Source: Candidatus Woesearchaeota archaeon (GTDB lineage Archaea; Nanobdellota; Nanobdellia; Pacearchaeales; GW2011-AR1). From it: a stretch of DNA of 49,184 bases. Both the position numbers and the translations under genes were made by a program. The stretch is from NCBI GenBank assembly GCA_964530945.1, contig CAZHCJ010000004.1:1-49184 (forward strand). The letters are read 5' to 3'. The notes under the pieces were generated by a model that ran no database searches, was not told the DNA's origin, and saw nothing but the letters and a program-made list of their open reading frames with translations. This document shows positions 1-49,184 of the stretch, piece by piece (within the stretch, counting starts at the first letter, position 1; every line of letters starts with the position of its first letter).

Positions 1-194
1 TTCTATGTTCATCATCTCTTAATTTAAATTCTCCTAATTTTGTAGCTGTTTTAACTTTATTTATATTCATAAAAAAAGCAGGTTTTCTGAACTTAAAAAA
101 CTATCTAAAAAGACCAATTAAGGTAACAATGTAGACTTGCCGAAATATTTATAAACCTAAATTTTTTTAGTTAAACACTTGAAACATTTAATCG

Positions 195-283
195 TAAAAC
201 AATAAAAATGGCTAAAGAAAACTTGATGTTTTCTAACACCATTTTAAACAAAACAATAAAACAATAAAAATGGCTAAAGAAAA
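195..283 (+). repeat. 27-bp direct repeat of the tuf start region (195-221, 257-283) with a hairpin element at 212-239
   Basis: TAAAACAATAAAAATGGCTAAAGAAAA occurs twice, 62 bp apart; hairpin AGAAAAC-TTGAT-GTTTTCT. Confidence 0.9.
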
Positions 284-1556
284 ACCAAACATGAACGTTG
301 TCTTTGTCGGACACGTTGACGCAGGAAAATCCACAATTGTCGGAAGGACTCTCTTTGATAGCGGTGCTGTTCCTGAGCAAGAAATGAAGAAACTTAAAGA
401 AGAAGCTGACAAGCACGGTAAATCAGGATTTGAGTTTGCGTACATTATGGACAAGATTAAAGAAGAGCGTGAACGCGGAGTTACTATTGATTTAGCTTAT
501 AAGAAAATTCTAACAGATAAATACGAAATCACAATTATTGATGCACCTGGACACAGAGACTTTGTTAAGAACATGATTACTGGTGCAAGTCAAGCAGATG
601 CTGCTTTCTTGGTTATTGCGGCTCCAGCAGGAGTTCAACCTCAAACCACAGAACACTTATGGTTGTTGAGAACTGCGGGCGTTAAGCAGATCGCAATTGC
701 TATTAACAAGATGGATGCTGTAGATTACAAAGAAGACAAATTTAATAGTGTAAAAGAAGAAGTTACAAAATTACTTAAAGGGGTTGGAATGAAAGCTGAA
801 GAAATCCCATTCATTGCTTGCTCCGGATTAAAAGGAGATAATGTTTTCAAAAAATCAGAGAATATGCCTTGGTATAAGGGCGCGACAATAAAAGAGCAGT
901 TTGACACATTCCCTGAACCTAAATTGCCTACTGACTTGCCAATGAGAATGCCTGTTCAGGATGTTTATGAAATCACAGGGATTGGAACTGTGCCTGTAGG
1001 AAAAGTTGTTACAGGGATTATGAAAATAGGACAAAAAGTTAAGGTATTGCCAGGGAGAACTGGAAAAGGAATTGATGGAGAGGTTAAAACCATAGAAGCT
1101 CACCATGAACAACTTCAACAAGCTGATGCCGGAGATAATGTTGGAATCAATGTAAGAGGAGTAGGTAAGAAAGACATCGCTCGTGGAGATGTTATTTGTG
1201 CAGCTGACAACCCTGTTCCTGTTGTCGAAGAATTTACTGCCACAATCACAGTTATTAATCATCCAACTGTTTTGGCTAAAGGATACACTCCTGTGTTCCA
1301 TGTACATACAGCTCAAGTACCGTGCCAAATAGTAGATATTGTAGCAAAAATTAATCCTGCTTCAGGAGAAGTTATTGAGGAAAGCCCAGACTTTTTGAAA
1401 AATGGGGAGAGCGCAAAGGTTAAAATTAAGCCACAAGGTAACTTATGCCTTGAGACAGTTAAAGAAAATCCTTCAATGGCAAGATTCTCTATTAGAGATG
1501 CGGGGCAAACCGTTGCTGCCGGAGTTTGCAACGAAATCACAAAGAAGAAAGAGTAA
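270..1556 (+). CDS. tuf: Translation elongation factor EF-1 alpha
   Basis: GHVDAGKST, ERERGVTI, DAPGHRDFVKNMITGASQAD and NKMD motifs; 428 aa. Confidence 0.98.
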   Translation: MAKEKPNMNVVFVGHVDAGKSTIVGRTLFDSGAVPEQEMKKLKEEADKHGKSGFEFAYIMDKIKEERERGVTIDLAYKKILTDKYEITIIDAPGHRDFVKNMITGASQADAAFLVIAAPAGVQPQTTEHLWLLRTAGVKQIAIAINKMDAVDYKEDKFNSVKEEVTKLLKGVGMKAEEIPFIACSGLKGDNVFKKSENMPWYKGATIKEQFDTFPEPKLPTDLPMRMPVQDVYEITGIGTVPVGKVVTGIMKIGQKVKVLPGRTGKGIDGEVKTIEAHHEQLQQADAGDNVGINVRGVGKKDIARGDVICAADNPVPVVEEFTATITVINHPTVLAKGYTPVFHVHTAQVPCQIVDIVAKINPASGEVIEESPDFLKNGESAKVKIKPQGNLCLETVKENPSMARFSIRDAGQTVAAGVCNEITKKKE

Positions 1557-1705
1557 TTTTAAGATAATTTTTATTATAGATATTCAGGTAGTTAATTTTG
1601 GTTTTTTATGAATATTTAATATCATTTATTCTAGAACTTCTAAATCTAGGAATATGAACGCTTAGAACCAACAATCCTTAAATAAGGTTATACTTTTTAT
1701 TTACC

Positions 1706-2266
1706 ATGTTAAAGCCAGGAATGTCTAAAAGCGAAATTGAAAAAGCCATTGAAGATAAAGGAGATTTTGTTAAAATAGATTGGCTTACTAGGTTTCTTAA
1801 AAAAGGTTCGCCGTCAAGAGACATCAGAATTTTTGTTTATCAGAAACTTGCGGAAATTTACGAGAAGAAATTCCTGTATGGAGAAGCTGCCGAGGCATAT
1901 GAAAATATTGGAATGAATATGATAAGATATACTGATAAAATAAAGTATTATATGAAAGAGGCTGAAATCTGGATTTTAAAAGGAGAATTTGAAAAAACAG
2001 ATAAAGCACTTAGGCGCGCATTGAACGAGGCTAATGCCGCGCAAAAGAAGGAAATTTACTCTGAGATGAAAAATCTTTATCTTACACAAGCTAAAAAATA
2101 TGAAAAGAATATGAAAACACATAATGCCCTAAGGATATATGAAAAGCTTAATCAGATGGGCTTGGAGGATTCAGAAAGACGGGAGGTTAGAGAAAAACTC
2201 ATTGAATTGTATGAAAAATTTGGAAAGTTCAAGGATGCCGAAAAAATTAGAAATTTGATGGGTTAA
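1706..2266 (+). CDS. TPR/alpha-helical repeat protein
   Basis: Helical repeats of the LAEIYEK...EAAEAYE type; TATA-like box upstream. Confidence 0.7.
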   Translation: MLKPGMSKSEIEKAIEDKGDFVKIDWLTRFLKKGSPSRDIRIFVYQKLAEIYEKKFLYGEAAEAYENIGMNMIRYTDKIKYYMKEAEIWILKGEFEKTDKALRRALNEANAAQKKEIYSEMKNLYLTQAKKYEKNMKTHNALRIYEKLNQMGLEDSERREVREKLIELYEKFGKFKDAEKIRNLMG

Positions 2267-2607
2267 GCCGCAAGAGTTTTTCTTTTATTATAGTCTAAAA
2301 CTATCCATCCATAATCTCCAGAAATCCCTGATCCTACCACTCTTGAACCTTTCTTACCATATTCAAAAGCTTCTCTCATTTTCTCATCTTTTAAATCATA
2401 AACTCTTGAAGAAGTGTTGCTTGAAAAATCCCATGAAAGAATTTTTCCTGGAAGCTCTAAAAAATCAAAAAAACCTTCTGCATCCTCATCCCTAAAACTT
2501 GCCCCGAGACCAAACCAATCTTCCATATGGGGCTCATACCTCACAGCATCAACTAATTGTGAAACAGAAAGTCTTCTCATTTCTTCTCTCCTATCTTTTT
2601 CTTCCAT
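2263..2607 (-). CDS. Hypothetical protein
   Basis: 114-aa ATG ORF with upstream TATA-like box; no recognised motif. Confidence 0.6.
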   Translation of the reverse strand: MEEKDRREEMRRLSVSQLVDAVRYEPHMEDWFGLGASFRDEDAEGFFDFLELPGKILSWDFSSNTSSRVYDLKDEKMREAFEYGKKGSRVVGSGISGDYGWIVLDYNKRKTLAA

Positions 2608-2823
2608 TTTTAGTAAAAGTTTAAGTGTTTTATAAAAATTATTGCGTTTTAGAATAACTTACCCAAAAAGCTTAAAAAGCATGTAAATCTTAAAAGGTTA
2701 GTAGAAAAGTATCACTGCATTATCACATTCACACTTATTATTTGTGTAAAATCTACTTGACGCTCCAAGGAGTGGTGGGTTTATTAGATATTTTTCTATG
2801 TAATTAAATTGAATGGAGGAAAA

Positions 2824-2851
2824 ACAATGAAAATTGAAAATTTTCAAGCAT
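2824..2851 (+). repeat. 28-bp hairpin element (dnaG leader copy)
   Basis: ACAATGAAAA-TTGAAAA-TTTTCAAGCAT; arms identical to the copy at 7999-8026 (minus strand). Confidence 0.85.
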
Positions 2852-2875
2852 TTGAATCCCAAAAGGAAATCAAAA

Positions 2876-4042
2876 ATGGCTAAAATAAGTCCTGCATCTA
2901 TCAAGTATATGATACATGCAACATTTAGAATAGAAGGCGCACTAGAAAAGCCAGATGTAATCGGAGCCATATTCGGGCAAACTGAAGGTTTACTTGGAAG
3001 CGATTTGGAAATGCGTGAATTGCAAAAAGAAGGAAAAATAGGTAGAATAGAAGTTGAACTCGAAAGAAACAAGAGAATAACTACCGGAACAATAAAAGTT
3101 CCTACCGCTCTAGACCAATCTGAGACAACGCTTATTGCTGCTGCTTTGGAAACCATAGAAAAAATGGGTCCTGCAGATTCTCAAATAGAGATAGAAAGAA
3201 TTGAAGATGTTCGTGGCAGTAAAAGAGACTATATTATTGAAAGAGCAAAGAAACTGATGGGAAACATTAGTTCTGAAACAGATTCTAGAGAGATAAGCAA
3301 AGAAATCAAAGAATCTGTTAAGACCTCAGCAATACAAAAATATGGTAAGGAAAATTTGCCTGCCGGAGATATTTCTAGCAAGGAAATAGTGGTTGTTGAA
3401 GGGCGTGCAGATGTCTTAAACCTTTTGCGAGCAGGTGTTGAGAACGCAATAGGAATGAACGGAACAAAGCTTCCTGATGCTGTAAGAGATCTGACAAAAG
3501 AGAAAGAAACAACTTTATTTGTTGATGGCGATAGGGGAGGAAAGCTTATTGTTAAAAATGTTGTAGACAACGCAGAAATTGATTATATCGCTTTTGCTCC
3601 GGATGGTAAGGAAGTTGAAGAACTTAGTGGAAAGGAAATCCTTCAATGTTTGAGGAAAAAAATTTCTATTGAAGAATACACTAAAAATGTAAACCGAAAT
3701 AGAAAAAAGTACGATAGAAAAGACCAAAGCAAAAGTGATGAAAAGGCAAAAAAAGTAGAACTTACCAGCGAGCTCAGAAGTAACTTGGAAAAGAAGTTTG
3801 AAGAGAATAAAGGAAGTGGAAAAAGTGTTTTTTTAGATGACTCTCTGAAAGAGTTCAAAAAGGTTTCATCTAAAACAACATCAAGAGTTTTAAGAAAATT
3901 AAGAAGAAAACCTTCTATCATCGTGATTGACGGGACTGCAACAAAGAATATTCTTGAATCTGCTGAAGAAGCCGGTACGAGTATTGTTGTAGCAAAGACT
4001 TTCACTTCTACAGATGCAAATTTAGAACTATTGAGTTTTTAA
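2876..4042 (+). CDS. dnaG: Archaeal DnaG-type primase / exosome-associated TOPRIM protein
   Basis: KPDVIGAIFGQTEGLLG..LE.RELQK.GKIGRI; TOPRIM VVVEGRADV and DGDRGG; start moved to ATG 2876 (MAKISP). Confidence 0.95.
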   Translation: MAKISPASIKYMIHATFRIEGALEKPDVIGAIFGQTEGLLGSDLEMRELQKEGKIGRIEVELERNKRITTGTIKVPTALDQSETTLIAAALETIEKMGPADSQIEIERIEDVRGSKRDYIIERAKKLMGNISSETDSREISKEIKESVKTSAIQKYGKENLPAGDISSKEIVVVEGRADVLNLLRAGVENAIGMNGTKLPDAVRDLTKEKETTLFVDGDRGGKLIVKNVVDNAEIDYIAFAPDGKEVEELSGKEILQCLRKKISIEEYTKNVNRNRKKYDRKDQSKSDEKAKKVELTSELRSNLEKKFEENKGSGKSVFLDDSLKEFKKVSSKTTSRVLRKLRRKPSIIVIDGTATKNILESAEEAGTSIVVAKTFTSTDANLELLSF

Positions 4043-4073
4043 AACTCAATAGTCTTTTATTTTTATATTTGAA

Positions 4074-4331
4074 ATGGAAATTAAAGAAATTTTAAAGATT
4101 GCTAAGGGGAAAGGTATTCGTTGTGAACTAGATGGGAAAGAAGTTAAAGTATTTGTTGAGAGAAATCTTGAATTAAAAATATATCCTAAAACAAGAACGG
4201 CAGAATTTTTAGAAATTGATTACGAGTGGAGTGAATTGGAGCACGCTGTAAGGAATAGATATTCCGAATACCCTGAGATGGTTGTTTTAACAGATTTATT
4301 AAACGCTGGAGGATATGATATTATATGGTAA
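4074..4331 (+). CDS. Hypothetical protein
   Basis: 85-aa ORF overlapping the start of the next gene. Confidence 0.6.
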   Translation: MEIKEILKIAKGKGIRCELDGKEVKVFVERNLELKIYPKTRTAEFLEIDYEWSELEHAVRNRYSEYPEMVVLTDLLNAGGYDIIW

Positions 4332-5116
4332 TAAAAATAGGTCCTTCTGGTTTAGGAGGTGTTAAAGAAGCTGTTGCAAAACTTGAACGTTATCACAAGC
4401 TTGGATTTAAAGCGTGTGAAATAGCGTTTACCTATGGAGTATATATTAAAGAAGAACGTGATGCCCTGGAAATAGGGGCTAAAGCTAAAGAACTTGGGAT
4501 AGATTTAACAATTCATGGACAATACTGGATTAATCTTAACTCCAATGATGAAGAAAAGATAGAAAAAAGTAAGGAACGCATTCTTAAATGTTTGAAAGTA
4601 GGAACTTGGTTGAGTGCAAAACGGGTCATATTCCATCCGGGCTTTTATAGCAAAATGAGTCCAGAAGAAACTTATGAAAACATAAAATCCAACATTTTAG
4701 ATATAATGAAAACAGCTAAAACAAAAGGTTACACTCCAAAACTTGCCCCTGAAATTATGGGCAAAGTAAATGTTTTTGGTAGTATTGACGAAATCTTTAA
4801 ACTGAAAAAAGAAACTGGTTGTGACATGTGCATAGATTTCGCGCATATTTTGGCAAGATATAAAGAATACAAATTTGATGAGACTTTAAACAAAGTTAAA
4901 AAAGCGAAAATGGACAATATCCATATCCATTTCTCAGGAATTGTTTATGGAGAAAAAGGTGAGAAAAAACACAAACAAGCGACCCAAAAAGAGTGGGAAA
5001 TGTTATTAAATAAGTTAAATAAGAACGTTCCCGAATTAGAAATAACTGTCATCAGTGAGAGTCCAAACCCTATAAAAGATGCAAGTCTTGCAAACAAGAT
5101 TTTTAGTAAGATTTGA
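4325..5116 (+). CDS. Endonuclease IV-like (AP endonuclease 2) TIM-barrel protein
   Basis: HGQYWINLNS, FHPG, APEIMGK, CIDFAH and HIHFSG metal-ligand motifs. Confidence 0.88.
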   Translation: MVIKIGPSGLGGVKEAVAKLERYHKLGFKACEIAFTYGVYIKEERDALEIGAKAKELGIDLTIHGQYWINLNSNDEEKIEKSKERILKCLKVGTWLSAKRVIFHPGFYSKMSPEETYENIKSNILDIMKTAKTKGYTPKLAPEIMGKVNVFGSIDEIFKLKKETGCDMCIDFAHILARYKEYKFDETLNKVKKAKMDNIHIHFSGIVYGEKGEKKHKQATQKEWEMLLNKLNKNVPELEITVISESPNPIKDASLANKIFSKI

Positions 5117-5155
5117 ATTTAGAGAGTTAAAAATATTCAGACAGCGACGCTATTT

Positions 5156-5205
5156 ACTGTATGTTACTCACACATGGTTGTTTCAAACTGAATGTGACTC
5201 ACACA
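5156..5205 (+). promoter_or_regulatory. Tandem 19-bp operator-like repeat upstream of the TATA box at ~5247-5254
   Basis: ACTGTATGTTACTCACACA (5156-5174) and ACTGAATGTGACTCACACA (5187-5205); core palindrome TGTGA-C-TCACA. Confidence 0.55.
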
Positions 5206-5319
5206 CAGTACCATTGTAACTTCATAATTACGACAATACCATAAAGTTTATAAACACACTCCAAGTTGTTTTTATACATGGAAACAAAGTTTCCCGAATT
5301 AAATAAAAACAGACGCAAA

Positions 5320-6561
5320 ATGGATATGAAAAGAATATTGGTTTCTTTTCTGATAGTGGCAAGTTTTGTTTTGCTTACCTCTGTTGCAAGCGTAAGTGCT
5401 TCACCTATCGCAACCGGAGATACTTTTACAAGTGTTGAGGTTGATGGAATTCAATTAGGTGCTAGTGGAAATCCCGCAATAACTGCTGGAGAATCTATTA
5501 GAGTTAGAGTGGAATTTGACGCTGCTGTAAACGCACAAGACGTTACATTGGAAGTAGAACTTGAAACTAGCGATGAAGATCCTGAAGCTGAAACTCGTCC
5601 TTTTGTCATTGAATCTGGCAATTCTTATGCTAGAACTTTGATGTTGGATGTGCCTGTAGACCTTGACGATGAGCTTAGTGATTTTGTTACTCTCAATATA
5701 GAGATTAGCAATGATGGCTATAGCACTGAAGAAAGCTACACTTTGAGGCTTCAAAGGGAATCTTACAAAACAGACTTACAGTCTGTGAGAGTTCCTCAAA
5801 CTGTTGATGCAGGAAAAACTTTCCCTGTAGATATAGTTTTAGAGAACATCGGTTACAACGATCTTGAAGATGTGTATGTAACTGCAAGTATCCCTGCATT
5901 AGGAATTGAACGTACTGAATTTTTCGGAGATATCGTTGCAATAGAATGTGACGACTCATATAACTCTGAAAAAAACTATGGTGTTGACATCGAAAGAAAG
6001 TGTAATGAAGATGATGAAGATACTGTTGTAGGAAAGCTTTTCCTTAATGTGCCTTTCGATGCGGAATCTGGACTATATGCTCTTGACGTAAGTGTTGAAA
6101 ACGATGACACTTTCTCAAGCAAAACAGTCCAAGTTAAGATAGATAACGCATTTTCTGGAGGAAACTTCATTGTTTCAGGTAGCCAACTTCTAATCGTTAA
6201 CCCTACAAACGATGTTGTTGTTTACAGACTTGTTCCGGTGAATACTGCAAGCACAAGTGTTAGCTTAAGTGAAGGCCTTGTTGCCGTACCTGCTGGTTCA
6301 AGCAAGATGGTTTCTACAAGTGCCAGTTCTTCTCTTGGAGATACATTTACATACTCTGTAAATGTTTTCAGCTCTGACGGAAAGCTTGTTGACGCAGTTC
6401 AATTTACAAGCACTTCTGATGGAAGAAATGACGCCACTTCAAACCCAATTGTTGTACTTACAATTATACTTGCAATCATCTTCGTGGTGTTGCTTGTTGT
6501 ATTGATAGTATTGATTGGAAAGAAACCTAAACAAGAAGACTTCGGCGAAAGTTATTACTAA
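5320..6561 (+). CDS. Secreted, C-terminally anchored acidic surface (S-layer-like/Ig-like) protein
   Basis: Signal peptide MKRILVSFLIVASFVLL, acidic beta-rich body, C-terminal TM helix; start uncertain (5278, 5320 or 5326). Confidence 0.75.
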   Translation: MDMKRILVSFLIVASFVLLTSVASVSASPIATGDTFTSVEVDGIQLGASGNPAITAGESIRVRVEFDAAVNAQDVTLEVELETSDEDPEAETRPFVIESGNSYARTLMLDVPVDLDDELSDFVTLNIEISNDGYSTEESYTLRLQRESYKTDLQSVRVPQTVDAGKTFPVDIVLENIGYNDLEDVYVTASIPALGIERTEFFGDIVAIECDDSYNSEKNYGVDIERKCNEDDEDTVVGKLFLNVPFDAESGLYALDVSVENDDTFSSKTVQVKIDNAFSGGNFIVSGSQLLIVNPTNDVVVYRLVPVNTASTSVSLSEGLVAVPAGSSKMVSTSASSSLGDTFTYSVNVFSSDGKLVDAVQFTSTSDGRNDATSNPIVVLTIILAIIFVVLLVVLIVLIGKKPKQEDFGESYY

Positions 6562-6680
6562 CTTTCCCTTATTTTTTATTTTTTATTTTTTCTTTAAATT
6601 TTATTTTTTTAAGAACAAGCTGAAAGTGTGTTAAATTTCTAATATGGTATCACTCTAAAATTATGAAATGTCCTAAATAA

Positions 6681-7292
6681 TCACTCCCCTTCTATCAAAG
6701 GAACAAACCTAAACCCAGAAAATTCTTGGATTTTGTTCTCATTTGTAAAACGCTGTATTTGAAGAATTGAGTTTCGCACTGGCACAACTAAAATGCCTCC
6801 GATTTTAAGCTGTCGGACAAGCTTGCTTGGAATTTCATCGGCCGAGGCACTTACAATAATCCTATCGAAAGGAGCTTTGTCTGGCAAGCCTTTGCTCCCG
6901 TCCCCATGAATGACTTCTATATTGAATTTGTTTTTTAATTCTTCACGAGAACGCTCTGCCAACTCTTCAACGCGTTCAATTCCGTAGAGTTCCGCATTAT
7001 CAAGAATTTCATCAAGCAGAGCTAGAACATAACCCGAACCCGAGCCAACTTCAAGGAGTTTTTGTTTGTTTTTGCTTTCTGGCTCGAGCTTTAAGAGTGA
7101 AAGCATGAAAGCGATTGTGTAAGGCTGACTTATCGTTTGACCTTTGCCTATAGGCAATGCGGTGTCTTCATAAGCCATTGTTTTGGAAATTTTAGGTATG
7201 AACTTTTCGCGCCGGACTTTTTCAAAAGCCTTGACAATTCTTTCAGAGAAACCTTGTTGTTTTAAACTACGTATAAGTTCTTCTTTGTTCAT
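6681..7292 (-). CDS. pcm: Protein-L-isoaspartate O-methyltransferase
   Basis: AYEDTALPIG.GQTISQP, LEVGSGSGY, APFDRI, FVPL. Confidence 0.95.
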   Translation of the reverse strand: MNKEELIRSLKQQGFSERIVKAFEKVRREKFIPKISKTMAYEDTALPIGKGQTISQPYTIAFMLSLLKLEPESKNKQKLLEVGSGSGYVLALLDEILDNAELYGIERVEELAERSREELKNKFNIEVIHGDGSKGLPDKAPFDRIIVSASADEIPSKLVRQLKIGGILVVPVRNSILQIQRFTNENKIQEFSGFRFVPLIEGE

Positions 7293-7333
7293 ATAAATAT
7301 AAAGAAAACTTTATTTAAAAATTTTAAACAAAA

Positions 7334-7750
7334 TTAGTTATCAAAATCTTTCAAACTAATGACATTTGGTATTTTTACCAACTTTCTATCTGCCGTAATT
7401 AATTCCGTTTTGTGTGTTTGTGCTAGCGCCACATATAAGGCATCATAGATTGTTATGTCGTATTTTGCAGAGTTTTTAATTGCTTTTGATAATAGGTCTT
7501 CGTATAGATTGGTTATTTTAAGATTTAATCCGAAAACATTTTTATTAACTCTTACAAGTTCATTTTCATCTTGTTTACCATATCTGAGAGCATTTGATAT
7601 CTCTAAAAATATTAGGCTCGGTGCCATTAGTTTTAATTCTTCATTCAAAAATAAATTTTTTAAATTTCTGGCTTTATCAGAATTCTCTTCATTAAGAAAC
7701 CATTTAACAGCAACAGAGGCGTCTATTACTAATGTCTTTTGTCTCTCCAT
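7334..7750 (-). CDS. vapC: PIN-domain VapC-family toxin
   Basis: VIDASVAVKW, E.SNAL, TIYDALYVALA, LITAD. Confidence 0.9.
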   Translation of the reverse strand: MERQKTLVIDASVAVKWFLNEENSDKARNLKNLFLNEELKLMAPSLIFLEISNALRYGKQDENELVRVNKNVFGLNLKITNLYEDLLSKAIKNSAKYDITIYDALYVALAQTHKTELITADRKLVKIPNVISLKDFDN

Positions 7751-7974
7751 TCTCTTATTATTTGGGTACTATCTTTTTCGCTGTCAAAAATACCAGATTT
7801 TCTAATTTTATCTATATCTTCGCTAGCTTTTCTTCTCTTTTCCATTTTTTTCTGATCTTCTAGTGTTTCAACTATGGCATTCCTTAATATAACACTCCAA
7901 TTTATTTCTTCACGAGATTTCATTTTTTCTTTCAAATTTTTGCTAACCCTTAAAGAAATTACTTCATCTTTCAT
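7729..7974 (-). CDS. RHH-type VapB antitoxin
   Basis: VISLRV...INWSVILR..I pattern and IIREWRD tail; overlaps the vapC start. Confidence 0.8.
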   Translation of the reverse strand: MKDEVISLRVSKNLKEKMKSREEINWSVILRNAIVETLEDQKKMEKRRKASEDIDKIRKSGIFDSEKDSTQIIREWRDKRH

Positions 7975-7998
7975 TGTATTAAATTTTCATAAATTTAA

Positions 7999-8026
7999 AT
8001 GCTTGAAAATTCTTGATTTTCATTGT
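7999..8026 (-). repeat. 28-bp hairpin element (antitoxin leader copy)
   Basis: Minus strand ACAATGAAAA-TCAAGAA-TTTTCAAGCAT; TACAATGAAA duplicated at 8018-8027 and 7969-7978. Confidence 0.85.
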
Positions 8027-8041
8027 AATACATGTAATACA
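8024..8041. promoter_or_regulatory. Probable antitoxin operator
   Basis: Tandem palindromic TGTAATACA-TGTAATACA just downstream of the minus-strand TATA box. Confidence 0.5.
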
Positions 8042-8064
8042 TTTAGATATATAAACCTTTCTAG

Positions 8065-10929
8065 CTAAATCTCCAAACTAATTATCTTGCTTATGCCGTC
8101 GTGCATGCTAACTCCATAAAGGCTCGTGGCGTTGCTTATAACCTCGTCATTGTGCGTTATAACAATATACTGGCCCTTTTTCATGTACTTTGTTAAAAGT
8201 CCTGCAAGCCTTTGAGAGTTTCGTTTGTCAAGTGCAGCATCCACCTCATCGAGAAGATAAAAGTAATACGGATTGTATTCTTGTATAGCAAAAATAAGTG
8301 CCAATGCCACAAGGGTTTGTTCCCCTCCAGACAATGATTTTACATCAAAGTATTTTCCATGCCCGGTTTTGACTATTATGTTTAAGCCAGCAGAAAAAGG
8401 GTCTTTTCTGTTTTCTAATTCAAGATAAACCTGTCCTTTACTACTTAACTGAGCAAAATTGCGGGTAAATATCTCATTAACTTTTTCCATTGTTTCCATA
8501 AACGCCTTCTTTTTCTTTTTATCAATCTCTTCAATAACTTTCATTATATTCTCTTTTTCTTTTTCTATAGTTTCTGCTTTTAGCTTAATGCTGTCATATT
8601 CCCTCTTAACGCTGTCATAAACCTCAAGGCTACGAAGATTCACGTTGCCTATGCCATCTAGTATTTGTTGGGCTTTTGCTAAACGACGCTCTAATTTTTC
8701 TTTTTTGGTTTTGATTACATTTATATTTGGAAACTCTAGTAATTCGGTTTTAAGGTTTTCAATACTTGCATCCACTCCTGCTTTACTTATCTTTAAATCA
8801 TTAATTTTTTGCTCTATGTTTCTAAACGCATTCTCTTGATTTGAGACTTCAATTTCATTATCTCTAATGTTAGATTGAAGTTTTTCTCTTTCGGCAATCA
8901 AAGATTTATAACGTTCATTGAGTTCTTTTTCTTTTTCTTTCTTTTCAGACAAAATCTTTTCTTTATTTTGGATGGAATCTTCTAAACTCTTCAAAGTTTC
9001 ACCAAGCTCTGAAGCATTTCTTTTCAAATCTTTCAAAGTTACCTTTAGGCGTTCAACTTGACGTTCTTTAAAACTAATTTCTGAGCTGACACTTTCTTTT
9101 GTTCTTAAAGAAACTTCTTCAATTTCTATCTTTAAATTCTCATAGCGTTTTTCGACGTTTGCAATTTCGCTCACGCGTTCAGAAAGTTGTTTTTTTCTAT
9201 TCCTTAGTTTTTCTATTTCTTCCCTTAATTTCTCTATCTTCTCTTGAGTGTTCTTTATCTGATTTTTTTTATCCTCTACCTTGCCCAATTTTCCTAAATC
9301 GGATTCTGTTTTTTGAATTTCATCATTTAATTGTTCTATATCTCTTTCTAAAATTTCTTTTTTCTGATAAATATTTTTTAGTTGATTATCAGAATCTTTG
9401 ATTTTCTTTTCCAAAGACTCGATTTTTGGATATATATCTCCATGAATCTCATCCATGTGCTCAGGAGTTATCTTGCTCTTACAAACAGGGCAAATGTCAA
9501 GCTTTGAAATTTTATCGATAATCTTCTTTTGACTATCTATCTCTGCCTCGTTTAATGTTGTTTGGCGTTCCGTTTTTGCTTGCTTGGATAAAAGCGTTTT
9601 CAAATTTTCACGCTTTTCTGCCAGCGTTGCCCTGAGATTTTTAAGTTTCTCTTGATTTGAGCGTTTGTCATGAATCTCTATCGAAAGCTGTTCTATTTGC
9701 TTTAATAAGAAATCTGACTCCTTGTTATAATTTTGAAAGGTTTCGGTTTTGTCCTCAACTACGCTTTCTAACGACTTAAGCTCTGATTTCATCATATAAA
9801 GGCGTTTACGAGTATTCTCAAGCTTATCTAATTCTTTCTTCTTTTCATTAATCTCTTTGAGTTTCTTTTCGGAAACAGAGCCGCCTTTGCTTTTCTGTAA
9901 AGATTTAAGTTCTTCTTCTCCTTGTTCTATTGAAGTCTTAATTTCTTTTCTTTGGTTTTGAATATCTTGTATTTTGCTTTCTTGATTCTCTAGACGTACT
10001 CTCAATCCAGTAAGTTCTGCTCTCAGGTCTGCAATCTCTTGGTTTATTTTCTCTTGCTCTAAACCTGTTTCTTCTTGTATTTTGGAGTTGATATTAGAAA
10101 TTTTTTCTTGTGCGGATTTTATGTTAGATTGTGTGCTTGCAATATTCTTCTTTATTTTTTCTACTTCTTTATTATGTTTTTGGATGTCTTTATTTATGCC
10201 TTCAAGATTTTTTTCTTTTTGTCTTAAATCGGCGCTAATTATACTCGCTTTGAAAACTTTAATGTCTTTCTTCAATTTCTTATAACGCAATGCTTGCTTA
10301 CGTTCTTTTTCAAGATTATTCAGATAACTTGTTCTTTCCCTTAAAACGGAACTTATCTCTTTTAACCTATCATCTGTCTTCTCTAGCTCTCTGAGAGATT
10401 TCTTTTTCCTGGACTCGTAAATAGATATTCCAGAAACCTCTTCTATCACTTCTCGCCTTTCCTCAGGATGCTTTTGAACAAAATTTTGAATCTCGCCTTG
10501 CAAAACAATGTTAAAACCTTGAGGGTCTATTCCTGCCTGAGCCAAAAGTGCCAGGACTTCTTGGCGTGTTTTTGTTTTGCCATCTATCTTGTATGTACTT
10601 TGACCACTTTTCTTAACTATTCTTTTAACAGAAACTTCTTTCTTGTCTGTGGAAAAAACATTTTCTGAATTATCTAAAATGAGTTCTACTGAAGCTTGTT
10701 TAGCGGGCCCTGCTTCTTTGCTTCCCATAAAGATTAAATTTTTTGCTTTTGCCGCCCTAAGTGATTTTATGCTTAAGCGTCCTAAGACAAAACATATTGC
10801 ATCGCTGATGTTGCTCTTGCCAGAGCCATTCGGCCCAAGAATTACGTTTATTCCTTGAGTAAAGGGCACCTCTGTTTTGCGCGGAAAGCTTTTGAACCCG
10901 TGCATCACCAATTTTTTTATGTATGTCAA
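8065..10929 (-). CDS. smc: SMC-family chromosome segregation ATPase with central CxxC motif
   Basis: GFKSF, GPNGSGKSN, LSGGE..LVALALIFAIQ, LDEVDAALD; long coiled coils; CPVC at aa 480-483; TTG start. Confidence 0.88.
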   Translation of the reverse strand: MTYIKKLVMHGFKSFPRKTEVPFTQGINVILGPNGSGKSNISDAICFVLGRLSIKSLRAAKAKNLIFMGSKEAGPAKQASVELILDNSENVFSTDKKEVSVKRIVKKSGQSTYKIDGKTKTRQEVLALLAQAGIDPQGFNIVLQGEIQNFVQKHPEERREVIEEVSGISIYESRKKKSLRELEKTDDRLKEISSVLRERTSYLNNLEKERKQALRYKKLKKDIKVFKASIISADLRQKEKNLEGINKDIQKHNKEVEKIKKNIASTQSNIKSAQEKISNINSKIQEETGLEQEKINQEIADLRAELTGLRVRLENQESKIQDIQNQRKEIKTSIEQGEEELKSLQKSKGGSVSEKKLKEINEKKKELDKLENTRKRLYMMKSELKSLESVVEDKTETFQNYNKESDFLLKQIEQLSIEIHDKRSNQEKLKNLRATLAEKRENLKTLLSKQAKTERQTTLNEAEIDSQKKIIDKISKLDICPVCKSKITPEHMDEIHGDIYPKIESLEKKIKDSDNQLKNIYQKKEILERDIEQLNDEIQKTESDLGKLGKVEDKKNQIKNTQEKIEKLREEIEKLRNRKKQLSERVSEIANVEKRYENLKIEIEEVSLRTKESVSSEISFKERQVERLKVTLKDLKRNASELGETLKSLEDSIQNKEKILSEKKEKEKELNERYKSLIAEREKLQSNIRDNEIEVSNQENAFRNIEQKINDLKISKAGVDASIENLKTELLEFPNINVIKTKKEKLERRLAKAQQILDGIGNVNLRSLEVYDSVKREYDSIKLKAETIEKEKENIMKVIEEIDKKKKKAFMETMEKVNEIFTRNFAQLSSKGQVYLELENRKDPFSAGLNIIVKTGHGKYFDVKSLSGGEQTLVALALIFAIQEYNPYYFYLLDEVDAALDKRNSQRLAGLLTKYMKKGQYIVITHNDEVISNATSLYGVSMHDGISKIISLEI

Positions 10930-11100
10930 TTTATTTCCTTTTTATTTAATCGTCATGCTCGAAAATTTCTTGTTTTCGTTGTATGTCAATTTATTTCCTT
11001 TTTATTTAATCGTCATGCTCGAAAATTTCTTGTTTTCGTTGTATGTCATTTTTTCTGGAAAATTCATGCTCGAAAATTTCTTGTTTTCGTTGTATGTCAT
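10920..11100 (-). repeat. Tandem repeat array upstream of smc (units 60, 60, 51 bp; 36-bp identical core x3)
   Basis: TCATGCTCGAAAATTTCTTGTTTTCGTTGTATGTCA at 10953-10988, 11013-11048 and 11064-11099. Confidence 0.95.
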
Positions 11101-11208
11101 TTTGATCCTATTTTTTAATGAAAAATGACTTGCTTAAAAATCTTTGATTTTTATTAGGTGTCATCTTTATACAGAATTAGAGGATAATTAGTTTTTTAAA
11201 ATTGTTTA

Positions 11209-11415
11209 TTAGAAATTTGGACCTTCATAAACAAATTTCTCGCTTTCTAAACGAGATGTTAAGGTGTGATTGGGAGGAATTTCATATCCTTCAGGAGCGT
11301 CTGTCAAAAATGCATTATCATCAATTTCTGAAAGTCTTTCTGAAAGACCCATCAATCTTAGGCCCTTATCTAATATTTGTGCCGAATTCATTTCAATATA
11401 TTCAAAAACATCCAT
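11209..11415 (-). CDS. Hypothetical protein
   Basis: 68-aa ATG ORF. Confidence 0.5.
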   Translation of the reverse strand: MDVFEYIEMNSAQILDKGLRLMGLSERLSEIDDNAFLTDAPEGYEIPPNHTLTSRLESEKFVYEGPNF

Positions 11416-11441
11416 GACTTCTTAAATTGTATAAAAGTTAT

Positions 11442-11783
11442 TTAATTATCTGTTTCACAAGGTTCAACGCTTTTTATTCTATCTGGGCCCATAAAATCAA
11501 CAAAATAATCTTTCAATCCTAAATTATATCTCTTTCCGATTTCTAAATCACTAACAAATTTCTGGTCTCCAGCATAAAAATGTGCAGGAACTCTATTTTC
11601 CCTTGCTCTTGTTTCAAAATTTTGTTCATCGAAAACAAATAAAGGGCTTGAGGTCCAGTTATGATACCCTTGATAAAGCAGACACTTTTCTTCGTGATTT
11701 GTACCAATGTGGGCCAATCCTAACGAAGCTCCTGCCAACGCCAAAAATACTAAACTTCCTTCAGCAATGTTCTTTAATCCCAT
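11442..11783 (-). CDS. Hypothetical protein with N-terminal membrane anchor
   Basis: 113 aa; hydrophobic N-terminus. Confidence 0.6.
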   Translation of the reverse strand: MGLKNIAEGSLVFLALAGASLGLAHIGTNHEEKCLLYQGYHNWTSSPLFVFDEQNFETRARENRVPAHFYAGDQKFVSDLEIGKRYNLGLKDYFVDFMGPDRIKSVEPCETDN

Positions 11784-11898
11784 ATTTTAATAAATGAAGC
11801 TTTATTTAAAAGTCTTTTCATTTTTGTAATCTTAAAGGAGTTACATACACTGCCCATAAGAGACCATATTTGTTTAGGCAATGTATTCAAAGACATCC

Positions 11899-12639
11899 TT
11901 AAAAATCTAGCTTCTTTTGATTAGCTTTGCTTTGAGAATTCTTCCATGTACTCCAGGTTTTTCTAAATATTCCCGAATCTTTGTGTTTTTCTCCATGTTT
12001 TTTTAAGAATTCTTTTGTTACGGGGTCACTAGGATATCCAGAGCCAATATCTCCGTGTTTTTTCTTGATTTTGTCTACTTCTTTTTCTCTAGCTGATTTT
12101 GCAAGTATAGATGCCGCCGCAACCGCTATGTGGTTTTTATCTGCCTTGTGTTCGCACGAAAGCTCAAGATTGTCCAAACGATTCATCTGCGTTCTTAAGT
12201 AATCTGACCACTTGACTATACTAGGAGAAGGACAGTCAACAATAACGCGAATGTTGCGGGTTCCTACTTTTTTATTCAAATTATCTATGATTCTTGCGCA
12301 CGCGATTGCTTCCAACTCATTAAGTTTTAGGCCTTTTTTATTACTTTTATCTATCTCTTCAGGAAAAATGAGGACAACGTCGTAAGCCTTTGCTTTTTTG
12401 CGAATTATTTCCGCCAAGAACTCTCTTCTTTTCGGAGTGAGTTGCTTACTGTCCCTCACTCCTAACTCTCGCAATTCACTTTCCAAAGACTTCTCTATTA
12501 AGACTCCTGCAATTGCCATTGGGCCAATCAACGGACCTTAAGGCGAGCAATAGTGTAATACCCTTAACTCTCTACCTGCGTCGTCGACGCCCAATATTAA
12601 ATCGCTAGGACCTTTTTCTCCGCAGTTAACTTTATCCAT
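11899..12639 (-). CDS. rnhB: Ribonuclease HII, two exons (12639-12572, 12538-11899); 235 aa after splicing
   Basis: Removing 12539-12571 restores ILGVDDAGRGPLIGPM; also RDSK.L, HKAD, VAAASILAK, GSGYPSDP; exact start codon uncertain. Confidence 0.93.
12539..12571 (-). other. 33-nt bulge-helix-bulge intron in rnhB
   Basis: Central helix AGGU/GCCU, 3-nt bulges AG|A and UA|A, intron stem GAGU/GCUC; unspliced frame hits TAA. Confidence 0.88.
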
Positions 12640-13631
12640 TTTCCATTACTTTCCCTCCTTGTTAAATTTAATTTTTCGAGTTCCCTTAGTCTTCCAAAGG
12701 AAGACTTCCAATCAACACCAAATTTTTCCGCAAATTCAGATGTCTTTCTTGCTCTATTTAAAAACAAGAGATAATCCTTTTTAAGTTTTGATATGATTAT
12801 CAAATATTTATCATTAGTCCAATAATCTACACTTCCTACCCTAAAGTTTTTTATTTTGTTCTCTTTTTTTAATTGGATTAAAACATCTCTAACTCTTGCC
12901 GGAGACCTATTGATTAATTTGCTTATTTCCTTTGTGCTCAAGGGGTTTTTTAGTAATTTATAAATCTCTCTTTTAAGATAACCTTTCCCATAATGTTCTT
13001 CTTTAAAATTACCATATACTCTCCAAAACTTTTTCTTCTTATCTGGATGCAAATCATCTAAATTATTCTTAGCAAAGATATCCCAATTCCATTTTCCATA
13101 AATGACATAGTTTCTATTCTTTTCTCTGAAAGAAAATTCGAGTCCCAAGTTTTCCATTAAGATTTCAATAAATCCTTTCCTTTTCCCCTGCGAAATTCTC
13201 AGTTTTCTTGTGTTATGGCTCCCCTCATAAATGTTTCCCTCTCCTGAAAAAAATCCTCTTAAAATATATTTGTGTACTTCTTTGTTATCCAAATTTTCTT
13301 TTACTATCCCCTTCCATTCTTTCAACATCTTCACAGATGCTATTCTATGGATAAAATAAGGTCTTGTAGCTCTTTTGTGAATATATTCTTTTACAATTAC
13401 TTCTTTATAAGGGATTTCTACCTTTTCCTTATCTTTTGAGTAAATATATATTCTTATTTTATAGTTTTGATTAGGAAATACCTTCTTGATCGTTCTGTGA
13501 AATAAATCTACCAATTCCCAACAACTATTTGTAAATGTTATCTCTGACTTAGATTTTATTCCTCCTTCAGCTAGCCATAATCCTATACATTCCGCAACAT
13601 TCTTATCTAGGACGGATAAGTTGTCACCCAT
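12597..13631 (-). CDS. Free-standing LAGLIDADG endonuclease-like protein with C-terminal HTH domains
   Basis: Two LAGLIDADG-like helices (CIGLWLAEGG, ILRGFFSGEG); wHTH-like C-terminal segments; no intein splice motifs seen. Confidence 0.8.
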   Translation of the reverse strand: MGDNLSVLDKNVAECIGLWLAEGGIKSKSEITFTNSCWELVDLFHRTIKKVFPNQNYKIRIYIYSKDKEKVEIPYKEVIVKEYIHKRATRPYFIHRIASVKMLKEWKGIVKENLDNKEVHKYILRGFFSGEGNIYEGSHNTRKLRISQGKRKGFIEILMENLGLEFSFREKNRNYVIYGKWNWDIFAKNNLDDLHPDKKKKFWRVYGNFKEEHYGKGYLKREIYKLLKNPLSTKEISKLINRSPARVRDVLIQLKKENKIKNFRVGSVDYWTNDKYLIIISKLKKDYLLFLNRARKTSEFAEKFGVDWKSSFGRLRELEKLNLTRRESNGKWIKLTAEKKVLAI

Positions 13632-13762
13632 ATAAAAAACAATAATTCAAATTATTTAAGGGATTATGTTCATTTCAAAGTTAATCTCCAAAAGAAACTT
13701 TTATAAGTAAAATTACTCATCTTTTATTGGCCTAGTTATGGAAAGGCTCTAGTAAACACAAT

Positions 13763-13837
13763 AGCGGGATGGGGCAGTCTGGAGTGCCCGCGAGGCCCAT
13801 AACCTCGAGGTCGGAGGTTCAAATCCTTCTCCCGCTA
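13763..13837 (+). tRNA. tRNA-Met(CAT), probably initiator
   Basis: Cloverleaf AGCGGGA/TCCCGCT with A1-U72; anticodon CAT at 13798-13800; T-loop TTCAAAT. Confidence 0.93.
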
Positions 13838-13885
13838 TTCTCCTAACAAAAAACCTTAAAAGCTCAAATACTTCTATATGAGTAT

Positions 13886-14033
13886 GCCACGGTCGCATAA
13901 TGGTATTGCACCGGATTGCTAATGCCCAACTTTTGAAAAGTTCGGCGCTCAAACTAATGATATAGATTCCGAGCATAAAAAAGCAAACATCCGGACCCTT
14001 CGGGGTGCGCAGGTTCGATTCCTGCCCGTGGCG
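13886..14033 (+). tRNA. tRNA-Ser(GCT) with a 67-nt intron at 37/38 (13922-13988)
   Basis: GCCACGG/CCGTGGC acceptor stem, CCGGA/TCCGG anticodon stem, long variable arm; TTGC/GCAA central helix with AC|A bulge. Confidence 0.92.
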
Positions 14034-14042
14034 TTTTTTAAA

Positions 14043-14594
14043 ATGGGAATACAAAAAAGGAAAATCTTTATAATTGCTTTATTTGTTTTGGTTTTTGCAA
14101 TATTAATAGGAGTAAACAATATGGTTCAGGCAAATGAGAAAAAAGTGAAAATTGAAACAAATCTTGGTGATTTTACAATTGAGTTATACGAAGAGATGCC
14201 GATTACAGCAGGAAACTTCAAGAAACTAGTGGAAGAAGGTTTTTACGATGGGCTTATTTTTCATAGAATCATTGATGGTTTTATGATTCAAGGGGGTGAC
14301 CCCACGGGAACAGGTGCAGGAGGCCCGGGATACACAATAAAAGACGAGTTCACAAAAACAGAATTAGACCAAAATAATAAAGGCACAATATCTATGGCAA
14401 ATGCGGGACCTAACACTGGAGGAAGTCAATTTTTTATAAATCTAGCAAACAATAATTATCTTGATGGAAAACATCCTGTTTTTGGCCGCGTTATTGAAGG
14501 AATGGATACTGTTGAATCAATAGGAAAAGTTCAAACAGATTCTCAAGATAGGCCTATAGAAAAAGTTGTCATAAGGAAGGCATATCTCTTGTAA
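14043..14594 (+). CDS. Cyclophilin-type peptidyl-prolyl isomerase
   Basis: [44 protein letters not shown]; N-terminal hydrophobic segment if it starts at 14043. Confidence 0.95.
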
Positions 14595-14603
14595 AAAACA
14601 AAA

Positions 14604-15161
14604 ATGTCAATCTACCAACCAAGCGATGATTCTTATCTTCTCTCAGAGGTTTTAAAAGAAGAGTTGCCAAATTTGGTTGAGGAAAATCCTAACTTGAAAG
14701 TTTTAGAAGTAGGAATTGGCTCTGGTTTCCAACTTGAAACACTTTTTTCCTTAGGAATTAAGAAAGAAAATCTTTTTGGTTGTGATATAAATCCTAAAGC
14801 TGTGGAGCATTGCAAAAAACTCGGTTTTCAATGCATTAAATCTAATTTGTTTGAGAATGTTGAAGGCAATTACGACATTATTATTTTCAATCCTCCTTAC
14901 TTGCCTCTTGACAAACGCGAGCCAAAAGATTCTAAAACAGCCACGACTGGAGGAAAGAAAGGCAACGAAATAATTGTTCGTTTTTTGGGAGAAGCGAAAA
15001 AACATCTAAATGAAGATGGTAAAATATATATTGTCACAAGTTCATTTACAGATTCAATTGACTTTGAGAATTTAGGTTATAATTCTAAAAAAGTTAATTC
15101 CGAAAAATTATTCTTTGAGGAAGTGTTTGTTTGGAAACTTGCATTAGATAAACCACAATAA
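14604..15161 (+). CDS. HemK2/PrmC-family N5-glutamine methyltransferase
   Basis: IYQPSDDSYLL, LEVGIGSG, FNPPY, GG..G.E. Confidence 0.9.
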   Translation: MSIYQPSDDSYLLSEVLKEELPNLVEENPNLKVLEVGIGSGFQLETLFSLGIKKENLFGCDINPKAVEHCKKLGFQCIKSNLFENVEGNYDIIIFNPPYLPLDKREPKDSKTATTGGKKGNEIIVRFLGEAKKHLNEDGKIYIVTSSFTDSIDFENLGYNSKKVNSEKLFFEEVFVWKLALDKPQ

Positions 15162-15249
15162 TGTTTAAATAATTGTTTTTTGTTTTTGGGTTATAGGTGG
15201 AAGATTAAGCAGACATTACGGTCCTAGCAGAGATGAAGAAACAAGGGCG

Positions 15250-15474
15250 ATGTTATTAGGAGAACAACATTTATGGGCCCAAGATCAAAGAACACGTGCT
15301 CGTAATCGTGAAATAGAAAGAAGCCATGATGTTGTTGCGGAAATCTATTTTGACGCACGCACAGGAAAAGTCAGAACTATGTCTCCCGAGGAAGGAAAAG
15401 TGTATGTAACAGGATTAGCCATGGGTTCTTTAGGCCTATTTCCACATTATGACGAGGAGATATTAAATGAGTAA
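15250..15474 (+). CDS. Hypothetical protein
   Basis: 74-aa ORF coupled to the next ORF; start uncertain. Confidence 0.45.
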   Translation: MLLGEQHLWAQDQRTRARNREIERSHDVVAEIYFDARTGKVRTMSPEEGKVYVTGLAMGSLGLFPHYDEEILNE

Positions 15475-15682
15475 GATATCTAGAGCAAATCGGCAGTTTG
15501 AGGCATTTTTGGGAATCGACTTAAATGCTCCAAGAGAAGATACAATTCGTAGCTATGATGAACTTTCTAGAATTCGTCATGAACCTTCTGGAGAAATAAG
15601 ACCGGAAACAGGAGAACCAGTTTGTCGCTGGAAATACAATCCCAAAACTAGAGAGATAGAGTATTTCCCTTTAGAAGAATAG
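15467..15682 (+). CDS. Hypothetical protein
   Basis: 71-aa ORF with upstream GAGGAG. Confidence 0.55.
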   Translation: MSKISRANRQFEAFLGIDLNAPREDTIRSYDELSRIRHEPSGEIRPETGEPVCRWKYNPKTREIEYFPLEE

Positions 15683-15723
15683 TTATCCAAAAGAATTATA
15701 AAACAAATATTTCTTAAAATTTA

Positions 15724-16224
15724 ATGAGCTATAAATCAAAATTTAGAAGAGCTTTAAGAGAATATCGACCTAGTGTGGAAAAACTGACGCAAACTAAATT
15801 AGGAAATATAGTTATCATCCCAAGACTCATTCCAGGATATGAATCCCATAGATCGAGAAAAGAAGGGATAACTTTTGCAGAAATTTCTTGGGAAGAAGAA
15901 CCAGAGATTTTTTTGAACTCTTCGCGACTTTTAGATTTTATTCCTTATTCAACGGTTTCGAAAATAGCGATTCACGAAATGGCACATTTAGCACACCGTC
16001 AAATAAGAGGGATGGATTTTGTTTTTGGAGATAGAACTTACCATGAGTGTGTTGCGGATTATGTTGTCTGTAAATTAACCAAACCCGACGATTTTGCTAC
16101 AAAATTTCTATTCGGGGATATATTGAATAAAAATTCTTCGGTTGTAGAAATGGTCCTTAGAGAAGAAAATCTTAGTTTAAGGGAATATATGGAAAATGGA
16201 GGGCCCTTGATTAAGCTCAATTAA
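15724..16224 (+). CDS. HExxH zincin-like hypothetical protein
   Basis: AIHEMAH followed by E..AD. Confidence 0.6.
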   Translation: MSYKSKFRRALREYRPSVEKLTQTKLGNIVIIPRLIPGYESHRSRKEGITFAEISWEEEPEIFLNSSRLLDFIPYSTVSKIAIHEMAHLAHRQIRGMDFVFGDRTYHECVADYVVCKLTKPDDFATKFLFGDILNKNSSVVEMVLREENLSLREYMENGGPLIKLN

Positions 16225-16804
16225 AAACAAACTTGTCTCTGCCTGATTTTTTAGCTTTGTAAAGTGCCTTGTCTGCACGTTCCATAAAGCGCTTTTTTGT
16301 ATCTTTTTCAATATACTGTGTTAAACCTCCGCTTACAGTCAGGTTATACTTGCTTAACTTTTTGTTTTTCTTTATCGCATTTTGCAAACGTTTTGCTGCT
16401 TTCTTAGCTTTTGTAATGCTTGTTTCGGGCATTAATATGAAAAATTCTTCTCCACCAAAACGTGAAACTATGTCCGAACGGCGCATCTGTTTTTTCAAAA
16501 GTTTTCCCAACTCGACAAGAATTTCGTCTCCTTTAAGATGGCCGTGGGTATCATTAAGCTTTTTGAAATGGTCTATGTCTATTGCAAGGAGAGAAAGTTT
16601 TTGTTTTCCTCTTTGTGCTTTTTCTATTTCCATCTCCAAAATATTGTCAAAAAATTTAGAGTTGTAAAGATTTGTTTTTTCGTCTTTTGATGCAGCTTCA
16701 TAAAGAATTGAAATGGATTCGTTCATCTCTTCTAAAAGTCTTTCAATTTTCTTTCTGAATCTTGGGTCTAAAGCGTGAAGCTTCTTCTTTGTTTCTTTAT
16801 CCAT
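16217..16804 (-). CDS. GGDEF-domain protein (diguanylate cyclase-like)
   Basis: D.KT.LYN, DIDHFKKLNDTHGHLKGD, RRSD I-site, RFGGEEF, ADKALYKAKKSGR. Confidence 0.95.
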   Translation of the reverse strand: MDKETKKKLHALDPRFRKKIERLLEEMNESISILYEAASKDEKTNLYNSKFFDNILEMEIEKAQRGKQKLSLLAIDIDHFKKLNDTHGHLKGDEILVELGKLLKKQMRRSDIVSRFGGEEFFILMPETSITKAKKAAKRLQNAIKKNKKLSKYNLTVSGGLTQYIEKDTKKRFMERADKALYKAKKSGRDKFVFN

Positions 16805-16921
16805 GTAATTATAAGTTGAAAAAGATTTATAAAAACTTCTTTCTTAAGAAAAGAAAGATAAAAGGAGGTGAATAAAATTTTAAGAAGTTTTAGGTCAAAC
16901 TAGAACTTTAAAAAAAGAAAA

Positions 16922-17440
16922 ATGGCTTTAGAATCAATTTACACTGAAATAATGAATGCTCTTCCAGAAGGATATAGTCAGGCTTTGGCAGGAGGGCTCA
17001 CAGGAGTTGTTGCAGGATTTTTGGGTGCGGTTGCAATCCTCTTGTTTTTAGCTATTTACATATATCATGCTTGGGCATGGATGGATATTGGTAAAAGAAT
17101 GAAATATAAATATCCTTGGCTAGCATGGATTCCTTTTGCAGGTAGCGCTATGAGACTTCAACTTGGAGGTTTCCATTGGGCTTGGATATTCTTAGTGTTA
17201 ATTCCTATTGTTGGATGGATGGCAATTATCATATTGCTGACAATCGCCATATGGAGAGTTTTTGATGGACAAAGATATCCTGGATGGTTGGCTTTAGCTT
17301 TCCCATTGATGTTCTTTCCTTTAGATGGCTTAGATATAGCAGGAATTGTTTATCTTGTGGCTATCGGTTTGGTTGCATGGAAAAGCAAAGGGAAAAAACG
17401 TTCAAATAAGAAATCTCGGAAAAAACGTAAGAAGAAGTAA
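16922..17440 (+). CDS. Integral membrane protein with Lys/Arg-rich tail
   Basis: Several TM helices, WLAWIP motif, basic C-terminus. Confidence 0.75.
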   Translation: MALESIYTEIMNALPEGYSQALAGGLTGVVAGFLGAVAILLFLAIYIYHAWAWMDIGKRMKYKYPWLAWIPFAGSAMRLQLGGFHWAWIFLVLIPIVGWMAIIILLTIAIWRVFDGQRYPGWLALAFPLMFFPLDGLDIAGIVYLVAIGLVAWKSKGKKRSNKKSRKKRKKK

Positions 17441-17460
17441 TTCTTCTTTTTTTATTTCGT

Positions 17461-18507
17461 CTAAGGGGTTTTTAATTTTCTTTTTAACCCATTTATTTCT
17501 TTAGTAAAATCTCTTCTTAAATTATATGTATCTGCCCACATAGAGTAAGCGTTCCAACCCTGGAAAATTTCACTTATTTTCTTTTTAGAAATCTGTTTTC
17601 TTGAAAAACATTTTATCTTGTTTTCCATGCTTTTGATATTTCTTTTTCTTGGTAATTTAAAATAATAAAAATTTCTGAATCCAACGAAATCCGTGCCTTT
17701 AGACAAAAAATTTATCTTTGATTTATCAGAATGTAATTCAAGTTTTAATCTTTCTTTCAAAAATTCATTAATTCTTCTTTTCCACTCTTTTAATTGAAAT
17801 TTTGATTTGTGTAAAACAATAAAATCATCAACATATCTTACATAATGCTTGGCTTTTAGGTTATGTTTGAGAAACAAATCTAATTCATGAAGATAAACGT
17901 TGGCAAAAAACTGGCTAGTAAGATTGCCCAAAGGTAATCCTTTATTCTCTGAACTATTAACTTGTGTGTCCGTCTCTCTGATGACACGTTTAATCAACCA
18001 AATAACTTTTTCATCTTTAATTTTTCTTCCAATCAAATTAATTAAAATGTTGTGATTTATTTCATGAAAATAATGTTTTATGTCTGCCTTTAAACAATAT
18101 CCATAAGAAGAAAAATTATCTGTTACTTTTCTTCTAAATTTTTCAAATCTTTTTGTAGCAAATAAATTTCCTTTATTTTTTCTATTGGCACAAGAGTTAT
18201 AAATAAACGTTTTATCGAAAATAGATTCAATAACATTACAGATTGCGTGATGCACTATTCTATCACGAAAATCAGATTTAGATATTTTGCGAGTTTTTGG
18301 ATCACGTAAAATAAATGTTTCGAGAGGCTTTGGCTTATATGTTTGAGTTTTTAATTCGTTTTGAAGTTTCTCTAGATTCAATTCTAAATTCTTCTCAAAT
18401 CTTTTAACGTAACTTTTCTTTGTTTTGCCTTTTCTTGCATTCAAAAAAGAAAGGAACAAATTTTCCGTAGAATAAATTTCAGAATAAAGATTCTTGTGAG
18501 TTTTCAT
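17461..18507 (-). CDS. DGR reverse transcriptase
   Basis: DPKTR.I, FRDRIVHHA, KADIKHYF, GLPLGNLTSQFFANVYL, YVRYVDDF, DFVGF. Confidence 0.97.
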   Translation of the reverse strand: MKTHKNLYSEIYSTENLFLSFLNARKGKTKKSYVKRFEKNLELNLEKLQNELKTQTYKPKPLETFILRDPKTRKISKSDFRDRIVHHAICNVIESIFDKTFIYNSCANRKNKGNLFATKRFEKFRRKVTDNFSSYGYCLKADIKHYFHEINHNILINLIGRKIKDEKVIWLIKRVIRETDTQVNSSENKGLPLGNLTSQFFANVYLHELDLFLKHNLKAKHYVRYVDDFIVLHKSKFQLKEWKRRINEFLKERLKLELHSDKSKINFLSKGTDFVGFRNFYYFKLPRKRNIKSMENKIKCFSRKQISKKKISEIFQGWNAYSMWADTYNLRRDFTKEINGLKRKLKTP

Positions 18508-18514
18508 TTTTATG

Positions 18515-18772
18515 TGTCTTAGTAGCTAAAGCCATTCCGAAAGCATGAGTGTTCGCATCGTCGCCATGTTCGTTGGAATTAACGTTAAGCCTATTACCCT
18601 TCCAATTGGAGTCAAGCGAAGCACTTGTGTAGCCAACTTACCAATTACCACCATAACTTCAACTTTCACAAATAATAGATATAAACCGCTACTAATTGTC
18701 GTTATTGAATTTTACTAAATAAATTAGCGTGTGGCCTTAGCCTGAAAGTTTTTAAAAACTTCAACTAAGACA
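18515..18772 (-). ncRNA. Predicted structured DGR template RNA enclosing TR
   Basis: 18764-18772 pairs with 18515-18523, and 18732-18742 with 18524-18534; hairpin at 18743-18763; TATA-like box at ~18792-18799. Confidence 0.6.
18537..18622 (-). repeat. DGR template repeat (TR)
   Basis: 86-bp ungapped match to 18845-18930; all 14 mismatches at TR adenines (minus strand); AAT/AAC-rich. Confidence 0.97.
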
Positions 18773-18801
18773 AATGTATGAATAAAGAATATTTTAAAAA
18801 A

Positions 18802-19530
18802 TTACTCATTTTTAGCGCGCGTGCCTTCGGCACTATCTAACACCCCGAAAGCATGAGCGTCCGCATCGACGCCAAGTTCGTAGGAACCAACGAGAAGCCC
18901 ATCACCCTCCCAATCGGAGACAAGCGAAGCTATTTTTGTAGTAGGTTCTTTTAATTCTGAAACATTTGGAACCCATATATAAGCTTCTCTTTTTGAATGT
19001 TTTGAAGCTAATTCAGCAATTTTTTCTGCGCCTTCTTCTCCTGCCCAAGCAACAAAATAAGGATTTTTTGCAACTTCTCTCCAAGGAACAGAACCTTGTC
19101 TCAAATGTTCAAAGCTAACACTTTCTCTAGCTTCTTCAATTCTTGATTGTAAATCACGTGTAATAACATAACTATTTTCATTAAACTCTAAATCTCCGTC
19201 AATGAAATGGGCTAAACCTTCTCCATTATCTTCAGGAACGTAAAGAATCTCCGTAAATCCTCTGAGATATCTACTCTTCATTATCTCTTGTACTTCTTGG
19301 GCTTGAGGTTCATTTCCATTAAAATATTCATGAACAAAAGAAGCGACTTCTGGAGCTGTGGGTTCTCTAAATCCATCTTGTCTGATATTCTCTAAAAGTG
19401 TTTTAGAATTTGCATGGCCATAAAAAGGGTGAACTGCTGTTAAAATCTTTCCTTCGTGAGAAAAGTCCATTTCCGTTCTTCCGACCCTTACTCTTTCTCT
19501 TGTTTCAGTTTGATTTGTCATGTTTTTCAT
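18802..19530 (-). CDS. DGR target (variable) protein
   Basis: C-terminal VR (ASLVSDWEGDGLLVGSYELGVDADAHAFG); R.PT..E motif consistent with a CLec-like fold (inference). Confidence 0.92.
   Translation of the reverse strand: MKNMTNQTETRERVRVGRTEMDFSHEGKILTAVHPFYGHANSKTLLENIRQDGFREPTAPEVASFVHEYFNGNEPQAQEVQEIMKSRYLRGFTEILYVPEDNGEGLAHFIDGDLEFNENSYVITRDLQSRIEEARESVSFEHLRQGSVPWREVAKNPYFVAWAGEEGAEKIAELASKHSKREAYIWVPNVSELKEPTTKIASLVSDWEGDGLLVGSYELGVDADAHAFGVLDSAEGTRAKNE
18821..18833 (-). promoter_or_regulatory. DGR homing hairpin
   Basis: GTGCC-GAA-GGCAC about 12 nt 3' of VR. Confidence 0.85.
18845..18930 (-). repeat. DGR variable repeat (VR)
   Basis: Matches TR; 3' ends diverge as IMH TCGGGGTG vs IMH* TCGGAATG. 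Confidence 0.97.
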
Positions 19531-19600
19531 AAAAATTTATACTTTATAAACTTTTCTATTTTAAGTAATTATTTAGTGGTAACACACTTAGATAGCTTTT

Positions 19601-20395
19601 TTATTTTTTTATTTCGCTTGTTTTTTTATAATTAACATGCATCTCATTTAAGATTTTTAAAACACGTTCTCTGTGTTCCGCGTTACCTAATCCTTTCCAG
19701 TCTAGTAAGACAAAATCAACTTCCTCATCTGTTTGCCCTATGGCTTGTTCAACCATATATTTTTCTAAGGGAAAGGCATAGCTTGAAATGACATGCCCAA
19801 TTGCGTAGTTTGTTTTAAGTTGAATTTTGTTAAAACTTGGACAATAATGAGGGCCTCCAATTGCAATGCAATTTTCATTATACTCGTTAGATTTGAAGTT
19901 TTCAATAGTTTTCCAAAGCGCGCGGGCTAAAACAAAGCCTGCTTTGCGGTCTTTCCACTCTGTTTCTGTTGAACCAATTTCAACAAATGCACAAGGCTTA
20001 TCCAAAAAAGGCCCGTGATGGGTCGCCTCCAAGGTTACTTTGTAATCATCAAGATTATATTTCTTTGCATCTTCATTTAGCTTTTCAAAGAACTGCTTCA
20101 TGAATTGGGAAGAGGTTTTACTTGCAACACGCTTTTCTCCTCCGTATTCTGCAAGACGCCAATTTCCTGGGGCGTGGACAGAAAGCGTTTTTTCCTTAGA
20201 TTTTGATTCGTGCTTTGAAGCAAAAACAATGAAATCATATTGGGAAATTTTTTCCATGTTTAAATTTTCATGATGAAGTATGTCACGCTCAACCAAATAA
20301 AAATTAAAATCTCCGAACTGACTTAATTGGGTAGTTATGTTTATTCCTGCTTTGTCTTGCTTGCTTGCAACGATTAGGAATTTTTTGTATGCCAT
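19601..20395 (-). CDS. dtdA: Archaeal D-aminoacyl-tRNA deacylase
   Basis: FASKH, LSVHAPGN, LEATHHGP, FVEIGS, IGGPHY. Confidence 0.93.
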   Translation of the reverse strand: MAYKKFLIVASKQDKAGINITTQLSQFGDFNFYLVERDILHHENLNMEKISQYDFIVFASKHESKSKEKTLSVHAPGNWRLAEYGGEKRVASKTSSQFMKQFFEKLNEDAKKYNLDDYKVTLEATHHGPFLDKPCAFVEIGSTETEWKDRKAGFVLARALWKTIENFKSNEYNENCIAIGGPHYCPSFNKIQLKTNYAIGHVISSYAFPLEKYMVEQAIGQTDEEVDFVLLDWKGLGNAEHRERVLKILNEMHVNYKKTSEIKK

Positions 20396-20476
20396 GTAAA
20401 AAGAAATTAGGAAGAGTATAAAAATATTGTTTTAGAATACAATAATCTTTATAATCTAATTATCAAAAGATTTTAT

Positions 20477-20818
20477 ATGAGGAAAGCACCTTATTTGATT
20501 GCTCTTGCTGCAACCTTTTTTACTGGATGTGATGATGATCGTCTACATGGAAAGATAGTCCAAGATGATTCTTGGAGGAATTCCTCCGGATCGTATTATG
20601 GCATTGTTTTAGAAAGTGAAGGAGATTCTACTTTTTCTTATAGGCCTTTTGTTTTTGTAGGAGCCGATGAAGAAATAAATAATCTTGATAGAAGATATAA
20701 TCCTGGAGACAGCGTGGCTCTTGATGCCCAGGAGTCCACTGCATTTACTCTTCTTCCTGACGGATTGCTCGTACAAGTTCTTTGGTCAGATTTAATTGAA
20801 AACGTTGAAAGAGATTGA
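20477..20818 (+). CDS. Putative lipoprotein
   Basis: Signal peptide with lipobox-like FTGC. Confidence 0.6.
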   Translation: MRKAPYLIALAATFFTGCDDDRLHGKIVQDDSWRNSSGSYYGIVLESEGDSTFSYRPFVFVGADEEINNLDRRYNPGDSVALDAQESTAFTLLPDGLLVQVLWSDLIENVERD

Positions 20819-20846
20819 CTAGAAAAGCAGTGGTTGTTGATTCTGT

Positions 20847-21326
20847 TTAAATTTTATCACAGATAATCGAAACTCGCGTTCCAGGAGTTATCTTATCTTT
20901 AAAAAAGGATAAAGGCTTGTTTTCCATTCGAATACACCCTTCTGTTGGCTTAAGCTCTTTTTCTTTTTTAGGAGTGCCGTGAATTCCTATTCCTCTTAAC
21001 TTTCCCTTATAATATGAATCTATACAAATGAATGCCGGCCCCAAACTTCTCTTGGGTTTCATTGTTATTGTAAAAACTTCTTCTTGGTTCTCTTTTGGAA
21101 GCCTTACAAACAATACTTTGAACTTTCCGAGAGGTGTCTTTTTATCTCCTTCTACACCTTCTCCTTCTTCAGAAAAGCCCTTCTTGCCTATTTCACAATC
21201 GAAAGAGTAATTTCTAGAATTTGTTTTAAAATTGATTTTTCTTTTGCTGGATAAAATCTCTATTTCTTTAACTTTTGTTATTTTTTTAGGTTCTCCTTTT
21301 TTGTGGTGAGTTGATTCTTGTTTCAT
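20847..21326 (-). CDS. L,D-transpeptidase (YkuD-like) domain protein
   Basis: EGD.KTPLG.F, IGIHGT and TEGCIRM with catalytic His/Cys. Confidence 0.82.
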   Translation of the reverse strand: MKQESTHHKKGEPKKITKVKEIEILSSKRKINFKTNSRNYSFDCEIGKKGFSEEGEGVEGDKKTPLGKFKVLFVRLPKENQEEVFTITMKPKRSLGPAFICIDSYYKGKLRGIGIHGTPKKEKELKPTEGCIRMENKPLSFFKDKITPGTRVSIICDKI

Positions 21327-21351
21327 GACGGGAATAAATCTTGCCCGAGTT

Positions 21352-21582
21352 TTAAATCTTATCTAAATCCAAACCTGATTCCATTGCTTCTTTTTTTGCA
21401 TTTTCCATATATCTTATTATTTCTTGTTCACTTGCCCTATAAAACAAACGGGTTATGTCTCTTATGTCTAAAACTTTAGGAGAGTAATTTACTCTTTCTC
21501 TGTCTAATCTTCTCATTGCCCAATAAATATCGGTTATCATCTTAACTTCTCTGCACCTCTCAATTGAACCTGCTTCACTCAT
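21352..21582 (-). CDS. Hypothetical protein
   Basis: ORF; ATG start chosen at 21582. Confidence 0.5.
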   Translation of the reverse strand: MSEAGSIERCREVKMITDIYWAMRRLDRERVNYSPKVLDIRDITRLFYRASEQEIIRYMENAKKEAMESGLDLDKI

Positions 21583-21686
21583 ATCTCTTAAAATGCAAAG
21601 ATAATTTTTAACTTGTATGAAAATCAAATCTAGAATTAAGATGAATTTGTCAAATACTTTATTAACCCTAAAAGCTTTTATTTTTT

Positions 21687-21917
21687 ATGCAATATCTTAA
21701 CTTCATTATAGGGATTATCGTCCTTATTTTAGGTGTGCCTATAGGAAATTTTCTTGCTCAGAAAGCAAAAGAAGAAGTCAGACAGGGACAGCGTTGGATT
21801 AGGGCTTTAGCATTTGTTGGATTGGTTGGAGCATTAGCCAGTTTGATTAAAGGGGATGATGTCTGGCTGTTCAGTTTCGCCTTTATCTCGGTGGTTAGCA
21901 GCAGAAGCATACTCTAA
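21687..21917 (+). CDS. Small membrane protein
   Basis: 76 aa with 2-3 hydrophobic helices. Confidence 0.65.
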   Translation: MQYLNFIIGIIVLILGVPIGNFLAQKAKEEVRQGQRWIRALAFVGLVGALASLIKGDDVWLFSFAFISVVSSRSIL

Positions 21918-22304
21918 AATATTAACCAATCCAGAAATTTTTCTTTCTTCCCTATTAATTCTTAGTCGCACAATAACTTTTTCATTCTCCTTAAAAAATT
22001 CGTATCTCCCTTTTGAACGATTGTTTTTATAATCATAACCTTCGATTGCAAAAAGCTGAATGGTGTAAAGAAAAGATCTATAAGGATCTGAATCTGTTCT
22101 TTCCAAAACAAACCCGTATTTTTTTATTTCTCTTTCAAACCTTTCTCCCCAGAGTAATCTTCCAAAAGCCCTCTCTAAAAAACATTTTCTCTTGTGGCCC
22201 AAATCATCCTGAAGATCTCCTTTTTCTTCTGTAAGATTTACAAGTGTTCCACCGTATTTACTCCTCAAGGATTCTCCTAATTTACTTGGATCCATAAAAA
22301 GCAT
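21834..22304 (-). CDS. Hypothetical protein
   Basis: 156-aa ORF; 3' end overlaps the convergent gene. Confidence 0.5.
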   Translation of the reverse strand: MLFMDPSKLGESLRSKYGGTLVNLTEEKGDLQDDLGHKRKCFLERAFGRLLWGERFEREIKKYGFVLERTDSDPYRSFLYTIQLFAIEGYDYKNNRSKGRYEFFKENEKVIVRLRINREERKISGLVNILEYASAANHRDKGETEQPDIIPFNQTG

Positions 22305-22378
22305 TCAAAATCAGAGTTTATAAAATTTAACAAAAATAAAATGAATGGCGTTAGCCAAGATTGGTTAGTGAGTTAGAA

Positions 22379-22435
22379 CTACTTCTTTTTTTTAGTAGCG
22401 GTTTTTTTAGCAGCTTTTTTCTTTTTTGCAGCCAT
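22379..22435 (-). CDS. 18-aa Lys/Ala-rich micro-protein MAAKKKKAAKKTATKKKK
   Basis: GAGGA RBS 7 nt upstream, TTTAAATA box further upstream, T-rich tract downstream. Confidence 0.65.
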   Translation of the reverse strand: MAAKKKKAAKKTATKKKK

Positions 22436-22653
22436 TGCAGATTCCTCTTTTTAATTTTCAAAACAAGATACTTTTAGTATTTAAACAAGAACGATTACTA
22501 AAAAAGGACAGCAATAATCTTTTCAAAAAAGATAAAAAATAAGATTCTTTAGTCCGAAAAATCAAAGAAGGCAAAAAAAGATTCTTTAATGATTAGACAA
22601 AACAAATCTCATCTAAGGAATAGGTTAATAAACCCTTAAAAATACATTTTTTT

Positions 22654-23385
22654 ATGTTGTATATAATAGGTTTAGGATTAAATTTCGACGGAATTTCAAG
22701 TTACGGATTGCGTATTGCTAAGCGTTGCAAAAAACTATATTTGGAAAACTACACTGTGGATTTCCCCTACCATATAAAACAGCTTGAAGAAGTCCTTGGA
22801 AAAAATGTAAAACTCGCCGATAGGAAATTCGTTGAAAGTCTTGAACTTGTTGATTTAGCAGCAAAGCAGGATGTGGCCTTACTTGTTTATGGAAATCCTT
22901 TAGTTGCAACAACACATTACACTTTGATTGATGAGGCAAAAAAATCAAACGTTAAAACAAAAGTTATTCATGCTGCTTCTGTGCTAGACGCCATAACAGA
23001 AACTGGGTTGCAACTTTATAAATTTGGGAAAGTTGCCAGCATGCCAAAATGGAATTCCGAAAAAAACTTTGTCCCTAGTAGTTTCATGGATATTGTCAAA
23101 GGGAATCAAAAAATTGACGCCCACAGCTTAATTCTTTGCGATATAGGTTTAAAGTTTAAAGAAGCAATAACTCAACTAAAAGAAGCTGCAGAAAAACACA
23201 AAGTCAGAGTAAATAAGATACTTGTTTGCCAAGCATTAGGAACTAAGAGAGGAAGAATTCTTTATCGCGACATCGATGAAGTTTCTATGTATAATATTGT
23301 AAATCCGTATTGTATAATAATTCCCGGAAAACTTCATTTTACAGAGAAAGAATTTTTAGAGCAATTCAAGATAAAGAAAAGTTAA
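22654..23385 (+). CDS. dph5: Diphthine synthase
   Basis: MLYIIGLGL, YLENYT, GNPLVATTH, TGLQLYKFGK, HSLILCDI, IIPGKLHFTE. Confidence 0.95.
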   Translation: MLYIIGLGLNFDGISSYGLRIAKRCKKLYLENYTVDFPYHIKQLEEVLGKNVKLADRKFVESLELVDLAAKQDVALLVYGNPLVATTHYTLIDEAKKSNVKTKVIHAASVLDAITETGLQLYKFGKVASMPKWNSEKNFVPSSFMDIVKGNQKIDAHSLILCDIGLKFKEAITQLKEAAEKHKVRVNKILVCQALGTKRGRILYRDIDEVSMYNIVNPYCIIIPGKLHFTEKEFLEQFKIKKS

Positions 23386-23531
23386 ATTTAAATAACACTC
23401 TTTCTACATCAATTTATGGCTGTGAAAAAAGTATTTAGATGCAAAAGAATTATTTCTATAGCCATTATTGTCTAAATTGTCTTCTTAATGGAGACAGAGA
23501 ATTTTAAAAATGTTAAAAACTATTTATTAAA

Positions 23532-26417
23532 ATGGATTTGAAATCAATAGAAAAGGAAGTTTCTGTTTTTTGGAAGGAAAATAAAATTTATGAGAAACTC
23601 TTGTCTAGGAAAGGCAAAAGATATTCTCTTTTAGATGGGCCACCTTACGCTAATTTTATTCCTCATGTGGGTCACGTAAAGAACACTGTATTCAAGGATT
23701 TCATAATTAGGATGAACTTCATGAAAGGATTTAACGTATTGTTCCAACCCGGATTTGATACGCATGGATTACCTGTTGAAAATATGGTTGAAAAAAAGCT
23801 GGGTTTGAAAAGCAAAAAAGATATAGAAAGTTATGGAATTGAAAGGTTCATGAAAGATTGTAAGGAAAACGCTGCTTTAAACAAAGACTTATGGATGGAT
23901 GTTTACAAAAAAATAGGCTCAATGTATTCTCTTAAAGAACCTTACATAACTTATGAGAATTATTATATTGAATCTGCATGGTGGGCTTTCTCCCAAATGT
24001 ATGAAAAAAAGATGATTTACGAAGGAGAAAAACCTGTGATGTGGTGTCCTCATTGCGAAACTAGCTTAGCTGGATACGAGGTTACTGATAGTTATAAAGA
24101 TATGACTGACCCTGGGGTTTATGTCTTGTTCAAGTTAAAAAATTCAAAGGAATATCTTTTAATATATACCACTACGCCTTGGACACTCCCTTCTAATGTG
24201 GCTATTGCTGTAGCTCCGAAAGAAGATTACGTTAAAATTGAAACTCAAGGAAAGAAAATAATTCTTGGTAAGAAAAGACTTGAAAAACTTAAAGAGTTTG
24301 ATATTCATTACAAAATTCTAGAAACATTCAAAGGAAAAAAACTCGTTGGAAAAGTCTATGAACCCTTATGGGACACACCTCTCCAAAAAGAATTAAATGA
24401 AGGAAAACACGGAAAAGCACACATTGTCATTTCTTCAATACCTCTTTTGAAAGAAAGGGTTGCTTCCAAGATAAAAACTAAAAAAGAAGTTGGGAGCAAG
24501 GCCAAAGATGTTTTTGAAGAATTTGTAACCATGAATGAAGGTACAGGCTTAGTGCACACTGCACCAGGACATGGAAAAACAGATTACTTGGTGGGAAAAC
24601 ACCATGGACTGGCACATGTTTCACCTTTGAATGACCAATGTGAATTTGTTGAAGAGGCAGGATTCTCGGGATTTGTGAAAGACGCGGATAAAGATATTAT
24701 TGAAAATCTTGAGAAAGAAGATAAGCTATTTTATCAGGAACAAATAACACACAGCTATCCTTTATGTTGGAGATGTAAAAGCCCATTAATCTTCCGTCTG
24801 AGTAATCAGCTTTTCTTTAAGGTCAATAAAGTCAAACCAATAATGTTAAGAGAGCATAAAAAAGTTTCATGGTTTCCAGATTCTGCAGGAGACCATTTTG
24901 AGAACTGGATTTTGGGTGCTGAAGATTGGAATATTTCAAGACAAAGATATTGGGGAATCCCTATTCCATTATGGAAATGTGAGTGTGGTGAAGAAAAAGT
25001 TGTTCAAAGTAAAAAAGAATTGGAAAAGCTCTCAGAAAAGAAAATTTCTGATTTGCATTCCATAGAAAAAATAAAGATAAAATGTTCTAAATGTAAAAAA
25101 GATATGGAAAAAATTAAAGGAATTGTAGATGTTTGGTTCGATTCTGGAGTTGCCCCATGGGCAAGTCTTGGATATCCCTACAAAAACAGAGAACTCTTTG
25201 AGAAGAACTTCCCGGTTACGAGAATTAACGAAGCTCAAGACCAAATAAGAGGGTGGTTTTATTCCTTGATGTTCTGCGCAGCATCTGTTTTTGAAAAGAA
25301 GCCATATGAAGAAGTGAGTATGACAGGATGGGTTTTAGATAAGAAAGGACATAAAATGTCTAAATCAGTAGGAAATGTAATCACTGCTGAAAATGCATTA
25401 GAAGAACTGGGAGCAGATATTCTTAGGTATTATTTTTGTTGGGATGTGGCCCCTTCGGAAGTCCAAAAATTTAATTCGGATATTGCTAAAAAAGAAATCT
25501 GGAAAATTTTTAACACTCTCTGGAATTTGGAGAGGCTCTCTAAAAAAGGGCAGATTGATTTGAAAAACCTAGAAAGCAAATGGATTTTGTCGAGGCTAAA
25601 CAGTGTAATAAAAGATTTTGAAAAGAATATAAAAACGTTCGAGTTGCAGACTGCCACTAGAAACCTCTCCGATTTTATCTTGAATGATTTTTCAAGAAAC
25701 TACATTAAAATAAGCAGAGAAAATGAAGACCAAGGAGCGGTTGTTTCCAAATGTCTAGAAGAGGTTCTTAAATTACTTGCACCAATTTCTCCTTTCATAT
25801 CTGAAGGTATTTGGCAAAAATTAAAAGAAAAGAAAATCGTTAAAAAAGAAAGTGTTCATTTAGAATCTTGGCCAAAAACCGAAGAGAAGAAAATAGACAA
25901 AAAACTTGAAAAGCAAATGGATTTAACTTTCACATTAATTGAAATTGGGCTTAAAAAAAGAGACCAAGAAACAGAAGTAGGGTTGAGATGGCCGCTTGGA
26001 CATGCAGATATCACTACTAACTTTGATTTGAGAAGAGAACTTCTTGAAATAATTAAAGAACAATTGAACGTTAAAGAAATATCTTTTGACAAAGTTGCAA
26101 AATTAGATACTCCTAAAGTAGATTTAGATGCAAAACTCACACCCGAACTTGAAGCAGAAGGGTACGCTCGTGAAGTGTCGAGGAAGATTCAGGCTTTTAG
26201 AAAAAAGCTTGGGTTGCGCAAAGAGCAAAAAGTTGAAACATGGTTAGTTGTCGAGGGTGATTTCAAAAAAGTTCTTGAACAAAATAAGGAAATGATTGCC
26301 GAAAGAACTAACTCAAAGAAACTTGAGATTGTTACAACTGAGAAGGAAACATTTAAAAATAAAACTGACTTCAGAATAAAAGATAAAAGAGGGAGAATGG
26401 GGATTGTTGTTACGTAA
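23532..26417 (+). CDS. ileS: Isoleucine--tRNA ligase
   Basis: DGPPYAN, HVGH, TTTPWTLPSN, GTGLVHTAPGHG, WNISRQRYWG, DQIRGWFYS, KMSKS. Confidence 0.95.
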   Translation: MDLKSIEKEVSVFWKENKIYEKLLSRKGKRYSLLDGPPYANFIPHVGHVKNTVFKDFIIRMNFMKGFNVLFQPGFDTHGLPVENMVEKKLGLKSKKDIESYGIERFMKDCKENAALNKDLWMDVYKKIGSMYSLKEPYITYENYYIESAWWAFSQMYEKKMIYEGEKPVMWCPHCETSLAGYEVTDSYKDMTDPGVYVLFKLKNSKEYLLIYTTTPWTLPSNVAIAVAPKEDYVKIETQGKKIILGKKRLEKLKEFDIHYKILETFKGKKLVGKVYEPLWDTPLQKELNEGKHGKAHIVISSIPLLKERVASKIKTKKEVGSKAKDVFEEFVTMNEGTGLVHTAPGHGKTDYLVGKHHGLAHVSPLNDQCEFVEEAGFSGFVKDADKDIIENLEKEDKLFYQEQITHSYPLCWRCKSPLIFRLSNQLFFKVNKVKPIMLREHKKVSWFPDSAGDHFENWILGAEDWNISRQRYWGIPIPLWKCECGEEKVVQSKKELEKLSEKKISDLHSIEKIKIKCSKCKKDMEKIKGIVDVWFDSGVAPWASLGYPYKNRELFEKNFPVTRINEAQDQIRGWFYSLMFCAASVFEKKPYEEVSMTGWVLDKKGHKMSKSVGNVITAENALEELGADILRYYFCWDVAPSEVQKFNSDIAKKEIWKIFNTLWNLERLSKKGQIDLKNLESKWILSRLNSVIKDFEKNIKTFELQTATRNLSDFILNDFSRNYIKISRENEDQGAVVSKCLEEVLKLLAPISPFISEGIWQKLKEKKIVKKESVHLESWPKTEEKKIDKKLEKQMDLTFTLIEIGLKKRDQETEVGLRWPLGHADITTNFDLRRELLEIIKEQLNVKEISFDKVAKLDTPKVDLDAKLTPELEAEGYAREVSRKIQAFRKKLGLRKEQKVETWLVVEGDFKKVLEQNKEMIAERTNSKKLEIVTTEKETFKNKTDFRIKDKRGRMGIVVT

Positions 26418-26484
26418 TAATCCTTTTGTAAGGTTACTCTTTTACCATAATAAACTTTAAAAAGAAAACAACCCAAAAAATAAT

Positions 26485-27291
26485 ATGATAGTTAAGGAAG
26501 AGTTCCTAAGCAGACTTCGAAAGATTTTTGATTTAAATCTTTACGAAGTTAAAGTGTGGACCGCACTCTTGTCTCGTGGGACAAGCACGGCAGGAGAATT
26601 AAGTAATATTTCTGATGTTCCGAGAAGTAGGACGTACGACATCTTGGAAAGTTTAGAGAAGAAAGGTTTCATTATTATGAAACTTGGAAAACCAATAAAA
26701 TTTGTTGCCTTAAAACCAGAAGAGGTTGTTGAACGTGTTAAGCGTAATCAACTTAAGGATGCTAAAGACAGAGCTAAACGTTTAGAGAAATTAAAAGGCG
26801 ATGAAGTTCTTGAAGAATTAAACGAATTGTTCCATAAAGGAATTAAGTTTGTCGAACCTACCGAGCTCTCAGGAAGTTTGAAAGGACGGCAAAATCTATA
26901 CAACCATATGGATATGTTAATCAGAGAGGCAGAAGAGAGCATAGTTCTTGTTACAACGGAAGAAGGATTGAATAGAAAGATGGAAGCTTTATTACCAAGT
27001 TTTGAAAAAGCCAAAAAGCGTGGAGTGGATATTAGGATTGCTGCACCGATAAATAAGAATAATAAAGACGTAGCAAAAGATTTCAAAAAAGTTGCTAAGG
27101 TTAAGAAGCTCGAAAAGATTCGGGCAAGATTTATGATTATTGATAGTAACCAAGTTATGTTTATGTTGCTTGATGATGAAAAGTTCCATCCTAACTATGA
27201 TGTTGGGGTTTGGATTAACACGGAATTCTTTGCAAATGCTTTAGCACAATTGTTTGATTTTGTTTGGAATGATTTGAAAGTTGCTAGGTGA
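26485..27291 (+). CDS. TrmB-family transcriptional regulator
   Basis: YEVKVWTALL...VPRSRTYDILESLEKKG wHTH plus PLD-like effector domain. Confidence 0.9.
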   Translation: MIVKEEFLSRLRKIFDLNLYEVKVWTALLSRGTSTAGELSNISDVPRSRTYDILESLEKKGFIIMKLGKPIKFVALKPEEVVERVKRNQLKDAKDRAKRLEKLKGDEVLEELNELFHKGIKFVEPTELSGSLKGRQNLYNHMDMLIREAEESIVLVTTEEGLNRKMEALLPSFEKAKKRGVDIRIAAPINKNNKDVAKDFKKVAKVKKLEKIRARFMIIDSNQVMFMLLDDEKFHPNYDVGVWINTEFFANALAQLFDFVWNDLKVAR

Positions 27292-27301
27292 TTTTTAATC
27301 T

Positions 27302-27703
27302 TTAATCTAAAAAATCTTTTAACAGTTTATTAAAATAATATTTTCTTTTTTCAAATTTACTTCTAAAAACATGTTTTAAAGGACTCCCTTCAGAAGAATA
27401 TTCGTAATGCCCTCTAACTTCTCTATCCTTAAATAATCTTAAGTGGTACTGGAATTTTTTATCTTTTTTTCTCATGCTAAGAATTTCTCCTTCGTCTTTC
27501 CATGCAAGAATTGCATTTTCAAATCCTCTCTCTTTCAAACGAGTCTCAAAATCTTTTTTATTATATTTTGGTTTTAACTTACCTAACAAATAAGGTTGCC
27601 TTCCAGAATGAATCTTTAGTGATTCTAGAAATCTTAAAATAGGAGGATATATTTTGTAGACAATCTTCCATCCATTAAATTTCATAGAATAATTATTCCA
27701 CAC
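27302..27703 (-). CDS. Hypothetical protein
   Basis: 133 aa; QYHLRLF...GHYE..E..PLKH conserved-looking pattern. Confidence 0.65.
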   Translation of the reverse strand: MWNNYSMKFNGWKIVYKIYPPILRFLESLKIHSGRQPYLLGKLKPKYNKKDFETRLKERGFENAILAWKDEGEILSMRKKDKKFQYHLRLFKDREVRGHYEYSSEGSPLKHVFRSKFEKRKYYFNKLLKDFLD

Positions 27704-27790
27704 ATATTTAAAACTTTTACGTAACTCTTAACATCGAAGGGAAAGAAAATAAAATTATAGAAAAAAATAAAAAATAAAATTAAAGCAGGC

Positions 27791-27985
27791 TTATTGCTTT
27801 AGTATTGCCATTACGGCGCTGATAATAGTTGTGATAATTACAACCCATCCGGCAATCTCATTAACAATACCTACATACGGTACGCTAAGTGTTCCACCAA
27901 TTAAAGCGAAACCAACTGCTAAGGATACAATCACACCGGTTAACCAAGCAACAAAGTTCAATACTTTACCATTTCCTTTTGCCAT
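27791..27985 (-). CDS. Small two-TM membrane protein
   Basis: GGAGGT RBS; two hydrophobic helices. Confidence 0.75.
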   Translation of the reverse strand: MAKGNGKVLNFVAWLTGVIVSLAVGFALIGGTLSVPYVGIVNEIAGWVVIITTIISAVMAILKQ

Positions 27986-28095
27986 CTTAAACCTCCTTTT
28001 TTTAATTTAATTATTTAATTCCTCTAATATAAAAGATACAAAACCTGTTTAAATAAGTTTTGATTTTAAAAATAAAATAAAAAGTTAAAAATAAA

Positions 28096-28569
28096 TTATT
28101 TCTTCTTTTTTCTAGTTTTTCTCTTACCTGTTTTTTTCTTTGAAGATTTTTTCTTGGTCGTCTTTCTCTTAGTTTTCTTTCGTGCCTTTGTGGCTTTCTT
28201 CTTTTTGGACTTTTTCTTTCTAGTCCCCTCTCCGCCACTTATTCCGGAAAGAGTTGCTCTATAACCAATAGGTTTTTGATTTGCAGTCAGCTTTGTAGCA
28301 TTGTCTGCAGCTTTCCTCGCGCGAGAAATATTCATTCTTATTTCTTTATTTAACCTTTTTAGCTCTTTGTTTGTCTTTTTTACAGATGCTGCTAAAGTGC
28401 GTTCAGAAATCTTTCCAAAGAAAAATCTTTTACAGGTTTGATCAAACTCGTCAAGAAGACCTTCTTTCTCTTCTTGCCTTGCTCTAATAAGTTCGCCAGC
28501 GACGTTTAAGCTTTTTAGATGCTTTGCAAAAAGAGATTCGTTCATCTTTTTGATCTTAACCATGTTCAC
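28096..28569 (-). CDS. Basic coiled-coil protein with Lys-rich tail
   Basis: GAGGTG RBS; ~35-aa K/R/T/S tail. Confidence 0.75.
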   Translation of the reverse strand: MNMVKIKKMNESLFAKHLKSLNVAGELIRARQEEKEGLLDEFDQTCKRFFFGKISERTLAASVKKTNKELKRLNKEIRMNISRARKAADNATKLTANQKPIGYRATLSGISGGEGTRKKKSKKKKATKARKKTKRKTTKKKSSKKKTGKRKTRKKKK

Positions 28570-28614
28570 CTCATTATTTAATTGATGTTTAAAAGGAAAC
28601 GCCGTTTAAAAAAT

Positions 28615-30315
28615 CTACATTTTTTCAATAGTTTCTATTCCTAGAAGTCCGAGAGCATTTCTAAGAACTTGACGGAAACATTCGACTAATGCTAAACGAA
28701 ACATTTCTTCTTTAGAACCAACGACCTTGCAGCTATGATAGAACTCATTAAATATTTGTGAAAGGTCATAAGCATAGTTTGCAATTTCAGAAGGATTGAG
28801 TTTGTGCCCTGCCTGTTCAACGACTTTTGGAAATTCAGAAAGTTTCTTGACCAACTTTATTTCGCTATCGTGCATTTCATCAATTTCGTATTTTTCGTTT
28901 TTTTTCGACTTTTTTGTTATGGAAGTTGCACGAGCATAGCTATATAATAAATACGGACCGGTGTTCCCTTCGAATGAAATTGATTCTTTTGGATTAAAAA
29001 GCATGTCTTTGTCTTTGTCTACTTTAAGCAACATGTATTTTATTGCTGCTAGGGCAATTTTCAAACTTCTTTCCTGCATTTCTTCTTTAGAAAGTTTTTC
29101 TCGTTTCTTTAATTCTTTTTCTGCTAAAACTCTTACTTTTTCAATTATATCATCTGCGTCAACCACTGTTCCTTCACGGCTTTTCATTCTTCCTTCAGGT
29201 AAATTAACCATTCCGTAAGAAATGTGTTTCATATCTTTTTTTTCAAAACCCAACTTATTAAGCATTGAAAACAAAACTTTGAAATGATATCTTTGTTCAT
29301 TTCCTACAACATACAATGAACGGTCTATTTTGTAATCTTTGAACTTTTGTTCGGCCAGAGCTAAATCAAAAACGATGTAAATTGAAGTCCCGTCTTTTCT
29401 TAACAAAACTTTCTCTCCTAAACCTTCTTTCTTTAAATTTATTTTCACTTCGCCTTCTTTTCCTAATTGAAAAACTCCGTCTTCCAAGCCAATTTGAACT
29501 ATTTCTTTTCCTTTTTCATAGAGTTTGCTTTCAAAATAATCTTTATCATGTTTTATTCCGAATGTATCAAATGTTTCTTCGAATCCTTCGATTGCCCAGT
29601 TGTTCATCAGCTTCCATAACATAAGTGTCTTTTTGTCCCCGTTTTCCCAATCTTTCAACATATCTTGAGCTTCTCTTTCTAGTTTCTTTGTTCTCTTTTT
29701 CTCAAACATTACATAAAAATCTCCGACAAAATGGTCTGATTTAAGTTTTTTGTCTTTCGGACGCCTTTCTTTGCCCCATTTCTTATAAGCTAACATTGAT
29801 TTACAAATATGCAACCCTCTGTCATTGTAAAGATTTGCCCGTGTGACCTTTTCTCCATTGAATTCTAAAATCTTAGAAATGCTTTCTCCAATGGCCATAT
29901 TTCTTAAATGGCCTAAATGCAAGGGTTTATTTGTATTTGGACTTGGAAATTCAACCATCGTTTTTACCTTTTTCTTCTTAGAACTTCCGTAACTCTTCCT
30001 TTGATTTAAAACATCCCAGATTACTTCTCTAGCAAGGCTTGAACGATTCACAAAGAAATTAATATATGGACCCTTTACCTGAATATCTTCAAAATCCGTT
30101 TCAGCAGGATTGCCTATCTTTTGGCGTATCTCTATCGCAGCTTGATGAGGGTTTACAACTTTTAGAGGTTCAACAAAAGCATAGGAAGGGAAAGCAAAAT
30201 CACCTAACTCATGGCTTGGAGGAGTTTCTAACATGTCTCCTATTTTTTCTTTCTTAATCTTAACTCCTGCTTCTTTCAAGGCCTTATGTAGTGTCTTGAC
30301 AACGCTCTTTTTCAT
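28615..30315 (-). CDS. argS: Arginine--tRNA ligase
   Basis: EFPSPNTNKPLHLGHLRN, YVVGNEQ..HF, MKSREG, FEGNTGPYLLYSYAR, FYHSC. Confidence 0.97.
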   Translation of the reverse strand: MKKSVVKTLHKALKEAGVKIKKEKIGDMLETPPSHELGDFAFPSYAFVEPLKVVNPHQAAIEIRQKIGNPAETDFEDIQVKGPYINFFVNRSSLAREVIWDVLNQRKSYGSSKKKKVKTMVEFPSPNTNKPLHLGHLRNMAIGESISKILEFNGEKVTRANLYNDRGLHICKSMLAYKKWGKERRPKDKKLKSDHFVGDFYVMFEKKRTKKLEREAQDMLKDWENGDKKTLMLWKLMNNWAIEGFEETFDTFGIKHDKDYFESKLYEKGKEIVQIGLEDGVFQLGKEGEVKINLKKEGLGEKVLLRKDGTSIYIVFDLALAEQKFKDYKIDRSLYVVGNEQRYHFKVLFSMLNKLGFEKKDMKHISYGMVNLPEGRMKSREGTVVDADDIIEKVRVLAEKELKKREKLSKEEMQERSLKIALAAIKYMLLKVDKDKDMLFNPKESISFEGNTGPYLLYSYARATSITKKSKKNEKYEIDEMHDSEIKLVKKLSEFPKVVEQAGHKLNPSEIANYAYDLSQIFNEFYHSCKVVGSKEEMFRLALVECFRQVLRNALGLLGIETIEKM

Positions 30316-30409
30316 TATTCAAAAAAGTTAATGTAGTTAATAAAGATTTTGAAAACATATTATTGTTTATTAGGATAATATTAATAAACACTCTAAATAA
30401 AATTCTTTT

Positions 30410-30820
30410 ATGGCTCAAAAAAGCGAACCATTATATATTGAAGAAAAAGAAAGAGATATTTCTATTTTTATTCGGAGTGATTTGGTCAAAAAAGCTTTAA
30501 AAACTGAACTGACAAGAGAGATGCGAAGGGAACTTAGTTCTAAAGGAACAGAATTATTGGAAGAGATAGATCCAGAAATGTTTTGGAAAATTCCTTATGT
30601 TTTTCATGAAAAAGGATTGAGGGATACCCTTTTAGTTGACATTGCAAGAATTGGAATAAGCAGCACATCTGGAACAATTGGGGTGTATAGAAAAACAGAG
30701 GATTTTGAAGAAGAATATATCCAATACGATTCACAAGGATTATATGCTGGACGTTTTAATCAAAAAGAGGGTTTAGTGAAATTGATGAAATTTTGGGTTT
30801 CTTTCATCGAAGATTTATAA
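30410..30820 (+). CDS. Hypothetical protein
   Basis: 136-aa ATG ORF. Confidence 0.6.
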   Translation: MAQKSEPLYIEEKERDISIFIRSDLVKKALKTELTREMRRELSSKGTELLEEIDPEMFWKIPYVFHEKGLRDTLLVDIARIGISSTSGTIGVYRKTEDFEEEYIQYDSQGLYAGRFNQKEGLVKLMKFWVSFIEDL

Positions 30821-30860
30821 TCAACAAGTTTTTTAAGCACTTCAACGTTTAGTTTTTTAA

Positions 30861-30946
30861 GCGGGGGTGCCGGAGTCCGGTCAAACGGGCAGGACTTAAG
30901 ATCCTGTGGCTTAGTGCCTACGCAGGTTCGAATCCTGTCCCCCGCA
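30861..30946 (+). tRNA. tRNA-Leu(TAA)
   Basis: GCGGGGG/CCCCCGC acceptor stem, CAGGA-CTTAAGA-TCCTG anticodon arm, long variable arm, GTTCGAATC. Confidence 0.96.
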
Positions 30947-31150
30947 TAAAGATTATTAAGTTTTCAGGATGATTGAGTAAAAAATTTAGGGCAAAACTTT
31001 TTGGAACAAGAGCAAAAAGTAGGAAAGCAAAGTATTGAAAATGAATCTCAAGATTCTTAATTTTTATGGACGCTTTTCTATGACTGTTATTATTTTGTAA
31101 TTAATACATCACCATAATCTTTATAAATCCCAGAATTCTGTTTTTGTTAG

Positions 31151-33373
31151 GTGATGGAAGAGAATCGCCTCAAGATTCTGAAATCAAAAATGGTCAAACA
31201 GAAAACACTCAAGAAAGGTATTTTGCCTATATTTTTAATCGCAGGTTTTTTGTTAATTATAATTGCGACGAGTATTGGTGCTGGGGCTTCCAATGATGCG
31301 CCAGTAATAAAGCCTGTTGAAGATGCTCAAAAGATAAATGAGAGAGAATATTATAGATATGATGTTAATGCTTATGGAAAAAATATTGTTTGGAGTTTGG
31401 TAGGTGATACTCCTAATTGGCTTGTAATAAACTCCACATATGGAGTCGTTTCTGGGGTTGCCCCTGGAGTTGGCGGGCATTCAAGCAAGTATGTTACGGT
31501 TAAAGCTGAAAATAAATATGGGTATGATATTGTAACATATAGATTAGTAATAAGAAACCTTCCTGAATGTAGCGACAATTTTGATAATGATGGGGATGGA
31601 TTAACTGATATGGACGATCCGGGATGTAAAAATCCTGAAGACAATAATGAAAATGCCCGATGCAGTGATGGATGGGATAATGATGGGGATGGATTAACTG
31701 ATATGGACGATCCGGGATGTAGTGGACCTGGAGATGATCATGAGGATACAGACAGGCAAATTGAAGAACCGTCTCCAGAAGGAAAGTTCACAATAAAAGC
31801 TACAAAAATTGTTTGTGAAGATGAAAGTGATTTGCCTGACTGGAGTTACAACTCTGTAGATATTGATGCAAGCACTGCAACAAACTATGTTTCTCAAAAC
31901 CCAGGTTGTCATCTTCAAACTAATTGGGAGTTTCAATGGGATATTGACCCTGTGATTTCTACAGATGAAGAAGGTTATCTTCCCGGCTGGGAAACTTTTG
32001 GACCAACAAATGCTCAAGGTGTTGCCAGTGTGGAAATAAATTTAACCGAATTGGATGGAGCTGAACAAAATAGAGTTTGGGTTAGGGAAGTGTTTCCTGA
32101 GGGTTATTTAGAATTTAGTGGCTATAATTCTTTAGATGACGTATCGGCTGAGATGTATTGTCACACAGACGTCCAAGAATACGACAACGCAGATTATGTT
32201 GAAAATCCTGAACAGGGCGAAACGTATTATTGTGTTGCATTTAATGTGGAATTAGAAGAGCCTCCTGTCGAAGAAAACAATCCTCCTGTGATTACATCTA
32301 GTCCGATAACTCAGGTTGATGAAAATACTCAATATGATTATGGTGTTAATGCTAATGATGCAGATGGAGATACATTGACATACAGCTTATTGCAAAAACC
32401 TAGCTGGTTGAGTATAGATTCAAATACTGGTTTGATTACCGGGACAACTCCAAGTGTTAATTCAGATACAGATTATACTGTTAAAGTCAAAGTTGTTGAT
32501 GGCGAAGGAGGAGAAGATACTCAAACATACATCTTAACTGTGAAAAATGTTGAAGAGCCTCCAGTGAATAACAATCCTGAGATTGTTTCAAGTCCTGTAA
32601 AGAATGTTTATGAAAATCAAATATATTCTTATGATGTTAATGCTAATGATGCAGATGGAGATACATTGACATACAGCTTATTGCAAAAACCTAGCTGGTT
32701 GAGTATAGATTCAAATACTGGTTTGATTACTGGGACAACTCCAGAAGTGGTGTCGAACACAAATTACACTATTCAATCAAAAGTTACAGATGGGAATGGT
32801 GGAGAAGATACTCAAACATACATCTTAACTGTGAAAAATGTTGAAGAGCAAGAAAACAATCCTCCTGTTATAACCTCCACGCCTTCTACAGTCGTGGATG
32901 AAGGAGACCTCTACACATATCAAGTTTTTGCAAACGACCCCGACAATGACACTCTCACCTATTTGCTGACAGAAGCCCCTGGATGGTTAACAATAAACTC
33001 AAACACAGGGCATGTTTCAGGGAATGCTCCAAAGGTTAGCTCCGAAGTGGATTTTAATGTTACAATAAAAGTAAGCGATGGGCAAGGAGGAAGCGATACT
33101 CAAAGTTATGTTTTGACCGTAGATAATGAAAACAAAGATGACGATGATGACGATGATGACGATAAAGATGAGAAAAATTTCAAGTATCTAAAGTACTTTG
33201 ATTCCGAAAAGACAACTGAAAAAACATTCGATTACAGACCAACAGGAAAACTTGTTTTGGGAACACCTATTTTAGCAGATGAAGATTGTGGTTGGTTGTG
33301 TTGGCTTGCTTGGATATTATTCATCATTATGATTTTACTGCTAATTGCAGTGGTAGTATCTCTTGTCAGATAA
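31151..33373 (+). CDS. Cell-surface protein with cadherin-like/He_PIG Ig repeats and DNDGDG Ca-binding repeats
   Basis: Signal/TM, four P.WL.I....G..G..P repeats, two CSD..DNDGDGLTDMDDPGC units, C-terminal TM; start uncertain. Confidence 0.85.
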   Translation: MMEENRLKILKSKMVKQKTLKKGILPIFLIAGFLLIIIATSIGAGASNDAPVIKPVEDAQKINEREYYRYDVNAYGKNIVWSLVGDTPNWLVINSTYGVVSGVAPGVGGHSSKYVTVKAENKYGYDIVTYRLVIRNLPECSDNFDNDGDGLTDMDDPGCKNPEDNNENARCSDGWDNDGDGLTDMDDPGCSGPGDDHEDTDRQIEEPSPEGKFTIKATKIVCEDESDLPDWSYNSVDIDASTATNYVSQNPGCHLQTNWEFQWDIDPVISTDEEGYLPGWETFGPTNAQGVASVEINLTELDGAEQNRVWVREVFPEGYLEFSGYNSLDDVSAEMYCHTDVQEYDNADYVENPEQGETYYCVAFNVELEEPPVEENNPPVITSSPITQVDENTQYDYGVNANDADGDTLTYSLLQKPSWLSIDSNTGLITGTTPSVNSDTDYTVKVKVVDGEGGEDTQTYILTVKNVEEPPVNNNPEIVSSPVKNVYENQIYSYDVNANDADGDTLTYSLLQKPSWLSIDSNTGLITGTTPEVVSNTNYTIQSKVTDGNGGEDTQTYILTVKNVEEQENNPPVITSTPSTVVDEGDLYTYQVFANDPDNDTLTYLLTEAPGWLTINSNTGHVSGNAPKVSSEVDFNVTIKVSDGQGGSDTQSYVLTVDNENKDDDDDDDDDKDEKNFKYLKYFDSEKTTEKTFDYRPTGKLVLGTPILADEDCGWLCWLAWILFIIMILLLIAVVVSLVR
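31583..31721 (+). repeat. Intragenic 46-bp identical repeat
   Basis: 31583-31628 equals 31676-31721. Confidence 0.9.
32344..32730 (+). repeat. Intragenic 96-bp identical repeat (291-bp period)
   Basis: 32344-32439 equals 32635-32730. Confidence 0.9.
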
Positions 33374-33403
33374 AAATAAATACTTATTTCTTGTTTTAAT
33401 TTA

Positions 33404-34120
33404 ATGAACAAGAAACAAAGCCTTGTTATCTTACTTGCATTAATTCTTGCTTTATTCATCCTTAATTATCCTCACTTAGATGAAAAATTTGAAAGTTTTT
33501 TGAACTCTGCGCAAACTCAAGAAGTATTCATCGAAAGAGTCATAGACGGCGACACAGTGGTTTCTGATGGCACTAGCATACGTTTGTTAGGGATTAATAC
33601 TCCCGAACGTGGAGAAAGGCTGTATGAGGAAGCAAAAGCTTTTCTCGAACAAGAGATTCTAAACGAAACGGTAACTCTCAAATTTACAAATGAGAAAACC
33701 GACAAATACGGGAGAACTTTGGCATATATTTTCCATCAAAACAAAAATGTCAACGTTGAACTCGTTTTGAATGGCTTCGCAAATCCTTATTTTTATTCTG
33801 GGAAAGATATTTATTCCGAAGAAATTATTGAAGCTTGGACTAGTTGTTTGGAGAACAACAAGCGCTTATGCGAGCGCTCAACAAACGTTTGTGCATCTTG
33901 CGTTACACTAACTAGAAATACTATTATCAATAACTGCAACACTTCTTGCAACATTACTGGCTGGATTTTGAAGGAGGAAGGACGTGACAAAATAGTTTTG
34001 AATGAAAGTTCTCTTTTATCTGGAGAGGTAATAGATTTCAATTTGGATTTAAAAAACTCTGAAGGAAATCTTTTCTTAAGAGGCGACGACGAACTGCTAA
34101 TTTCATCATTAGGGTACTGA
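33404..34120 (+). CDS. Secreted thermonuclease (SNase) family protein
   Basis: VIDGDT, IRLLGINTPE, DKYGRTLAY, LV..GFA; N-terminal TM. Confidence 0.92.
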   Translation: MNKKQSLVILLALILALFILNYPHLDEKFESFLNSAQTQEVFIERVIDGDTVVSDGTSIRLLGINTPERGERLYEEAKAFLEQEILNETVTLKFTNEKTDKYGRTLAYIFHQNKNVNVELVLNGFANPYFYSGKDIYSEEIIEAWTSCLENNKRLCERSTNVCASCVTLTRNTIINNCNTSCNITGWILKEEGRDKIVLNESSLLSGEVIDFNLDLKNSEGNLFLRGDDELLISSLGY

Positions 34121-34161
34121 AAAAAAGTAATGACAAAAACTATTATCTCGACGACAATAAT
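34120..34161 (+). repeat. 42-bp direct repeat, copy 1
   Basis: AAAAAAAGTAATGACAAAAACTATTATCTCGACGACAATAAT, identical to 36017-36058. Confidence 0.93.
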
Positions 34162-34312
34162 ACTTTTAAAGAAGTCCTTGTTAATTTTATCATGGTGACA
34201 AAAAGAGGACCCAAAGAGGTTCGATACCAAGAATTCTTAGAATCGCAAGTAGAAAGTTTCGCAGTCATTTCAATGACATATAGAGTTGAAAGGAGGTTAA
34301 ATTAAAAAGAAT

Positions 34313-35419
34313 ATGAAAAAGCTATTTGTTTTTATGACAATGGCTCTTCTTATGTTTGCTGTAGCTCCAATGGTGCTAGCTGACGGAGACGAAGTCGACG
34401 GAGGTATCACCATAAACGTGGGTGCAAACAATCCACCAGTTATCTGTACTGACAGTACTGAGAGGTCCTGGTATCCAAATGACCAAACCTACTACACTGC
34501 TGAAGAATACGGAACTGACGATGATAACGAATACGGAGATATTTTCTACGAAGTTGATGCTCGTGGAGACTACGTTTTCTCAGGAGAAACTCTTTCTTAT
34601 TATGTTGTTGTAGCCGATGAAGAAGGTGAAGACAACATCGATGAAGTTACTCTTTTAAGAAACAACGTAGGCGTGGGATCTTGTGCAGCTATCGATGATA
34701 GCTATACGGACTCTAATTTCGTATGTACAGACCCTAGTGGTGAGCACAGAGACCTTGAAGATTTTGATGGAAGCGAGGAACAGTTGTACCGATGTACACT
34801 TATTGCTGACTCTTTTTCAGGAAATGCCCGAATCAATGTTATGGCTACAGATGAAGATGGCAACTCTGCTAAAACTAGCTGGACAGATAAGTTAATGTTT
34901 AATCCCGAACTGAGTGTTACTCTTTCAGGAACAATTAACTTCGGATCTGTTGAGCCAGGTGAAAAAGTAACCTCTAATACCGTTTTCCTTAACAATGTTG
35001 GGAGTAATGGTGTTGTAATGGATATGTACATTGCATCTGATGACTATTTCACAGACCCTAATGGTGTCAGTGATGATGGTGATGCTGCTATCTGCGGAGA
35101 CGGCAACGGAATTAAGTATGACCAATTTGCATACTATGCAACCAAAGGTTCTCTAGATTCTGGAGATAATGATAATGATGAACCAGGATTAGGAGAAACA
35201 ACAGGGACTCTTTGTGAAGCAAACGATGATGAATATACCTCTCTAACAAGCCACAGCGGGCACATAGAGGACATGTGTAGAGTCATCAACCACAGAGATG
35301 AAGGTTCATTCTTGGTACAAGGACAATCTATGTCTTTGACATTCCAATTAGATGTTCCAACGCCTTGTGAAGGTGAATTCACAGACGGGAAGTTCCACTT
35401 TGTAGGAAGAGTTGTTTAA
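34313..35419 (+). CDS. Secreted acidic Cys-containing protein (possible major surface protein)
   Basis: Signal peptide, GGAGGT RBS, long leader, T-rich terminator. Confidence 0.75.
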   Translation: MKKLFVFMTMALLMFAVAPMVLADGDEVDGGITINVGANNPPVICTDSTERSWYPNDQTYYTAEEYGTDDDNEYGDIFYEVDARGDYVFSGETLSYYVVVADEEGEDNIDEVTLLRNNVGVGSCAAIDDSYTDSNFVCTDPSGEHRDLEDFDGSEEQLYRCTLIADSFSGNARINVMATDEDGNSAKTSWTDKLMFNPELSVTLSGTINFGSVEPGEKVTSNTVFLNNVGSNGVVMDMYIASDDYFTDPNGVSDDGDAAICGDGNGIKYDQFAYYATKGSLDSGDNDNDEPGLGETTGTLCEANDDEYTSLTSHSGHIEDMCRVINHRDEGSFLVQGQSMSLTFQLDVPTPCEGEFTDGKFHFVGRVV

Positions 35420-35523
35420 ACCAACTTAATTTTATTTTTTGTTTTTTATTTTTGGGCCTTAACCGGCCAATTTTTATTTTTTATCACAATAATAAATATA
35501 AACACAACCAGAAAAGATAGGTT

Positions 35524-36027
35524 ATGGGAAAGAAAAAACACGTAAATAAAAGTATATTTTTATTGATTATTCTTAGTATTTTATCATTAGGATTGATTGC
35601 ATCTGCAAGCTACGATGTTGGCGGAGGTTTTGGAATAAACATCAAAGTCGTAGATAATTCAAATTCAAGCCAAGAAAATTCTAACACTGACAATTCAACA
35701 TCTTCAACAAACGATGCAGACACAATTAATGATGATGAAGATGATGGAAATGAGGAAGATGTTTTGGAAGACTCTGAAGAAAGCAATGAATATAGAACGA
35801 CAAGGTACGATTTAGTTTATGAGGAAGATACCGAAAGCTCTAAAGAAGTAGCTCCAATAATACTTAAAGCAAAACATCAAGAAAGTAAGCAAAGCAACTT
35901 CGTTGTTGCTTTTCTTGTAGTGATGACTGTTTTATTGTTCATATCTGGCTGTTTACTCTTTTACTTCAGCGAATGGAAAAAGAAGAGCTTACTTTTAAAT
36001 GGAAATTCTTTCATCAAAAAAAAGTAA
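35524..36027 (+). CDS. Membrane-anchored low-complexity surface protein
   Basis: Signal peptide, S/N/D/E-rich middle, C-terminal TM. Confidence 0.7.
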   Translation: MGKKKHVNKSIFLLIILSILSLGLIASASYDVGGGFGINIKVVDNSNSSQENSNTDNSTSSTNDADTINDDEDDGNEEDVLEDSEESNEYRTTRYDLVYEEDTESSKEVAPIILKAKHQESKQSNFVVAFLVVMTVLLFISGCLLFYFSEWKKKSLLLNGNSFIKKK

Positions 36028-36058
36028 TGACAAAAACTATTATCTCGACGACAATAAT
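36017..36058 (+). repeat. 42-bp direct repeat, copy 2
   Basis: Identical to 34120-34161; followed by TTTAAATA. Confidence 0.93.
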
Positions 36059-36110
36059 GTTTAAATACTTTCATTTCAAAATTTAAATACACTACTTAAA
36101 AATTAATAAA

Positions 36111-36674
36111 ATGGTTGGAAAAAAGATTGTTTTTGCTCTCGCACTTTTGCTAATTGTGTTGCCTTTAATCTCAAGTTTAACAGCGACTATTGGCAATCCA
36201 AGAATGGTCCTTTATGAGAATATTACTGATGGAGAGACACTGGACATCGAGAACAATGTAAAGATAATTAATAATAATGATTTTGATATCCGCATAGAAT
36301 TAAACGCGACAGGAGATTGGGAAAACAGAGTAATCTTTGAAAAATCTAACTTTACCATTATTGCCGGAGAAACGAAAATAGCAAATTACACTTTAGGTAT
36401 TGAAGAAGCCGGAAGGTACCATGGAGATATCATGGTTATATTTAACGACCCAAATTCTAATAATGATTTAGCCTTAGCTCAAGAGGTTGTGCTCTTTGCG
36501 ATAGATGAAGAGACAGGAATTGTCCCTGAAAGAGACATTACTGGAAACGCTGTAACAGATTCTGGAAATGGCTCTTTAATTGTTGGAGTTGTGGTTCTTA
36601 TTTTGTTGCTTGCAATACTCATTTCAGTTTTAAATTATAAAAAATCAGGGAAAAAGAGGAACATGAGAAAATGA
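36111..36674 (+). CDS. Ig-like membrane-anchored surface protein
   Basis: Signal peptide, ITGNAV before a C-terminal TM, basic tail. Confidence 0.75.
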   Translation: MVGKKIVFALALLLIVLPLISSLTATIGNPRMVLYENITDGETLDIENNVKIINNNDFDIRIELNATGDWENRVIFEKSNFTIIAGETKIANYTLGIEEAGRYHGDIMVIFNDPNSNNDLALAQEVVLFAIDEETGIVPERDITGNAVTDSGNGSLIVGVVVLILLLAILISVLNYKKSGKKRNMRK

Positions 36675-37834
36675 GAAAATTAATGTTAACTTTGATTATA
36701 GGGGTTTTTTTAATTGGCACCGTAGCGGCAGTCTCTGATGTCGCTTATGTCGTTGCTTCTGATGCAACGATAAAGTCTGAATTCTTAGATGCCTTGGATA
36801 GGGTTGGGTTGAGTCATGATATAATTTATTCAAATCAAATCCAAGAAAACACCTTTTTGGGATATAGAATGCTTTTGATGAACGATGAACACTTCAATAA
36901 CTGGCAAGATATTCCTGTAAACGAAATGCCTGCAATGATTGTAAATGGAAGAAATATTGTTGACTGGGGTTGGACAGAAATCATAACTGCTTCATCTACA
37001 GCTACGAAAATGAAGGCTCACTTAAATACCACGCATGAAATAAAAGGGAACTTACCTTTTGAAATCACATTATATGAAATTTCCAAAAAAGATGTATATT
37101 ATCTTGCAGAAGATGACCAATACGATGGATTAGAGATAGTTTTGGGAGATACTTTTAACAATAAAAATGCTATTGTGGCGGTAGCACATGAAGGAACTAC
37201 CCTTACTCGTGGAGCCCAATCCACTGAAATAAATGCCAATGGAGTTTTCTTTGGAATTTATAATACTGCATTTTGGACGGACCAAACACGACAGTTGTTT
37301 GATAATGCTTTGCTTTGGCTCGCTGGAGAGGAAACTCCTCAGCCAGAATCTTTCACATTTGGCATGAGTGTTGGAGAAAATCTCATTTCATTCCCTCTGG
37401 CTCTAGACCCAAACGGTGCCGACTCTGTTTTGAACGGTTCAAGTGTGGAAACTGCCTTGAAATATAACTCCCTAACAGAAAACTTCTCAAACGCAACAAC
37501 ATTTGAAAACAATGAAGGCTACTTCTTGTTCTCTGACAACGCGGAAAGTTTTACAATCAATGGTTTAACAATCACTGAAGAACAGAATGTTGATTTAAGA
37601 GAAGGGATAAACCTTGTGGGAATTGTGGGTCTTGAAAGTATGTCTTTAGACAATTTGCCCAGTGAAGTGATTGAAGTTTCCAAAAGAAACTCAGATGGAA
37701 GTTACACTGTTGCAACGCGTTATCCCGTAATTGGATGGTACAATGACATTTTTGAATTAGAACCAGGGATTGGTTATTGGTTTAAATTAAACTCGGACAC
37801 AACGTGGACTTACACTCCGACAGGAACACAATGA
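36671..37834 (+). CDS. Secreted protein
   Basis: Signal peptide; C-terminal G.NLISFP...GY / G.NLVG...PG.GYW repeats. Confidence 0.75.
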   Translation: MRKLMLTLIIGVFLIGTVAAVSDVAYVVASDATIKSEFLDALDRVGLSHDIIYSNQIQENTFLGYRMLLMNDEHFNNWQDIPVNEMPAMIVNGRNIVDWGWTEIITASSTATKMKAHLNTTHEIKGNLPFEITLYEISKKDVYYLAEDDQYDGLEIVLGDTFNNKNAIVAVAHEGTTLTRGAQSTEINANGVFFGIYNTAFWTDQTRQLFDNALLWLAGEETPQPESFTFGMSVGENLISFPLALDPNGADSVLNGSSVETALKYNSLTENFSNATTFENNEGYFLFSDNAESFTINGLTITEEQNVDLREGINLVGIVGLESMSLDNLPSEVIEVSKRNSDGSYTVATRYPVIGWYNDIFELEPGIGYWFKLNSDTTWTYTPTGTQ

Positions 37835-38568
37835 AAATGATAACAATAGCTCTAATAATGACTTTGGCTTTGACGCCTTTCGTACTTGCGCAAACGCAAA
37901 CAATTAGAATCTATCCTAGTGATGATGCTTTTGTAAATGATAGAAACAGGAACACTAATTATGGAAGCGAAGCAAATCTAAGAATTGGTTTTGAAGCAAG
38001 CAAAGGGACAGATAGGAGCTTTCTGATTTTTGACCTTTCTTCGATAAACAAAGAGATAAATTCTGCGACGCTTTCGTTGGACCATTTAGGAAGTCATGAT
38101 AATCCTACTGTAAGCCTGTTTATCGTGGGTAGCACAGGTTGGAGTGAAAATTCAATAACATGGAATAACCAACCCGGAACAGGCACACAAATTGATTCTT
38201 TGCATGTGACAAACCAAAACCGTTTAACATTTGATGTGACTGAAGAAGTTTCAAATTCGGATAAAGTGTCTTTTGCATTAATTGAGCAAGGAGAAAATGG
38301 TTTTGCAAACAGTTTCTCAAAAGAGTTGAATACAGGCGTTGAAGGAGATGAATTGAATTGGCCATATCTGGAAATAATTTTTGAGGGTGAAGGAACTGGA
38401 AATGAAACAACTTGCAATACTTTGGCTGACGTAAATTGTGATGGTTGTGTGAGCTTGAATGAAATTGTTTCAACAGTTGTGGATTACAAAAAAGGTCAAT
38501 CAGATTTAAATTTGCAAGAAATTGTTGAACTCGTTGTTAAATATAAAAACGGAGAAATATCATGTTAA
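37831..38568 (+). CDS. Secreted DNRLRE/CBM96-like domain protein with dockerin-like C-terminus
   Basis: DDAFV...NYGS...RSFLIFDLS...WSENSITWNNQP; ADVNCDGCVSLNE. Confidence 0.7.
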   Translation: MKMITIALIMTLALTPFVLAQTQTIRIYPSDDAFVNDRNRNTNYGSEANLRIGFEASKGTDRSFLIFDLSSINKEINSATLSLDHLGSHDNPTVSLFIVGSTGWSENSITWNNQPGTGTQIDSLHVTNQNRLTFDVTEEVSNSDKVSFALIEQGENGFANSFSKELNTGVEGDELNWPYLEIIFEGEGTGNETTCNTLADVNCDGCVSLNEIVSTVVDYKKGQSDLNLQEIVELVVKYKNGEISC

Positions 38569-41500
38569 AGAAATTATTGGTTTTGATGTTCGCACTTGTG
38601 TTGGTTGCAGGAATGATTTCTGCTTTCTCTGCAGAAAGAAGTTTCTCTGATGATGACATCTTAACAGGAGAATCAATCAGTGTTTCAATAGATGTTGATG
38701 GAACTGGAACAGTGGCTTACGGGGTTGATGAATTCGTGCCAAGTGGTTGGACAGTATCAGGAATAAATGAGGGAGGTTCTTTCGATGGAACTAAGGTGAG
38801 TTGGGTCACTTTTGACAACAACAACCGTGTTTTAAGTTACACTGCAACAGCACCATTAACCTCGGGCGTTTATACTTTTAAAGGAAATTATTCTGATGGT
38901 TCAGATACATTTACAACAAGTGGACAAACACAAGTAACTGTAGAAAGTAACGGGAGCCAAGGAGAAAACGGAAGCGCTATTGGAGATGATTTAATGGTGA
39001 ATTATGTTCGTGGAAAAATTACTTTTGATGGAAATCCGGTAACGAATGGAAATTACAAGCTTGAAGTTCTCGATGGGGAAAATGCAGGTTTTATTTTGCA
39101 AGGTAGTGTAGACCAAGATGTGCCAAGCCAGTATCAAAACCAAGGATTTTTTGACACTCTGGACAATGTGATGTTTAACACTGGCGACTCATTCAGAGTT
39201 ACTTCCCTTGACCACGAAAGCTGTTCTACACAGGGAACCTTTGAAAACGGGGGACAAGGAGATTTTGAAACAGAATTAGGACTTATTTTGTTGAATTGTG
39301 AATCTGCAAACCAAGCTCCGGAACTCGACCCTATCTCTAATGTTGAAGTTAACGAAGGAGGAAGTGTAAGCATAGATGCTGATGCCACAGACCCTGAAGG
39401 TCAAACGATTACATATTCATTGCAAACCGCGCCAGGATGGCTAAGCATAAATTCAAATAATGGATTCATCTCTGGAACCGCGCCAAACGTTGCAAGCAAC
39501 ACAGACTTTAGCGTTACAGTAAAAGCTGAAGACATACATGGAGCTTCAGACACTGAAAGTTTTACAATCAGGGTAAATAATGTAAATGAGGCACCCAAAG
39601 CAGGGTTCCCTTTCATTAAAGGTTTACCTAATAACACTGTATTCGTTTTAGAAGATTCTGGATTTAATGAAATAGGAATGTTGAATGCTACAGACTCTGA
39701 CGGAATTATAGATAGATTTGAAGTTGTTGATGAGGCTCTTGACAAAGTAAATTGTCAGATAACAGATAGTTTGTTTGGAGTTACTCCGGCTGAAAATTTT
39801 GCAGGAACTTCAACATGCGATATAAAAGTATATGATGATTCAAACGCATTTGATGAAGTTACAATAACAATTCACGTAAAGAATGTTAATGATGCTCCAG
39901 AAATTATAGATAAAAATCCCTCAACCAGTTTTATAGCAATAATACCTGAAGATGGGATTTATAATTATTTTATAGAATGGAAAGATGTAGACAATACTCT
40001 CGCTGAAGTGATAGTTAAATGGTTTACAAATGGGGGAAGTGGAGAAATTGGAGATGACAGCGGTTACACTAGCGAGTTCACATTTACAGGAAACAGCTCA
40101 TGGGGAACTTTCAACAACGAATTAGAAGTTAAAGTGAAAGATTTAGATAATAAAACCGATACCAAAAACTGGAATATAATCACAAGCAGTGTTCCTCTTG
40201 TAGATAAATTCAACGGAAGCGACACTTCAAACTTTTCAAACATAACAAATGATTCTCAGCTAGAAGCATACTTCCCACTAATACTTCACAATCAATGGGG
40301 AAAGATAGAATTCCTTGAGCCAATAGATCTAAGGAATGTAGTGGATTTGAATAATTATGCAGCAATACTTAAGAGTGTTGCGGGAGTCGATTCAAAATTC
40401 TATCCTCAATTCAAAGGAAAGAGTGCAATGATAACTCTTTACACCCCAAGCGTGCAAGGTCCTAACCCTACAATATATTACACTGACGATTTCACAAAAA
40501 CAGATATTGGAAACATAGATAACATTTGTACAGAAAGCATTTGCACCGACAAAAGCTTCAACGACCCAGAATTGAATTGGAAGGTTGAAGAATTCAATAC
40601 CTTCAAGGCAGGCAGTACTCTAAGCTGTTCCGAACTTGGAGGAAATATTTGTTCAACAGGATATGTTTGCCCAGGACTTTCAACCGAGGCAACAGATACA
40701 AACACGTGTTGTTTGACGACTTGCCAAAAGATACCTCCCGAATTTAACGATATAGATCAATGTTCAGTAAAGAACCCCGAATTGAAGGTAAATATAAAAG
40801 AACCTGATGACGGAGATAGTTTTGATGTCGGAGAAGAAATACTTGTTGAAGTTGAAATAGAAAACGACCACTCGGAAGATTTGGATGTTGAACTAACCGT
40901 ATATTTGTATGACTTAGAAGAAGATGAAGTCATAGAAGAAATTGATGATGATGTTGATGTGGATGAAGGAGACAGTGAAAAGCTTGAATTTAAATTCACT
41001 TACAAAGATTACAAAAATGTTGAAAGCGAAAACCTTGCCGTATTTGTAAAAGCCGAGGGGAAAAACGGCGTTGATTTGTGCAACCAAAACTTTGTTGAAA
41101 TTAGTCTAGAAAGAGAAAAACATGATTTACGTATATTAGATGTGAATGCAATACCCGAAGAAGTCTCTCCGGGGAAGGGAGTGGAGATAATTGTAGAGGT
41201 GGAAAATTTTGGAACAAAAGAACAAGAAGATGCATATGTCATTATAGGGAACTCAGAACTGGGAATATCTGAACAGAGTGAGTTTTTTGATATAGAAGAA
41301 TTTGATAAACATAACAAGGAAGATGTCAGCATTTTCTTAAAGATACCTGAAAATGCCGAAGAGAAAGAATATCTTTTCACTGCAACTGTTGTTTATGATG
41401 ATGAAGATGAGGAAACCTCTGAGAACTTTATCTTAAATGTTGGAAAAGCTAAACCGACAGGTACAGGAACCGGGCCTAATATAATTACATATCCTTTGAT

Positions 41501-41804
41501 AACTGCAGAACAAGAATCCAAAACTGTTACTGGAGGAGGAGATACTACGGTAGTAAACAAACAGACAATAAACATACAAGGAACTCCTACAACTTATTTC
41601 CCTCAAGAAACGGTTTATCTCGTTAACGATGGGTATGAACCAGTTTATACTAACCAAGTTTATGCTTATCCTCAAACGCCCCGCAAAAACCTATCTTATT
41701 GGATAGACAAATGTGGCACAGAGATAATGATTGTCATCATCTTGCTAATCGCAATAATTATTGAGTTAATTCTGATTGCTGCTTTCGGCAGGCGTAGAAG
41801 ATAG
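38562..41804 (+). CDS. Large multi-Ig-domain cell-surface protein
   Basis: Signal peptide, cadherin-like repeats (N.AP, PGWLSI), Cys-rich module, CARDB-like domains, C-terminal TM + RRRR. Confidence 0.85.
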   Translation: MLKKLLVLMFALVLVAGMISAFSAERSFSDDDILTGESISVSIDVDGTGTVAYGVDEFVPSGWTVSGINEGGSFDGTKVSWVTFDNNNRVLSYTATAPLTSGVYTFKGNYSDGSDTFTTSGQTQVTVESNGSQGENGSAIGDDLMVNYVRGKITFDGNPVTNGNYKLEVLDGENAGFILQGSVDQDVPSQYQNQGFFDTLDNVMFNTGDSFRVTSLDHESCSTQGTFENGGQGDFETELGLILLNCESANQAPELDPISNVEVNEGGSVSIDADATDPEGQTITYSLQTAPGWLSINSNNGFISGTAPNVASNTDFSVTVKAEDIHGASDTESFTIRVNNVNEAPKAGFPFIKGLPNNTVFVLEDSGFNEIGMLNATDSDGIIDRFEVVDEALDKVNCQITDSLFGVTPAENFAGTSTCDIKVYDDSNAFDEVTITIHVKNVNDAPEIIDKNPSTSFIAIIPEDGIYNYFIEWKDVDNTLAEVIVKWFTNGGSGEIGDDSGYTSEFTFTGNSSWGTFNNELEVKVKDLDNKTDTKNWNIITSSVPLVDKFNGSDTSNFSNITNDSQLEAYFPLILHNQWGKIEFLEPIDLRNVVDLNNYAAILKSVAGVDSKFYPQFKGKSAMITLYTPSVQGPNPTIYYTDDFTKTDIGNIDNICTESICTDKSFNDPELNWKVEEFNTFKAGSTLSCSELGGNICSTGYVCPGLSTEATDTNTCCLTTCQKIPPEFNDIDQCSVKNPELKVNIKEPDDGDSFDVGEEILVEVEIENDHSEDLDVELTVYLYDLEEDEVIEEIDDDVDVDEGDSEKLEFKFTYKDYKNVESENLAVFVKAEGKNGVDLCNQNFVEISLEREKHDLRILDVNAIPEEVSPGKGVEIIVEVENFGTKEQEDAYVIIGNSELGISEQSEFFDIEEFDKHNKEDVSIFLKIPENAEEKEYLFTATVVYDDEDEETSENFILNVGKAKPTGTGTGPNIITYPLITAEQESKTVTGGGDTTVVNKQTINIQGTPTTYFPQETVYLVNDGYEPVYTNQVYAYPQTPRKNLSYWIDKCGTEIMIVIILLIAIIIELILIAAFGRRRR

Positions 41805-41856
41805 ATTTCTTTATCCGGCCCCGTGCGGCCGCTTCTGAAAAGGTTTAAAAAATCCA

Positions 41857-42070
41857 TCAGAGAGTATCTAAAAAATCTTTTGAGGCGAGAGTATTTATTT
41901 TTCCAAACTCTTCTAGTTTTAATAAATAGTTGTTACTAGGCCAGATATTACTCACTTGCTTCTAAGCCTAAATTCCTCAATAAATTTCATCAAGTCTTTC
42001 TTTTCAAAACCAGATTCTTTTGCTGCTTTTTCAAAAGGTTTTGAAACTTCTTTCCAGGATTTTGTTTTTT
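41857..42070 (-). pseudogene. Degenerate remnant of an AbrB-PIN toxin-antitoxin pair
   Basis: KSWKEVSKPFEKA...GFEKKDLMK matches the C-terminus of 43670-43933; NIWPS-NNYLLKLEEFGK..KDFL matches both ends of PIN 43244-43666 with the middle deleted. Confidence 0.8.
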
Positions 42071-42182
42071 TAAAACATATTTCCATACAGAGATATAGGG
42101 GTTGTAAGTATCTAAATCTTTCTAGGAAAGATTTTCTTACTGTCCTCAAAAACCAAAAACCTTATATAGTGTTGGTTCATTA

Positions 42183-42746
42183 ATGGTACACATGGTTCAA
42201 AATGGAGACAATGTGGAATTGGATATTGTGAATCTTCTTTTGCATGGTGGAAGCCATGTTAGAGATATCTCTAGAAAATTAGGGCAATCTCATTCTACTG
42301 TTTCAAGAAAGTTAAACATTTTGAAAAAACAAAGCGTAGTTGATTCTAAAGAAGAGGGGAAAAACAAGATGTTTTTTCTTAGAAAAAATCTTATTGCTAG
42401 AAACTATATTTTTCAGTCCGAGATACACAAATTAACAAAACTGTTAAAAAAGCATCCTGAATTAGAAATAATCTTCGAAGAAATATTGAAAAAAACCAAT
42501 GAAAAATTAATATTGTTATTTGGGTCTTATGCTAAAGGGCTAGTCAAAAAAGATAGTGACATAGATATCTATATTGAAACTCAAAATAAAAAGACAAGAA
42601 AATTAATCGAAGAGATAAATTCTGAAATAAATGTAAAGATAGGAGCTTTTGACAAAGATTCTCCATTAATCCAAGAAATATTAAAAAATCATGTAATCAT
42701 TAGAGGTATAGAAAAATTTTATGAAAAAGAACAATTTTTTGAGTAA
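42183..42746 (+). CDS. wHTH + minimal nucleotidyltransferase (MNT) antitoxin-like protein
   Basis: ArsR-like HTH, then LFGSYAKG...DSDIDI. Confidence 0.88.
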   Translation: MVHMVQNGDNVELDIVNLLLHGGSHVRDISRKLGQSHSTVSRKLNILKKQSVVDSKEEGKNKMFFLRKNLIARNYIFQSEIHKLTKLLKKHPELEIIFEEILKKTNEKLILLFGSYAKGLVKKDSDIDIYIETQNKKTRKLIEEINSEINVKIGAFDKDSPLIQEILKNHVIIRGIEKFYEKEQFFE

Positions 42747-43215
42747 ACTTAGAAAAGAAGACAAACTCGAGCTTGTCGAGCCTTCTGAAAATGTGAAGGA
42801 TTCATATATGGGCAAATCTAGAGACTGCTTAAAATCCGCAAAGATTCTTTTTGGATAATCTCTTTACGAGAATTCTATCGGAATGTCTTATTATGCAATG
42901 TACAATATCCTCTTAGCATTACTCTTCAAAACAGGGATTAAATCTGAAAACCATAATGCTTCAATTATTTTGTTAAATTTATTGTTCGGAGAGAGGGACT
43001 TATACAACAAAATCTCTAATGCGAAAAAAGAAAGGATAGACAAACAGTATTACGTTTCAAGCGAAAAAGACAATATAACCCAAGAAATAGCAAAAGAGAT
43101 GCTAAGAGATGCGGAAGATTTTGTATTAAAAACAAGTGTATTAGTAAGAAAATTGAATCTTGACAAGACAAGGGAATTGAGAAATGAATTCAAACATCTG
43201 ATTGGTTTGGGTTAA
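42721..43215 (+). pseudogene. HEPN-domain gene with an in-frame stop
   Basis: Frame opens at ATG 42721, TAA at 42856-42858, same frame continues SYYAMY...SENH...KERIDKQY. Confidence 0.75.
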
Positions 43216-43243
43216 AAGTCAAGCGTTGAAAACCTTTAAAACT

Positions 43244-43666
43244 TTAAACAATTTCTAAAAAATCTTTAGGAGAGAGAATTTTTACTTTTCCAAACTCTTC
43301 AAGTTTGAGCAAATGGTTGTCGTATGTTAAAACGTAATCTGCTTTACCATCAAGAGCCGCCTCAAGAATCATGTTGTCTGAAGGATCTTCTTTTACGATT
43401 CTTAATTTAGTTTTTGTTGAAACCAACTCTGAAATGTGGAGAATTGTTCTAATTAAATCTTCAATATTTTCATCTTTTTCCTTAAGAAATCTTTGAAATT
43501 TTGCTTCTCTATTAAGAACATTTACTATTTCTTCCATTATTTCTTGACTTACAATAATTTTTACTTTTTTGTTCTCTGCTAGAAAAATTATCTTTCTAGC
43601 TTCACCATTCCAGAACAAAGCAGAAAGCCAGACATTAGTGTCTAAAACTACTTTTCTTAAACCCAT
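43244..43666 (-). CDS. PIN-domain toxin
   Basis: VVLDTNVWLSAL, DPSDNMILEAA, LTYDNHLL. Confidence 0.92.
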   Translation of the reverse strand: MGLRKVVLDTNVWLSALFWNGEARKIIFLAENKKVKIIVSQEIMEEIVNVLNREAKFQRFLKEKDENIEDLIRTILHISELVSTKTKLRIVKEDPSDNMILEAALDGKADYVLTYDNHLLKLEEFGKVKILSPKDFLEIV

Positions 43667-43669
43667 TTA

Positions 43670-43933
43670 TTATCTATTTCTTAGTCTGGATTCTTCAATA
43701 ATTTTCATTAAATCTTTCTTTTCAAAACCAGAACTTTTTACAGCTTTTTCAAAAGGTTTTGAAACTTCTTTCCAGGATTTAATTTCCGGGATTTCTATCT
43801 TCTTCAAAATCACAGAGTCTTCTTTTCCAATCACATAAACTGTTTCACCCTCGGTCAAACTAAGTTTCTCACGTATCTTTTTTGGGATTACAATCTGGCC
43901 TTTTGAGGAGACTTTTGTTATTTCTATTTCCAT
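43670..43933 (-). CDS. AbrB/MazE/SpoVT-family antitoxin
   Basis: TKVSSKGQIVIPKKIREKL. Confidence 0.92.
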   Translation of the reverse strand: MEIEITKVSSKGQIVIPKKIREKLSLTEGETVYVIGKEDSVILKKIEIPEIKSWKEVSKPFEKAVKSSGFEKKDLMKIIEESRLRNR

Positions 43934-43970
43934 GTAAGAAAGTAAGAATTAAATATATTTAAACCTTTCT

Positions 43971-43989
43971 ATGTAAGATTTTCTTACAT
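43971..43989. promoter_or_regulatory. Probable AbrB operator
   Basis: Inverted repeat ATGTAAGA-TTT-TCTTACAT; extra GTAAGAA half-sites at 43934-43948. Confidence 0.6.
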
Positions 43990-44034
43990 TATCAATCAAG
44001 AAAACCTTTAAAAACCCAACAACTCTAGAAATAT

Positions 44035-44293
44035 TGTAGACAGGTTAGCGGGTTAGCCCTCCGCCATTTGCAAACGGGGTTTATGGCAGACTGTAGGAGG
44101 GGCGTGATTGGTGCGTCAGAAAGTCTTTGTTCGGACGTTGACGCTTTGTCCGTTTTGATCCTGCAGATGCGAATCGGGTCAGGCCTTGATCGGAGCAGCC
44201 CTAAACATTTGTTCGGATGCTTAGCGGGTCGCAGAGCCGAGAAAGAATAAAGGTAGCTTTTTGATTATCCATAAGCAAACCTCTGTGTCTACA
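44035..44293 (+). ncRNA. ffs: Signal recognition particle (7S) RNA, atypical
   Basis: GC-richer island; terminal helix TGTAGACA/TGTCTACA; helix-8 motif TCAGGCC..GGAGCAGC; long helix 5; TATA box at ~44007-44014. Confidence 0.85.
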
Positions 44294-44344
44294 TATATTT
44301 TGTAAAACGACAATTATTATAAGACTTTCTTTTTTACATACTAT

Positions 44345-44626
44345 ATGGGATTAGAAAGTAGAGCAAGTCAGGAACTTTTAGATTTAAAAGAAGGTTCAAT
44401 AACTGTCCAAAGAATAGTTAAAATAACTCAAGAGTATGCGCAATACCGCGTTTTTACACAAGGGGAAAAAGATGAAGAAGTAGTATTTCCTGCAGGAGAT
44501 TTTGAAGAAATCGTTCCTTATCTTGAGGAAGGAGATATTATCTTGGTTGCTTATAAAGGTGAAAGGCCTGTCCTCATGTGTGGTCCTCTAACTCATAATC
44601 AAATTTACTTTTTTAGAAGAGAATAA
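44345..44626 (+). CDS. Hypothetical protein
   Basis: 93-aa ATG ORF with TATA-like box. Confidence 0.6.
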   Translation: MGLESRASQELLDLKEGSITVQRIVKITQEYAQYRVFTQGEKDEEVVFPAGDFEEIVPYLEEGDIILVAYKGERPVLMCGPLTHNQIYFFRRE

Positions 44627-44655
44627 TACGCTAAATTAATAAACTGGTTTTTCTT

Positions 44656-45201
44656 ATGATTTTTATGTCAATTAAAAGAGGTAAAAGAGGACAGTTTTAT
44701 CTTATTGCAACTCTTATCATCACCATCATCGTTATTGGAATCACTTCAATCGTTAATTACTCTTCTACAAGCTCAAGCATTAGGCTTGATGAAGTGAGAG
44801 AGGAGTTGAAAATAGAGTCTTCTTATTTATTGGATTATGCAAATTATAACGATTTTTCTGGTACCGAGATAAATACTCTGCTTGAAGATTTCTCGGAAGA
44901 TTACGTTGGAGCGAAAGGACAAGGTAAAAATCTCTATTTCATTTTTGGAGATAAATCTAATTTTACTTTTATGGGTTGGCAATCAAGTACAGAAAGCGTT
45001 TCACTTAAAACGAGCGAAGGTAGCGAAAACATAAACTTAAACGAAGAAACGCTTCATACAAGCTATCATTCAACAAACAACAATGTTTCATTAACTTTAG
45101 ATGCTCGAGACACTAAAGAATTTGAAATGTTGGAAGGAGAAAATTTTTATTTCATCGTTTCTAGTAAATTAGAGGAGGAAAAACATGTCGTTTCAAACTA
45201 A
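44656..45201 (+). CDS. Type IV pilin-like protein
   Basis: Class III signal KRG|QFYLIA plus hydrophobic helix. Confidence 0.75.
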   Translation: MIFMSIKRGKRGQFYLIATLIITIIVIGITSIVNYSSTSSSIRLDEVREELKIESSYLLDYANYNDFSGTEINTLLEDFSEDYVGAKGQGKNLYFIFGDKSNFTFMGWQSSTESVSLKTSEGSENINLNEETLHTSYHSTNNNVSLTLDARDTKEFEMLEGENFYFIVSSKLEEEKHVVSN

Positions 45202-45709
45202 AGCTTTGCAAATACGTGACAAAAGAGGTATAAGCGTGATGATAGGGTATGTTTTGCTTGTGGCTTTTGCAGTCATAATAGGAGTTATCACATATGCCTG
45301 GATTAAGACATACGTGCCTGCAGATTCGATAGTATGTTCTGATGGTGTTTCTCTTTACATAAGCGATGTTAATTTTGATGCAGAGTCGAATGATTTAGTT
45401 GTTAACATAAAAAACAATGGAAGATTCAATGTCGATGGTTATTTTATTCAAGTAAAAAATGATTCAGAGCAAGAGATTGCCAACATAAACATTGCAGAAT
45501 ATCTTTCTTCAGGGGGTAATGTTTTAGGAAATGCTGTTAGAATTGAAGGTCAATTAAAACCAAATCAAGAAATAGGAAATACCTTCAACTTGCCAGAAGC
45601 TATTGGGAGTGTTCTTTCTGTTACGATTACGCCTTTTCAATACAAAACTTTTGGAAACAGGCAAAGACTTGTTTCTTGCGGGGATGCGAGAGTGAGTCAA
45701 AATGTTTAA
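45185..45709 (+). CDS. Archaeal type IV pilin
   Basis: KRG|ISVMIGYVLLV. Confidence 0.85.
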   Translation: MSFQTKALQIRDKRGISVMIGYVLLVAFAVIIGVITYAWIKTYVPADSIVCSDGVSLYISDVNFDAESNDLVVNIKNNGRFNVDGYFIQVKNDSEQEIANINIAEYLSSGGNVLGNAVRIEGQLKPNQEIGNTFNLPEAIGSVLSVTITPFQYKTFGNRQRLVSCGDARVSQNV

Positions 45710-45755
45710 ATTTTGTAACAACTAAATTTATAAAACCTAAAATACTAAATAGAAT

Positions 45756-46232
45756 ATGAAAAGAAGAGTGAAAAGAGGTTTATCTCCAGTGATTGCGACT
45801 GTGCTTTTGGTTGCTCTAGTTGTAGTCATAGGATTGATTATTTTCTTATGGTTTAGAGGTTTCCAAGGAGAAGCAGTAACCAAGTTTGGAGGCACAAACA
45901 TACAACTTGTTTGTGAAGATGTCAATTTTGATGCAAGTTACTCTGGAGGAAGTTTAACATTATCTAATTTAGGAAATGTCCCAATATATCAAATTCAAGC
46001 AAAGATATATAGCGATAGTGGGAGAACTCAAGAGAATGTTGATTTAAATAATGTGGCTTCAAACTGGCCATCCAATGGTCTAACTCAAGGAACCGTTGTG
46101 ACTTTAAATGTCGGGTCAGAATTTTCTGGAAATGATGAGGCCTTGTTGGTCCCTGTTTTAAGAGGTAATTCGGATTCTGGAGAAAAAATATATGTTTGCG
46201 ATGACAGACACGGCTTCAGTGTAGACATTTAA
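45756..46232 (+). CDS. Archaeal type IV pilin
   Basis: KRG|LSPVIATVLLV. Confidence 0.9.
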   Translation: MKRRVKRGLSPVIATVLLVALVVVIGLIIFLWFRGFQGEAVTKFGGTNIQLVCEDVNFDASYSGGSLTLSNLGNVPIYQIQAKIYSDSGRTQENVDLNNVASNWPSNGLTQGTVVTLNVGSEFSGNDEALLVPVLRGNSDSGEKIYVCDDRHGFSVDI

Positions 46233-46233
46233 A

Positions 46234-46737
46234 ATGGAATTTGAAGGGAAAAAAGGCTTGTCTGGAGTAGTCAGTGTGGTTATTCTAATTGCCTTAACTG
46301 TTGCGCTTGTTGCAATCGTTTGGTCTGTAGTAAACAATCTTGTGAATGAAAATATTGAAGCAACTTCTTGTTTGGATGTATTGAATGAGATAGAAATAAA
46401 TCGTTTGTACACGTGTTACAATTCTAGCGGTAGTGGAGAGTTGCAATTTTCCATTTCCATGGGTGAGGCGGAAATAGAGAGCCTTTTAGTTTCCATAGCT
46501 TCTCAGGGAAGTTCAAACACGTTTAGAATCAGTCCTGCAGGTACCGATGATGAAAATCTTGAACCTTTTTCTGAAGGAGGACCGGTAAGATTGCCTGGAA
46601 AGAATTCCGGATTGACATATCGCTACCCGGTAAGCTCAGAACCAGATTTGTTGGAAATATCTCCAAAAGTAGGAGATACTCAATGCGAAACAATGGATAA
46701 AGTTCTTGACTTTCCTAATTGTGCTTCATTGGTTTAG
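46234..46737 (+). CDS. Archaeal type IV pilin
   Basis: KKG|LSGVVSVVILI. Confidence 0.85.
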   Translation: MEFEGKKGLSGVVSVVILIALTVALVAIVWSVVNNLVNENIEATSCLDVLNEIEINRLYTCYNSSGSGELQFSISMGEAEIESLLVSIASQGSSNTFRISPAGTDDENLEPFSEGGPVRLPGKNSGLTYRYPVSSEPDLLEISPKVGDTQCETMDKVLDFPNCASLV

Positions 46738-46788
46738 TTTTCCAAGGTAAAAGAAAAATATTATAAAGCATTTTAGATATATCTTGTT

Positions 46789-47334
46789 ATGAAAAAGAGA
46801 GGTAGAATGAAATCTTCGAAAGGCCAGGTATGGGTGGAAACTGTTATTTATACATTGATTGCTTTTACAATGATTGGGTTATCTTTAGCGTTTATTAAGC
46901 CTAGAATAGATGACATTCAAGACAAAGCTATTATTGAGCAGTCCATTTCAATACTCGAAGAGATAAATTCAATAGTAAAAGAGCTAGGTTTAAAAGACCC
47001 TGGAAATCAGAGAGTTGTTGAAATTGGCTTAAGAGAGGGAAGTTTAACTATTGATTCAAGAAATGATTCTTTAAAATTTGAATCTACGGGAGAGCACGAG
47101 TTTAGCGAACCGGGCGAAAATATCCAAATTGGGAATGTTAATGTTTTAACAGAAAAAGTGGGAGAGCTTTACAAGATAAATCTTAATGTTACTTATTCTT
47201 CATACAATCTTACTTTTGACAATTCTGAAACCTCCAAAATTTTAAGTTCTAGCCCTTCACCATATAAAATATTAATTTCAAGAAAAAGCAATTCGGGAAG
47301 CACGCCGCAAATAAATTTAGAGGTAATAAATTAA
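46789..47334 (+). CDS. Type IV pilin-like protein
   Basis: SKG|QVWVETVIY with E at +5. Confidence 0.8.
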   Translation: MKKRGRMKSSKGQVWVETVIYTLIAFTMIGLSLAFIKPRIDDIQDKAIIEQSISILEEINSIVKELGLKDPGNQRVVEIGLREGSLTIDSRNDSLKFESTGEHEFSEPGENIQIGNVNVLTEKVGELYKINLNVTYSSYNLTFDNSETSKILSSSPSPYKILISRKSNSGSTPQINLEVIN

Positions 47335-47335
47335 G

Positions 47336-49184
47336 ATGGCTAAAAACATTCAGGATTTTCCAAGAGTTCAAATAAATTTTAATCCAAGGGTTCCACCTTT
47401 GCAAAAAATAAAGGATAAAACCAAGATAAATGTGCGTTATGCAGTAATCTCTCCATACGTTTTTGTACATATTTATTGGGACCCTAAAGAATATGAGGTT
47501 ATTTATGAAGTTGAAGAACCTACTTTGACTAGTTTGGAGATGAGTTACAGAGAACAAATACTTAATGCTATGCGAGACATGATTAATTTTGATACTGTTA
47601 TTGATAAAGGGACTGAGCAACTTCTTGAGTACATTGACAAACGCTTCAAAGTCATTGCATCTGAATTAGGGATAACTATGGAATACGACACATATAGAAA
47701 AATCTATTACTATCTTGTTAGAGATTTTGTCGGTTTTAATGAAACCGACCCTTTGTTGAATGATTATTTCGTTGAAGATATAGAATGTAATGGTGCAGGT
47801 AGCCCGGTATACATTGTCCATAGGGTTTTTAGAAATCTTAAAACAAATATTGTGTTTGACGACATGGCTCGTCTTGAAAGTTTCGTTGAAAAATTGGCTC
47901 AAAGGAGTGGAAAACACATTTCTTATGCAGACCCTATATTAGATTCTAGTTTGCCCGATGGTTCAAGAGTTAATGCTACTTACACAAAAGATATAACTTC
48001 TCGCGGTCCAACATTCACAATTAGAAAATTCACTAAAACACCTTGGACACCTCCTCAACTTATTGGTTTTAGAACTCTTAGTCCTGAAATGCTCGCATAT
48101 TTATGGATTCTTGTTCAATATAAGATGAATCTTTTGTTAACCGGAGGTACTTCTTCTGGAAAAACTACTTTACTTAATGCTATAGCGTTTTTCATTCCTC
48201 CTGAATCTAGAGTAGTAAGTATTGAAGATAGTGTAACTGGAGATTCAAGAATTTTGGTTCGAAAAGATGGAAAAATAAAAAACACCACTATAAAAAAACT
48301 AGTTGATGAAAAAATGGATGCTGAAGTCATGACGCTTAACGAAAAAGAAGAGATTGTTTGGGTTAAGCCCTCAGATTACATAAAACACAAAGTTAAAAAA
48401 GACATTTATGAAATTCTTACTGCTACAGGTAGAAAAATAAAAGTTACTAAAGACCATAGTCTTTTCACATTAGGGAATTCGGGTTTGGAAGAAGTAAAGC
48501 CCAAAGACCTAAAAGAAAACGAATCTTTTGTTGCTGTTCCCAGAAATCTTCCCATTGAAGGCAAAAAAATAAAAGGTGTAAATCTCATTAACCATCTTGA
48601 ACATTTTAAAGATGATTTTCTTCAGGGAAAACCAATAGGAAAAATGCTTAAAAAATATGATTATAAAAAACTAGGCGTTAAAAAACAGAGATTTAGATGG
48701 TGGAAAAATCGCAACATAATAAAGGTAAGTAAATTCATAGAGCTCAATGAAAAATTTTCAATAAAAGAAATTGAAAAACTCAATATTAAAAGTAAAAATA
48801 CAGGGTCTATTCCCGTATTGTTTAAAATAGACAAAGAATTTTTGGAATTTCTTGGATTGTGGATTGGAGACGGAAGCTACGACAGGCACAATAAAAACTC
48901 AGTTATTGTTTCAAATTCAGATGAAGAATGCAGAGAAATTGTTAAAAAAGTTTCAAAAAACCTTGGTTTAAATTACTCTTTAATGAGTGACGGAGGAGTC
49001 TCTATAAGAATTCATAGCACTGTTTTTTATAAATTTATGAAAGATGTTTTAGAGTTTAAAGGACGCTCTTCAACTAAAAAAGTTCCAGATTTCATCCATA
49101 ATTTATCAAATGAACAGATAAAACATTTTTTGCGTGGATATTTCAGTGCAGACGGAACCGTGAAAACCTTTGGAGTTTCTTGTT
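47336..49184 (+). CDS. Type II/IV secretion (VirB11/FlaI-like) ATPase, intein-containing, truncated by the window edge
   Basis: ATG 47336; EDIECNG, LPDGSRV, FTIRKF, Walker A TGGTSSGKTT, VSIED; not in the ORF track because it runs off the end. Confidence 0.92.
   Translation, partial: MAKNIQDFPRVQINFNPRVPPLQKIKDKTKINVRYAVISPYVFVHIYWDPKEYEVIYEVEEPTLTSLEMSYREQILNAMRDMINFDTVIDKGTEQLLEYIDKRFKVIASELGITMEYDTYRKIYYYLVRDFVGFNETDPLLNDYFVEDIECNGAGSPVYIVHRVFRNLKTNIVFDDMARLESFVEKLAQRSGKHISYADPILDSSLPDGSRVNATYTKDITSRGPTFTIRKFTKTPWTPPQLIGFRTLSPEMLAYLWILVQYKMNLLLTGGTSSGKTTLLNAIAFFIPPESRVVSIEDSVTGDSRILVRKDGKIKNTTIKKLVDEKMDAEVMTLNEKEEIVWVKPSDYIKHKVKKDIYEILTATGRKIKVTKDHSLFTLGNSGLEEVKPKDLKENESFVAVPRNLPIEGKKIKGVNLINHLEHFKDDFLQGKPIGKMLKKYDYKKLGVKKQRFRWWKNRNIIKVSKFIELNEKFSIKEIEKLNIKSKNTGSIPVLFKIDKEFLEFLGLWIGDGSYDRHNKNSVIVSNSDEECREIVKKVSKNLGLNYSLMSDGGVSIRIHSTVFYKFMKDVLEFKGRSSTKKVPDFIHNLSNEQIKHFLRGYFSADGTVKTFGVSC
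48230..49184 (+). mobile_element. Intein with LAGLIDADG endonuclease (partial)
   Basis: After SIED: block A SVTGDSRILV, block B VTKDHSLF, LAGLIDADG motifs FLGLWIGDG and FLRGYFSADG. Confidence 0.9.

Follow-up and report, generated by a model that had tools for sequence, protein, structure and literature searches.

Bacterial REP, BIME and REPIN sequences offer one point of comparison for the hairpin inserts described here, which share with them a short palindrome, conserved flanks, mosaic hairpin modules and an intercistronic position, and which, like them, probably affect the mRNA. The inserts are, however, archaeal, occur in 1–15 copies per genome as opposed to the tens to hundreds of REP, and are oriented, lying ≤60 nt upstream of starts that are duplicated, whereas REP sequences occupy 3′ ends, often as inverted pairs. 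MITEs, including the promoter-bearing Correia elements of Neisseria, are small and non-autonomous and may give expression signals to the next gene. Our inserts resemble them in being small, non-autonomous, and present or absent at orthologous sites (tuf, dnaG, rpl18e, smc) but differ in lacking a pair of defined ends with terminal inverted repeats (each locus has its own 3′ part, which complements the target) and in their duplications, which span 7–54 nt with no fixed length and always include the start codon. Rickettsia palindromic elements (100–150 bp) lie in frame inside ORFs and form part of the protein. In both cases palindromes insert into genes that a reduced genome cannot do without, and the genes survive; the archaeal insert, however, lies at the gene start and is bypassed via a rebuilt start. 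Quasi-palindrome template-switch mutagenesis, like inverted-duplication rearrangement, copies a short local segment in both direct and inverted orientation and keeps the arms perfectly complementary, but template switching leaves unexplained a conserved, non-templated core common to unrelated loci.

Promoter reuse in prokaryotes, with similar upstream regions before unrelated genes and shared between taxa, is described in the abstract of PMC3575422. These reused or 'mobile' promoters are based on promoter similarity, and the abstract mentions no hairpin, no stretch complementary to the start region (here called the anti-start) and no duplicated start. Archaeal translational coupling of overlapping genes by termination-reinitiation is covered in PMC6728339 and PMC10666635. 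The coupled pairs treated there resemble our leaders in the position of the upstream stop relative to the real start but differ in that the upstream 'gene' is here a leader of ~18 codons made by insertion, for which coupling is presumed. A literature search, with subscription journals and supplements outside its scope, found no description of an element such as ours.

Within the window (the whole stretch of 49,184 nt that was analysed), the pattern ACAAYGAAAA-N7-TTTTCRAGCAT has five exact matches (0 mismatches), at 2824–2851 on the plus strand and at 7999–8026, 10955–10982, 11015–11042 and 11066–11093 on the minus strand. Shuffled sequences contained 0.02 on average and 0/100 shuffles reached five; every copy listed in a first-pass annotation lies where it had been placed. 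The core is a near-perfect, A/U-rich stem of 8 bp with a 3-nt loop, preceded on the 5′ side by ACAA and followed by AGCAT. With both covarying positions left free, the pattern matched 55 times in 31/401 genomes, compared with three matches for a reversed-pattern control, and TTTTCG occurred in 12/12 AACG copies and in no AATG copy. The covariation proposed for the closing pair thus holds well outside the window, and the counts against shuffles and in the 401 genomes rule out chance or low complexity as the source of the motif.

Three stem pairs covary, and mismatches are almost absent from the stems. Pair 1 was UA in 27, CG in 7 and other in 1 of 35 copies, and UA 72, CG 25, AU 13 and other 6 in the wider model-fitted set, in which pair 2 was GC 100 and AU 11 and pair 8 was UA 43 and CG 38. 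The internal ATG is replaced in 38/118 cores (ACG..CG 25, AAG..CU 13), each time with a compensating change that preserves the hairpin, as a selected RNA structure would predict. Wobble counts by strand disagree, with 4 G.T and 0 A.C in the hairpin and 0 G.T and 12 A.C in the second stem; many of these 12 A.C pairs occupy one recurring position. We rejected the peptide MKIxNFQAF as the selected feature, given that the core lies in a different reading frame in the smc copies and that those 38 cores carry ACG or AAG. An Rfam covariance-model search of ten loci (E≤1) placed no family at the hairpin insert; its lone match, snoZ118, is unrelated and lies elsewhere in L001. A box C/D sRNA, which would have a C box RUGAUGA and a D box CUGA at the ends of a 50–60-nt unit, was likewise discarded, as most cores read AAUGAAAA, no CUGA stands at the unit end (by eye) and Rfam returned no C/D match. 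By eye, the defining motifs of a CRISPR repeat, a replication-origin box and a bulge-helix-bulge intron are absent.

Comparison of leaders between relatives shows that at tuf, dnaG, rpl18e and smc both filled and empty orthologous sites occur in the genus. In the genome of the window (G000, ~0.6 Mb), the ancestral Shine-Dalgarno-like (SD-like) GGAGG of dnaG and its original ATG (2827–2829), now the start of an upstream ORF (uORF), lie at 2815–2829 on the plus strand. Overlapping this ATG is the core (2824–2851; E 6.2e-14 with a covariance model of the hairpin core), consisting of ACAA, the hairpin TGAAAATT-GAA-AATTTTCA (2828–2846) and AGCAT, and then comes a second weak hairpin with a duplicated SD-like AAAGGAAATCAAAA (2852–2875) just before the real ATG at 2876. 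Leaders of relatives read GGAGG(T)AAAAA-ATGGCAAAAATAAGT with nothing between, and it is only through this comparison that the degenerate start copy proposed at dnaG becomes visible. Among 30 leaders read, the dnaG insert is present in G000 and G012 only. The uORF (2827–2883) terminates just past the real ATG. The longest dnaG frame begins at 2834, within the hairpin.

At tuf, the EF-1alpha gene (270–1556, plus strand; GTP_EFTU 9.9e-55, GTP-eEF1A_C 9.9e-33) has its real start at 270, and the 27-nt direct repeat reported there is exact (195–221 = 257–283, spacing 62). The decoy start ATGGCTAAAGAAAA at 208–221, within this repeat, represents the original start position, and the insert proper (222–269) is missing in the orthologous leader of G012 (L099) and present in that of G016 (L100). 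The site is empty in G012 and G023, filled by the same insert in G000 and G016, and occupied by related inserts in G017, G018, G019 (two in tandem) and G007 (two in tandem), each tuf insert coming after ATGGCTAA or ATGCCTA. A degenerate first unit of the array, ACTTGAAACATTTAATCGTAAAACAATAAAA, may lie at 172–207 on the plus strand, judging by eye against the G016 and G012 leaders; also by eye, it resembles the tail of the following insert. The leader contains a long imperfect hairpin (205–245, plus strand; AAAAUGG..AGAAAAC / GUUUUCU..CCAUUUU), in which the decoy AUGG pairs with CCAU, formed from an 18-nt inverted repeat that is 78% complementary (205–222 / 228–245). Its anti-start arm can alternatively pair with the real start region (267–283). 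The hairpin has a minimum free energy (MFE) of −12.2 kcal/mol (z −3.7) and 0/200 shuffles fold as well. This diverged copy was missed by the covariance model even at E≤10. In G016, the decoy lies 22 nt downstream of a TATA-like box, the same spacing as that of the single start in G012; a simple tandem duplication of the promoter was rejected for G016, as the spacer is not copied from the native upstream region (by eye).

The core at 7999–8026 (minus strand; E 3.7e-12) precedes a small gene with its real ATG at 7974 that lies beside a PIN-domain gene (7337–7750; PIN 2.6e-16) and is a putative antitoxin; the 81-aa product has no Pfam match. The start duplication claimed there is present, but the length given was too short, as we found 16 nt at 88% identity (7969–7984 / 8018–8033, spacing 49). 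In the MFE structure of this leader, the right hairpin arm is paired with the real start.

On the minus strand, the smc leader is an array of three units of 60, 60 and 51 nt (10920–11103; real TTG start at 10929), detectable as a 60-nt tandem repeat of 3.2 copies with 89% matches. Each unit carries TTG/ATGACATACA, which repeats how the gene itself begins, then the hairpin CGAAAA..TTTTCG and AGCAT. A weaker match at 11130–11157, which the annotation had suspected of being just the smc promoter, belongs instead to a real fourth and older copy (11124–11159, minus strand; E 2.6e-5, 30.1 bits), reading TAAAAATC-AAA-GATTTTTA-AGCAA with a compensated G-C to A-T change in the stem. Among 28 usable genus leaders, the first 8 nt of smc are recopied upstream in two (G000, 60 and 120 nt; L085, 10 nt); the array (H1) was seen in G000 only. 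The rpl18e site is filled in G000 only, among 22 leaders read.

A common order emerges at filled sites: first the original start and the insert, next a stretch that complements the start region of the gene itself, and last a second start. The decoy consists of the original start codon with 0–50 nt of following or preceding sequence left upstream, and the left hairpin arm often overlaps or contains its ATG. Beyond the anti-start there is an A-rich or SD-bearing spacer and then the intact second start of the real gene. An exact gene-start copy of at least 10 nt accompanies 15/108 inserts compared with 0.6% in a mismatched-pair control, bearing out the earlier claim of a location at translation starts with a duplicated start. 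Duplications of 7, 8–9, 10, 14–16, 27 and 54 nt were found, always with the start codon; the 54-nt duplicate is that of L017. In 34/69 copies, at least 7 nt are perfectly complementary to the start region of that same copy, versus 16% when the start regions of other copies are used. The short uORFs read from the upstream starts as had been stated (MAKENLMFS..., MKIENFQAF..., MKIKNFQAF...), and across copies the uORF ends within −10 to +12 of the real start in 44/74, its stop standing in many at −1, −2 or +4 (ATGA). Early stops in the variable part were found in 13/58 for the uORF frame versus 42/116 for the other frames, a difference short of significance (p 0.08). Anchoring of the duplication at the transcription start was weakened as an idea, since the duplications of antitoxin, dnaG and G000 tuf reach 9–15 nt upstream of the ATG. 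The G017 tuf box, ~39 nt before the ATG, counts against such anchoring as well.

With the covariance model, G000 has eight matches at E<1e-4, adding to the pattern matches the copy at 11124–11159 and two elsewhere in the genome. The description of the element as dispersed holds only with a qualification, as six of the eight lie within 8.4 kb of the window. One G000 copy, at contig C3:52666, points away from the nearest gene start. In the family, the insert is present in 39/151 genomes; the records of these relatives are labelled Nanoarchaeota, Woesearchaeota or Pacearchaeota. The enrichment at start codons that had been predicted was recovered: a same-strand ORF starts ≤60 nt downstream of 83/120 copies in sense orientation, compared with 15/120 in a mirrored test, and a same-strand upstream ORF directly precedes 37/120. 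Such positions would fit either targeting of starts or mere retention there. The 94 ORFs downstream of inserts include 20 ribosomal proteins, five RNA-polymerase/TFS proteins and two GTP_EFTU factors. The set of genes that carries inserts differs from genome to genome. Some genes have copies in more than one genus (S14, L2, L6, L24e, EF-2, smc), with homologous full-length copies at S14 in three genera. Tandem arrays also occur in other genera (L037/L165, L184, L220, L183). An identical 26-mer and longer common modules stand before unrelated genes with dissimilar starts in different genera and families. Descent shared across genes is indicated by the tail AGCATGTCAA, a complement of the smc start that stands not only at smc (L173, L220) but at Hjc and HerA-like genes as well (L168, L231, L233).

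The postulated link to REP sequences and their RAYT transposases did not hold. A PF01797 (Y1 HUH) profile search gave no match in G000 or in G422, G207 and G055, which like G169 are rich in copies, and Y1_Tnp was present in 13/39 insert-positive versus 27/112 insert-negative genomes, i.e., with no association (counts tallied by hand, both sets taken as the same 151 genomes). Because the Y1 transposase shows no link to it, the hairpin insert is not a member of the REP/RAYT group. An IS200/IS605-derived element was likewise rejected, as neither Y1_Tnp nor a TnpB-type gene was matched in G000 and duplications are present, where such elements would insert beside a fixed tetranucleotide and leave none. 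A search of five genomes for PF01797, PF00078 and PF07282 found no mobilising gene for the inserts. The reverse transcriptase of the window was considered as mobiliser and set aside; the repeat pair of a diversity-generating retroelement lies beside it and nothing was found to tie it to the inserts.

With moderate confidence, we interpret these leaders as a family of mosaic, non-autonomous palindromic cassettes of ~35–65 nt that insert at gene 5′ ends and are probably tolerated or used via a short uORF whose stop falls at the real start. Gain and loss of copies among the closest relatives (where presence and absence form a mosaic among the three closest genomes), tandem amplification, and near-identical cores before unrelated genes in different genera suggest that the core spreads by copy-and-insert or recombination and not by vertical descent alone. 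The variable duplication length, and the microhomology that the core ATGAAAA has with typical gene starts, point to recombination or template switching rather than to a classical transposase, which would leave a duplication of fixed length. The old promoter would still drive transcription, and ribosomes, having initiated at the decoy or come in from the cistron before it, would translate the ~18-codon uORF across the hairpins and terminate on or next to the real start, whereupon the gene may be expressed by termination-reinitiation; otherwise, the hairpin and anti-start may fold the 5′ end of the mRNA. With reinitiation and 5′ folding, an essential, highly expressed gene could tolerate an insertion and might even profit from it, by protection of its 5′ end or by control of translation. 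Against the insertion reading stand the low copy number, a conserved 5′ core only, the lack of two ends, and the lack of a mobilising gene among the three Pfam families searched. The non-significant openness of the uORF, the shuffle-level folding of three of the four window leaders, the conflicting wobble counts and the outward-facing copy at C3:52666 also count against it. The notion of a 28-bp element with two fixed ends does not hold: there is a conserved 5′ core of hairpin and AGCAT, but the shared part covers only the 5′ 28–36 nt, further hairpin modules follow it in some copies, and the tails, complementary to their own starts, differ between loci of one genome. The alternative that had been offered, a shared 5′-leader module, is supported.

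Copies at the same gene in different genera, as at S14, would also fit an old, selected leader. We hold it possible, at a rather low probability, that the inserts are a selected cis-regulatory RNA leader that acts on expression-machinery genes as a translational operator, as an RNA thermometer-like switch or by a hairpin to which a protein binds; it would pass down vertically with frequent loss, the apparent insertions being the way in which such leaders arise. The hairpin might, with the same limited likelihood, bind a factor or set 5′ stability, with the anti-start pairing to the real start until uORF translation or temperature opens it. Such a leader would account for the compensated loss of the internal ATG, for start-region complementarity that is locus-specific, for the SD-like purines in the loop of the second hairpin, for the tuf anti-start that can pair with decoy or real start and the antitoxin arm that pairs with the real start, and for the enrichment of machinery genes downstream. 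It sits poorly with the presence of copies in only 39 of the 151 genomes and at genes that vary by genome, with closest relatives lacking the insert at tuf, rpl18e and smc, and with arrays of 3–5 tandem units, which are hard to reconcile with regulation. The stems are weak, A/U-rich and match no Rfam family, with z near −1: three of the four window leaders fold at z −0.5 to −1.0, equalled by shuffles, the whole dnaG leader (z −1.0) among them.

A further reading, which we consider unlikely, is a new kind of start-specific mobile unit, copied to the first nucleotides of genes (often leaderless and highly expressed) by a templated process that writes the target start in both orientations, so that every insertion would build its own decoy, a hairpin with the anti-start and a new start; through co-option by the host, it would serve ribosomal-protein, RNA-polymerase and elongation-factor genes as a portable switch of translation.

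Less probable still is a reused DNA promoter module, in which the palindrome would be an operator or activator site, AGCA a BRE-like element, TTTAAAT a TATA box before a leaderless start, and the arrays tandem promoters. TTTAAAT or GTAAAT does directly follow AGCAT in many copies, many copies lie inside operons, in which an additional promoter might be of use, and promoter reuse in prokaryotes is described (abstract of PMC3575422). The native leaderless-type box of smc and tuf begins ~29–30 nt before the ATG, and the distance from the element TTTAAAT to the ATG is 12–38 nt, mostly 23–38 nt counted from its T to the real ATG; in many duplication-type copies, however, the TATA-like run stands 12–26 nt from the ATG, mostly below the native value (by eye). 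Pair-by-pair covariation within one genome is unexpected for a dimeric protein site, the SD-like sequences would fall upstream of the transcript, and start-region complementarity would have no promoter role.

Finally, independent quasi-palindrome template-switch and slippage mutations at A/T-rich starts, copying each gene's first nucleotides with no element involved, would explain those copies in which the left arm consists of coding sequence from the gene itself and is complemented by the right arm plus 'CAT' (tuf, AAAGAAAAC/GTTTTCT..CCAT; L184, ATGGAAAA..TTTTCCAT; L253, ATGGAT..ATCCAT; L220, smc), with arm-to-arm correction keeping palindromes near-perfect, but are very improbable given the identical 26-mer and longer modules before unrelated genes with unlike starts in different genera and families, an AGC(N)T between hairpin and anti-start without template in the target, and a spacer that does not copy the flank in either orientation (by eye, L210, G016).

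In practical terms, gene callers will often take the decoy for the start or extend the ORF into the leader, as with the dnaG frame from 2834. In repeat-poor archaeal genomes of ~0.6 Mb, it is unexpected that EF-1alpha, DnaG, SMC and ribosomal-protein genes survive inserts in their first codons. If the inserts are regulatory, they would represent lineage-wide control of the expression machinery in uncultured archaea for which, to our knowledge, no regulation has been described. If they are mobile, they would be selfish DNA that persists inside essential genes through the rebuilding of start codons; they would also naturally supply uORFs and structured leaders to organisms whose mRNAs are mostly leaderless or have short leaders.

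The core motif ACAAYGAAAA-N7-TTTTCRAGCAT (an 8-bp stem, a 3-nt loop and AGCAT) had been described in the first-pass annotation at the starts of tuf, dnaG, an antitoxin gene and smc, and its copies and positions were borne out. Specifically, the window holds five perfect matches, compared with 0.02 on average in shuffles: one on the plus strand at dnaG (2824–2851), and four on the minus strand, at the antitoxin gene (7999–8026) and at smc (10955–10982, 11015–11042 and 11066–11093), the latter three being units of one 60-nt tandem array (the H1 array). The genes that follow are dnaG (Toprim), an 81-aa gene overlapping a PIN-domain gene, and one for a 954-aa SMC_N ATPase. The 81-aa product lacks a Pfam match, and only its position marks it as a putative antitoxin. 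A covariance model of the core (R1), run over the whole genome (G000; 598 kb, 26 contigs, 34% G+C, with the window as contig C4), recovered eight copies at E<1e-4. These were the five pattern matches and copies at 11124–11159 (minus strand, in which a compensated change turns G-C into A-T), at C9:856–891 before rpl18e-rpl13-rps9, and at C3:52666–52700, oriented away from the nearest gene start. The first of these three had been noted as a weaker match near 11130–11157 that might just be the smc promoter; by R1 it is a genuine copy. The tuf copy was not detected by R1 in the G000 search. At tuf (EF-1alpha), the reported 27-nt duplication is exact (195–221 = 257–283), and an imperfect 18-nt inverted repeat (205–222/228–245) has a right arm that could pair equally with the second copy (267–283). 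The duplicated antitoxin start region (16 nt, spacing 49) was likewise found, and is longer than first described.

We note that the longest open frame of dnaG (2834–4042) begins at a TTG within the hairpin loop, and start codons at such leaders are likely to be wrong calls by automatic gene callers. The smc product (8068–10929, minus strand) matches SMC_N (3.8e-51) with no hinge-domain match and a weak Rad50 zinc-hook match around a CPVC motif (3.5e-4, below the cut-off), and may, from these matches, be Rad50-like instead of a true SMC. In the two closest relatives (G012:C6 and G016:C12), the SMC-like gene has an open frame of ~1500 aa whose N-terminal 36–46 residues are set apart from the rest of the match, a separation not seen in G000; an intein or some other insertion may lie after the P-loop.

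Orthologous leaders of tuf, dnaG, rpl18e and smc were compared across the genus, in at most 30 genomes (relatives have records labelled Nanoarchaeota, Woesearchaeota or Pacearchaeota), and empty sites were found beside filled ones at all four genes. The tuf site of G012, the closest relative, is empty, with 22 nt separating a TATA-like box from ATGGCTAAAGAAAAACC; box and spacing recur in G016, followed there by ATGGCTAAAGAAAA, the same 49-nt hairpin insert as in the window, and ATGGCTAAAGAAAAACC again. A related insert follows ATGGCTAAG in G017 and G018, two tandem inserts follow ATGGCTAAA in G019, and two follow ATGCCTA in G007, while G023 has a leader otherwise near-identical to that of G017 with no insert. 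By an exact 8-nt criterion, which missed G007 and gave an ambiguous match in G002, an upstream start copy was present in 6/28 usable tuf leaders. The dnaG leaders of relatives read GGAGG(T)AAAAA-ATGGCAAAAATAAGT, and only in G000 and G012 do the core, a second SD-like stretch and an ATG lie in between; in ten other genomes, small perfect palindromes of other kinds are found at other places in this leader. Before rpl18e, a conserved structured leader runs directly into ATGAAR in G012 and the other 20 readable leaders; in G000 it is followed by ATGGAAATAAAGCA (a diverged gene-start copy), the core, 26 more bases and the real start. Most relatives have AATCTTTAAAAAC, ~22 nt and ATG at smc, and the H1 array is present in G000 only. 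Of 28 usable leaders, two repeat the initial 8 nt of smc exactly at an upstream position: G000 (60 and 120 nt away) and locus L085 (10 nt away). Another kind of insert follows an upstream ATG in leaders L070, L085 and L078. Among G000, G012 and G016, the element is thus present in the first and third at tuf, in the first and second at dnaG, and in the first at rpl18e, a mosaic that requires several gains or losses.

Other structures were also seen in these leaders. Many relatives have perfect short palindromes with no duplicated start at dnaG (e.g., TGAAATCA-TTA-TGATTTCA and TAAAGTCA-TTT-TGACTTTA) and, in the stretch from the TATA-like box to the ATG, at tuf (e.g., AAAATTCTT-N3-AAGAATTTT), with compensated changes in the arms between genomes. 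A motif ATCACATTCAC(R)TTCAC ~100 nt upstream of dnaG (window about 2718–2740) is conserved across the genus (L039–L067). The structured leader of the rpl18e-rpl13-rps9 operon, CCTGCGAGTTAA(T)CGCG(N)TAGC(A/G)GGA with a second small stem after it (G000 C9:760–830; loci L129–L155), occurs in 22/22 genus leaders read and looks like a ribosomal-protein leader.

The proposed covariation of the hairpin was upheld. In an alignment of 35 distinct copies from G000 and other genomes, ordered as ACAA, 8-bp stem, 3-nt loop, return arm and AGCAT, the closing pair was U-A in 27, C-G in seven and unpaired in one, and the innermost pair was U-A in 14, C-G in 12, G-C in one and unpaired in eight. A pattern with GAAAA/TTTTC fixed and both of these pairs left free gave 55 matches in 31/401 genomes of the order (three with the reversed pattern as control), in which all 12 AACG copies, and no AATG copy, had TTTTCG. 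A larger set, fitted to the model and hence biased towards it, gave UA 72, CG 25, AU 13 and other 6 at pair 1, GC 100 and AU 11 at pair 2, and UA 43, CG 38, GC 3, UG 1 and other 29 at pair 8. Because the pair counts covary, the conserved feature is the hairpin; an internal ATG or the peptide MKIxNFQAF is ruled out in that role. No Rfam family matches the element at the ten loci searched.

Beyond the core, a plan recurs across genomes: a decoy start (the original start codon left upstream), the hairpin, AGC(N)T, a complement of the gene's own start, an A-rich or SD-bearing spacer, and the real start. The decoy is either an ATG inside the hairpin or one 9–10 nt before it, from which a copy of the gene's opening codons starts. 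With each copy paired to another copy's gene start as control, exact gene-start copies of at least 10 nt from the start codon were found at the decoy in 15/108 copies (control 0.6%), and of at least 8 nt in 19% (control 5%); the longest is 54 nt (L017). A perfect own-start complement of at least 7 nt lies within 18 nt after the hairpin in 34/69 copies (16% for the start regions of other copies), and one of at least 9 nt in 17/69 (5%), as in ATGGAAAA...TTTTCCAT (L184), ATGGAT...ATCCAT (L253) and the common form CATTTAAATTTC...GAAATTTAAATATG. Tandem arrays of 2–5 units in other genera (L037, L165, L184, L220) precede S27ae, NifU, a methionine aminopeptidase-like gene and smc. The tail AGCATGTCAA, complementary to the smc start, is also found before Hjc and HerA-like genes (L168, L231, L233), which suggests that copies moved between genes. 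In some copies, core and start are separated by two or three more conserved hairpin modules, which are common to different genera (G169, G422). Leaders L201, L205 and L228 of these two genomes, ~130–150 nt long, comprise the core and three more conserved hairpins (GTCAGAAATCC..GGATTTCTGA, CCATCCAAATT..AATTTGGAGG and TTTAAACACTCACG..CGTGTTTAAAT) and are ~85% identical between the two genera, with different genes downstream.

We lean towards reading the element as a mosaic leader cassette, insertional and non-autonomous, by which the start codon is rebuilt. It would have spread by recombination or template switching and not by a classical transposase, given that the duplication lengths vary and that the ATGAAAA of the core resembles ordinary gene starts. 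The suggested link to an HUH (RAYT/TnpA) transposase was not supported: no Y1 HUH transposase was found in G000, G422, G207 or G055, and such enzymes occur in 13/39 element-positive vs. 27/112 element-negative genomes, tallied by hand on the assumption that the same 151 genomes entered both searches. TnpB was found only in G207 among the genomes searched. Of the earlier REP/MITE-like reading, the insertional, non-autonomous and start-rebuilding character is kept in the favoured reading; the defining tests of both REP/RAYT and MITE failed, so we file the element among small palindromic repeats outside those classes. A literature search, with most subscription journals and supplements beyond its scope, found no published description of it. 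A reverse transcriptase (17461–18507, minus strand; RVT_1, 3.3e-20) lies beside a template-like 86-nt repeat (18537–18622), whose variable copy (18845–18930, 84% identity, many differences being T-to-C on the plus strand) lies in the 3' portion of the adjacent ORF (242 aa, no Pfam match). By its layout, 17461–19530 (minus strand) is a candidate diversity-generating retroelement, and no link between it and the hairpin inserts was found.

As to how the cassette may work, a uORF with a median of 18 codons runs from the decoy ATG through the hairpins. In 44/74 copies its end falls within -10 to +12 of the real start, with -1, -2 and ATGA very frequent, the same geometry as the termination-reinitiation coupling that one source outlines for archaea (PMC6728339). 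This evidence is weaker than it appears, since the open frame in the core comes with its conserved sequence; in the variable part, early stops occurred in 13/58 copies in the uORF frame vs. 42/116 for the remaining two frames (p 0.08). Among the window leaders folded at 37 °C, only tuf is clearly stable (-12.2 kcal/mol, z -3.7; the decoy AUGG pairs with CCAU), and those of dnaG, the antitoxin gene and smc do not outperform shuffled sequences (z -0.5 to -1.0). A two-hairpin fold is regular in other genomes. Counts of G.U vs. A.C mismatches, intended to show which strand folds, conflict (hairpin 4 vs. 0; second stem 0 vs. 12, many at one recurring position). A selected regulatory leader, the other role first proposed, is less likely in our judgement. 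Reuse of a promoter module, with AGCA and TTTAAAT as BRE/TATA, seems quite unlikely: its spacing suits some copies, whereas many duplication-type copies have tails too short for it. Both readings are compatible with mobility.

The predicted enrichment near start codons was recovered in the covariance-model scan, with a same-strand ORF start at most 60 nt downstream of 83/120 copies vs. 15/120 in the mirrored test; an upstream same-strand ORF terminates directly before 37/120 copies, which therefore lie between cistrons. The 94 distinct downstream ORFs, many cut off where the fetched stretch ends, include 20 ribosomal proteins, five RNA-polymerase subunits or TFS, two GTP_EFTU-domain factors, 27 with no Pfam match and 40 others, among them SMC, ScpB, gyrase A, two proteasome alpha subunits, RNase J, FttA, DnaJ, Hjc and small DNA-binding or antitoxin proteins. 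The element also occurs at smc in another genus (G065 and G055). Within the family, 39/151 genomes (35/112 genera) carry the element at E≤1e-4, with 1 to 15 copies per positive genome. The observation made in the window is confirmed and extends across a whole archaeal family.

Follow-up and report, generated by a model that had tools for sequence, protein, structure and literature searches.

A predicted bulge-helix-bulge intron in the RNase HII gene is widespread in DPANN archaea and is most likely half of a nuclease-plus-intron mobile element

Watanabe is said to have described, in 2002, a bulge-helix-bulge (BHB) intron in the cbf5 mRNA of Crenarchaeota. The introns that host the homing endonucleases I-DmoI and I-Tsp061I interrupt rRNA genes, are of the BHB type and home as DNA; each is long and contains the open reading frame of its nuclease. 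The passages of Yokobori 2009 that are cited here (PMC2738675) state that cbf5 introns are cut between the second and third bulge residues with restoration of the reading frame, that their motif is often relaxed, that they have been gained and lost among relatives, and that cbf5 was at that time the sole confirmed case of archaeal pre-mRNA splicing. Studies of cbf5 linked its mRNA splicing to a hetero-oligomeric endonuclease. Kaneta 2018 (PMC5829648), in the part drawn on here, cites a pre-mRNA BHB for cbf5 only, and adds that α4-type EndA was long thought to require a strict BHB and that DPANN α4 EndAs with an extra loop are linked to more disrupted tRNA genes; the relevant section of Schwarz 2020 (PMC7714728) names cbf5 as the only earlier mRNA case, plus a 5′-UTR intron in Haloferax. 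A nuclease encoded outside the intron with which it is associated is exemplified by F-CphI, a free-standing enzyme whose gene lies beside the ORF-less psbA group I intron of cyanophage S-PM2; in this arrangement, known as collaborative homing, the nuclease acts on the insertion site in intron-less alleles, and the intron interrupts this target, shields its carrier and gains mobility from the nuclease (Zeng, Bonocora and Shub 2009, as described in PMC6083498).

The locus analysed here shares features with both of these systems. Like the cbf5 introns, the predicted intron in rnhB, the gene for RNase HII, is a short BHB in coding sequence with the same cut rule and a restored frame; unlike them, it lies in a different gene, in a DPANN lineage whose splicing enzyme is apparently a single-gene EndA, and it travels with a nuclease gene, none being mentioned for cbf5 in the cited passages of PMC2738675. 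As with F-CphI and psbA, a free-standing nuclease gene adjoins an ORF-less intron in a conserved gene; that system, however, combines a phage, a self-splicing group I ribozyme and an Endo VII-type nuclease with shown cleavage, whereas the rnhB pair combines a 22–52 nt intron devoid of catalytic RNA and presumably dependent on EndA and RtcB with a putative LAGLIDADG nuclease in a cellular archaeon. In the openly searchable literature we met with no account of an intron in rnhB or of its pairing with a nuclease gene; the first-pass annotation likewise knew of no rnhB intron in a DPANN-like genome.

The window, that is, the whole stretch of DNA that was analysed, is the entire 49,184-bp contig C4 of a 598-kb genome (G000) with 34% G+C and an estimated completeness of 91.7%. 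Its host had been called “DPANN-like”, and this label is right, since the relatives found at the protein level bear record titles that include Pacearchaeota, Woesearchaeota and Nanoarchaeota. The rnhB gene is the single RNase HII match in this genome, and its frame runs ...LILGVDDAGR, then through an insert of 33 nt, and then on into GPLIGPMAIAG..., so that the insert splits the catalytic sequence DDAGR|GPLIGP (Table 1). The minus strand thus reads as had been claimed, with an in-frame TAA in an insert that separates the catalytic DD from the remainder of RNase HII. Exon 1 carries the first two catalytic acidic residues; we take the D and D/E of its motif to be these residues. Pfam RNase_HII (PF01351) matches residues 35–231 of the read-through with E = 4e-40 and is covered over the full domain, its first 8 positions falling within exon 1, which bears GVDDAG. 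The start codon was placed by the N-terminal extension (MDK...) that is common to other LAGLIDADG-linked alleles. Removal of exactly the 33 nt restores the motif, and the same motif is uninterrupted in all of the 28 relatives described below.

Table 1. Positions, in the window, of the rnhB gene, its predicted intron and structural elements, and the gene upstream
Feature	Position	Strand	Remarks
Putative free-standing homing endonuclease gene, 344 aa	12597..13631	-	Double-motif LAGLIDADG domain and two winged-helix domains
rnhB exon 1, 68 nt	12572..12639	-	ATG at 12639 to the predicted 5′ splice site; encodes M..LILGVDDAG and two bases of the Arg codon
Predicted BHB intron, 33 nt	12539..12571	-	In-frame stop TAA at 12540..12538, formed by the 3′ bulge
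rnhB exon 2, 637 nt, and stop 11899..11901	11899..12538	-	Begins with the last Arg-codon base, then GPLIGP; coding to 11902
ORF from the downstream TTG, after the insert	11899..12531	-
Exon-exon (outer) helix, 5′ strand	12580..12593	-	GGC GUC GAC GAC region; codons rare in this genome
Central 4-bp helix, 5′ strand AGGU	12574..12577	-	Last Ala-codon base and the Gly codon; pairs with 12541..12544
5′ bulge AGA	12571..12573	-	Predicted cut between 12572 and 12571; AGA is the 5′ bulge in 37/56 homologous introns
Intron hairpin	12545..12570	-	Inner helix GAGU (12570..12567)/GCUC (12548..12545), 18-nt loop
Central 4-bp helix, 3′ strand GCCU	12541..12544	-	Within the intron; from unconstrained fold and homologue comparison
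3′ bulge UAA	12538..12540	-	Predicted cut between 12539 and 12538; UAA is the 3′ bulge in 18/56
Exon-exon (outer) helix, 3′ strand	12520..12536	-	In the GPLIGP-coding part

The unconstrained minimum free energy (MFE) fold of 12600..12520 contains the AGGU/GCCU helix, the AGA bulge, the GAGU/GCUC helix, a UAA(G) bulge and an interrupted exon-exon helix of 14 bp, and this fold and the motif fit together uphold the geometry and cut sites that had been proposed for the locus. The two 3-nt bulges are on opposite strands, each 3′ of its own helix strand, with the 4-bp helix between them. The inner helix, 4 bp long here, ranges from 2 to 13 bp in the homologues. Next to the 3′ bulge, on the exon side, a single bp precedes an irregularity in this gene as in most homologues, and the motif is therefore relaxed on that side; in the present gene the irregularity is a bulged base, after which pairing resumes. 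The stability of the fold is unremarkable (z = -1.81; 11 of 200 shuffled sequences fold equally well), and matches to the relaxed motif are frequent by chance, with 895 canonical and 856 mirror-image matches on one strand of the contig, or ~1.3e-4 per position pair. The improbable feature is the exact register, in which the cuts prescribed by the motif remove precisely the extra 33 nt; by our own arithmetic, which allows for three cut registers that yield an identical product, such a fit would arise in ~4e-4 of random 33-nt inserts.

Presence and absence of the insert in related rnhB genes, a comparison that the first-pass annotation had proposed, were determined in several samples. Sixty relatives were surveyed and an rnhB match was found in 56. 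All 28 near relatives with a readable N-terminus have an uninterrupted G(I/V)D(D/E)AG(R/K)GP; 12 further, more distant relatives had matches that start after the site, and 11 of these proved uninterrupted and nuclease-free, the remaining one (L279) giving no clear reading. The closest relative (G012; 78% identity, also the value for exon 2 against its uninterrupted gene) reads ...LILGIDDAGKGPLIGP. The 28 uninterrupted genes and the low chance of the BHB fit together indicate a genuine insert that is delimited in exact register and that, within the circle of close relatives, occurs in this genome alone. Another 160 rnhB loci found by protein comprise 156 uninterrupted genes, 2 cut by contig ends and 2 (L106 and L119) with a 41-nt insert at the codon that is interrupted here; a junction-pattern search of genome contigs gave 13 matches, one of them unrelated and the other 12 being rnhB with a 28–42 nt insert at that very codon; and of the 63 informative loci that were reached through the LAGLIDADG gene described below, 50 have the intron and 13 lack it. 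Deduplication left 56 different rnhB genes with an insert, all from DPANN archaea: the present one and 55 others. Most of them were reached through searches that started from the intron or from the nuclease gene. The inserts are 22–52 nt long; 16 of the 56 are multiples of three, the share expected if the insert is never translated, and unspliced reading is frameshifted in the remaining 40.

These 56 genes allow the predicted structure to be examined by covariation. When the register is defined by the protein motif, all four central pairs are formed in 48/56; 4 more fit a BHB shifted by one or two bases with the motif still restored (52/56 in total), and each of the last 4 has one mismatch in the central helix. 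A fit to the mirror geometry was sought in all 56 inserts and was found in none. Two of the central pairs are invariant and come from the GG of the Gly codon, while the two outer ones (H1 and H4) involve the wobble positions of the Ala codon and the Gly codon, which covary with the intron. H1 is paired in 51/56 genes (mean 23.5 and maximum 33 in 500 shuffles) and H4 in 50/56 (shuffled mean 28.6, maximum 37). These counts from the unselected 56 are the fair measure of covariation; a second alignment holds the 49 sequences that passed a strict BHB filter. In it, columns 18–21 pair with 62–65 and show 21 and 12 double changes at the two wobble positions, and 92% of cells are paired compared with 65% after shuffling, a percentage that is partly circular because the sequences were pre-selected for BHB fit. 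The same alignment has 132 double-sided changes against 35.5 after shuffling, with 0/500 shuffles as high, and its pairing falls to 29–53% in slid-partner controls. RNAalifold applied to the 49 sequences predicts the inner helix, each of whose 6 pairs shows compensatory changes, and does not predict the central and outer helices. Exon 2 is under purifying selection (dN/dS 0.05–0.2 in the 8 computable pairs of intron-bearing genes), and the exon 1 motif G-x-D-D/E-A/S-G is kept in every intron-bearing gene.

The genome also encodes the machinery that such an intron would need. It has one intact EndA gene (179 aa; G000:C1:48940-49476), whose best PDB relatives include the homotetrameric enzyme of M. 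jannaschii and the N. equitans α subunit, an intact RtcB (G000:C3:12461-13747), and six tRNA introns of 18–72 nt with canonical hBHBh′ motifs. These tRNA introns resemble the predicted rnhB intron in their 4-bp helices, their 3-nt bulges (e.g., UA|A) and the enzymes presumed to act on them, and differ from it in that the exon side in rnhB is coding sequence and not an anticodon stem; the outer helix is therefore irregular and built from codon choices. In the transcript, the AGGU at the end of exon 1 (Ala-Gly codons) would pair with the GCCU near the 3′ end of the intron, to give a 4-bp helix flanked by the two 3-nt bulges and closed on one side by the intron hairpin and on the other by the long exon-exon helix. 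The single 179-aa EndA of the host would cut after the second base of each bulge, and RtcB would ligate the exons, so that the mature message encodes an RNase HII of 235 aa in which DDAGRGP is whole. Unspliced RNA could yield just a 33-aa peptide, or else a protein that lacks the first two catalytic residues. The relaxed exon side of the motif speaks to some extent against this reading, given the strict BHB long ascribed to α4-type EndA. With 56 genes interrupted at the same site, a covarying BHB, purifying selection, and EndA, RtcB and tRNA introns all present, the interpretation put forward in the first-pass annotation is well supported, and we have good confidence, from comparative sequence data, that the 33 nt are an archaeal BHB intron in the rnhB coding sequence; that such an intron would be cleaved out and its exons ligated we consider very probable.

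Other kinds of insert fit poorly. An intein is ruled out since every insert either contains a stop or puts the sequence after it out of frame. Lengths of 22–52 nt combined with BHB conservation speak against translational bypass and frameshifting, and the remnant of a repeat or transposon is rejected because the insert is single-copy; a search of the whole genome for a second copy found none. Rfam gave no match at the intron, its only matches being the two tRNAs. When the whole genome was scanned for other BHB-split genes, the canonical motif rescued 1394 ORFs and the mirror control 1392, and as these counts are near equal the scan has no power. The cbf5 gene (TruB_N) of this genome is uninterrupted.

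Directly upstream of rnhB, and absent from the first-pass annotation, is a gene whose last 43 nt overlap the rnhB start and whose stop lies ~25 nt upstream of the intron site. Pfam LAGLIDADG_3 is found in 9/9 members of its protein family. In an AlphaFold (AF2) model made from 49 homologues (pLDDT 93.3), the predicted protein is a double αββαββα fold with two LAGLIDADG helices, like I-DmoI. The best PDB matches in Foldseek are E-DreI and I-DmoI (the latter with E 1.6e-5 and a target TM of 0.62–0.66), followed by WhiA (rank 7), bI3 maturase (rank 9), I-Tsp061I, PI-SceI and PI-PfuI; the C-terminal part resembles the winged-helix domains of SelB, and the sole match of the LAGLIDADG profile among PDB sequences was a weak one to a winged helix. 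The two helices, GLWLAEG and GFFAGEG, each end in Glu. E22 is invariant among the 49 sequences, partly by construction because the pattern used to find the homologues included the first motif, and E131 is present in at least 90% of them; by analogy with I-DmoI we assume these to be the catalytic positions. Its best structural matches include I-DmoI and I-Tsp061I, and the putative nuclease is of a kind otherwise found inside archaeal introns. The rnhB-linked gene differs from those of I-DmoI and I-Tsp061I in lying outside its mini-intron, upstream of a protein gene, and in encoding two extra winged-helix domains.

A search of genome contigs with the single LAGLIDADG protein gave no match, and an alignment-based search succeeded: a profile search of the genomes of 185,579 species found 66 loci of the family, in records labelled Pace-, Woese-, Aenigmat-, Nanohalo-, Micr- and Iainarchaeota. 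The gene lies directly upstream of rnhB in 63/63 informative loci, and in most its stop is 26–35 nt before the intron site. Several of the nuclease genes that adjoin intact introns are broken or truncated. Both parts are polymorphic in presence and absence at this fixed site. The order tRNA-Ser, tRNA-Met, rnhB is common to G000 and its sister genome G012; 1162 nt, holding the nuclease gene, separate tRNA-Met from the LILGVD region in the former, where the intron follows, and in the latter ~90 nt separate tRNA-Met from the LILGID codons, with neither a ~1.1-kb nuclease gene nor an intron. When 151 genomes were sampled evenly across the order, strong LAGLIDADG matches appeared in 2 (G000 and G177), both with the intron.

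Altogether we compared 219 distinct rnhB genes, of which 45 have the intron and the nuclease gene, 7 the intron and a partial nuclease gene, 4 the intron only, 10 the nuclease gene only and 112 neither; 39 lack the intron and have an upstream region that is not readable, and 2 are cut at a contig edge. In the samples seeded by neither feature the corresponding numbers are 2 with both, 0 with the intron and a partial nuclease gene, 0 with the intron only, 1 with the nuclease gene only, and 112 with neither. On a tree of the 219 rnhB genes the intron and the nuclease each change 12 times; two large clades, of 30 and 10 tips, are all intron-bearing, and six intron-bearing singletons stand in a clade of 157 tips that is otherwise intron-less. 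An independent-pairs test of nuclease against intron gave ~4.4 contrasts in the same direction and 0.4 in the other, with a median p of 0.125 from these few contrasts. A co-conversion tract was sought in exon 2 of the present gene and none was found, exon 2 being closest to intron-less kin from the first segment compared onward.

We lean towards the reading that the intron and the upstream LAGLIDADG gene are a two-part selfish mobile element of cellular archaea that spreads by collaborative homing. The putative LAGLIDADG nuclease would cut intron-less rnhB at or near the site that encodes DDAGRGP, and repair templated by a donor allele would bring in the nuclease gene together with the intron ~25–35 nt downstream of it. 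The intron would then disrupt the nuclease target and so protect its carrier, while host splicing would keep rnhB functional; the mobile intron itself, of 22–52 nt, would contain neither an ORF nor catalytic RNA and would be removed by the tRNA-splicing enzymes of the host. Because the presumed target lies in codons of the catalytic motif, few silent escape routes would be open, which would explain the intron as a mask. Loci in which the nuclease gene has decayed, and those that have just one of the two parts, look like stages of a cycle of gain, decay and loss. Target-site immunity was considered for the nuclease-bearing intron-less alleles, in which Ser replaces Ala in 3/10 (2/112 in genes with neither part) and the AGA codon occurs in 2/10 (72/112); this signal was set aside as unusable because DDSG is common (7/11) in nuclease-free genomes of the other families of the order.

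Several other explanations were weighed against these readings. The unspliced frame does end at TAA and a TTG-initiated ORF does follow the insert, as they would if the insert had made rnhB a pseudogene or if that ORF made an inactive or differently used protein, but we think this very improbable: a random insert would seldom fit a BHB in register (above), 55 other genes have an insert with a covarying BHB at the same codon, exon 2 retains its low dN/dS, and the exon 1 motif is intact in every intron-bearing gene. It is scarcely credible that the insert is an artefact of assembly or binning. A look-up of sequencing runs that contain 12300-12800 listed no RNA run, and the Logan contigs of the one DNA run found (depth ~4) end at 12402 and 12638 and leave 12403-12637 uncovered, yet independent assemblies from many studies have homologous inserts at the same codon, and an artefact would not produce a BHB in register.

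The role of the upstream gene admits two further accounts, each of which we regard as unlikely. According to one, the intron is spliced by the host and the LAGLIDADG protein is a domesticated DNA- or RNA-binding factor that either regulates rnhB in the manner of WhiA or, like a maturase, assists EndA by steadying the weak exon-side helix, so that the linkage would be functional and not selfish. The presence of WhiA and bI3 maturase among the Foldseek matches, the likeness of the C-terminal winged helices to RNA-binding SelB domains and the weakness of the exon-side helix in most introns are in keeping with this idea. Both acidic motif residues are kept in the family, however, and WhiA has, we presume, lost them; moreover, the 4 intron-bearing genes with no LAGLIDADG neighbour and the several with a broken one have an intact rnhB, 10 distinct genes have the LAGLIDADG protein with no intron, and the distribution is as sporadic as 2/151 genomes of the order. 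The other account, also improbable in our estimation, is that the two are old, vertically inherited neighbours that have been lost repeatedly, their association being due to ancestry and biased sampling. Such a history is what the all-intron clades of 30 and 10 tips suggest, and it agrees with the mere 12 changes per state on 219 tips and the non-significant independent-pairs test, as well as with nuclease proteins 48–63% identical to the present one and a missing co-conversion tract. It is difficult to reconcile with six intron singletons in a 157-tip clade, with a sister genome that lacks both parts, and with a family that by its labels spans several DPANN phyla but is present in just 2 of the 151 genomes sampled from the order; strict descent would demand very many parallel losses of both parts. 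We prefer the mobile-element reading.

If the predicted intron is spliced as proposed, rnhB is the second archaeal gene with a splicing-endonuclease intron in its coding sequence, a class that rested on cbf5 alone for more than 20 years (PMC7714728, in the section cited), and it is in a different superphylum; its dozens of natural variants are a ready covariation experiment. Comparative analysis of the 56 genes indicates that such introns are widespread in DPANN archaea, and the intron is most likely half of a nuclease-plus-intron mobile element. In many DPANN genomes gene callers will miss or truncate rnhB, an essential gene of replication and repair, with consequences for what is deduced about the metabolism of these reduced organisms and about the completeness of their genomes. 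The association with a nuclease gene makes testable an old question, namely how BHB introns, which code for nothing and catalyse nothing, spread to new sites; if true, a two-part element would be a route by which tRNA-type introns enter mRNAs and persist there. The predicted intron would also be a compact natural cassette, down to 22 nt, that is spliced by proteins, with possible use in RNA circularisation or splicing tools.

The exons themselves may have been shaped by the structure. The exon-exon duplex of the present gene has a calculated energy of -32.8 kcal/mol, compared with a mean of -17.1 (sd 3.9, best -25.9) in the 28 intron-less relatives. It is built from GUC and GAC, which are rare in this genome (in ORFs of at least 200 aa, Asp is encoded by GAC in 27% of cases and Val by GUC in 12%), and this suggests that codon choice in the rnhB exons serves the exon-exon structure.

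The LAGLIDADG protein encoded next to rnhB (the RNase HII gene) has a weak paralogue, at 25% identity, in the same contig: the long open reading frame of a secretion or archaellum-type ATPase at the window end is broken after ...SIEDS by an intein-like insert that contains the LAGLIDADG motifs LGLWIGDGS and LRGYFSADG. Another distant paralogue and the other features considered here are located in the following table.

Locations of LAGLIDADG-related, variant rnhB, repeat and tRNA features
Feature	Sequence	Position	Strand	Remark
Second LAGLIDADG paralogue	L119	3096-3632		26% identity; ~1 kb downstream of intron-bearing rnhB, same contig
Secretion or archaellum-type ATPase	window	47336-49183	+	Walker A GGTSSGKTT; continues past contig end
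rnhB, Gly substituted	L259	~3014-3100
rnhB, longest insert	L246	~3060-3140		record titled Iainarchaeum
Threefold peptide	window	10855-11128	both
tRNA-Ser(GCU)	window	13885-14034	+
tRNA-Gly(GCC)	G000:C10	14291-14408
tRNA-Met	window	13762-13838
tRNA-Met, G012	L003	1304-1411

The longest rnhB insert, that of L246, is 52 nt long and retains the 4-bp helix and the 3-nt bulges in register. The L259 gene adjoins an intact LAGLIDADG gene and has no intron; it reads GIDEARRGPIIS, with another residue in place of the motif's conserved Gly, which may be a change of the target site or the mark of a decaying gene.

The introns called by ARAGORN in tRNA-Ser(GCU) and tRNA-Gly(GCC) share about 30 nearly identical nucleotides and are possibly a common mobile or functional intron module; a strict scanner for bulge-helix-bulge (BHB) motifs found no canonical one in either intron. 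The tRNA-Met gene that adjoins the cassette of LAGLIDADG gene and rnhB intron is unbroken in G000, the genome of the window, whereas its counterpart in G012, the sister genome that has neither element, aligns to it in two blocks with about 30 nt between them, as if an intron were present there. The spacing from tRNA-Ser to tRNA-Met is about 470 nt greater in G012.

Elsewhere in the window, translations of open reading frames on both strands contain one peptide three times (such as ...FISFLFNRHARKFLVFVVC...), which indicates a tandem DNA repeat with a unit of about 70–80 nt. Three short contigs of the G000 bin (C23, C25 and C26, 1.5–1.7 kb) have a G+C content of 47–53%, compared with 32–35% in all others, and are likely foreign to it or rRNA-type sequence.
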